This document shows, in pieces, positions 1-32,000 of a stretch of 32,000 nucleotides of DNA. The stretch covers positions 7,470,001 to 7,502,000 of the forward strand of contig NC_010628.1 in NCBI RefSeq assembly GCF_000020025.1. The letters are read 5' to 3'. Position 1 is the stretch's first letter, and every line of letters begins with the position of its first letter. The notes under the pieces were generated by a model. That model searched no databases and had not been told where the DNA came from. It saw only the letters and a list, made by a program, of their open reading frames with translations. A program made the position numbers and the translations under genes. The stretch is from Nostoc punctiforme PCC 73102 (GTDB taxonomy: Bacteria; Cyanobacteriota; Cyanobacteriia; Cyanobacteriales; Nostocaceae).

Positions 1-1
1 A

Positions 2-673
2 ATCCTGATGGAAAAAGCAGAAGAGGGTTTTGCCTTAGCAAAAATATTGCGGGAAGATGGGTATTTGGTTGAAGCGTTAGAAATATGCCAAGCTGGTATC
101 AATTTAACAGGTAACTGTTTATATGAATTTGCTAGTTGGACAAGTGATTTAGCCCAAGGATTAGAAGATAATGCTACTGCCTTAACTGCCAGTATCATTG
201 CTTTTAAAATCAGACCATCGTTTCGAGACTATGGTAAGATTCAAGACTATGCAGGAGAAACTTGGTTGACGGTCAAACAAGATTTACTGCAAACACTACG
301 AGATCAGCCAGATTGGGGAATAAAAGAAGCTCAAGTTGATATTTTCCTCCATGAAGGATTAATTGATGATGCAATTAAAACAGTAGAAAGAGATAGTTAC
401 TATGCTTCAGAACTAGTTCATCGAGTCATGGATGCAGCAGTTTCCCATCGTCCAAAGTGGGTAATTGATAACGCTCGCAGACGGGCAGAACCAATAATGG
501 AACAAGGAAAAGCTGACCGTTATGACGCTGCGGTTAATTGGCTCAAAAAAGTAAAAACTGCGTATCTTCAACTAGGACAAAAAGCTGAATGGTCTGCTTA
601 TCGCTCACAACTAGAAGCGGCTCATGGACGTAAACGTAAATTAATGGAATTATTTAAAGAACTGAATAAATAG
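2..673 (+). CDS. C-terminal part of a conserved hypothetical protein; the 5' end probably lies outside the window
   Basis: The frame is open from the window edge, with no in-frame stop between nt 2 and the listed ATG at 8, and ends at TAG 671-673. It is co-oriented with the SNF2 helicase and 128 nt upstream of it. The visible 221 aa show no catalytic motif. Identity as the SWIM-type partner often found next to bacterial SNF2 genes rests on analogy only, since no CxC...CxH motif is visible here. Confidence 0.55.
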   Translation: MLMEKAEEGFALAKILREDGYLVEALEICQAGINLTGNCLYEFASWTSDLAQGLEDNATALTASIIAFKIRPSFRDYGKIQDYAGETWLTVKQDLLQTLRDQPDWGIKEAQVDIFLHEGLIDDAIKTVERDSYYASELVHRVMDAAVSHRPKWVIDNARRRAEPIMEQGKADRYDAAVNWLKKVKTAYLQLGQKAEWSAYRSQLEAAHGRKRKLMELFKELNK

Positions 674-801
674 TAGTCTGTCAAGCTAACTTTGACGGGT
701 GAGACACTTCTTAAACATCTCTTTTTTCTCTGACTCTGTGCCCTCTGCGCCTCTGTGGTTCGTTCCTTTACCCTTCAAACTTCACTTAACAGACCAATAG
801 T

Positions 802-3800
802 ATGATTAATTTAGCAACTGATACCACAAAATTACAAATACAACTTGCGGATAAATACTTCAAATTACATCCTTCCATACAAAAAATTATCCAGTTATTT
901 TCGGTAATTTATGCACCGATAGACAAAAATTCATTTGTAAGTTGTCTTAGTAAAATTGACGCTTTAGATGAAAACAATAAACCTTGGGTTACTAAAACCC
1001 TCAGTTCCCAAATTGATAAATTGTTAAAAGCAGGCTTGTTAATACAGGAAAGCAGGCAAGGTGCTGAATGTCATCCGTTACTCACAGAAATTGCTACTCG
1101 CCATGCTGTACAAACCGGACAGTTTGAAACCCTCGTCACAGCAGTAGAGGAGAAGCTACCAATACGTACTCACTGGAACAGAGATTCTCGAATATTCTAC
1201 AACTTACGCCAGTGTATCAGAGAAATCCGCATTGGTATTTATCGCCAAGACCTTAGTTTTATTAATCAGCAAATTGAAGCTTATCAGAAGTACAGTGATA
1301 GCGAAGAAAAAATAGTAATAGAAGATATCTTTGAGCAGATATACAATAATCCATTTGATGCAGATTGGTTTAACACCCTTCCACAAGGATTATATGAAAG
1401 TGGTATATCCAGTATCCTCTTCAATTCAGCCTTAAAATTATCTGCTTCTGAAGATGCGTTGATGTTGCTGGAAGAAGAATGTTCTACGCCTGGAAAACAT
1501 TGCTCAGATTATCTACATCTGATTTTGACAGAACAACTGTTGTTACAGGGTTGTACTCAAGAAGCACAAGAAAGTCTGGGGCGGATATCAAATGAATATC
1601 AAAATAACGCTGCGATTTTTTGGGGTTGGTTAAGTTTTCTGCGGGGTGATAATGAACAAGCCATCAAATATTATAAAGATGCCCTGAAAGCCATCAAAAA
1701 GGCTACAGGCAAACGCCAAATATATTTCAATACAATTGGGGGCTTATTTTTTATCCTCGCACTTTTAAAAGATGGTTCAGCGCAAAGCCTCCGCGAAGCA
1801 GAAGAATATACCAGTTTGATGTCCCGTCAATCAGATCATTGGCTCAGGTTCACTTATGGCAGACTGAAAATGGTATTGCAAGTCCACCAAGGCGATATTA
1901 CTCAAAAACAATTTGTAGTCAGTGGTCATATTTCTTCCGTGGAAGAAGAAAATAGCTTACAAACCTTGTTTTGTTCGCTATGCCTTTACTGGATGGATGC
2001 TGAGAGTGCTAAAAAACGCTTACTTAATTTACTAGAGCCATTGTATCGGCGATCGCTCGCTTCCGGTTATCACTGGTTGGCAATGGAAACCGCAGAACTC
2101 CTATCCCGACTCAAACCAAGTAGTAACTATAAACAACTTGCAGAGGCACTGCGAGAAGATAGCAATATCCAAACCATCGTAGACTTAATTCGACCCCAAG
2201 AAGCTTGGGAAATGTGCCTTAATGCCCTAGCAAATCTTCAAAAAGAACCACAAACACCAGGAAAACCAGAATCCGAACTGCGTTTAGCATGGTTCATAAC
2301 CTTCTATCCCAGCAGATGTGTCTTACAACCACGAGAACAAAAAGTTAATGCAAAAGGAGAATGGAGTAAAGGTCGCCCCATAGCCCTCAAGCGTCTAAGT
2401 AGTGCATTATCTGAGTTTGATTACATCACCCCCCAAGATATGCGGGTATGTAGTTGTATTGAGGCATATAGCGATGGCTATTACGGCAAAGTGGATTATA
2501 CCTTCGGTGAAAAAGCCATCTCTGCTTTAATTGGACACCCGTTGGTTTTTTGGGAAGATACACTTACTATCCGTGTAGAAATTGTCAAGGGAGAACCAGA
2601 ACTACTGGTTAAAAAAGAAAAACTTGGCCGTCTCACTTTGGAATTTTCTCCCAAATTACCAGAATCACAGAATATTCTGCATATCAAAGAAACCCCAACC
2701 CGCATCAAAGTCATTGAAATTACTGCCGAACACAGACGCATTGCAGAGATTATTGGTATAGATAATAAATTAAATGTGCCTGCGATCGCAGAGAAACAAG
2801 TTTTAGCAGCCATAAATGCCGTTTCTGGAATCGTTACCGTACATTCTGACATTGGTGGCGGTTCAGAAGGTGCAGAAAAAGTACCCGCCCAGACTCTACC
2901 CCATATTCATCTTTTACCTGCCAATGCCGGCTTGAAAATCAGCCTTTTGTCACGTCCCTTTGCCCAAGGTGGCCCCTACTACCGTCCTGGTGCAGGTGGT
3001 GAAACTGTAATTGCCGAGATTGACGGTAAACGTCTCCAAACCAGACGAAATCTGTCTGAAGAAAAGCAACTTGCCAAAGACGCTGTAGCCGCCTGCGCTA
3101 CCTTGACTCGAACTGAAGAACAAGATGGTGAATGGATAATAGAACATCTAGAAGACTGTTTAGAACTGCTGCTAGAACTGCAAGAACTAGGAAATAACGT
3201 AGTCATAGAATGGCCACAAGGAGAAAAACTGCGTGTTAGCCATAATGCCGACTTGAAAGACTTTAATTTATCAATTCAACGTCAGCAAGACTGGTTTGCA
3301 GCCACTGGGGAGTTGAAATTGAATAACGACCTAGTGCTAGATATGCAGCAACTACTAGAACTATTGGAGAAAACCCCCAGCCGTTTTATTCCTCTTGGTG
3401 ATGGTCAATTTTTGGCTTTAACTCAAGCTTTTCGGAAACGCCTCGACGAATTGCGGATGTTTTCGGAAAAACACAGTAAAGGTATTCGTTTTCACCCCTT
3501 GGCAACATTAGGGTTAGAAGATTTTGTCGATGAGGTAGGTAAAGTAAAAGCAGATAAACACTGGAAAACACATATCCAGCGTCTCCATGAGGTGAAAAAC
3601 CTCCAGCCGGAACTGCCATCTACCCTTCAAGCAGAACTACGTGACTACCAGATGGAAGGTTTTTGTTGGCTGGCGCGGCTAGCACATTGGGGTGTGGGTG
3701 CTTGTTTGGCAGACCAAATGGGACTCGGTAAGACCTTGCAAGCATTGGCGGTCATTCTCAGAAATGCCCATGAAGGACCAACCCTAATTATTGCCCCTAC

Positions 3801-5013
3801 TTCTGTATGTATGAATTGGGTGAGTGAAGCGCAGAAGTTTGCTCCAACTCTCAATATTATTCAATTTTCTGGTGCTAACCGCCAAAAATTATTGGATGGT
3901 TTACAACCGTTGGATATGTTGGTATGCAGCTATGGTTTATTACAGCAGGAAGAAGTAGCGCAAATGCTTTCTCAGATACAGTGGCAAACTATTGTGCTAG
4001 ATGAAGCCCAAGCAATTAAAAATATGACCACTAAACGTTCTCAGGCAGCCATGAACCTAAAATCTAATTTTAAGTTGCTGACTACTGGAACTCCGATTGA
4101 GAATCACCTGGGTGAGTTGTGGAATTTGTTCCGTTTTATTAATCCTGGGTTATTGGGTTCTTTTGAAAGCTTCAATCAACGCTTTGCTACCCCCATTGAA
4201 AAATATCAAGATAAACTTGCACGTAATAAACTCAAAAAACTTATTCAACCATTTCTATTGCGGCGGACAAAAAATCAGGTGTTAGAAGAGTTGCCATCTC
4301 GTACCGAAATTCTCCTTCATGTAGAGTTAAGTCAAGAGGAAAAGGCATTCTATGAAGCATTGCGCCGTCAAGCAATATCTAAACTGACCGAAAGTGATGC
4401 AGAAGCAGGAAAGAAACATTTGCAGGTTTTAGCTGAGATTATGAAACTGCGTCGCGCTTGCTGTAATCCTAGTTTAGTGATGCCTGGTACTGAATTACCT
4501 AGTTCTAAGTTGCAACTTTTTGGTGAGGTGCTAGGTGAACTGCTGGAAAATCGTCATAAAGCGTTAGTGTTTAGTCAGTTTGTTGACCATTTGCATATCA
4601 TCCGCGATTACCTCGAACAACAAGGTATTAATTATCAATATCTAGATGGCAGTACTTCAGTGGCAGAGCGCAAAAAACGGGTCGATGCGTTCCAAGCTGG
4701 TTCAGGGGATGTATTTCTGATTAGTCTCAAAGCAGGGGGGACAGGACTTAATTTAACTGCGGCTGATTATGTGATTCATACAGATCCTTGGTGGAATCCC
4801 GCAGTGGAAGACCAAGCCTCAGACCGCGCTCATCGGATTGGGCAACAACGCCCGGTGACAATTTATCGCTTAGTAGCAAAGGATACTATCGAAGAAAAAA
4901 TTGTGGAATTACATCACCACAAACGAGATTTGGCAGATAGCCTGTTGGAAGGTACCGAGATGAGTGGCAAGATATCAACGGAAGCCTTGTTACAGTTAAT
5001 TAGTGAAAGTTAG
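802..5013 (+). CDS. SNF2/Swi2-family DEAD/H-box helicase with a long (~900 aa) N-terminal extension
   Basis: 1403-aa ORF. The C-terminal third carries SNF2 motifs: DYQMEGFCWL...LADQMGLGKTLQ (I), VLDEAQAIKN (II), LTTGTPIENHLGELWNLFRF (III) and QASDRAHRIGQQRPVTIYRL (VI). All antisense ORFs inside it look like shadow ORFs. Confidence 0.93.
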   Translation: MINLATDTTKLQIQLADKYFKLHPSIQKIIQLFSVIYAPIDKNSFVSCLSKIDALDENNKPWVTKTLSSQIDKLLKAGLLIQESRQGAECHPLLTEIATRHAVQTGQFETLVTAVEEKLPIRTHWNRDSRIFYNLRQCIREIRIGIYRQDLSFINQQIEAYQKYSDSEEKIVIEDIFEQIYNNPFDADWFNTLPQGLYESGISSILFNSALKLSASEDALMLLEEECSTPGKHCSDYLHLILTEQLLLQGCTQEAQESLGRISNEYQNNAAIFWGWLSFLRGDNEQAIKYYKDALKAIKKATGKRQIYFNTIGGLFFILALLKDGSAQSLREAEEYTSLMSRQSDHWLRFTYGRLKMVLQVHQGDITQKQFVVSGHISSVEEENSLQTLFCSLCLYWMDAESAKKRLLNLLEPLYRRSLASGYHWLAMETAELLSRLKPSSNYKQLAEALREDSNIQTIVDLIRPQEAWEMCLNALANLQKEPQTPGKPESELRLAWFITFYPSRCVLQPREQKVNAKGEWSKGRPIALKRLSSALSEFDYITPQDMRVCSCIEAYSDGYYGKVDYTFGEKAISALIGHPLVFWEDTLTIRVEIVKGEPELLVKKEKLGRLTLEFSPKLPESQNILHIKETPTRIKVIEITAEHRRIAEIIGIDNKLNVPAIAEKQVLAAINAVSGIVTVHSDIGGGSEGAEKVPAQTLPHIHLLPANAGLKISLLSRPFAQGGPYYRPGAGGETVIAEIDGKRLQTRRNLSEEKQLAKDAVAACATLTRTEEQDGEWIIEHLEDCLELLLELQELGNNVVIEWPQGEKLRVSHNADLKDFNLSIQRQQDWFAATGELKLNNDLVLDMQQLLELLEKTPSRFIPLGDGQFLALTQAFRKRLDELRMFSEKHSKGIRFHPLATLGLEDFVDEVGKVKADKHWKTHIQRLHEVKNLQPELPSTLQAELRDYQMEGFCWLARLAHWGVGACLADQMGLGKTLQALAVILRNAHEGPTLIIAPTSVCMNWVSEAQKFAPTLNIIQFSGANRQKLLDGLQPLDMLVCSYGLLQQEEVAQMLSQIQWQTIVLDEAQAIKNMTTKRSQAAMNLKSNFKLLTTGTPIENHLGELWNLFRFINPGLLGSFESFNQRFATPIEKYQDKLARNKLKKLIQPFLLRRTKNQVLEELPSRTEILLHVELSQEEKAFYEALRRQAISKLTESDAEAGKKHLQVLAEIMKLRRACCNPSLVMPGTELPSSKLQLFGEVLGELLENRHKALVFSQFVDHLHIIRDYLEQQGINYQYLDGSTSVAERKKRVDAFQAGSGDVFLISLKAGGTGLNLTAADYVIHTDPWWNPAVEDQASDRAHRIGQQRPVTIYRLVAKDTIEEKIVELHHHKRDLADSLLEGTEMSGKISTEALLQLISES

Positions 5014-5065
5014 CTGCTTGAAAGAAATTGCGTAGGCGCAGCCCGTCGTAGACATCGCACTTCAA

Positions 5066-5536
5066 CTAAAGAGCATATTCCAGCAATCGTTCCCACTCCC
5101 AATGCCAAGCAGTCTCTACTAATATTTCTTTGCCGTTGGTGAATTGAATAAATTCTTGCCCGTTGTCATAAAAAACATCAGCAACTAGACGATTACGCAC
5201 ATCATATCCCCATTTGGAAACTGCGGCATTCCACCACCTTTGACCTGCCGATTGCAATAGTGGTAGTTCCATGTATTCATCACGCCATGCCACAGGTTTC
5301 CATTGCTCCTGCAAAGCTCGAATTAAAATAGCGTTTGGAAAAACCTCTCTTTCCTGTTCTTGTAACCACAGTATGTATTCAATTGTTCTTCTCAAAGCAT
5401 CTTCTAGCCCATAAGTGCAGCCTTCAAGGGCAGTTTGGACTCCATCAAGGGAAAAATTTACCCCAATGGCTACTAATGCTCGTTCGTATTGCTTAAATAT
5501 CTCATATTCACCTGAATCTTCTGACCAGAACCACAC
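5066..5536 (-). CDS. hypothetical protein (Trp-rich, 156 aa)
   Basis: GTG start preceded by AGGAGG about 13 nt upstream on the minus strand. It is convergent with the SNF2 gene. No motif recognised. Confidence 0.6.
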   Translation of the reverse strand: MWFWSEDSGEYEIFKQYERALVAIGVNFSLDGVQTALEGCTYGLEDALRRTIEYILWLQEQEREVFPNAILIRALQEQWKPVAWRDEYMELPLLQSAGQRWWNAAVSKWGYDVRNRLVADVFYDNGQEFIQFTNGKEILVETAWHWEWERLLEYAL

Positions 5537-5620
5537 ACTTAATACACCTCCTGAACAATTAAGTAAGTTTGCACAATAAAATCATAACTTGTAAATAAAA
5601 ATGAACTAGCCTATTACCTC

Positions 5621-5660
5621 TTGCCTTATTGCCTATTGCCTTATTGCCTATTGCCTTATC
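5621..5660. repeat. 15-bp tandem repeat TTGCCTTATTGCCTA, about 2.7 copies (STRR-like)
   Basis: Read directly: ttgccttattgccta at 5621-5635 and 5636-5650, then partial ttgccttatc. A degenerate copy (cctattacctc) lies just upstream. Confidence 0.9.
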
Positions 5661-5849
5661 CCAACGACAATTATTTACGCCAACTTACTTAACTTAAAAT
5701 GTATTACTATCAACATCGAACAGAAATAATTGACGACCCAAGTATATCCGCAATACAATTATTGTAGTAGAACCTAACGATAGAGTTAATTAAAATAATT
5801 TGCCCAGAGAATAAAGACAAGCAATATTAAAGATAATTTGGACAAAAAA

Positions 5850-6200
5850 ATGAACGCTAAAATTATTGCTTTGTTGGGAATTACCGCAGCTTTTGCAAGC
5901 TTAGAAAGCCAGGTGTACGCCCAGTCACCAGCATCAAGCTTAAATCCAGGAAAATATAGATTAACAGGTGATTCTCTAGTCGGAATTGATAATAGAACAG
6001 CCCAAGATGACTTTGGAAAGTTTTTTGAGCAAACTAATCCAGCAACAATCTCTAACAATAATAGAAGAGACAAGACTCCAGTCAAAATCCACTTTAACGA
6101 GACATTATCACAGCCAGATACTTCTGTTTTCTTAACACCCGCTCAGTCTGGCAATGACAACGATGGATTGCAAGTACAGTTAGATTTAGGGAGAGAATAA
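5850..6200 (+). CDS. small secreted hypothetical protein
   Basis: ATG at 5850 gives MNAKIIALLGITAAFASLESQVYAQ, a signal-peptide-like N-terminus with an A-x-A-type cleavage context. The listed TTG at 5838 adds only 4 residues. The overlapping minus ORF 5786..6085 is judged spurious. Confidence 0.55.
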   Translation: MNAKIIALLGITAAFASLESQVYAQSPASSLNPGKYRLTGDSLVGIDNRTAQDDFGKFFEQTNPATISNNNRRDKTPVKIHFNETLSQPDTSVFLTPAQSGNDNDGLQVQLDLGRE

Positions 6201-6225
6201 TCAGGTATAAAGTTGGCGCTTTCAT

Positions 6226-6302
6226 GTAGGGTGTGTTGTTGCATAGCGCAACGCACCATTAACAATCCACTGTGCGTTAGCCTACGGCATAACACACCCT
6301 AC
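6226..6302. repeat. MITE-like inverted repeat (GTAGGGTGTGTT ... AACACACCCTAC)
   Basis: The 12-nt termini are perfectly complementary (6226-6237 vs 6291-6302), and the interior has the complementary pair gcgcaacgcac / gtgcgttagc. A hairpin aaaccca-cagagg-tgggttt follows at 6338-6357. Confidence 0.8.
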
Positions 6303-6473
6303 TGGCGTGGCTGATTAAGGAAATAATTGAGGGTTTGAAACCCACAGAGGTGGGTTTTGTCTGTATAGTTGCGATTCCTAACCACCCTTTTAACTAAATC
6401 CGCTTTCCTGAGTCGGTAATTCTGCAATCATTTTGCAGTAAAATTAATCGTCTAGATACAGGAGGGCTTTGAG

Positions 6474-7826
6474 ATGACTCGTGTCATCATTGTACGCCAC
6501 GGTCAAAGTGGTTATAACACCGAGCGGCGTATTCAGGGACGCACTGATGCGTCAACATTAACCGAGAAAGGTCGTAACGATGCAAGTATTGCTGGCAAAG
6601 CCCTCAGCAATATTTTATTTAATGCTATTTACAGCAGTCCCCTGCAACGAGCAAAACACACAGCAGATATTATCCATAGTGAGTTAGCTACTCATTCTGA
6701 ACAATCTGCTGTAATTCAAGTTTCTGATTTGCTACTAGAAATCGACCTTCCTTTATGGGAAGCACTGCTAACTGCTGAAGTTAAGCAAAAATTTGCCGAA
6801 GACTATCGCACTTGGCATCAACGCCCAGACGAACTGCGGATGCTGCTAAATGATGCACAGGGAACAAGAGAACATTTTCCTGTTCTTGCTTTATACGAAC
6901 AAGCGCGGCAGTTTTGGCAAGAAACTTTGTCTCAGCATCAAGGCGAAACTATTCTCATAGTGGGACATAACGGCATTAATCGCGCCCTAATTAGCACAGC
7001 CTTGGGAATCCCTGCAAGTCGCTACCATTCCATACAGCAGTCTAACTGTGGCATCAGCGTACTTAATTTTGCTGGAGGATTGGGCGAACCAGTCCAGCTA
7101 GAATCTTTAAATCAGACCCAACATACAGGAGAAACTTTACCCTCATTGCGACCAGATCATCAAGGAGTCAGGTTGTTGTTAGTGCGTCACGGCGAAACCG
7201 AGTGGAATCGCCAAACCCGGTTTCAAGGACAAATTGATGTCCCCCTCAACGACAACGGTAGACAACAGTCGCAAAAAGCAGGCGAATTTCTTCAAGAGGT
7301 AGCGATTGATTTTGCAGTAAGTAGCACAATGCTACGCCCTAAAGAAACAGCCGAAATTATCTTAAAACAGCATCCTAATGTAAAGTTAGACTTGCAAGAT
7401 GGTTTAAGAGAAATCAGCCACGGACTCTGGGAAGGAAAATTAGAAACAGAAATAGAACAAGAGTTTCCCGGAGAGTTGCAGCGCTGGCGCTTAGTACCCG
7501 CCCAAGTGCAAATGCCTGAAGGGGAAAATTTACAAGAGGTTTGGGAACGCAGCGTTGCAGCTTGGCAATCAATTGTGGAAGCAGCATTAACCAATCAATT
7601 CAAAACTGTATTAGTAGTAGCTCATGACGCTACAAATAAAACTCTACTTTGTCACATTCTGGGTTTATCGCTAGAAAATTTCTGGAATTTCCGCCAGGGT
7701 AATGGCGCAGTCAGCGTTATCGACTACCCTTCTGGAATCGGTGGTTTACCAGTATTGCAAGCGATGAACATCACCGCTCACTTTGGTGGAGGCGTACTAG
7801 ATAAAACAGCAGCAGGAGCATTGTAA
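6474..7826 (+). CDS. tandem-domain histidine phosphatase (phosphoglycerate-mutase-like) family protein
   Basis: Two RHG catalytic motifs, IVRHGQSGYN at the N-terminus and LVRHGETEWN near residue 236. Each is followed by a downstream His motif (VGHNG, VAHDA). RBS-like caggaggg lies upstream of the ATG. Confidence 0.88.
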   Translation: MTRVIIVRHGQSGYNTERRIQGRTDASTLTEKGRNDASIAGKALSNILFNAIYSSPLQRAKHTADIIHSELATHSEQSAVIQVSDLLLEIDLPLWEALLTAEVKQKFAEDYRTWHQRPDELRMLLNDAQGTREHFPVLALYEQARQFWQETLSQHQGETILIVGHNGINRALISTALGIPASRYHSIQQSNCGISVLNFAGGLGEPVQLESLNQTQHTGETLPSLRPDHQGVRLLLVRHGETEWNRQTRFQGQIDVPLNDNGRQQSQKAGEFLQEVAIDFAVSSTMLRPKETAEIILKQHPNVKLDLQDGLREISHGLWEGKLETEIEQEFPGELQRWRLVPAQVQMPEGENLQEVWERSVAAWQSIVEAALTNQFKTVLVVAHDATNKTLLCHILGLSLENFWNFRQGNGAVSVIDYPSGIGGLPVLQAMNITAHFGGGVLDKTAAGAL

Positions 7827-7837
7827 AAAAGTGAGGA

Positions 7838-8030
7838 GTACAGACGCGATTAATCGCGTCTGTACAAGAGTTAAGGAATAAAGTTAGGAGTGAAAAATAT
7901 GAGTGATGAATAAAGTTAAAAATGATGAGCAAGGAACAAATAACTGATAATTTCTAACTCCTCTACAGACGCGATTAATCACGTCTCTTCTAACTCCTAA
8001 CTCCTAACTTTATTCTTAACTCTTAACTAA
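7838..8030. repeat. composite palindromic repeat element filling the intergenic gap
   Basis: Perfect 28-nt palindrome gtacagacgcgattaatcgcgtctgtac at 7838-7865, and a second core agacgcgattaatcacgtct at 7967-7986. The flanks gagttaaggaataaagttaggag (left) and ctcctaactttattcttaactc (right) are near reverse complements. AACTCCT heptamers are repeated at 7990-8010. Confidence 0.8.
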
Positions 8031-8038
8031 AAAATTTT

Positions 8039-9343
8039 ATGACTGAACTGCTGCAAAAAGTACGGGTAATTGACCCAGTTTCTGAAATCGACGAAATCTT
8101 TGATGTGCTGATTGCTGATGGTCATATCAAAGAAGTAGCTTCGCACATTGCTGATATTCATCCCAATACTCAAATTAGAGATTGTCAGGGATTAGTTCTC
8201 GGTCCTGGGTTAGTGGATTTGTACAGCCACTCCGGTGAACCAGGATTTGAAGAACGGGAAACCCTGTTGTCTTTTTTACAAGCTGCTACTGCTGGCGGCT
8301 TTACCAGAGTTAGCATCTTACCCGATACATCCCCAGCTATTGATAACCCTGCACTTGTGGCACAGTTGCAGCAGAAGAGGGCAGAGGGGCAGAGGGGCAG
8401 AGGGGTAGAAGAGAATTTGTCTCCCTTGCTCCCCTGCTCCCCTGCTCCCCTGCTTCATATCTGGGGTGCTATCACCCTAGATGTTGCTGGAAACCAAATG
8501 ACAGAATTAGCAGATTTAGCGTCTGCTGGAGTTGTTGGTTTTAGCGATGGTAAGCCCTTTGAAAATTTGGCGCTGGTGCGGCGAGTGTTAGAGTATCTCC
8601 AGCCTTTGGGCAAACCAGTCGCATTTTGGCCTAGCGATCGCCAGTTAACTGCAAATGGTGTAATGAGAGAAGGGCCAGATGCACTCCGTTTCGGTTTACC
8701 CCCAATACCCGCCAGCGCAGAAACTACTGCGATCGCAGCAATGCTTGAATTGGTTGCAGCCATCGGTACACCAGTCCATATCATGCGCGTCTCCACATCT
8801 CGCAGCGTGGAATTAATCGCCTCAGCCAAGGCTGCTGGTTTACCCATCACCGCCAGCACCACCTGGATGCACCTTTTACTTGATACAAAAGCAGTTAAGA
8901 GTTATCACACTAGCTTGCATTTAGACCCGCCTTTAGGAAATCCGCGTGATGTTGCGGCGTTACGTGCAGGGGTACGTGCGGGTGCGATCGATGCGATCGC
9001 TATCGATCACACACCCTACAGCTACGAAGAAAAAGTCCAAGCCTTTGCCGAAGCCCCTCCAGGAGCGATTGGTTTAGAATTAGCATTACCTTTGCTGTGG
9101 CAATATCTCGTTGAAACTGAGGAATTTACAGCTTTAGAATTATGGCGGGCATTAAGTATCCGTCCAGCAAAATGTTTGGGGCAAGAAGTTAGTGCAATCG
9201 TACCTCATCAACCAGCAGAACTTACTTTATTTGACCCCCAGAAAATCTGGAATGTTGAACGAAAAAGTCTTTATACACTTTCACAAAATACACCTTGGTT
9301 AGGACAACAGTTGAAGGGTCATGTTGTGCAAACCTGGTGTTAA
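8039..9343 (+). CDS. dihydroorotase-like amidohydrolase (class I PyrC-like, with substituted metal-ligand positions)
   Basis: 434 aa with the overall PyrC pattern: PGLVDLYSHSGEPG (canonical D-x-H-x-H-x-R-E-P-G), VVGFSDGKP, and AIDAIAIDHTPYSYEEK (canonical DHAPH..EEK). Confidence 0.82.
   Translation: MTELLQKVRVIDPVSEIDEIFDVLIADGHIKEVASHIADIHPNTQIRDCQGLVLGPGLVDLYSHSGEPGFEERETLLSFLQAATAGGFTRVSILPDTSPAIDNPALVAQLQQKRAEGQRGRGVEENLSPLLPCSPAPLLHIWGAITLDVAGNQMTELADLASAGVVGFSDGKPFENLALVRRVLEYLQPLGKPVAFWPSDRQLTANGVMREGPDALRFGLPPIPASAETTAIAAMLELVAAIGTPVHIMRVSTSRSVELIASAKAAGLPITASTTWMHLLLDTKAVKSYHTSLHLDPPLGNPRDVAALRAGVRAGAIDAIAIDHTPYSYEEKVQAFAEAPPGAIGLELALPLLWQYLVETEEFTALELWRALSIRPAKCLGQEVSAIVPHQPAELTLFDPQKIWNVERKSLYTLSQNTPWLGQQLKGHVVQTWC
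8371..8455. repeat. intragenic, in-frame octamer-repeat quasi-palindrome inside the pyrC-like CDS
   Basis: GCAGAGGG x3 at 8381-8404 with degenerate flanks, then a 16-nt spacer, then CTCCCCTG x3 at 8429-8452 with a degenerate copy at 8421-8428. It encodes RAEGQRGRGVEENLSPLLPCSPAPLL. Confidence 0.85.
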
Positions 9344-9741
9344 ACTTCTCTACCGCCTGTATGTGAAGAAGTCAGCGTCAATAAATAGCCATCCGGCCCA
9401 GTTAAGGTAAATGAACTGTGGATTCTGCCTGTTTCGATTTCAGAAACAGTCAGTCCCCACTTTTTAAAAGTATCTCTGGTGGCGACAACATCATCTACCA
9501 TCAGATCAAAAGGTGAATTCATTCCAGGTGCGATCGCCTCTGAACTTGTTCTCAGAACTAAGTGCGTTCCTCCCCGTAATTCCAAAACAGCTAATTGTTC
9601 TGATTGGGTAATCAGCCGCAGTCCTATCTTGACGAAAAAATCGCTAGCCTCCGGTACATTACTCACATATAATCTTACATGCCCAATCGCCACAGGTGGG
9701 CGGGAATCCGTTTCTTTGACAATAGTTTCTGGTAGTGACAT
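9340..9741 (-). CDS. VOC (glyoxalase/bleomycin-resistance/dioxygenase) family protein
   Basis: 133 aa with IGHVRLYVSNVPEASDFFVKIGL and a later GTHLVL...DLMVDD pattern typical of the VOC fold. The start lies 19 nt downstream of the acetolactate decarboxylase stop, so it is probably co-transcribed. Confidence 0.62.
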   Translation of the reverse strand: MSLPETIVKETDSRPPVAIGHVRLYVSNVPEASDFFVKIGLRLITQSEQLAVLELRGGTHLVLRTSSEAIAPGMNSPFDLMVDDVVATRDTFKKWGLTVSEIETGRIHSSFTLTGPDGYLLTLTSSHTGGREV

Positions 9742-9760
9742 AGCTTTTATTCAAAAATAT

Positions 9761-10558
9761 TTACTTAGGTTCAAATCTGTTGACTTCAGCTGGTTTGCCA
9801 TCTTCCAAATCAGCTTGGACAAATTCAGCAGTCTTAGGCAAATTTATCTCAACGTTTAATAGAGGATCAATTTCTATTTTAGCATTTTGGAATTGTCCAT
9901 CTAAAATATGCCCTCCAGTTGTGTGATTTGCAGCGATGAAATGAAAGTGATAGCCATTAACATTTACTCCTTGCATATATTCGGGTGTCCGAAAACCGAC
10001 TAAAGTTCCATTGATATTCCTTAATTCAAAAATTGATTGTCCTTTTAATGCTTCAGCTAAAGAACGATAAGGCGGAGTTTGTTTAGGAGGAATTCTAAAT
10101 TTCACATAAGGAAAATTACCTTGGATACGAATAGCATAAGGATAATTTTTAGTTGGTAAGCGCCGATCTAAAGATTGCTGCAATTGTTTATAATTCATCC
10201 GCCCTTCTAGATTAATTAATGTTTCTGGTTGAAAAAAGGTGACTGTAGCAAAAGGGCTTGTCATCGAATCAGGAATAACAGAAGCAACCCCATCAGCTTT
10301 TATCTGGTAAAATTTGCCATCTAATCCAACCATTTCTCCATCCAGAGCATTTACTGTCCCCAAACCAAAATTACCGTGTTTTCTCAACTGCTTAAAATTA
10401 GTATTGCCGTCAAAAATTCCCACTGCAAGAGCGCTAATTGTTGATGTTTGAAATAGGGTATTTGATGACGTATATTGCTGAGTTCTAGCGGGTAAAATAG
10501 CAAATAATAGTGCAGTAATGGTTAAAATAGTTATCCAGAAATAACGCTTGAGTTTCAT
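9761..10558 (-). CDS. budA: alpha-acetolactate decarboxylase with an N-terminal signal/TM segment
   Basis: FQTSTISALAVGIFDG...GNFGLGTVNALDGEMVGLDGKFYQ and a GYHFHF zinc-ligand region match the ALDC family signature. The N-terminus MKLKRYFWITILTITALLFAIL is hydrophobic. Confidence 0.86.
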   Translation of the reverse strand: MKLKRYFWITILTITALLFAILPARTQQYTSSNTLFQTSTISALAVGIFDGNTNFKQLRKHGNFGLGTVNALDGEMVGLDGKFYQIKADGVASVIPDSMTSPFATVTFFQPETLINLEGRMNYKQLQQSLDRRLPTKNYPYAIRIQGNFPYVKFRIPPKQTPPYRSLAEALKGQSIFELRNINGTLVGFRTPEYMQGVNVNGYHFHFIAANHTTGGHILDGQFQNAKIEIDPLLNVEINLPKTAEFVQADLEDGKPAEVNRFEPK

Positions 10559-10946
10559 CGGGTCAAAGATATAAAAGTTTTGAATTTAGAATTTCCTCAT
10601 CCTACCTAGCGAAATCTAGAGACACTTGGAGAGCAGCTAGTCATACAGCCATGTAGGAGGCGGAGATTTACAGCGACTAGCTTACAACACAGCAATAGAT
10701 GTAAGCATTGATGCAACAAATCTTTTTGCAAGGTGCTTGATTATTCTGGCTGTCTGTGATAATTTTCTTCTTACGTTCTAAAAATACTGTAAACCTATTG
10801 TGTTGCCGTAGTTTGTAAAATTTCGTTAATCTAGTTACAGGGATTTGGAATTAAGAAGAAATAACTAATCTATCGAGTTTATCTATTGCAGACAGTACAT
10901 TGCGAACCAACAAACTAGAAATTAATCTCTAAGCCAGGGCAACCTT

Positions 10947-11894
10947 ATGAGCAAAATACGTGCTGTGATTGTTGACCCCAATGTGCCGGGGCGTTTGGCA
11001 CTGAGTGAAGTGAATGCACCAAAGCCTGCCCCAGATGAAGCTCTAGTCAGGGTGGCGGCGATTTCTCTCAATCGGGGAGAAATAAAACGTTCAACCACTG
11101 CTGAGGCTGGTTGGCAGCCTGGTTGGGACTTGGCAGGTGTAGTGGAAATCCCTGCGGCTGATGAGTCTGGGCCTCCCCAAGGAGCGCGTGTAGTTGGCTT
11201 ACGCCGCGCTGGTGCTTGGGCGGAACTTGTATCTGTTCCTACTAACGCCTTAGCAGAACTGACGCCATCGGTATCTTTTGCTCAAGCTGCCACCCTGCCT
11301 GTAGCGGGTTTAACCGCGTATCATGCAGTACTAAAAGGTGGTTCACTGTTAGGTCGTCCAGTTCTGGTTACAGGCGCATCAGGAGGCGTTGGTTACTTTG
11401 CTATCCAATTGGCGCAACTATCAGGGGCGCAAGTAACAGCACATATTCGTCAAGCTGGATATGAAACTTTGGTTAGAGAAGCAGGGGCACAATCGGTAGT
11501 GATTGGCGAAGACCTTTCACCTGCTAGTGAGTATGGCCCCTATCATCTAATTATAGAGTCAGTGGGTGGTAAGACTTTGGGGGTAGCCCTTGGCTTACTA
11601 GCGCAAGATGGAAAAACTGTGCTGTATGGAGTATCTGGGGGAGCAGAAGTGACATTCAACGCTGCCCAATTTTTCGGGACTGGTAGCGTGAGCCTGTATG
11701 GTTTACGTCTGTTCGATGAATTGAGATTTGAATCAGCCGCAGTCGGTCTAAAACGGCTTTTGAGTCTAGTAGAAGTCGGTCAGTTGCATCCTCACATTGA
11801 TTTAGAAGCTTCTTGGACACAAATAGCTGATGTAGCCCAACAACTACTCGACAGGCGTTTTCCTGGTAAGGCTGTGTTGCACATTTCCAACTGA
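10947..11894 (+). CDS. MDR-superfamily zinc-binding dehydrogenase / NADPH:quinone reductase-like protein
   Basis: 315 aa with a Rossmann motif VTGASGGVGYFAIQLA, an N-terminal GroES-like segment, and the C-terminal GKAVL typical of quinone-oxidoreductase-like MDRs. Confidence 0.8.
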   Translation: MSKIRAVIVDPNVPGRLALSEVNAPKPAPDEALVRVAAISLNRGEIKRSTTAEAGWQPGWDLAGVVEIPAADESGPPQGARVVGLRRAGAWAELVSVPTNALAELTPSVSFAQAATLPVAGLTAYHAVLKGGSLLGRPVLVTGASGGVGYFAIQLAQLSGAQVTAHIRQAGYETLVREAGAQSVVIGEDLSPASEYGPYHLIIESVGGKTLGVALGLLAQDGKTVLYGVSGGAEVTFNAAQFFGTGSVSLYGLRLFDELRFESAAVGLKRLLSLVEVGQLHPHIDLEASWTQIADVAQQLLDRRFPGKAVLHISN

Positions 11895-11996
11895 AGTATT
11901 ACCGAATAATTCGTAATTAATTCTATTTTTATGTACTCATTTATGGATAGAGACTAATTTTCTTTCTTGCTGCAATCAAGCAGATTTATCAGTGGG

Positions 11997-12349
11997 GTGA
12001 TAATTACGAATTATGCTGATTTCTGGTTCAAATTAGATCGGCTTGTAGCTGCTAGTCAGATCGAGATAGATCGCCAAAAAGGGACATCACATCCAGTTAT
12101 CCATCTTTTGTTTATCCACTAGATTATGGATACTTACAAGATACTCAATCTGGAGATGGAAATGATATTGATGTTTGGATAGGTAGTTTGCCTATTCAAA
12201 CAGTAACTGCTGTGATTTGTAGTGTTGATTTGGAAAAGCGAGATACAGAAATCAAGATACTTCTGGGTTGTACATCTGAGGAAAGCCAAGCCATCTTGGA
12301 TATCCACAATACAGGTTCTCAATCGGCAATATTATTGGTTCGTAAATAA
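11997..12349 (+). pseudogene. frameshifted small inorganic-pyrophosphatase-like gene
   Basis: Frame 0 from GTG 11997 reads MIITNYADFWFKLDRLVAASQIEIDRQKGTSHP and then hits a stop at about 12120. Frame +2 from about 12095 reads SYPSFVYPLDYGYLQDTQSGDGNDIDVWIGSLP...LLVRK*, ending at 12349. The D-Y-G-[FY]-x-x-x-T-x-x-x-D-G-D-x-x-D-V pattern is PPase-like. Restoring one base after cat-cca (about 12095) would give HP-R-YPSF. Confidence 0.55.
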
Positions 12350-12378
12350 ATTAGTTACATTTGTGAGGGTAAATTTCT

Positions 12379-13179
12379 ATGAGTTTAGAACTAAAACTAT
12401 TAGGTAAAACCGCTATTGTTACAGGAGGAAGTGCAGGAATTGGATTAGCTACCGCCAAAGCACTTTATAGTGAAGGTGTAAATGTTGCGATCGCAGCCCG
12501 CAATCAAGAAAGACTAGAAAATGCAGTAGCTGCCATCCAGTCCCTACCAACTTCTGGTGCTAAAGTTATTGCCATCAGCGCCGATCTGACTAAAGCAGAG
12601 GATGTTGAAAAAGTTGTCTCCACAACATTAGCCCAATTTAATCAGATTGATATCTTGATTAACAATGCAGGTTCAGCCCGTGCTGGGTCTTTCCTCGAAT
12701 CCACTGATGATTTATTTTTGGATGCTTGGAACTTAAAATTATTGGGCTATATCCGCTTGGTTAGAGCCGTTGTCCCCCATCAAAAAAGTCGCGGTGATGG
12801 ACGGATTGTCAATATAGTTGGCGGTGCAGGACGTACACCTCGCCCTAACTTCCTAGCTGGTGGTACAAGCAATGCTGCTTTGTTGAACTTCACAAAGGGC
12901 ATTTCTAAAGAGCTAGCCGAGTACAAGATTCGCATTAATGCCATATCGCCTGGTGCTACAGCTACTGAGCGTGCCGAGACTTTAGCTCTACAAAACGCCC
13001 AAGCGCAAGGCATTACCGTCGAGCAAGTGAAGGCACAAAACATCCAAAGTATTCCTTTAAAAAGAATCGCCCAACCAGAAGAAATTGCCGCGCTGGCGCT
13101 ATTTTTGGTGTCGGATCTAGCTGCATCGATTACAGGTACAGAGATTATCGTTGATGGCGGTTCTACTCCTGGTATTTAG
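12379..13179 (+). CDS. SDR-family oxidoreductase
   Basis: TGGSAGIGLATAK (TGxxxGxG), NNAG, and a C-terminal PEEIAALALFLVSD...TG pattern typical of classical short-chain dehydrogenases. Confidence 0.88.
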   Translation: MSLELKLLGKTAIVTGGSAGIGLATAKALYSEGVNVAIAARNQERLENAVAAIQSLPTSGAKVIAISADLTKAEDVEKVVSTTLAQFNQIDILINNAGSARAGSFLESTDDLFLDAWNLKLLGYIRLVRAVVPHQKSRGDGRIVNIVGGAGRTPRPNFLAGGTSNAALLNFTKGISKELAEYKIRINAISPGATATERAETLALQNAQAQGITVEQVKAQNIQSIPLKRIAQPEEIAALALFLVSDLAASITGTEIIVDGGSTPGI

Positions 13180-13287
13180 CAGATGAAAAGAATTAGAAAT
13201 CAGCAGATTTTTCCTTCAATCCAAAATTGAATGACTGCTGACGACCTAAGAGGATATTTGAAAAGTCCTCTTGTCGGTATCAAAAAT

Positions 13288-13372
13288 TTTAGATCCCCCT
13301 AAATCCCCCTTCAAAAGGGGGGACTTTGATTCCGGTTCCTCCTTTTTTAAGGGGGGTTAGGGGGGATCTAAA
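13288..13372. repeat. MITE-like inverted repeat (TTTAGATCCCCCTAA ... TTAGGGGGGATCTAAA)
   Basis: The terminal arms are complementary, and the interior has C-run/G-run pairs (tcccccttcaaaagggggga; ccttttttaagggggg). Confidence 0.75.
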
Positions 13373-13458
13373 GTGCCTAAAATCACAGCGAAACACTTTT
13401 CAAACAACCTCTGAGTAAAAACATTGGCCCTTTCAAGATGACTTGTAAAAGCTGTTTT

Positions 13459-13533
13459 TTCTCTCTGCGCTCTCTGCGTCTCTGCGGTTAAAAAATCTTT
13501 TCTTTAACCACAGAGGCACAGAGAACACAGAGT
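13459..13533. repeat. inverted repeat of the CTCTGCG...CCACAGAG family
   Basis: ctctgcgtctctgcggttaaa pairs with tttaaccacagaggcacagag. A related half-copy ctctgtgccctctgcgcctctgtggtt lies at 734-760, upstream of the SNF2 gene. Confidence 0.7.
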
Positions 13534-13623
13534 TAAGAGGTTAAAGAGGAGTTTCTTGTAGGCAAATTTTCACCCAACTTGAAAAGGCTAGTCCCAAACA
13601 TAAATTTATTGGAGATAAAAATC

Positions 13624-14538
13624 ATGGGTTCTCAATACTTTGATATCAAACCAGTTGCAGGACGTATCGGTGCTGAAATTATTGGCGTTAATCTGAGTTC
13701 TAATCTTAGCGACGATATCATCAGTGATATTCGTAAGACTCTTGTCAAACACAAAGTGATCTTTTTCCGCGATCAGCAACAACTTGATGCTGATGGACAG
13801 GTTGCTTTCGCTCGTCGTTTTGGTGAAGTCACTACAGCCCACCCTACCGTACCATCGCTGCCAGAAAATCCTGAAGTCTTAGACCTGAATTATGGGCGCA
13901 CTACTTCCCGCGCCAATAGCTGGCATACAGATGTAACATTTGTAGACCGTCCTCCTCTTGGCTCTATTTTACGAGCGCTTGACATTCCGCCAACTGGAGG
14001 CGATACAATTTGGGCAAACTCCGTAACTGCATATCAAGATTTACCTATCCATCTGCGTAATCTTGCAGACCAACTTTGGGCAGTACATAGCAACAAATAC
14101 GATTATGCTACTGCATTTGACCTTCCTGAATATGCCAAGGCTTACCGAGCTGTCTTCACCTCGACTGTATACGAGACTCTGCACCCAGTTGTACGCGTCC
14201 ATCCAGAATCTGGGGAGCGTGGGCTATTCATCGGCGGATTTGTGCGCCAGTTCCGTGGCTTATCAACAACTGAATCAGATGATATTCTGCGGCTGTTGCA
14301 AGCATATATCACACGTCCTGAGAATACAGTTCGGTGGCGTTGGCAAGTTGGTGACGTAGCCTTTTGGGACAATCGGGCTACTCAACATTATGCGATCGCA
14401 GATTACGGCGACCAGCCCCGCCACGTTCAACGAGTCACAATTGTCGGCGACCTCCCCGTTGGTATCGATGGGAAACAAAGTGAGGCCATCAAAGGAGACG
14501 CTTCTGAGTACAACCGACGTGAGGCGGTGACTGCGTAA
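13624..14538 (+). CDS. tauD: TauD/TfdA-family Fe(II)/2-oxoglutarate-dependent (taurine-type) dioxygenase
   Basis: WHTDVTFVDRPPLGSILRALDIPPTGGDTIWAN (H-x-D facial-triad context) and the C-terminal WDNRATQHYA. The ATG at 13624 follows ggagataaaaatc. The listed TTG at 13579 adds 15 unlikely residues. Confidence 0.87.
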   Translation: MGSQYFDIKPVAGRIGAEIIGVNLSSNLSDDIISDIRKTLVKHKVIFFRDQQQLDADGQVAFARRFGEVTTAHPTVPSLPENPEVLDLNYGRTTSRANSWHTDVTFVDRPPLGSILRALDIPPTGGDTIWANSVTAYQDLPIHLRNLADQLWAVHSNKYDYATAFDLPEYAKAYRAVFTSTVYETLHPVVRVHPESGERGLFIGGFVRQFRGLSTTESDDILRLLQAYITRPENTVRWRWQVGDVAFWDNRATQHYAIADYGDQPRHVQRVTIVGDLPVGIDGKQSEAIKGDASEYNRREAVTA

Positions 14539-14550
14539 TACTTGGGCATG

Positions 14551-14591
14551 GGGCATTGGGCATGGGATGTTGCCCAATGCCCTCGGTTTTT
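14551..14591 (+). terminator. rho-independent terminator after tauD
   Basis: 12-bp perfect stem gggcattgggca (14551-14562) / tgcccaatgccc (14571-14582), an 8-nt loop, then tcggttttt. Confidence 0.78.
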
Positions 14592-14702
14592 CAGCAGCCG
14601 AATTGCTTGCTGTCCCAGGAGTGTTTAAGTCTAATAACTAAGATTTTCTTGTTCCAAACAAGAGAACGAAAAAAGCATGAGTACGCCGTCGCAAATAGAA
14701 AC

Positions 14703-16082
14703 ATGAGTACGAAAAAACAACTTAAACTTGGAGCATTTTTACCCGGTAGTGGTCATCACGTTGCAGCATGGCGACATCCCAACACGCCGGCTGATGGAGG
14801 TCTAAACTTCCAACATTACAAGCAGCTGGCACAAACAGCTGAACGGGGAAAATTTGATATGCTTTTCCTCGCAGATGGTTTAGCCGTTTGGGATCGAGGG
14901 CAAGGGACTGAGGCTTTTAGCCGTTCGGGACAATTCAGCGTCCACTTTGAACCTTTAACCTTATTGTCGGCTCTGTCTGCGGTGACAGAAAATATCGGAT
15001 TGGTGGCAACATCATCAACGACTTATGATGAACCTTATCATCTCGCCCGCAAGTTTGCCTCGCTAGATTATCTCAGCGGTGGTCGTGCCGGATGGAATCT
15101 TGTAACCTCTGCTGCTGAAGCCGCAGCGCAGAATTTCAGCCAAGAAAACCACCTAGAACACTCGCTGCGCTATGAACGGGCGAGGGAATTTGTGGATGTT
15201 GTCACCAAACTTTGGGACAGTTGGGAAGACGATGCTTTTCTCCACGATAAGGAGTCAGGTATTTACTTCGATGCAGAAAAATTGCATATTCCTCACCATA
15301 AGGGTAAATATTTCTCGGTGCGCGGCCCGCTCAATGTGGCGCGTCCACCGCAGGGATATCCAGTAATCGTACAAGCTGGATCTTCCGAGCCTGGACAGGA
15401 TTTAGCTGCCCAAACAGCAGAGGTGATTTTCACTGCACAACAGACATTGCCAGAAGCTCAAGCCTTCTACGCCATCGTCAAGGGGAGATTGGCTCAATAC
15501 GGACGCTCCCCTGACCATCTCAAAATCATGCCAGGGGTATTCCCAGTAATTGGTAAGACTGAGCAAGAAGCTAAGGATAAATATGAGCAACTTCAGGAGT
15601 TGATCCATCCCCTGGTAGGATTAGGGCTACTTTCTGGGCTAGTGGGTGGCCATGATTTGTCCAAGTATCCCCTAGATGGGCCGCTGCCGGATCTGCCAGA
15701 TACTAACGGTGGCAAAAGCCGCTTACAGCTCATAACCGATCTTGCCCGCAGAGAGAACTTAACAATCCGACAACTGTATTTGTGGATTGCAGGAGCGCGG
15801 GGACATCGAACGATTCTCGGAACACCAGAACACATTGCCGATCAGTTAGAAGATTGGTTCGTCAATGGTGGGGCTGATGGATTTAACATTATGCCACCGT
15901 GGCTACCTGGGGGTTTGGAGGAATTCGTAGACTTAGTAATTCCCGAACTGCAACGCCGAGGAATATTTCGTACTGAGTATGAAGGCAGTACCCTGCGCGA
16001 AAATCTCGGTTTACCCCGTCCAGTAAACCAGTTCACCACAAATACTGCTCCTGAACCTGTGAGTGTCGGTTCCTTTGCATAG
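14703..16082 (+). CDS. LLM-class flavin-dependent monooxygenase (NtaA/SnaA/DszA-type)
   Basis: From ATG 14703 the protein begins MSTKKQLKLGAFLPGSGHHVAAWRHP, the characteristic N-terminus of this family, and is about 459 aa. The listed 14556 start would run through the tauD terminator hairpin. Confidence 0.87.
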   Translation: MSTKKQLKLGAFLPGSGHHVAAWRHPNTPADGGLNFQHYKQLAQTAERGKFDMLFLADGLAVWDRGQGTEAFSRSGQFSVHFEPLTLLSALSAVTENIGLVATSSTTYDEPYHLARKFASLDYLSGGRAGWNLVTSAAEAAAQNFSQENHLEHSLRYERAREFVDVVTKLWDSWEDDAFLHDKESGIYFDAEKLHIPHHKGKYFSVRGPLNVARPPQGYPVIVQAGSSEPGQDLAAQTAEVIFTAQQTLPEAQAFYAIVKGRLAQYGRSPDHLKIMPGVFPVIGKTEQEAKDKYEQLQELIHPLVGLGLLSGLVGGHDLSKYPLDGPLPDLPDTNGGKSRLQLITDLARRENLTIRQLYLWIAGARGHRTILGTPEHIADQLEDWFVNGGADGFNIMPPWLPGGLEEFVDLVIPELQRRGIFRTEYEGSTLRENLGLPRPVNQFTTNTAPEPVSVGSFA

Positions 16083-16092
16083 CTTTGATCAA

Positions 16093-16250
16093 GGAAGGCA
16101 GGAGGCAGAGGGCAGGAGGCAGGAGGAAAACTGCCCGACGCTCTCTACTAGACGCTGCGCGAACGCAGACTAGCTTGCCGCCGGCGCTATCAGTAGGGGT
16201 CGAATCCCCTACTAATTTACTCCTTCTGCCTCCTGCCTCCTGCCTCCTTC
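16093..16250. repeat. ~158-bp element with heptamer-repeat terminal inverted arms (GGCAGGA)n ... (TCCTGCC)n
   Basis: The left arm gaaggcaggaggcagagggcaggaggcaggagg (16093-16126) is near-complementary to the right arm ctccttctgcctcctgcctcctgcctccttc (16220-16250). Internal hairpins are ctgcg-cgaa-cgcag and gtagggg-tcgaat-cccctac (16193-16212). Confidence 0.8.
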
Positions 16251-16554
16251 AATGAACACCTGGCAGTGCTTTTGAAGCGACGGCTTTGATTTGCTCAAAC
16301 TTCACTTTAGACAATTAGTGGGGAGTGGGTTGTTCTCCTTGTCCCTTCATATCTTTCATTCCCCACTCCTCTTTAGCCTTGATAAACCGATTCTCCCCAA
16401 ACGTGTAACCAATTTCAACCGAAATACAAACGCACCTTCGCCAGTGCTAGATAGCTTTATTGGTAAGCTGAGATTGTAGCGATCTCCGATAATAGGTATT
16501 AATTGCGATCGCTAACCTCCAAGATCAGCAGACAGAAAAGCAAACAGGGCGACA

Positions 16555-17355
16555 ATGCAAAAACTCCTTTTTAACGATACAGATAGATTTAGAGCGCAGG
16601 CCCTATTCCTTGGTAAGGATATTAACTTACAGACATTGGAAAATTACGTTTCCTTGGCGACTATGCCATTAATGGTTACAGTCGGTGAACAGGGCTGTGC
16701 GGTACTGCTAGACTATGGCGCAGTTGTCCTGTTTAACCTTAAGCCTGTAGAAAAGGTAGCCTTTTTGACTAAACTATCCTCTCAAATTAGTGGCTCCTTT
16801 GCCGAACCAGAGACAGAAGAGGTGGAAATTCATCTCAACATTGCAGAGAGTGAGAGAGTTAAGGAAGGAAAAATTTCACTGCATGAATTTAGTGTAGAAC
16901 GCTTGCAGATAGTGGCTGATATCCTCGCTAAAAGTGTTGTGCTGTCTCATTATGAAACTAGCCTAGCGACTGTATTCGATCAAATTGAACCGTTTGCAGC
17001 TAGTCTCCAGCGTGAACACAGGGAAAGACGGCAGAGTCGGGAATTACTGCGTCAACTTGGGACTGCGCTGTTAGTTCAACATAAGATTGTGGGTAGAGTT
17101 GAGATCATTGATAAGCCAGAGCTGCTCTGGGAATCCCCACAGCTAGAAAACTTATATCTGCGCTTGGAGGATGAATACGAAATTCGTGAGCGTCACACTG
17201 CTTTGGAACGCAAACTAGAGCTAATTACCCAAACTGCACAAACAGTCTTGGAGTTCATGCAGCATAGCAGTAGCCAACGAGTAGAGTGGTATGTGGTGAT
17301 TCTGATTGTGGTGGAGATTCTGCTGTCACTGTACGACATCATTTTCAAAGGCTAA
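16555..17355 (+). CDS. RMD1/DUF155-family protein
   Basis: GCAVLLDYGAVVLFNL, LQIVADILAKSVVLSHYE, and a single C-terminal TM segment VEWYVVILIVVEILLSLY fit the DUF155 architecture. Confidence 0.78.
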   Translation: MQKLLFNDTDRFRAQALFLGKDINLQTLENYVSLATMPLMVTVGEQGCAVLLDYGAVVLFNLKPVEKVAFLTKLSSQISGSFAEPETEEVEIHLNIAESERVKEGKISLHEFSVERLQIVADILAKSVVLSHYETSLATVFDQIEPFAASLQREHRERRQSRELLRQLGTALLVQHKIVGRVEIIDKPELLWESPQLENLYLRLEDEYEIRERHTALERKLELITQTAQTVLEFMQHSSSQRVEWYVVILIVVEILLSLYDIIFKG

Positions 17356-17602
17356 GGTTAAATTAGAGTTATTTGTAAATCAAAAATGCTTACTGCGAAT
17401 GGTTTTTGGGGATTCAGATTCATCAATAGGCGCTAAAATATTAAAAATTGGTTTTTGTGTAAGGTAAACAAAAAATTTAAATTTTTCCTACTCGCACCAT
17501 GACATATAGCCATTCTTTGGGTAAGCAACAAATGCCCCTAAATGCTAAGTCTGCTTGAAGAGATAGGATCTATTAGAAAAGTAGAATTTTAGGAGTAAAC
17601 CT

Positions 17603-18223
17603 CTGTCTTTACAATTTATTACCGTTCCTCCCGGAACTTCTCAACCCGCCACAGGGTTAATTGTTACTTTGCATGGTTGGGGAGCTAATGCTGAGGATGT
17701 CGCATCTTTGCTACCCTTGCTCAACTTACCTGATTACCAGTTTATATTACCCAATGCACCTTATCCTTATCCCTATTCCCCTATAGGGAGGGCATGGTAT
17801 GACCTGCGGGTGGAAAATATGTATGAAGGCTTGGTAGAAAGTCGGAAACTGCTAATAGATTTTTTGCAATCTTTAGAAAGTACCACTGGCATACCTTTGT
17901 CACGCACTATTTTAAGTGGATTTTCTCAAGGCGGAGCAATGACTTTAGATGTAGGCTCAAAATTGCCACTAGCAGGCTTAGTTGTGATGAGCGGGTATTT
18001 ACATCCTGATGCACTAACGGCAGGTCAAAGAGATATTCCGCCAACTTTAATCAGCCACGGGAAATATGATGAAGTTGTTCCACTGCAAGCTGCTTTAAAG
18101 GCACGAGACACTTTAAAATCTCTAGGAGTGGCGGCAGAATATCATGAATTTGACATGGGGCATGAAATAAATCCACAAACGTTAAAGGTGCTGCGGGATT
18201 TCGTTGTAAATACAATTAGCTAG
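17603..18223 (+). CDS. alpha/beta hydrolase, phospholipase/carboxylesterase family; start codon uncertain
   Basis: LHGWGAN, GFSQGGAM (nucleophile elbow G-x-S-x-G), and the C-terminal GHEI. Family-like sequence LSLQFITVPPGTSQPATGLIVT lies upstream of the first canonical start (TTG 17669). A CTG at 17603 sits 7 nt after AGGAG (17591-17595). Confidence 0.72.
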   Translation: MSLQFITVPPGTSQPATGLIVTLHGWGANAEDVASLLPLLNLPDYQFILPNAPYPYPYSPIGRAWYDLRVENMYEGLVESRKLLIDFLQSLESTTGIPLSRTILSGFSQGGAMTLDVGSKLPLAGLVVMSGYLHPDALTAGQRDIPPTLISHGKYDEVVPLQAALKARDTLKSLGVAAEYHEFDMGHEINPQTLKVLRDFVVNTIS

Positions 18224-18377
18224 TCAGGATTACGAATTTTTTATAAATTCTGGTATAAATGCTGAAAATTTTCACGAAATCCATGCCTTCTAATGAGTAA
18301 TATATATAGGGTGGCTGCGTTCAGCGCAACTTAACCCATGCTGAAGGCGAGTGCTGCATAAGGGAGGGGCGAGCATT

Positions 18378-18590
18378 ATGACAACTCTAAGCATTTCCAG
18401 GAAAGAAATTGCTGCTATAACTGCGGCAGAAGTAGAAGAACTGGCTACACGTCTGGATCTGGATAATTACAGTAATGCTTTTGATGGTTTAAATGATTGG
18501 CATCTATTACGAGCGATCGCATTTCAGCGTCCAGAATTAGTTGAACCCTATATCTACCTCTTAGACTTGGAACCCTACGATGAAGCGTAG
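18378..18590 (+). CDS. small acidic hypothetical protein (70 aa)
   Basis: The ATG at 18378 is preceded by gggagggg. The listed GTG at 18351 adds 9 residues. No motif recognised. Confidence 0.55.
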   Translation: MTTLSISRKEIAAITAAEVEELATRLDLDNYSNAFDGLNDWHLLRAIAFQRPELVEPYIYLLDLEPYDEA

Positions 18591-18698
18591 TTGAGAGTTA
18601 GGAGAGACGCGATTAATCAATCGCGTCTGTACAGGAGTTAGGAGTTGGCAATTAACATTCGTAACTACTTGCTCCTAAGTTACTACTTACTCCTAACT
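18591..18698. repeat. third copy of the AGACGCGATTAATC..GCGTCT palindrome family with TAGGAG / CTCCTAA flanks
   Basis: agacgcgattaatcaatcgcgtct at 18605-18628, flanked by gagttaggag / ggagttaggag on the left and ctcctaag / actcctaac on the right. The architecture matches 7838-8030. Confidence 0.72.
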
Positions 18699-18705
18699 TT
18701 TTACT

Positions 18706-19911
18706 ATGACTAATCCAAAATTGAACAGGGTTCTAATAGGTGTAGGTGGCGGTATCGCCGCCTACAAAATTTGTGAATTGGTTTCAACGCTGTTTAAAAC
18801 TGGGGTCGAAGTCCGAGTCATCCTCACCCGTTCGGCGCAAGAATTTATTACACCTCTGACAATAGCCACCCTATCTCGTCATCCCGCCTACACCGATGAT
18901 GATTTCTGGAAACCAACTCACTCTCGTCCCTTGCATATTGGGTTGGGTGAATGGGCAGATGTCATGGTAATTGCCCCCTTGACAGCTAATACATTAGCAA
19001 AGCTAGCCTACGGGATGGCTGATAATTTACTTACAAATACCGTGCTGGCTTCTACTTGTCCCGTGCTGTTAGCACCCGCAATGAATACGGATATGTGGGA
19101 ACAGCTATCGGTGCAACGGAATTGGCAACAGCTATTGCTCGATAGCCGATATCATGGGATGAATACAGCGTCGGGTTTATTAGCGTGCGATCGCATCGGT
19201 GCTGGTAGATTAGCAGAACCTCCAGAAATTTTGGCTCACATCCAATCGTTGTTACACACTCAAGGTAAACGAGATTTAGCAGGTAAACGAGTGTTAATTA
19301 GTGCTGGGGGAACGCGAGAGTTTCTTGATCCAGTAAGGTTTATTGGCAATCCTTCCACAGGTAAAATGGGATTAGCTTTAGCACAAGCTGCACTTCACCG
19401 GGGGGCAAACGTCACCCTAGTACATGGCCCAGCTAATTGGGATGTACCATTAGGAGTGCAAGCAATTCCTGTTGTTAGTGCCGAGCAAATGCAGCAGGCA
19501 ATGCTGGAATATTTACCCAACGCTGATGTAATTGTCATGTCAGCAGCAGTGGCAGATGTGAAGCCACGAGATTATAGTACAGAGAAATTGCCTAAGCGAT
19601 CGCTCCCCCAAGCCTTACCTCTGGAACCAGTACCGGATATAGTCGCCCAATTAGCACAACATAAACAGCCGTATCAGATATTAATTGGGTTTGCAGCACA
19701 AACTGGGAATATTGTCAAGCCCGCATTAGAAAAATTACAGAGTAAAAAACTAGATGCTATTGTTGCCAATCCCATCGATCAACCTGATAGTGGTTTTGGT
19801 AGCGATAATAATCAAGCGATATTTTTAGATCGGCAAGGAAATCAAGTAGCGATCGCACCTTGTTCTAAATTAGAAATGGCCCATTATTTATTTGATTTTG
19901 CCATCACTTGA
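18706..19911 (+). CDS. coaBC: bifunctional phosphopantothenoylcysteine decarboxylase / phosphopantothenate-cysteine ligase
   Basis: N-terminal flavoprotein motif [18 protein letters not shown], and the C-terminal ligase half [25 protein letters not shown]...AAVADV. Confidence 0.93.
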
Positions 19912-19997
19912 TATAAAGATATAAGTGATTACTTGAGGATTATCCAAGTGAACTACTCCAACCCCCATAAAATCTTTATGTAATAAGACTTTTAAGC

Positions 19998-21209
19998 TTA
20001 ACCCAGTTTTCTGTTCCAATGATTCTTATAGATCGGATATCCTTCACCTGGGTTTTTAAGGCGTATACGATACAAGCTATTTCTTGCCGTGATGTACAAA
20101 GTTTTATAATCATTGTCTCCCCACGCTAGATTAGCTGGAACTTCTGGGACTTCAATAATACCTAGTAGATTGCCTGCGGGTGAGAAAACCCACACTCCTC
20201 CAGGTCCCGTACTGTAAACATTCCCTTTGATATCTACTTTCATTCCATCTGGAACTCCTTCCTTACCAGGATATTTTTGTTGGGCAAAAATATGTCCATT
20301 TTTCAAAAGTCCATTGGAATTAACATCAAAGACACGGATATGACCTGTTTCAGAATCATTGACATATAGTTTGGTTTCATCAGGAGAAAAGGCGATGCCA
20401 TTGGGACGTACAAAATCTTTAACTAATAGAGTTAATTTTCTATCCGATGTCAGACGATAAACACCATAAAAACCTAATTCTTCTTGTTGTGGTTTAATAC
20501 CATAGGGTGGATCTGTGAAGTAGATACTTCCATCTGATTTCACTACTAAATCATTTGGGCTATTAAGTCGTTTTCCTTGGTAATGGCTAACAAGTGTGAC
20601 TAATTTGCCATTTTCTTCTGTACGAGATACACGACGATTACCGTGTTCAGCAGTAACTAAACGCCCTTGTTGGTCAAAGGCATTGCCATTAGCATTACCA
20701 GAATGGCGACGGAAAATCTGCAATTTTCGATTAGGTTGCCATTTATAAATTGTATTGGCAGGAATATCACTAAAGAGTAGAAAACCATCTGGATGCCAAA
20801 GCGGTCCCTCTGTAAATTTGAAATTTTTAGCAATTTTTTCAACTTGAGCATTCTTCTCAAGAATGTTTTGCAAATTATCCTGTTTCTTATAAAACTTGTG
20901 TACAGGAACTTTTAATTCTGTAATAATTACGCCATAATTTGTTATCTTAGCTACTAATCCATTAGCATTAGTCAAGGTAAATAGCTGTACTGCTTGGCCT
21001 TTTTCAGTTTTACCCCATTCCTTAAAAGTTATATTTGTATTCTGCTGATGCGAATCTTGAATCTGAGTAATATTTGTATCTAAAAATACTATTTTACCTT
21101 TAGCATTTCCCCCTTGACAAGAATACAAAATACTCATGAAGATGATAGTTATTCCAGTTGTTATAGAAATTGCCGCTAATTTTAGATTTTTAATAAATAT
21201 AGGTGGCAT
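19998..21209 (-). CDS. SMP-30/gluconolactonase/LRE-family lactonase with a lipoprotein-like signal and a fused aldose-1-epimerase N-terminal fragment
   Basis: FTEGPLWHPDGFLLFSDIPANTIYKW, NSPNDLVV, PNGIAFSPDETKLYV and PDGMKVD are lactonase beta-propeller motifs. The N-terminus has a hydrophobic stretch ending ILYSC (lipobox-like). Residues ~62-102 match the mutarotase N-terminus. Confidence 0.84.
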   Translation of the reverse strand: MPPIFIKNLKLAAISITTGITIIFMSILYSCQGGNAKGKIVFLDTNITQIQDSHQQNTNITFKEWGKTEKGQAVQLFTLTNANGLVAKITNYGVIITELKVPVHKFYKKQDNLQNILEKNAQVEKIAKNFKFTEGPLWHPDGFLLFSDIPANTIYKWQPNRKLQIFRRHSGNANGNAFDQQGRLVTAEHGNRRVSRTEENGKLVTLVSHYQGKRLNSPNDLVVKSDGSIYFTDPPYGIKPQQEELGFYGVYRLTSDRKLTLLVKDFVRPNGIAFSPDETKLYVNDSETGHIRVFDVNSNGLLKNGHIFAQQKYPGKEGVPDGMKVDIKGNVYSTGPGGVWVFSPAGNLLGIIEVPEVPANLAWGDNDYKTLYITARNSLYRIRLKNPGEGYPIYKNHWNRKLG

Positions 21210-21237
21210 AAACTAAAAGTTATTTATAACTGAAATA

Positions 21238-22716
21238 ATGAAAAAATTATACCTTTTAATTCCTATCTGCATAGTTTTGCTTTTCAACTTAGCATTTTCT
21301 AATATTTCCTCAGCACAAATTATAGATCCCATCCCTGAGAAGATTGGAAAATCAAAGATTTCGGTAGGAATACAACAAATTTTGCAAATACCAGAAAGTG
21401 GTACAGGGCGAAGCAAAGAGAGAATTGCAAGATTAAATATGTTAGCCCATGCAGGTGATGGTAGCGGCAGGTTATTCGTCAATGATATGCGTGGCAAACT
21501 ATATGTAATTAATAATGGTAAAGCCTCAGTTTACATGGATTTAAAAAGATTAGTATGCTCAGGCTTTAGTTATGATACTTCTCAACAAGGTTTTTCTTAT
21601 TTTGCCTTCCATCCAGATTTTAAGCAAAATGGGATTTTTTATACTGTACACAGCGAAGAAAAAAATAACTCCTTTACTGATTTTCCTGTGAGGAAAAAAA
21701 TTATTGATAGTTCAGGTAATATCATCGAAAGTTCTCACCATGACGTAGTTCTAGAATGGAAAACTACTAATCCTGCTGCTAATACTTTTTCTGGAAATTT
21801 TCGAGAAATGCTGCGGATTGAACAGCCATATCCAGACCATAATGTCGGACAATTGGGCTTTAATCCTAATGCTAAACTTGGAGATTTCGATTATGGAATG
21901 TTATACATTGCTACAGCAGACGGAGGAAGTGACGGTTTTCCTGTCAGCAATACAGATCCTTTAGATAATGCACAAGACCTGAGTACACCTCTAGGAAAAA
22001 TTCTGCGTATAGATCCTTTTGGCAAGAACAGCGTTAACGGTAAGTACGGCATCCCTGAAGATAATCCTTTTGCTCACGATGACGACCCCAAAACTTTAGG
22101 AGAAATTTGGGCTTATGGGTTGCGTAATCCCCATCGTTTTAGTTGGGATACAAGTGGCGCAGGCAAGATGTTAATTGTTGATATCGGTCAAGCTTTGATT
22201 GAAGAAATAAATCTTGGGATCAAAGGTGCTAATTATGGATGGGGGAACCGTGAGGGAACATGGGTGATAGATGAAAAGAAGGAAGATGTTCTATTTTCCT
22301 TACCTAAAGATGATGCCAAGTATGGTTACACATATCCGGTTGCTCAATATGACCATGATTTACCCGCTGATGGACAGGGTTCTTATGCAGTTGCGATCGC
22401 AGGTGGTTATGTTTACAGAGGTAAAGCCATTCCTGAATTAGTAGGTCAGTATATTTTTGCTGACTTTGGCAACGATGGACGCTTTTTTCATGTACCTGTA
22501 GATGAACTTGTTAATGGTAAACAGGCAAAAATTAAAGAAATTAGGCTTTTTGATGGTAAAAAAGAAAGTTCTTTTTTAGAAATCATTGGTAGTAAACGTT
22601 CCGATCTCAGATTTGGGGTAGACCAAGAGGGGGAAATTTATGTAACCTCTAAGAGCGATGGCAAGGTGAGAAAATTTGTTCGTTCTCCAAATGCTAAATT
22701 TTATAAGAGTTTATAG
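21238..22716 (+). CDS. PQQ-dependent sugar (glucose/sorbosone) dehydrogenase family protein, secreted
   Basis: Signal peptide MKKLYLLIPICIVLLFNLAFSNISSAQ. Motifs HNVGQLGFNP, GLRNPHRFSWD and ANYGWGNREG are typical of soluble aldose dehydrogenases. Confidence 0.84.
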   Translation: MKKLYLLIPICIVLLFNLAFSNISSAQIIDPIPEKIGKSKISVGIQQILQIPESGTGRSKERIARLNMLAHAGDGSGRLFVNDMRGKLYVINNGKASVYMDLKRLVCSGFSYDTSQQGFSYFAFHPDFKQNGIFYTVHSEEKNNSFTDFPVRKKIIDSSGNIIESSHHDVVLEWKTTNPAANTFSGNFREMLRIEQPYPDHNVGQLGFNPNAKLGDFDYGMLYIATADGGSDGFPVSNTDPLDNAQDLSTPLGKILRIDPFGKNSVNGKYGIPEDNPFAHDDDPKTLGEIWAYGLRNPHRFSWDTSGAGKMLIVDIGQALIEEINLGIKGANYGWGNREGTWVIDEKKEDVLFSLPKDDAKYGYTYPVAQYDHDLPADGQGSYAVAIAGGYVYRGKAIPELVGQYIFADFGNDGRFFHVPVDELVNGKQAKIKEIRLFDGKKESSFLEIIGSKRSDLRFGVDQEGEIYVTSKSDGKVRKFVRSPNAKFYKSL

Positions 22717-23138
22717 GTTTTTCATTGCCAAAATGTTTTGAATCAGCGATCGCCCAACTCACACGTTACAAAATTTTTCTCGCACCAGTCCAGGATTGGT
22801 TGTTACTTCTAACACCCGATTTCAATCCCTGTATCGTATATGCTGTGCTTGCGGCAGAATCTATTTGTGGGTAAGCTTTTTGAGACTTAAGGGGAAAAGC
22901 CAGATTAGTGAATCGGTGTTCTAAGGATACGGCATTGTGGTGTCTCTACAACTATCCATGTTCATGCTTAATTCTTTTTCTCTACCTTTACAAATAGTGT
23001 GACTGACACATACATATCAAGCAGCGATTGAGAAAGGAAACTACTACTTTTAATTGGGTAGAACCCGTATGGAATATGGCTTTAAGTCACTTTCCTAGAT
23101 TTTACAATATAGGTAAGACATAAAAATTACCTTTCTAT

Positions 23139-23495
23139 ATGAAAATACTCTCATCAGAGCTAGTCCATTTGGGATTTGGCAAATATGTGCGTTCTGACCA
23201 AGTGACAGCAGTTATACCAATAGAAGAGGAGCGAGGCCCAGGACGACGAACCTTTGTTCACGTTCAAGGGCAAAGCGATCCAATTATCGCCTCTCGCGCT
23301 GAAGATACCATCGTGCGTGATTTGGTACAGGAACCACGCGAAGTTACCCAAGCACGTCAGCAGCAGGAAATTCTTCAAGATTTATTGGTTAATTTAGCTA
23401 ATGTTAATTCCACTGTGCGACGAATTAACCGTGATGAAGGCAGTTTGGATCTCGATTTGTTAGAGCGACGAATTAAGCAAGTCCTGGAAAATTAA
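23139..23495 (+). CDS. DUF370 (RemA-like) domain protein
   Basis: LVHLGFGKYVRSDQVTAVIP...GRRTFVHV...IIASRAEDTIVRDL parallels the RemA/DUF370 pattern (LINIGFGN.V....I..IV.P ... GRRTRAV ... ILSAVQPETV). Confidence 0.62.
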   Translation: MKILSSELVHLGFGKYVRSDQVTAVIPIEEERGPGRRTFVHVQGQSDPIIASRAEDTIVRDLVQEPREVTQARQQQEILQDLLVNLANVNSTVRRINRDEGSLDLDLLERRIKQVLEN

Positions 23496-23526
23496 TTGCA
23501 GAAATCAGCAAACTAAATAACGGAGA

Positions 23527-24621
23527 ATGATATTGCTGAATACAATTACAGACCAAGTTTCAGTATCAGAGACACAAACAAAATCGCCAAGGTTGTGGAT
23601 GCCTGAACGGGTACTGTTTACACCTGCTGCCCTAGGTGAGGATTGGGGGCAGCAGATTCTTGCACGTGTGCAGTCACTCAACTTGCCAATAGAAGAGTTA
23701 TCACAGAACCGCTTGAAGGGTCTGCGCGGTGAGTCTGAGCGCGATACTTATAACATCGCCAAGCGTACCTTAGCGGTAGTTACTGCACCGCCCAGTTCTT
23801 TTAAGCTGAGTCCCATCCCACCTTCTGCGGATTGGCAGTTTCACATTGCTGAAGGTTGTCCTGCTCATTGTCAATACTGCTACCTAGCTGGTAGCTTGTC
23901 GGGGCCACCTGTCATCCGCGTTTTTGCCAACTTACCGCAGATATTAGAGAATTTAGCTAACTACGAGCAACAGGGTAAAACCACGACTTTTGAAGTTAGC
24001 TGTTACACAGACCCATTGGGTATTGAGCATTTAACTGGAAGTCTTGCTGAATGTATCCGTTACTTTGGCACTCGTACCAATGCACATCTACGTTGGGTAT
24101 CGAAGTTTGATGCTGTGGATGGATTACTCGATTTGCCACACAATGGGAATACTCGCTGTCGGATGAGTGTTAATGCAGCACCCATTTCTGGCAAATTTGA
24201 AGGTGGCACGGCATCCGTAGCATCCAGACTGAATGCATTGCGACGGTTGGCGTTACCACAAGAGCGTGGCGGTGGCGGCTATCCAGTAGGCTTGGTTATC
24301 GCGCCAATTATGCCGATAGACGATTGGCAGATGCACTATAGTCGTTTGTTTGACCAGATAAACGAGGCACTAGATTTTGACTGTAATTTTACCTTTGAGT
24401 TAATCTCACATCGGTTCACACCTGGGTCAAAAGAAGTCTTACAAGCTTGGTATCCGCAATCCAAATTAGAGATGGATGAGGCAAAACGCAGTGTCAAGCG
24501 TAATAAGTTTGGTGGGACGAAGTACGTTTACGAGAAGGACACAATGAAAGCGTTGCGTAGCTTTTTTGAGAGTGAGATTAGTAGGCGCTTTCCAAATGCT
24601 GAAACTCTTTATTGGACTTAG
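23527..24621 (+). CDS. spore-photoproduct-lyase-family radical SAM protein
   Basis: CxxxCxxC cluster GCPAHCQYCYLAG, about 360 aa long, with SPL-like downstream segments (EVSCYTDP, ISHRFTP). It starts 31 nt after the DUF370 gene, so it is probably in the same operon. Confidence 0.84.
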   Translation: MILLNTITDQVSVSETQTKSPRLWMPERVLFTPAALGEDWGQQILARVQSLNLPIEELSQNRLKGLRGESERDTYNIAKRTLAVVTAPPSSFKLSPIPPSADWQFHIAEGCPAHCQYCYLAGSLSGPPVIRVFANLPQILENLANYEQQGKTTTFEVSCYTDPLGIEHLTGSLAECIRYFGTRTNAHLRWVSKFDAVDGLLDLPHNGNTRCRMSVNAAPISGKFEGGTASVASRLNALRRLALPQERGGGGYPVGLVIAPIMPIDDWQMHYSRLFDQINEALDFDCNFTFELISHRFTPGSKEVLQAWYPQSKLEMDEAKRSVKRNKFGGTKYVYEKDTMKALRSFFESEISRRFPNAETLYWT

Positions 24622-24667
24622 TACAGCATTTCATTAATTCGTAGCGAATTAAATTTGGCAAGATTCT

Positions 24668-24816
24668 GCATTAACAATGCAAGCCAATGCATTGTTAATG
24701 CGTGAGCTTACATTGTTAATGTGTTGGCTTGCATTGCTAATGCGTGAGCTTGAATTGTTAATGCATTGGCTTGCATTGTTAATGCGTCAGCTTGAATTGT
24801 TAATGCATTGGCTTGC
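24668..24816. repeat. 21-bp-phased tandem array (six units of ATTGTTAATG-N11) preceded by one inverted unit
   Basis: ATTG(T/C)TAATG starts at 24691, 24712, 24733, 24754, 24775 and 24796, exactly 21 bp apart. The units alternate ...GCGTGAGCTTGA / ...GCATTGGCTTGC, giving a 42-bp super-repeat x3. gcattaacaatgc (24668-24680) is the perfect reverse complement of gcattgttaatgc (24689-24701). Confidence 0.92.
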
Positions 24817-25227
24817 AGTTTTCATGCATTTCCCTGCATTAAAAACGTTATGCTTTTACGCAAAACTGTACTTAGAAGACTACTTTGCTCAAATAGAGAT
24901 TGTAATTCTTGAGTAAAAGAGCGATCGCAGAATAATATATCACTCTCAATAATTTTTAAGCGCTTTCGGCAGTTCTAAGGCTTCTCCAATCCTGGATAAC
25001 TCTACACACCAATAGCATAAATTCGGCTACCATCTCAATTAACTTAACAAGAAGCAAAATTTCCTTGTTAAAGGTAAGCAAACTACCGCTCCGGTTTTTC
25101 GCTGAGTTGAGCTATGCCTACGCAAAGCCGCATAATTTTGGCAGACGACAGGCGGCGTTATACATTAATAAGTGTATCTGCAATACCGGACTTGTTCTGG
25201 CTTAGTCTCAATAGCAAAGGTTTGGAG

Positions 25228-26709
25228 ATGTTTACTTTATCAGAAACTTCTATCCTGGCGGCAATCCTACTGGTAGCTTTAGGCATTTTGGGCTGGGGCT
25301 TTTATCGCGCCAGACCTTTTGGTAAACTGGGAATCTTAGCCTGGTTACAGTCGGTGGTGTTGATGACTCCCTGGCTGCTGTTTTTTGGGTTGTTTGCCGC
25401 AGGGATTTACATCAATATAGCGGGTATATTGTTCTTAGTGGTGACTTCCGCCGGATTGTACGTCTACTTGGGCAAACAGTTACGCGCAGCTGGGCAAGAT
25501 GCCATCCTCAAACAACGCGCAACAGAAAGACTCGCGGCTAATTCCTTACTTGAAGCCAATTCCCCGAAACCAACAGTAGCAGAACTGAAACCGGAGATTC
25601 CGCCGATACCAGAAGAGGACTTGAATGCAATTAAAGGTATCTTTGGTATCGATACGTTTTTTGCCACAGAAACCATTGCCTATCAAGATGGAGTTATTTT
25701 CAAAGGTAATTTGCGGGGAGAACCAGAAGAAGTTCACAACCGTCTAACTGCAAGTTTGCAGCAACGCCTTGGCGAGCAATATCGCCTATTTTTAGTGGAA
25801 AACACGGATGGGAAACCAGTGGTAATTGTCCTGCCGAGCCGCAACGATCCCCGGCCGATGTTGTTATCCCAAAAAGCTTTTGCAGGTGTTTTGTTAATAG
25901 CAACCATTGCCACAAATCTAGAAGCTGCGGGATTACTGCTGAATTTTGATTTATTTGCCAATCCAGAGCGATTTCAAGAAGCTTTGCCCATAGGTACTGG
26001 GATATTTGCGATTTTAGTAGCTCACGAAATTGGTCATTGGTTACTTGCTAAACGCCACCAAATCCGTCTTAGCTGGCCTTTCTTTCTACCCGCAGTGCAA
26101 ATTGGTTCCTTTGGGGCAATTACCCGCTTTGAATCTCTATTACCCAACCGCAAGGTATTATTTGATATCGCCTTGGCAGGACCAGCCGCAGGTGGTATCG
26201 TTTCTTTATTAATGCTGGTGACAGGCTTACTACTTTCTCACCCAGGTAGTTTATTTCAATTACCCAATCAGTTTTTCCAAGGGTCGATTTTGGTGGGAAG
26301 TTTGGCGCGAGTTGTCCTTGGTTCGGCGTTGCAGTCATCCCTGGTAAGTGTTCATCCCCTAGTGATAATTGGTTGGTTGGGGTTAATTATCACCGCTTTG
26401 AACTTGATGCCCGCAGGGCAACTAGATGGTGGGCGCATTGTTCAGGCGATTTATGGACGCAAAACCGCAGGACGCGCAACGATCGCAACCTTAATTTTAC
26501 TGGCGTTAGTGTCTCTTGGTAATATGATTGCCATGTACTGGGCGATCGTGATTTTCTTCTTGCAACGAGATCAAGAACGCCCCAGCTTGAATGAAATCAC
26601 TGAACCCGATGATGCTAGAGCCGCTTTGGGGCTTTTGGCTCTATTCTTAATGATTACTACACTCTTACCTCTAACTCCCGGTTTGGCTGGACGTTTGGGA
26701 ATAGGATAA
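25228..26709 (+). CDS. M50-family site-2 metalloprotease (EGY-like, polytopic membrane protein)
   Basis: HEIGHWLLAKRH (HExxH) and NLMPAGQLDGGRI (NxxPxxxLDG) lie within multiple hydrophobic segments. The ATG at 25228 (MFTLSETSILAAILLV) is favoured over the listed ATG at 25114, but this is uncertain. Confidence 0.85.
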   Translation: MFTLSETSILAAILLVALGILGWGFYRARPFGKLGILAWLQSVVLMTPWLLFFGLFAAGIYINIAGILFLVVTSAGLYVYLGKQLRAAGQDAILKQRATERLAANSLLEANSPKPTVAELKPEIPPIPEEDLNAIKGIFGIDTFFATETIAYQDGVIFKGNLRGEPEEVHNRLTASLQQRLGEQYRLFLVENTDGKPVVIVLPSRNDPRPMLLSQKAFAGVLLIATIATNLEAAGLLLNFDLFANPERFQEALPIGTGIFAILVAHEIGHWLLAKRHQIRLSWPFFLPAVQIGSFGAITRFESLLPNRKVLFDIALAGPAAGGIVSLLMLVTGLLLSHPGSLFQLPNQFFQGSILVGSLARVVLGSALQSSLVSVHPLVIIGWLGLIITALNLMPAGQLDGGRIVQAIYGRKTAGRATIATLILLALVSLGNMIAMYWAIVIFFLQRDQERPSLNEITEPDDARAALGLLALFLMITTLLPLTPGLAGRLGIG

Positions 26710-26728
26710 TGCTGAGTTAGCAATATAG

Positions 26729-26759
26729 ACATCTTGCAAAAGTAACTTTTGCAAGATGT
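26729..26759 (+). terminator. strong hairpin after the protease gene (possible terminator, no U-tract)
   Basis: 14-bp perfect stem acatcttgcaaaag / cttttgcaagatgt with a 3-nt loop, 20 nt after the stop. It is followed by tgggc rather than a T-run. Confidence 0.45.
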
Positions 26760-26940
26760 TGGGCAAAGGTTAAAGAGGAAGGTAAAATTCCATACCTTTA
26801 CCGTTTAACCCTTCCACCTTTTCCCCACTTCTGCAAGAAGTCTAATGAGTTGTAGTTGGAGATTTTGCGATCGCCTTGCAGAACTTATTGAAAAACCTGC
26901 TAGTCTTTTTAAAAGATTAGCAGGCATGGCTTATCATCAA

Positions 26941-26987
26941 TCGGAGCGGCGGGATTCGAACCCACGACCTCCACTACCCCAAAGTGG
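26941..26987 (-). tRNA. 3' fragment (anticodon arm to discriminator) of tRNA-Pro(GGG); putative att core, not a complete tRNA gene
   Basis: The minus strand reads CCACT-TTGGGGT-AGTGG (anticodon arm, anticodon GGG, G37), AGGTC (variable), GTGGG-TTCGAAT-CCCGC (T arm), CGCTCCG-A (acceptor 3' strand + discriminator). The expected 5' acceptor CGGAGCG and D-arm are absent; the upstream sequence is ...attagggcttatacg. Confidence 0.85.
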
Positions 26988-27025
26988 CGTATAAGCCCTA
27001 ATACATCAATGGTTTGAACAATTGC

Positions 27026-28255
27026 ATGGCTGAGTTATGCAAGAACTATGCAACTCAGTCTATGTACGAAGCTGGTAAATCATCCTCTAGAGTACCCAAG
27101 ATTAAGCCACGCAACAATAATGGTGGAATTATAATCCGGTTTCAATACCAAGGTAAGCAATATACATTATCTCCTGGTGGTAGACACGACGATAAATTAG
27201 CCATTGCTAATGCTGAAAGAGTAGCAAGCCAAATCAAAACTGACATTTTAGCTGGCTATTTCGATTACACGCTAGAAAAGTACCAGCCAAGAGTTAAACA
27301 AGCTGACAATGTTGTTTCAATCAATCAGCAAATAGTATTCAATTTAAAAGACCTGTGGGAACAGTACAAAGTAGCTAAACAGGCAAGATTAGCTGAAACT
27401 ACTAAAAAGTCAATTTGGCGTGATGTCGATAGAATGCTAGGGAAGCTAATGGCAAATGATTTACTACCTGAGAATGCTTGTTTATTAGTAGGAAGATTAC
27501 TTGGCTTTTATAGTGCTAGTACACTTGAGAGGTTGTTAATTGAGATAGAAGCTTGTAGTAATTGGGCATTTGAAAATCACTTAACCCATACTCACATTTG
27601 GCGTAGATTAAGAAAGCAGTTACCAGAAAGACCTAAAAGTGAGAGAAGCAAAAAAGCATATTCTAGAAAAGAAGTTGATTATATAATCCAAGCTTTTGGA
27701 GGTGATTGGTACTGTAATTTAAATTCGGCATTTAAAGATAGCTACTATGCTGATTTCATAGAATTTCTATACCTCACAGGCTGTAGACCAGAAGACGCAA
27801 TAGCTTTAACTTGGGATTGCGTGAAAGATAATGTTATTGTCTTTGATAAAGCTTACTCTAAAGGCATTCTCAAGTCTACAAAAAATAACAAAGCAAGGCT
27901 GTTTCCGATTACTCCACAGATTAGACAATTGCTTGACAGAAGGGCAATTTATGTATCTACTCTGCTGAATAAGTTAGTGTTCCCCAGTCAAAAAGGTAAT
28001 CGTATAAACCTAAAGGATTTTACCCAAAGGTACACCAAGCGAATTATTGAAAACTTGGTAAGTGAAGGTAAAGTCAAACAATACTTACCTACTTACAACC
28101 TGAGAAATACAAGCATCACTCATTACCTAAGACAAGGTGTAGACATAGCTACAGTAGCAGCATTGATGGAAACATCAGAAGAGATGATTAACCAGCATTA
28201 CTGGAGTCCAGATGAGGATATCATCAACAACAATGTTCAATTACCAGAAATTTAA
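27026..28255 (+). CDS. int: tyrosine-type site-specific integrase with an N-terminal arm-type DNA-binding domain
   Basis: N-terminus KIKPRNNNGGIIIRFQYQGKQYTLSPGG...ILAGYFDYTLEKY (arm-binding/DUF3596-like). Catalytic-domain landmarks are TGCRPEDAIALTW (Arg), LRNTSITHYLRQG (His/Arg) and MINQHYW (Tyr). The start could be TTG 27014, ATG 27026 or ATG 27062. Confidence 0.9.
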   Translation: MAELCKNYATQSMYEAGKSSSRVPKIKPRNNNGGIIIRFQYQGKQYTLSPGGRHDDKLAIANAERVASQIKTDILAGYFDYTLEKYQPRVKQADNVVSINQQIVFNLKDLWEQYKVAKQARLAETTKKSIWRDVDRMLGKLMANDLLPENACLLVGRLLGFYSASTLERLLIEIEACSNWAFENHLTHTHIWRRLRKQLPERPKSERSKKAYSRKEVDYIIQAFGGDWYCNLNSAFKDSYYADFIEFLYLTGCRPEDAIALTWDCVKDNVIVFDKAYSKGILKSTKNNKARLFPITPQIRQLLDRRAIYVSTLLNKLVFPSQKGNRINLKDFTQRYTKRIIENLVSEGKVKQYLPTYNLRNTSITHYLRQGVDIATVAALMETSEEMINQHYWSPDEDIINNNVQLPEI

Positions 28256-28296
28256 AGCTTTAGTTATCGTTTCTATTAAAAATTAATTCAATACTC

Positions 28297-28330
28297 AAAA
28301 TCAGGTAATCATCAATTCCCTGATTTTTTT
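28297..28330 (+). terminator. rho-independent terminator after int
   Basis: aaaatcagg (28297-28305) pairs with cctgatttt (28319-28327), and the T-run extends to 28330. Confidence 0.72.
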
Positions 28331-28683
28331 ATATATCTGGTTATCACTACTCATTAAATTGGTATGAAATTATTTCAACTTGTGAGTGTTTAACTAAACC
28401 TTATAAATCAAATCGCCAAAACTTAAAACCTGATTACTTTAGCCACTTTTACGTTAGAAACTATATTTTTTACCTGCAAAGTATTAAAGTTCACTTATAT
28501 CAATTTTGATACAGGTGAAATTTTATTTAAATCAAGATTTCCTCATCATCTCGGATAATGATTACTTCTCTAGGTATAGAATCATCTTCTATTCCTAACC
28601 TAGCTAATCTTTCTAGATGGAGTAAATACCATAAATAGAAGGGTTAATTAAAATGTTGACTTTACAAGGGTTTGACTTTTTAT

Positions 28684-29123
28684 GTGCAGGTGTGGTGGGT
28701 AGTGTGCAGGTATACCTGCTTGACTGTAACGTATGCTGCATAAGGATTCTGGCTTTAGTGCAGGTGTGCAGGTGTGTGCAGGTATAACCTACTCAGCTAG
28801 AATACTTGCTGTGTATACGTTCTAGGCTTTTGTGCAGGTGTGCAGGTGTATTTCACCAAACTTTATATATTTGATGTTGTGTTATGCCCTAGCCAAATAA
28901 TTGGTAACTTATTAAGTTTCTTATGTACTTTTATAAAATATACCTTCACACCTGCACACACTACTGTAAAAAACCTTGAAACTACCGTTATATATACATT
29001 TCAGCTTGTGCAGGTGTCTGTGCAGGTGTATGATATAGTAATATAGTGAAAACCTTGAAACTACCGTTATATATACATTTCAGCTTGTGCAGGTGTCTAC
29101 CACTTTTTTAGTAATACCTGCAC
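28684..29123. promoter_or_regulatory. putative iteron-type replication origin
   Basis: GTGCAGGT direct copies at 28684, 28704, 28758, 28766, 28776, 28832, 28840, 29008, 29020 and 29087. Inverted copies (ACCTGCAC) are at 28950 and 29116. A palindrome GCAGGTATACCTGC lies at 28706-28719. An AT-rich ORF-free spacer at about 28851-28949 separates the two clusters. The region ends 9 nt from the primase-helicase stop. Confidence 0.62.
28970..29098. repeat. two perfect 50-bp direct repeats, 79 bp apart, inside the iteron region
   Basis: aaaaccttgaaactaccgttatatatacatttcagcttgtgcaggtgtct occurs at 28970-29019 and again at 29049-29098. Confidence 0.93.
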
Positions 29124-29131
29124 AGTTGTTA

Positions 29132-31417
29132 TTACCCTTCCAGAAAAGTAACTTTCATGTCAGTAGGAGTTAGTGTTTTAGGAGGCTTCTTACCTGTAAT
29201 AGTTTCTATATTGTTATGGAACCATAACATTTGTTGTGTACCACCTACTCTCACTCTTTTGTTATAAAACTTCAGTTTTTTCAGAGCAGATGTTATTTTA
29301 AGTTTTGATTTTTCAACATCTACTTTATCCCCAAATATTGCTGTAATTGCATCTATTAGATGAAAGCCTTCAGTTGCTAAAGTATCATTCCATTGTGTAC
29401 CACCTTGACCTACACGAAGATTATTTATCCATAGCACTAATTGACTTTCTGGTAAACTCTCTTCAGTATAGTTTTCATTGTGATACTTTTGTGCTAACTC
29501 CTCTGTTTTATTTAGCCACCATTTTTCTTTATTGCGATAAGCTGCTATAGCCTCAGCCCATATAAAATCTCTATTCTTTGCAACCCAATCTCTATCTAGT
29601 TCTTTGGTGATTTCACATACCCAATATCTTCTATTACCTGTAGTATCCTTCAGGATATCTTTATGGTTTGTAGTGCCGAACAGAACAAATCTTCTGAGTA
29701 TGTTTATTGATGACTGTGTGTAATACTTTCTCATTACATCTTTAGGTTTGGTAATAAAAGTTTTAATTTCCGCTTGACTTTTCTTACTAGAAAATCTTTC
29801 CCATTCGCCTATCTCACCGCACCATACACTTTTACAAGCAGCTACTATGTCATTGTCTCCAGTTTCATTGGGTAACGTAGCATAATAATCCTTGCCGTAT
29901 AAATCCTCAAAAAATTTGCTTTTACCTAATCCTTGTTCTCCATAGAATAAAATTACGTTGTCAAGATAACATCCTGGGTCGTATGCTCTAGCTACTGATG
30001 CTATTAAAAACCTTAGTACGTAAACACGTTCGATTGGTTCTCTTAATCCTAAAATCTCACAGAACTGTTCAATATATCCTGTGACTTTCATGCCGTACTG
30101 TTCTATTATTGAGTCACAGTAAGAAGTAACAGCATTGTAATGATAGTTAGTGTTGTTGACTACTATGAAATCTAATACATCCCTCAAGTCTTCAGTGCGT
30201 ATATCAATACCGTTTTCTATACCTAGTGGTATTCTTAATGTATTAGGTGTAACATTTTCACTGTTATATATAAAAGTTTCTTTATACACATCCCATTGTA
30301 AATTACCTAAGTCAGCTTCTTTAGTAACGATATCTACTAATGCTTCCATTTTCCCACCTTCATTTTTTACGCTAGATTTGTAAGTACTTTTATCTTTGCC
30401 AGCTTTTATACTTTTTTTGATTGTGGTACTTATTTCCTTTTCAGGTAGTCCGGTTTCACTAGCAGCATCGAATAGGCTTTCAAAAGCATCATCTTCATCT
30501 ATTACGCCTTCCCTTATTGCTCCACCAGCAATAAAACTGGCTTCATTTAATGTGTTGTTGCGACTACCTTCTGTTGCTTTACTTACTTTGTCTATCTGTT
30601 TTTGCAATATTGAAGGTATAGTTTTTTCAGATTCTTGAGCATAAACTTTGGCAGGTATCAAGTCTATTACTTCATTCTGATTTCTGTACCTAACACTAGG
30701 ATTACAATACGCAAGCTTAACTAGTTGTGGTTCTCCTTTCCTATGAAAAAATCCAGGTAGACGCATTACACGAGGTAAATCATGTACCTTCTTATCTGAT
30801 TCGTAGTGGCTAATAATTGACTGTTGGCTAGATTTGAACTGGTTTAGTTTTTCGTTATCTTCCAATAACCAGTAAATATGTCCTTTTTGTATCCCGTTGA
30901 CATTGCTAGTATTTACTATGACTGAAGGTTCTAAGTGACAGTGTTCAGGTAATCCATTCTTGTCACAATCAGCGTATAATGCACGAACATAGGTAATATC
31001 TTCAGTTTTTCGTGTATTGCCTGCTGTCTGATTGATAGTAACAAATATGCCAGCATCTTTATTATTTAATTTAACTAGTTCATTTTTACACTCATCAAAA
31101 GCACCATAGAGTTGTCTAGTTAGACTTTCGTCTTTACGTTTCTCATTATCATCAAAAGTTTGGAATAAAAATTTATATTCCTCAAAGTCTGTGAATAAAT
31201 CATTCCCACATAATGCACTTAAAAACTTTTCAGTATCTTCAAAGTTAAATGATGAGTCAGTACCTATATTTTCTTGATAAAATTCTGTAAATTCGTTATA
31301 ATTAGTAACAGTTGAATTGTTCATTGTTTTCATTGTATTGTCATTTTTTGAGTAGTTCATTTGTTTGAGTTCGCCTGTGTAAGTAAAGGGGTCATTTTCT
31401 CTAGGAAATAGTTTCAT
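29132..31417 (-). CDS. replicase: AEP-type primase-polymerase-like N-domain + PriCT-1-like linker + VirE/D5-like P-loop NTPase
   Basis: N-domain: AGIFVTINQTAGNTRKTEDITYVRALYADCD...HIYWLL...RLPGFFHRKG. Middle: EGSRNNTLNEASFIAGGAIREG (PriCT-like G-x-RN-x-L). C-domain: Walker A FYGEQGLGKSKF and Walker-B-like VLFGTTN. RBS ggagaaaaaacaaa lies before the ATG. Confidence 0.88.
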   Translation of the reverse strand: MKLFPRENDPFTYTGELKQMNYSKNDNTMKTMNNSTVTNYNEFTEFYQENIGTDSSFNFEDTEKFLSALCGNDLFTDFEEYKFLFQTFDDNEKRKDESLTRQLYGAFDECKNELVKLNNKDAGIFVTINQTAGNTRKTEDITYVRALYADCDKNGLPEHCHLEPSVIVNTSNVNGIQKGHIYWLLEDNEKLNQFKSSQQSIISHYESDKKVHDLPRVMRLPGFFHRKGEPQLVKLAYCNPSVRYRNQNEVIDLIPAKVYAQESEKTIPSILQKQIDKVSKATEGSRNNTLNEASFIAGGAIREGVIDEDDAFESLFDAASETGLPEKEISTTIKKSIKAGKDKSTYKSSVKNEGGKMEALVDIVTKEADLGNLQWDVYKETFIYNSENVTPNTLRIPLGIENGIDIRTEDLRDVLDFIVVNNTNYHYNAVTSYCDSIIEQYGMKVTGYIEQFCEILGLREPIERVYVLRFLIASVARAYDPGCYLDNVILFYGEQGLGKSKFFEDLYGKDYYATLPNETGDNDIVAACKSVWCGEIGEWERFSSKKSQAEIKTFITKPKDVMRKYYTQSSINILRRFVLFGTTNHKDILKDTTGNRRYWVCEITKELDRDWVAKNRDFIWAEAIAAYRNKEKWWLNKTEELAQKYHNENYTEESLPESQLVLWINNLRVGQGGTQWNDTLATEGFHLIDAITAIFGDKVDVEKSKLKITSALKKLKFYNKRVRVGGTQQMLWFHNNIETITGKKPPKTLTPTDMKVTFLEG

Positions 31418-31728
31418 TTTGTTTTTTCTCCGTTATTAGTAGTCGATTATTGCCTTTAGTTGTGGTTAGCTGAAGGCTATTTCAATTCGTATAAAATCTG
31501 GTGTAAGGAATGTCATTCGCTCGATTAGAAAACCGTTCGTGCTTGTTCTGAGACGCTGTAATAATATTAAGCACAGCGTTCTTTTTATGAAACCTTGTCC
31601 AGTCTTCTAGCACTTGGTTTAGCTTATGTAATATTCCGGGACAATTCGTTTAGTTTTAGTTATCATAAGTCTTTATAGTGTATTTATTCTGATAGGGGAT
31701 AATCAGTACTTTATCCCCAGTAATTACA

Positions 31729-31926
31729 TTAGCTAGTTACCCTACTAGCAGCTAATCTGTCTCTTAGGTCGTTACGCTGTTCATCGGTTAAATTTTTACG
31801 TTTCCTTTTCAAGTCAGTAGCCTTCCTAAACTCTGAAATAGGTACATTACTGAGTGTCAAATTTCTTTCACCCTCAAATAATTTCAGTTGAGTATATTCA
31901 GGGAATTGCTTTAACCAACTATCCAC
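31729..31926 (-). CDS. small basic hypothetical protein (65 aa) upstream of the replicase
   Basis: GTG start. The C-terminal half is Lys/Arg-rich (KRKRKNLTDEQRNDLRDRLAASR). It is followed by the hairpin ggggataa-tcagtact-ttatcccc at 31694-31717. No HTH recognised, so the coding status is uncertain. Confidence 0.4.
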   Translation of the reverse strand: MDSWLKQFPEYTQLKLFEGERNLTLSNVPISEFRKATDLKRKRKNLTDEQRNDLRDRLAASRVTS

Positions 31927-32000
31927 TGTCCATCGATGATTCGACCAACCAGAGACTAAATTTAGGTCATAATCCCAGGTAACATAAGTTTATGTGGGGT

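Follow-up and report, generated by a model that had tools for sequence, protein, structure and literature searches.

A probable 10.4-kb integrative, self-replicating element at a tRNA-Pro(GGG) site of Nostoc punctiforme PCC 73102

Nostoc punctiforme PCC 73102, a model for cell differentiation and plant symbiosis, very probably carries a 10.4-kb integrative and self-replicating element, the left half of which lies in the 32,000-nucleotide stretch of DNA analyzed here (the window). It is a new instance of an already known type of element, the PICI/tycheposon-like integrative replicon, in which a small, self-contained core for integration and replication can be delimited to the base (Table 1). 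The initial annotation had proposed a mobile integrative element with an integrase, primase-helicase and iteron module, and this proposal is supported by the copies of the attachment site, empty sites in relatives, intact enzymes and the match of the replication protein to SaPI1 Rep. To our knowledge, the mobile elements of filamentous cyanobacteria are poorly described, except for insertion sequences, plasmids and heterocyst excision elements.

Table 1. Features of the element within the window (window coordinates)
Feature	Position	Strand	Basis or detail
attL, left direct-repeat copy	26884..26989	.	imperfect 106 nt; perfect core 72 nt (26918-26989)
Displaced tRNA-Pro(GGG) 3' part, 49 nt	26941..26989	-	matches intact gene of 47 other Nostoc genomes
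Tyrosine integrase, 409 aa, ACC84353.1	27026..28255	+	Pfam Phage_integrase 5.9e-15 and Arm-DNA-bind_2
Non-coding spacer, integrase stop to iterons	28256..28683	.	comparison with tRNA-Arg element
Predicted replication origin	28684..29123	.	12 GTGCAGGT iterons around AT-rich centre
PriRep-type replication protein, 761 aa, ACC84354.1	29132..31417	-	Pfam, PHROGs, PDB 7pds, AlphaFold, Foldseek
Remnant, last ~47 codons of 141-178-aa gene	31482..31613	-	tblastn 85% to C-terminus of L068 178-aa protein
Conserved 93-codon gene with TAA at codon 7 (31990-31992)	31729..32000	-	90% to intact L064 gene over all 93 codons
Window genes, N. punctiforme PCC 73102			ACC84353-ACC84357

Boundaries and attachment site

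The element spans from window position 26990 to ~37317 and is flanked on both sides by 72-nt direct repeats. Its right half, beyond the window end, is supplied by an identical public contig of 10.3 kb (L001), each end of which reaches exactly 30 nt (k-1) into the direct repeat. The second repeat copy expected on the initial reading is thus present, and the closure of the contig within it gives an element of ~10.4 kb; the right junction in N. punctiforme is a reconstruction, the identical contig stopping within the repeat. The left copy comprises the terminator hairpin of tRNA-Pro, a 16-nt spacer and the 3' part of the tRNA, and the 72-nt perfect core corresponds to this 3' part together with the beginning of the terminator. 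Alignment of attL, attR and attB placed the sole differences between the two copies in the hairpin loop, and the attL segment of the window and the far end of the element agree at 95%.

The initial annotation had noted a 47-nt tRNA fragment exactly at a switch in composition, and both observations held. Reverse-complemented, window positions 26941-26987 give the 3'-terminal 47 nt of tRNA-Pro(GGG), and the identity with 47 Nostoc genomes continues for a further 2 nt, to 26989 (...GTGGCG), before it is lost. Beginning just ahead of the anticodon stem, the fragment extends as far as the discriminator base; at the left end the gene lacks its 5' half, and ARAGORN detected no intact tRNA in the window. 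To the right of the fragment GC drops from ~0.43 to 0.33-0.35 (0.425 over 1-26917 versus 0.345 over 26990-32000), and the HIP1 sequence (GCGATCGC), present in 17 copies in 1-26874, is entirely absent from the rest of the window. Host density would predict ~3.2 copies in the right-hand 5 kb (0 found; P ~0.04) and ~6.6 in the whole element (0 found; P ~0.001). Zero HIP1 and low GC hold for three elements, together 36 kb.

Comparisons with related genomes recovered both occupied and empty versions of this site. At the same position Nostoc sp. FACHB-133 harbors a homologous element of 13 kb, in the order intact tRNA-Pro, element, integrase, 47-nt tRNA fragment and M50 peptidase, so that the intact tRNA gene sought on the initial reading is found beside this relative. 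The empty site that this reading likewise predicted occurs in five Nostoc genomes with the gene order M50, tRNA-Pro, DUF1818 and rpoZ, and flanks that are 91-96% identical. The integrase points inward from the left end of the element, possesses an N-terminal arm-type DNA-binding domain and is 98% identical to that of the FACHB-133 element. Alignment to XerD showed that it is full length and retains the catalytic Arg-Lys-Arg-Tyr residues, with Tyr and Glu at the two His positions. Judged from these sequences, the element has the site-specific integrase and flanking att repeats typical of the PICI/SaPI type. The element probably entered by integrase-mediated recombination between its attP and the 3' part of tRNA-Pro(GGG). 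As attP brings along its own version of both the tRNA 3' part and the terminator, integration restores an intact tRNA with its terminator at the far (right) end, and the displaced 3' fragment of the host stays beside the inward-facing integrase. The integrase with its 72-nt att is hence a candidate tool for site-specific integration.

Replication protein and predicted origin

The tyrosine integrase, the GTGCAGGT repeats and the convergent 761-aa primase-helicase recognized in the initial annotation were all recovered (Pfam; 12 octamers). In the latter protein, PriRep, a helical linker connects an AEP/RepB'-like primase domain (~60-250) to a VapE/SF3 helicase (~450-650), which is followed by a winged helix (~678-734) at the C-terminus. 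Pfam matches include VapE-like (1.6e-59) and DUF5906, with RepB_primase falling slightly short of the Pfam cut-off. The closest sequence match is SaPI1 Rep (PDB 7pds; 4.9e-18), and this structure was also the top Foldseek hit (9e-16) of the AlphaFold model (pLDDT 82.7), which predicts the winged helix at the C-terminus; RepB' (3h20) and the S-2L PrimPol (6zp9) were recovered as well. Conserved motifs and catalytic residues are intact and the length is full; like the integrase, PriRep thus shows none of the decay that would have counted against a mobile element.

The GTGCAGGT octamer occurs 12 times in the 0.44 kb adjoining this gene, versus 0.78 copies expected across the whole window. Seven forward copies (28684-28847) are followed by a centre of 74% A+T (28848-28949), one inverted copy (28950), three forward copies (29008-29094) and a final inverted copy (29116), which lies 8 nt away from the PriRep stop codon; a 50-nt perfect repeat is present at 28970-29019 and 29049-29098. 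The same array and layout were found in three other loci (L063, L065 and L068), and in a fourth (L066) a 41%-identical primase is followed by another array, ACAGGACA in nine copies. Iterons thus remain with the primase when the integrase switches and differ when the primase diverges. In principle the iterons could belong to another DNA-binding protein. The conservation of the array in relatives, the different array beside a divergent primase, and the predicted winged helix with SaPI1 Rep as the top structural match together strengthen the prediction that this region is the replication origin. Hence, on the basis of sequence and model, the element appears to encode its own replication initiator with an iteron origin directly downstream, as in PICIs of the SaPI type. 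The 0.88-kb region between the two genes had been described as free of ORFs; mechanical ORFs of 42-68 aa do exist there, none of them supported as a gene. From 28471 onward the spacer is 97% identical to that of an element in tRNA-Arg, a value above that of the primase gene, and its folding z-scores are -2.2 and -2.8.

SaPI Rep proteins are demonstrated to bind the origin, self-load the helicase and prime. By a comparable route, the excised circle of the Nostoc element would be copied by its own PriRep: the C-terminal winged helix would recognize the GTGCAGGT iterons, the SF3 helicase would load itself onto the AT-rich centre, and priming would fall to the AEP domain. The origin and PriRep are thus a candidate compact replicon for Nostoc genetics.

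Such a module might also belong to an integrated plasmid, in which PriRep and the iterons keep a free circle, the integrase only parks it, and spread is by mobilisation, transformation or vesicles and not by phage. The N-terminal domain of PriRep resembles the RSF1010 RepB' primase, VapE-type proteins probably replicate small plasmids of cyanobacteria, among them several from Nostoc and the 5.8-kb ones of Cyanobacterium aponinum, and a ribbon-helix-helix protein of the element has a faint NikA-like match (E 0.068). However, plasmid matches are limited to the helicase part at 23-32% identity, relaxase, partition and toxin-antitoxin genes were not found in the element, and all family members on long contigs are chromosomal, with tRNA repeats at their boundaries. 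We therefore consider this origin of the element distinctly unlikely.

Gene content, erosion and transfer

Just beyond the window lies a conserved divergent pair of genes encoding a 137-aa Nostoc-only protein and the ribbon-helix-helix protein, the latter gene being the head of the primase operon. Neither showed homology to Stl, Str or AlpA in Pfam and PHROGs; from its position, this pair is likely to be the on/off switch. In relatives a 141-178-aa gene is directly upstream of the primase, and ~0.5 kb is lost at this place in the N. punctiforme copy, as seen from a gap in the DNA alignment. The "small basic ORF" at 31729-31926 in the initial annotation proved to be the C-terminal 65 codons of an interrupted conserved 93-codon gene starting at ~32010, past the window end. 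Further, a ResT/TelK-like gene is truncated, bringing to three the genes known from relatives that are broken or deleted, and a cargo gene is inverted relative to FACHB-133. The N. punctiforme copy is hence partly eroded and may no longer be fully autonomous.

These lesions (the nonsense codon, the 0.5-kb loss, the shortened recombinase-like gene and the inversion) would also fit a remnant that is dead and now immobile, be it a decayed prophage or a fixed island. Against this, the integrase, PriRep, the iterons and both repeat copies are intact and closely related genomes have empty sites, and we regard complete immobility as somewhat unlikely. A prophage was rejected, as capsid, tail, terminase and lysis genes are absent from the 10.3 kb and from relatives; the lack of structural genes noted initially in the window holds for the whole element (Pfam, PHROGs). 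Moreover, several genomes share this compact set of genes, which has precise ends and includes no structural ones, and this argues against phage residue.

By sequence comparison, the element is a member of a small Nostoc family with a common regulation and replication core, in which integrases (for tRNA-Pro or tRNA-Arg) and cargo are exchanged. A 12.9-kb relative in tRNA-Arg(CCG), bounded by perfect 48-nt repeats 12,935 bp apart, shares the iterons but has another integrase and carries type I restriction-modification genes (hsdMSR), and additional members were found. Cargo including type I restriction-modification is thus carried between tRNA sites by this family. The cargo of the N. punctiforme copy consists of small genes of no known function; defence or hijacking genes, envisaged initially for its right part, are not recognizable there (Pfam, PHROGs, PADLOC). 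Nor are excisionase, AlpA, repressor, packaging, conjugation or other transfer genes recognizable in the element.

We infer excision, replication, switching and transfer of the element, with a helper phage as our leading guess for transfer between cells. If it were a PICI- or PICMI-type phage satellite, the element would repress itself until a helper cyanophage induced it, replicate from the iteron origin and use helper capsids without packaging genes of its own. Consistent with this are the size of 10-13 kb, a PICI-like layout of integrase, regulatory switch, PriRep and downstream iterons with SaPI Rep as the nearest solved relative, defence cargo in one relative, and an integrase whose closest phage relatives are those of cyanophages (25-29% identity); PICMI satellites also do without capsid-remodelling genes (bioRxiv 10.1101/2023.07.18.549517). 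However, no ORF of the element or its relatives matched packaging or capsid-interference genes (terS, cpm, ppi, MCP) in Pfam, PHROGs or PADLOC, cos/pac-related genes and AlpA are absent from every member examined, IMG/VR viral contigs contain no close relative, the cargo and regulators lack DNA or protein similarity to 50,697 phage genomes, and no helper is known. We accordingly view a satellite as unlikely. The wider proposal that the whole family, defined by PriRep, the GTGCAGGT origin and the 137-aa/ribbon-helix-helix switch with exchangeable integrases and cargo, comprises helper-phage-dependent satellites of heterocystous cyanobacteria, packaged PICMI-like without a packaging gene and carrying defence systems (type I restriction-modification) between strains, is speculative and quite improbable; if true, this lineage would be the first phage satellite described in filamentous cyanobacteria, as far as literature searches show.

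Comparison with known systems

Several classes of integrative elements share parts of this organization: 1) AICEs such as pSAM2 (PMC2440964) are likewise elements of 10-17 kb in a tRNA gene of a filamentous host with their own replication gene. However, they use an FtsK-like Tra for conjugation, and neither this nor relaxase or type IV secretion domains were detected by Pfam in the scanned ORFs of the element or are annotated among the called genes of relatives, which sets it apart from ICEs, IMEs and AICEs. 2) P4-like satellites are defined by the capsid-size genes psu/delta/sid with an alpha primase and cos, a combination that the Nostoc element lacks, its only family hits in this respect being those of the primase-helicase. 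3) PICMIs of Vibrionaceae (bioRxiv 10.1101/2023.07.18.549517) share a reduced gene set without capsid remodelling, a core of integrase, regulator and primase, and defence cargo. They integrate at the end of fis and use AlpA, whereas the Nostoc elements reside in tRNA-Pro or tRNA-Arg and AlpA was not found; any phage dependence of the Nostoc element is hypothetical.

4) The SaPI/PICI module (Rep1 of SaPI1, PriRep5 of SaPI5; PDB 7pds; PMC9371898) likewise combines an AEP primase, SF3 helicase and winged helix, fused or adjacent, in an integrated island of 10-15 kb that has a tyrosine integrase but lacks structural genes. Its origin has 6-12 iterons directly after rep; they flank an AT-rich centre and include opposed copies on either side (PMC9371898), an arrangement shared by the Nostoc element. 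The differences are an identity of only 18-19% between the Rep proteins, iterons of 8 nt versus 5-6 nt, and an integrase placed downstream of the origin, convergent with the primase, instead of standing beside the repressor; homologs of stl/str, terS, cpm and ppi are absent, and the host is a heterocystous cyanobacterium with no known helper phage. 5) Tycheposons of Prochlorococcus and other marine bacteria (bioRxiv 10.1101/2020.12.28.424599) share the tRNA-targeting tyrosine recombinase, the full and partial tRNA flanks, and a modular architecture with variable cargo in which the integrase type sets the tRNA site. Their hallmark proteins include pri and hel_VirE, and the overlap with the Nostoc element is limited to the general VirE/VapE family (PF05272); the Nostoc hosts are freshwater or terrestrial filaments, and terS and MCP were seen in no Nostoc member. 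The gene order of the Nostoc element fits the tycheposon definition (bioRxiv 10.1101/2020.12.28.424599). Thus, the PICI/tycheposon style of element, itself not a new principle, extends to heterocystous cyanobacteria.

Boundaries and extent of the element

The initial annotation had recognized a 47-nt tRNA-Pro fragment at the point where host-like sequence gives way to AT-rich, HIP1-free DNA, and its description of the ORFs and repeats in the window matched ours. The fragment indeed lies at the compositional switch; only its length needed revision. ARAGORN detected no intact tRNA in the window, and 26941-26987 corresponds, in reverse complement, to the 3'-terminal 47 nt of tRNA-Pro (anticodon GGG). 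A 63-nt probe, comprising 16 nt of flank and this 47-nt part, has exact matches in 47 Nostoc genomes, in 47/47 of which the intact gene goes on as CGCGCTACCAAGCTGCGCTACGCCCCGG; the window agrees for two further bases only and then departs, and the fragment is therefore 49 nt long. GC content is 0.425 to the left of the fragment and 0.345 to its right, and HIP1, with 17 occurrences as far as 26874, is not seen again before the end of the window. This absence is only marginally unexpected in the 5 kb of element within the window (0 versus ~3.2 expected); it extends to the whole element (0 versus 6.6) and is clear over the 36 kb that the element and two relatives make up together.

Two further features were noted in the left part of the window: a second low-GC stretch (0.33-0.37) covering one ORF and the start of the next, with HIP1 absent between 19856 and 22393, and a 21/42-nt tandem repeat (~6 copies of the 21-nt unit) within an ORF for a leucine-rich repetitive protein of 79 aa, which lies between the spore-photoproduct-lyase (SPL) and M50 peptidase genes and is also gene-called in other assemblies.

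The 761-aa primase is identical to ACC84354.1/WP_012412295.1 of N. punctiforme PCC 73102 and the integrase is ACC84353.1. A public read-assembly contig of 10,309 bp (L001) is 100% identical to window 26960-32000, save for one 79-bp stretch in the origin present once in the contig and twice in the window. Its integrase-side end lies 30 nt into the tRNA fragment, a length equal to k-1 of the assembler, implying that the contig was broken at both repeat copies. Its other end runs into the second att copy that had been anticipated: it starts with the tRNA 3' end, GCTCCGA, and continues into a near-copy of the tRNA terminator hairpin. The perfect repeat of 72 nt reaches 106 nt with the other hairpin arm and flank, the copies differing only in the hairpin loop. 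From these sequences the element is estimated at 10.4 kb, with the position of the right repeat predicted accordingly. A search for the right flank through the DUF1818 neighbor in N. punctiforme read assemblies matched only other Nostoc samples.

Coordinates of features in the window and in related loci
Feature	Sequence	Coordinates (strand)	Remarks
Low-GC stretch	window	20000-22000	over ORF 19998-21209 (-) and start of 21238-22716 (+)
Tandem repeat	window	24688-24840	in ORF 24677-24916 (+)
Perfect repeat, left copy	window	26918-26989	72 nt
tRNA-Pro(GGG) 3' fragment	window	26941-26989	49 nt; extent by comparison with intact genes
Integrase	window	27026-28255 (+)	409 aa
Conserved non-coding stretch	window	28471-28775	integrase to origin; folded spacer 28471-28683
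Predicted origin	window	28684-29123	direct octamers end at 28847; inverted octamer at 28950
AT-rich stretch	window	28848-28949	74% A+T
Duplicated stretch, two copies	window	28970-29127	79 bp
Primase	window	29132-31417 (-)	761 aa
Gene tail	window	31482-31613	
TAA at codon 7 of 93-codon gene	window	31990-31992	
Right repeat	predicted	equivalent of 37318-37389	
Intact tRNA-Pro(GGG)	L065	1126-1199	
Second 47-nt tRNA copy	L065	14349-14395	exact
pPIWI_RE module genes	L065	18474-22304	host flank beyond SPL
Element-like piece	L016	4850-5344	~490 bp
Non-coding block	L001	405-490	~window 36,860-36,940
Non-coding block	L064	368-448	
Non-coding block	L065	~1600-1690	
ResT/TelK-like gene	L068	273-1415	380 aa
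Remnant of this gene	L001	4299-4463	last 54 codons
Remnant of this gene	L065	7894-8055	last 54 codons
Very large genes	L073	1682-8154	900 and 1182 aa
Very large gene	L068	6511-9756	1082+ aa

Occupied and empty sites and the Nostoc family

Nostoc sp. FACHB-133 (L065) carries, in the tRNA-Pro(GGG) site, a homologous element of 13.2 kb, whose primase and integrase are 67% and 98% identical to those of the window. The locus reads rpoZ, a 202-aa gene, DUF1818, the intact tRNA-Pro(GGG), cargo and regulatory genes, primase, iterons, integrase, the second tRNA copy, M50 peptidase and SPL. The site is empty in five Nostoc genomes with an M50/SPL region 91-96% identical to the window, the order in LEGE 12450 being M50, tRNA-Pro, DUF1818, 202-aa gene and rpoZ. 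Both an intact tRNA-Pro beside such an element and an empty site in relatives, as initially envisaged, were recovered. The aligned attL, attR and attB correspond to a simple recombination product. The attP of the element carries the tRNA 3' part together with the tRNA terminator, and integration therefore rebuilds both at the right end, leaving the host's own tRNA 3' part next to the integrase.

Alignment of the integrase with XerD showed the catalytic Arg, Lys, Arg and Tyr to be present, with Tyr and Glu at the two histidine positions. Being full length and nearly identical to its counterpart in the bounded FACHB-133 element, it is not decayed; the replicase likewise retains its motifs, and the decay that had been considered for either enzyme is not borne out. 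The closest phage relatives of the integrase are cyanophage integrases (25-29% identity).

Two neighboring observations concern this site. In FACHB-133 the host flank includes genes of a pPIWI_RE module, a prokaryotic Argonaute-related defence system, which are missing from the equivalent region of the window. In Nostoc sp. P9820 (L016) a piece 85% identical to the tRNA-proximal end of the element adjoins an intact tRNA-Pro and is followed by TPR and metallophosphatase genes, with an 8-kb block in view; it is either what remains of an element since lost or a family member carrying different cargo.

Another relative, 12.9 kb in size (L063/L064), is inserted in tRNA-Arg(CCG) and bounded by perfect 48-nt repeats that are 12,935 bp apart. 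It encodes a different integrase (478 aa, only a weak Phage_integrase match), a primase 74% identical to the 761-aa protein and, as cargo, a complete type I R-M system. Together with further members (L068, L071/72, L073/74), these elements share a core of a divergently transcribed 137-aa gene, a 60-aa ribbon-helix-helix gene, a 63-aa gene, a 93-aa gene, primase and iterons; intact members add genes of 93 and 141-178 aa. The 137-aa protein was found solely in Nostoc, in five clusters, and its AlphaFold model (pLDDT 57) is unusable. No close relatives of the element were found in IMG/VR or JGI metagenomes. All elements, and L016, carry an almost unchanged non-coding block of 80-90 nt, ~400 nt in from the tRNA-proximal end. 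The block is kept despite the other integrase and cargo of the tRNA-Arg element, in which hsdM follows 100 nt downstream; it has no Rfam match and might serve as a promoter or leader for the cargo, or as a cis-acting site. Very large unannotated genes adjoin the core in some members, one product showing weak Toprim and origin-binding-protein-like matches (1082+ aa), which suggests alternative replication or cargo modules.

Replication protein and predicted origin

The 761-aa protein contains 1) the conserved AEP motifs FQTFDD, DxD, GHxYW and RVMRLPG; 2) Walker A and B motifs; and 3) the GTTN and GNRR motifs of VapE/SF3 helicases. Its sole solved relative by sequence is the SaPI1 Rep-DNA complex (7pds, 4.9e-18), which is also the top Foldseek match of its AlphaFold model (9e-16; pLDDT 82.7), ahead of poxvirus and ASFV primase-helicases, RSF1010 RepB', cyanophage S-2L PrimPol and NrS-1. 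The model displays a helix-helix-helix-strand-strand winged helix at 678-734. SaPI Rep binds iterons through a C-terminal winged helix, and SaPIs carry 6-12 iterons immediately downstream of rep, with an AT-rich region near the center flanked by opposed iterons (PMC9371898).

In the window twelve GTGCAGGT octamers start 8 nt past the primase stop codon; seven direct copies run up to the AT-rich stretch, and the next octamer after it is inverted. The layout is the same in FACHB-133, and the tRNA-Arg relative keeps the same ACCTGCAC/GTGCAGGT array, so that the array stays with the primase where the integrase is exchanged. At a locus with a diverged primase (L066, 41% identical), nine ACAGGACA copies are found instead, all less than 570 bp from its stop (0.63 expected). 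Of the evidence at sequence level, this co-variation most strongly supports the predicted origin. A role of the GTGCAGGT array as integrase arm sites is rejected, given its distance of 1.7-2.1 kb from the core and its retention in a relative with an unrelated integrase.

The 79-bp stretch, which consists of a perfect 50-nt repeat and a spacer, is single in L001 and relatives; its second copy in the window brings extra iterons to the primase side. The difference is most simply an assembly collapse at the 50-nt repeat in L001, though the finished genome could contain a genuine duplication. Between integrase and origin, the non-coding DNA shares 97% identity with the tRNA-Arg element, against 80% for the adjoining primase gene, which suggests either mosaic recombination or a site under constraint. 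Folding of its conserved spacer as RNA gave modest z-scores (-2.2 and -2.8), and a promoter and terminator scan performed no better than on shuffled sequence.

Cargo, erosion and affinities with known elements

The right half of the element contains cargo ORFs of 116, 108, 52, 74, 103 and 213/216 aa, with no significant Pfam, PHROGs or PADLOC match; cargo and regulators show no phage similarity or Rfam match, the best regulator match (a PHROGs transcriptional regulator for the 60-aa ribbon-helix-helix protein, E 0.0011) not being significant. Searches of the full element with Pfam, PHROGs and PADLOC, including the defence-system HMMs suggested initially, revealed no structural, packaging, lysis, relaxase or known defence genes. 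The N. punctiforme copy shows several signs of erosion: the 93-codon gene is interrupted by a stop, ~0.5 kb has been lost between it and the primase relative to family members, a short ORF is all that survives, as a tail, of the 141-178-aa gene, a 380-aa ResT/TelK-like gene is reduced to its last 54 codons, and one cargo gene has the opposite orientation to that in FACHB-133. The damage has spared both repeats, the origin and the core enzymes, but it is uncertain whether this copy is still fully autonomous. The 380-aa gene, similarly truncated in FACHB-133, is intact in L068, where it adjoins the 137-aa gene and encodes a telomere-resolvase ResT/TelK catalytic domain (Pfam 1.2e-17); the protein might act as an alternative integrase, resolve dimers or be a genuine hairpin-telomere enzyme.

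We found no description in the literature of this element or of any Nostoc equivalent. A decayed prophage is rejected on the recurrence of the compact layout with exact ends in other genomes, and the element does not match the definitions of P4-like elements, PICMIs, prophages and ICE/IME/AICEs. In integration and replication, as read from sequence and predicted structure, it resembles PICIs and SaPIs; it lacks the packaging or interference genes that are a criterion for PICIs. Dependence of its transfer on a phage appears rather unlikely. It fits the published organizational definition of tycheposons (bioRxiv 10.1101/2020.12.28.424599). The element is best filed under small tRNA-integrating, self-replicating islands of a PICI/tycheposon-like kind.

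Follow-up and report, generated by a model that had tools for sequence, protein, structure and literature searches.

A probable replication origin of the SaPI type next to a primase-helicase gene in a tRNA-integrated element of Nostoc punctiforme

We report that a 440-bp array of short repeats, at positions 28684-29123 of the 32-kb stretch of Nostoc punctiforme DNA analyzed here (the window), is, judging from its sequence, most probably the vegetative replication origin of an ~10.3-kb element that has inserted at tRNA-Pro(GGG). The existence of the repeats was confirmed, and comparison of the sequences indicates that the array is most likely built to the plan of the staphylococcal pathogenicity island (SaPI) origins. 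Three lines of evidence support the origin reading: the position and layout of the array are kept in relatives, conservation leaves a footprint on the iterons, and the adjacent Rep protein is homologous to SaPI1 Rep. An earlier note on this DNA had proposed that the array is the origin of the element and that the 8-mer is the candidate recognition site of the neighboring replicase, and every computational test that we ran favored this proposal. Our literature searches found no paper on this element.

The element begins where the host genes stop, near 26.9 kb, and where the GC content falls from about 0.42-0.49 to 0.33-0.36. Its left attachment site is a 72-bp direct repeat (26918-26989, minus strand), composed of the 3' 49 nt of tRNA-Pro(GGG) (26941-26989) and 23 nt of downstream sequence. 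ARAGORN found no complete tRNA at 26941-26989; the identity of the tRNA was read on the minus strand from the anticodon loop (TTGGGGT), the T arm, and the acceptor 3' strand. An Rfam search of 24-32 kb at a permissive threshold returned noise apart from an 18-nt T-arm match, which corresponds to the tRNA-Pro fragment. The intact copy of the tRNA gene is located at the opposite end, past the window edge. A Logan contig of 10,309 bp (L001) spans the whole element and stops inside the 72-bp repeat on each side, from which we obtain the length of ~10.3 kb and place the right end outside the window. We considered whether L001 could represent an excised circle and rejected this idea, since ends lying 30 nt inside the 72-bp repeat are what an assembly with a k of 31 yields at any repeat. 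In Nostoc sp. FACHB-133, a related element (L006) occupies this site as well; its far end has an intact tRNA-Pro(ggg), and the attachment repeat recurs beside int.

Just inside the left end lies an inward-facing tyrosine integrase gene, int (27014-28255, plus strand; the ATG at 27026 may be the start, giving 409 aa), whose product matches the Pfam families Phage_integrase (5.9e-15) and Arm-DNA-bind_2 (2.2e-7). A hairpin with 13-nt arms and a 5-nt loop, flanked by an A run and, on the opposite side, a T run, is found 3' of int (28297-28327) and is probably a two-way terminator; a simple terminator scan gave no call for it. The int gene and the minus-strand rep gene point towards each other across 876 bp of intergenic DNA, whose rep-proximal half is filled by the array. 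When the remaining open reading frames were searched against PHROGs and Pfam, no packaging/terminase, capsid, interference, partition, or conjugation family was detected, the best result being one weak match to a transcription regulator.

The octamer GTGCAGGT has 13 exact matches in the window, compared to 0.78 expected from shuffled sequences (maximum, 4 in any shuffle), and 12 of the 13 fall inside the 440-bp region. Ten of these are on the plus strand (28684, 28704, 28758, 28766, 28776, 28832, 28840, 29008, 29020, and 29087) and two on the minus strand (28950 and 29116), with a further, one-mismatch copy on the minus strand at 28942 that pairs with the exact copy at 28950. The thirteenth match in the window, at 2990, is the sole one outside the array; background copies outside the clusters number one in the related element L004 and none in either L006 or the rest of the element itself (L001). 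The repeat extends beyond the octamer, as T-GTGCAGGT-(G/A)-T, and occurs in the forms GTGCAGGTGT (nine copies) and GTGCAGGTAT (three copies). Much of this had been described in the earlier note, and exact matching returned the same count of 10 direct and 2 inverted copies, some of them back-to-back, as well as the perfect palindrome at 28706-28719 (GCAGGTATACCTGC) and a perfect 50-bp direct duplication, which we place at 28970-29019 and 29049-29098, with a period of 79. One distance required correction: the iteron nearest rep (29116-29123) begins 8 nt, not 9, past the stop codon (29132-29134), the intervening positions being 29124-29131.

The iterons form two sets. The set far from rep (28684-28847) comprises seven plus-strand copies carried on degenerate repeat units of 74 to 82 bp, and the set near rep (28950-29123) comprises five exact copies, three of which lie on a 79-bp tandem duplication. 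The numbers of these units vary: the array in L001 has one 79-bp unit fewer than that in the N. punctiforme window, and the N. punctiforme array has one 74-bp unit more than those of L004 and L006. Two added tandem duplications, of 74 and 79 bp, set the N. punctiforme array apart from those of its close relatives.

Between the two sets lies the AT-rich stretch that had been estimated at roughly 100 bp and that measures 94 bp (28848-28941). It is 75.5% AT, compared to 65.5% for the whole element, a value between the 95th and 99th percentiles of 94-bp windows, and within it fall the 40-bp windows (starts at 28896 and 28906) that have the lowest stability in the intergenic region. On its integrase side, this intergenic region is as AT-rich as the spacer. 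The AT excess of the spacer is only moderate in an element that is itself already AT-rich, which counts against the origin reading. Our proposed minimal origin (28832-28957) consists of the tandem plus-strand pair at 28832 and 28840, the spacer, and the inverted pair at 28942 (one mismatch) and 28950 on the minus strand. No DnaA box (TTWTNCACA) was found in the int-rep intergenic region, and a scan of 28100-29300 for promoters and terminators returned fewer promoter-like sites than in shuffled sequences and no terminators.

The rep gene (29132-31417, minus strand) encodes a 761-aa primase-helicase fusion identical to a VapE-domain protein of Nostoc punctiforme. From its N terminus, the protein comprises a primase domain of the AEP/RepB' type (residues ~59-250), PriCT-like helices (269-343), a VapE/SF3 helicase (~370-650), and a C-terminal unit of three helices followed by a hairpin (678-733). 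The VapE-like Pfam match is strong (1.6e-59), and that to RepB_primase (PF16793; 4.1e-5, 24.0 bits) falls just below the 24.3-bit cutoff. In the AlphaFold model of Rep (mean pLDDT, 80), Foldseek matched the N-terminal domain to RepB' (3h20; 1.7e-6) and also to the AEP domain of the cyanophage S-2L PrimPol (6zp9). In the C-terminal unit, the model has three helices and a beta-hairpin in winged-helix order (pLDDT, 75 to 85); when this domain was modeled in isolation, the best Foldseek E value was 0.15, below significance, with many winged-helix proteins in the list. The PDB entry 7pds is the structure of SaPI1 Rep bound to double-stranded DNA (PMC9371898). Residues 436-601 of Rep matched 7pds with an E value of 4.9e-18, or 6.1e-36 when a family profile was used, and Foldseek aligned the Rep model with it at an E value of 9.7e-16 and a target-normalized TM score of 0.64 over 453 to 468 columns, the 7pds chains being 448 to 457 residues long. 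As judged from sequence and predicted fold, the part of Rep from the helicase to the C terminus is homologous to SaPI1 Rep.

This homology extends the comparison to the DNA. In SaPIs, the ori directly follows rep and contains 6 to 12 penta- or hexanucleotide iterons around an AT-rich center, with at least two iterons per side in opposite directions, which are read by a C-terminal winged helix; in SaPI5, the primase and Rep are fused (PriRep5) (PMC9371898). The Nostoc array likewise lies directly downstream of rep, its 12 iterons fall within the published range of 6 to 12, and its AT-rich center is flanked by at least two opposed iterons per side, one of the four core copies carrying a mismatch. 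Its Rep, by homology a self-loading SF3 helicase like SaPI1 Rep, is fused to a primase, as is PriRep5, and the element carries a tyrosine integrase, as do SaPIs. The differences are that the Nostoc iterons are 8 to 10 nt long rather than 5 to 6 nt, that the outer ones lie on long tandem duplications, that the primase domain is of the AEP/RepB' type, and that the host is a filamentous cyanobacterium. Ori position, SF3 Rep homology, and iteron layout are all of the SaPI Rep-ori kind, whereas no terminase, capsid-remodeling, or interference gene was detected in the element with PHROGs and Pfam, and dependence on a helper phage is the lifestyle that defines PICIs. In view of the lack of recognizable packaging genes, we leave the element unclassified, make no claim that it is a PICI, and describe only its origin as SaPI-like.

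The earlier note had held that homologous elements with no repeats in this position would speak against the proposal. Elements L004, L006, and L009, whose Rep proteins are 74, 67, and 70% identical to that of N. punctiforme, respectively, keep the cluster, with eight copies of GTGCAGGT each just 3' of rep. They have a core in common in which a tandem pair directed towards an ~95-bp AT-rich spacer is followed by an inverted tandem pair, and the same core layout is found in L102, L007, and L010. In an alignment, 93.6% of the iteron columns were invariant, compared to 69.2% of those in the DNA between iterons (Fisher p = 3e-6). L004, L006, and L009, the three relatives with the N. punctiforme octamer, are mosaic and closely related and do not represent independent samples.

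In more distant Nostoc relatives, the octamer itself changes. It is ACAGGACA in L007, an element of Nostoc sp. CENA543 (Rep 41% identical), and TGGGGACA in L010 (Rep 32% identical), while the position of the array and the layout of inverted pairs remain unchanged. Between the N. punctiforme and L007 Rep proteins, the last 100 residues are only 22% identical, compared to 52 to 56% for the helicase core. The earlier note had suggested looking for co-variation between iteron sequence and replicase, and we count the change of octamer in these relatives in favor of the origin reading.

The association of octamer clusters with the 3' side of such genes was also evident in a broader sample. Among 47 distant genome loci, whose common feature is the primase domain only, there were 15 in which the octamer count was strictly highest in the 500-bp tile just after the gene (2.28 expected; binomial p = 3e-9), and the corresponding figure for viral contigs was 4 of 19 (1.33 expected). 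The placement directly after the gene is not universal, since two cyanobacterial plasmids that carry VapE-type genes have their octamer clusters within the 3' part of the coding sequence or ~1 kb downstream. A reverse search for the double iteron in viral contigs returned 26 loci in which copies were not clustered and a single contig, L102, that has 13 copies of GTGCAGGT directly 3' of a gene for a Prim-Pol/PriCT-2/D5-like primase-helicase, in the same core layout as in Nostoc. This protein is barely related to Nostoc Rep. We asked whether the two have a DNA-binding domain in common and rejected this explanation, since profile comparison revealed no homology (probability, 0.9%). As the C termini show no homology and the 72%-identical relatives of the L102 protein use a different octamer, AAAGGCCACAAT, the identity of the L102 and Nostoc octamers is probably a coincidence of specificity and not a sign of common descent.

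These comparisons bear on the suggestion, made as a caveat in the earlier note, that some copies are arm-type sites of the integrase; more generally, the array could belong to the recombination machinery as integrase arm-binding or excisionase sites. The integrase does have an N-terminal arm-type DNA-binding domain, and the array sits between int and rep. We nonetheless give this explanation almost no credence. Arm-type repeats lie on both sides of the att core, at most a few hundred base pairs from it, and always accompany their cognate integrase; here, the att core (26918-26989) is upstream of int and 1.7 to 2.2 kb from the array. When the attP junction was reconstructed as the end of L001, followed by TCGAATCCCGCC and then the start of L001, it contained no exact GTGCAGGT, and its sole one-mismatch match lay inside the tRNA-derived core. 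The junction has a repeat of its own, TATGCAA, with eight copies, compared to 2.6 expected over the element; all eight are at the element ends (L001:109-415 and 10216-10233), within ~400 bp of the attP core, and none is found elsewhere in the element. Two of these copies, which read as (A)GTTGCATA on the other strand, fall at 27036-27053 (plus strand) in the window and are candidate integrase arm-type sites. Finally, the octamer cluster does not follow the integrase: L004 keeps it next to rep despite having a different, 478-aa recombinase-like gene with a weak Phage_integrase match, L009 keeps it on a 9.8-kb contig that has a protelomerase and no such integrase, and in the viral contig L102 the 13-copy cluster lies beside an unrelated primase-helicase gene. 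With the cluster persisting in elements that have another recombinase or none, and with an att core 1.7 kb away that has its own repeat, the arm-site suggestion was rejected.

Binding of the array by Rep could also be questioned in another way, namely, that the array is an operator or a centromere-like partition site for a small DNA-binding protein of the element. A 60-aa protein with weak matches to transcription regulators and to ribbon-helix-helix domains is encoded in the element, together with a divergently transcribed 137-aa gene, and arrays of short repeats can act as centromeres. The location of the array argues against an operator, since the converging 3' ends of two genes are not the position of a promoter, and no ParA- or ParB-type genes were detected among the open reading frames of the element with PHROGs and Pfam. 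Moreover, the cluster is tied to rep across mosaic elements and to unrelated families of primase-helicases. A role of this kind is therefore very improbable.

An explanation that retains Rep binding is that the array enhances replication or controls copy number in cis, as crr does in phage P4, and that initiation takes place elsewhere in the element. P4 crr is the nearest formal parallel to the outer, duplicated copies. In the annotated P4 record, crr (4291-4590) is directly 3' of the alpha primase-helicase gene, and the origin proper is ~4.5 kb away; crr is made up of two direct repeats of 120 bp, and each of them contains five 8-bp "ori type 1 repeats" that run in both directions. The N. punctiforme array similarly places octamers of either orientation on long direct repeats (79 bp and 74 to 82 bp), 3' of a gene for a primase-helicase of ~770 aa and near int. 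The origin binding of P4 alpha has been placed in its C-terminal domain. On the other hand, ori and crr are separate sites in P4, and both are required in cis, whereas the 10.3-kb Nostoc element has a single GTGCAGGT cluster (L001:8225-8578) and no second candidate origin site. The conserved inverted pairs flanking an easily melted AT-rich spacer are, in addition, the layout expected for initiation. Nostoc Rep has no detectable sequence similarity to P4 alpha by BLASTP (best E value, 2.1); neither two separate iteron sites nor an initiator of the P4 alpha family is found here; the primase domain of P4 is also of another type than that of Nostoc Rep. A terminator lies between alpha and crr in P4, in contrast to the Nostoc array, whose first iteron is 8 nt past the stop codon. 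We therefore consider it unlikely that the array as a whole acts only in this manner and retain the view that it contains the origin, with a crr-like role being likely for its outer, duplicated copies.

Two groups of plasmids offer further points of comparison. In IncQ plasmids, the RepA helicase, the RepB' primase, and the RepC iteron-binding protein are separate, the iterons are 20 bp long, and priming uses the ssiA and ssiB hairpins. The N-terminal domain of Nostoc Rep resembles RepB', and the origin of the IncQ plasmid RSF1010 also combines iterons with an AT-rich region; the difference is that a single Nostoc polypeptide would perform all of these roles. Iteron plasmids of the RepA/pPS10/F/R6K type have regularly spaced iterons of 17 to 22 bp, DnaA boxes, and an initiator with two winged-helix domains. 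We rejected this type for the Nostoc element, in which the units are 8 to 10 bp long and some are back-to-back, no DnaA box is present, and the initiator would be a primase-helicase fusion.

A candidate for an ssi-like signal is a noncoding, hairpin-rich block on the integrase side of the array (28470-28690). At its two limits are an iteron with one mismatch (28472-28479) and the first exact iteron (28684-28691), the two being inverted relative to each other. In an alignment of three elements with Rep proteins 67 to 74% identical, 213 of its 224 columns are invariant, and its folding z-score is about -3.6 on either strand. It is missing from L009. The block sits in a mosaic, integrase-side segment that is ~96.5% identical between elements, compared to 75 to 80% for rep, and this mosaicism partly explains its near-invariance; we thus claim no function for it, although it may serve the RepB'-type primase domain as a priming signal or act as a regulatory RNA.

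In overall architecture, the element resembles the tycheposons and cryptic integrative elements of marine picocyanobacteria (bioRxiv 10.1101/2020.12.28.424599): it has a cyanobacterial host, a length of ~10 kb, a site at the 3' end of a tRNA gene, and an inward-facing tyrosine integrase with a small primase/helicase module beside it, and no conjugation or capsid genes were detected in it. The likeness is one of architecture only, as membership among the tycheposons depends on a lineage-specific integrase and a hallmark gene set, and the hosts differ, being Nostoc here and Prochlorococcus there. In the passages of the preprint that were searched, we found no mention of origins of this kind.

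By analogy with SaPI Rep, the homology of the two proteins leads us to infer a mechanism in which binding of Rep, melting, priming, and replication follow one another. The C-terminal domain of Rep, with its winged-helix-like topology, would bind the octamer in its extended form, and the inverted iteron pairs at 28832-28847 and 28942-28957 would place two self-loading SF3 hexamers in opposed orientations on either side of the 94-bp AT-rich spacer, which would melt after Rep loading. Primers would then be synthesized by the AEP/RepB'-type primase domain at the N terminus of Rep and elongated by a host polymerase. The eight outer copies, on the 74- to 82-bp and 79-bp units, probably raise the local occupancy of Rep or set the copy number, in a manner that may resemble P4 crr or the handcuffing of plasmids.

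The Nostoc origin is a further example of a known design and not a new kind of system. It leaves the view of how such origins act unchanged and adds a new group of hosts to those covered by the SaPI and P4 model, and it assigns a probable origin and a probable initiator recognition sequence to a previously uncharacterized element of a model symbiotic cyanobacterium. A piece of ~2.9 kb that contains rep and ori (about 28.6-31.5 kb) could serve as a compact replicon in Nostoc vectors. Our results also suggest a rule that may apply in many phyla: the origin should be sought first within a few hundred bases past the stop codon of primase-helicase fusions with this primase domain, where its signature would be inverted pairs of an octamer flanking an AT-rich gap. 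A broader reading, which is possible but which we hold to be doubtful, is that rep, together with its downstream iteron cluster, makes up a self-contained replicon cassette that is portable, with a loading platform conserved from staphylococcal islands to cyanobacteria that may consist of two inverted iteron pairs ~60 to 100 bp apart over an easily melted spacer. This reading draws on the finding that, in Nostoc, the cassette is common to tRNA-integrating islands and to the protelomerase-bearing contig L009 and that an unrelated phage primase-helicase (L102) is accompanied by the identical octamer. If it is true, the origins of thousands of uncharacterized primase-helicase elements would be predictable from sequence alone, and Nostoc genetics would gain a compact new replicon.

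The left boundary of the ~10.3-kb N. punctiforme element is a 72-bp attachment repeat (window positions 26918-26989, minus strand), which comprises the 3' 49 nt of tRNA-Pro(GGG) and 23 nt of downstream sequence; the right boundary lies outside the window. ARAGORN was silent at 26918-26989 because the tRNA is truncated there. The motif TATGCAA, read as (A)GTTGCATA from the opposite strand, was found eight times in the element, and no copy lies farther than ~400 bp from the attP core (window 27036-27053; positions 109-415 and 10216-10233 of L001, a public contig covering the whole element). The copies probably serve the integrase or an excisionase as arm-type sites. In the host DNA, 24688-24840 is a tandem repeat whose period is 21 or 42 nt. 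It overlaps an open reading frame (24677-24916) for 79 aa of repetitive, LLMRELELLMHWLA-like sequence, and it also gave rise to weak and spurious Rfam matches to miRNA families.

Comparison of the whole element in L001 with the related elements in L006 and L004 indicated that these elements are mosaic. DNA identity was 75-80% across rep and 79-85% across the iteron zone, and reached 96.5% in the integrase-side segment. The break points are located at the iteron cluster, which may be a recombination hot spot. Two tandem duplications, of 74 bp and 79 bp (window 28751-28849 and 28970-29098; L001 8217-9013), are present in the N. punctiforme origin and not in its relatives. The window contains one more 79-bp unit than the short-read contig L001; the missing unit was probably lost to assembly collapse, while a real length polymorphism is possible. 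Defence-type genes are found in the related elements and their surroundings (L004, 1965-8037; L006, 18474-22304; L007, a more distant relative, 1609-2085): a complete type I restriction-modification system lies between tRNA-Arg and rep in L004, a pPIWI-RE module is in the host flank in L006, and a NUMOD4/HNH endonuclease gene is directly upstream of rep in L007, which also has a second integrase.

A non-coding, hairpin-rich block at 28470-28690 is bordered by an iteron and an inverted iteron with one mismatch. When three elements with Rep identities of only 67-74% were aligned, 213 of its 224 columns were invariant, and its fold z-score was about -3.6 on both strands. This conservation is due in part to mosaic inheritance, and the equivalent block is missing from the related contig L009. 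A priming signal and a small RNA are both possibilities for the block.

We found clustered repeats also in cyanobacterial plasmids that carry a VapE gene. In pCC7120delta of Nostoc sp. PCC 7120 (NC_003273.1), the octamer GGTGGAAC occurs 20 times against 0.28 expected (5062-5333, 6678-7004, and 8198-8261), with one cluster within the 3' part of the VapE-domain gene, another ~1.1 kb downstream, and two more copies. This arrangement looks like a two-part origin in the style of satellite phage P4. The 5.8-kb Cyanobacterium aponinum plasmid pAL20115c also carries a small repeat cluster in its VapE gene, again in the 3' part.

The N. punctiforme octamer itself, GTGCAGGT, recurs on a viral contig of 52% GC (L102; IMGVR_UViG_3300006801_000168), where 13 copies at 5976-6332 directly follow the 3' end of a Prim-Pol/PriCT-2/D5-like primase-helicase gene nearly unrelated to the Nostoc rep. 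The array is laid out as in N. punctiforme: a pair, a spacer, and an inverted pair. On L119-L122, which encode 72%-identical relatives of the L102 protein, the octamer is AAAGGCCACAAT. L009 combines a 70%-identical rep, a GTGCAGGT cluster, and a telomere resolvase gene (273-1415; ResT/TelK catalytic domain, 1.2e-17) on one contig, and no tyrosine integrase was found in its 9.8 kb. L009 may represent a hairpin-ended linear element that shares the replication cassette of the N. punctiforme element.
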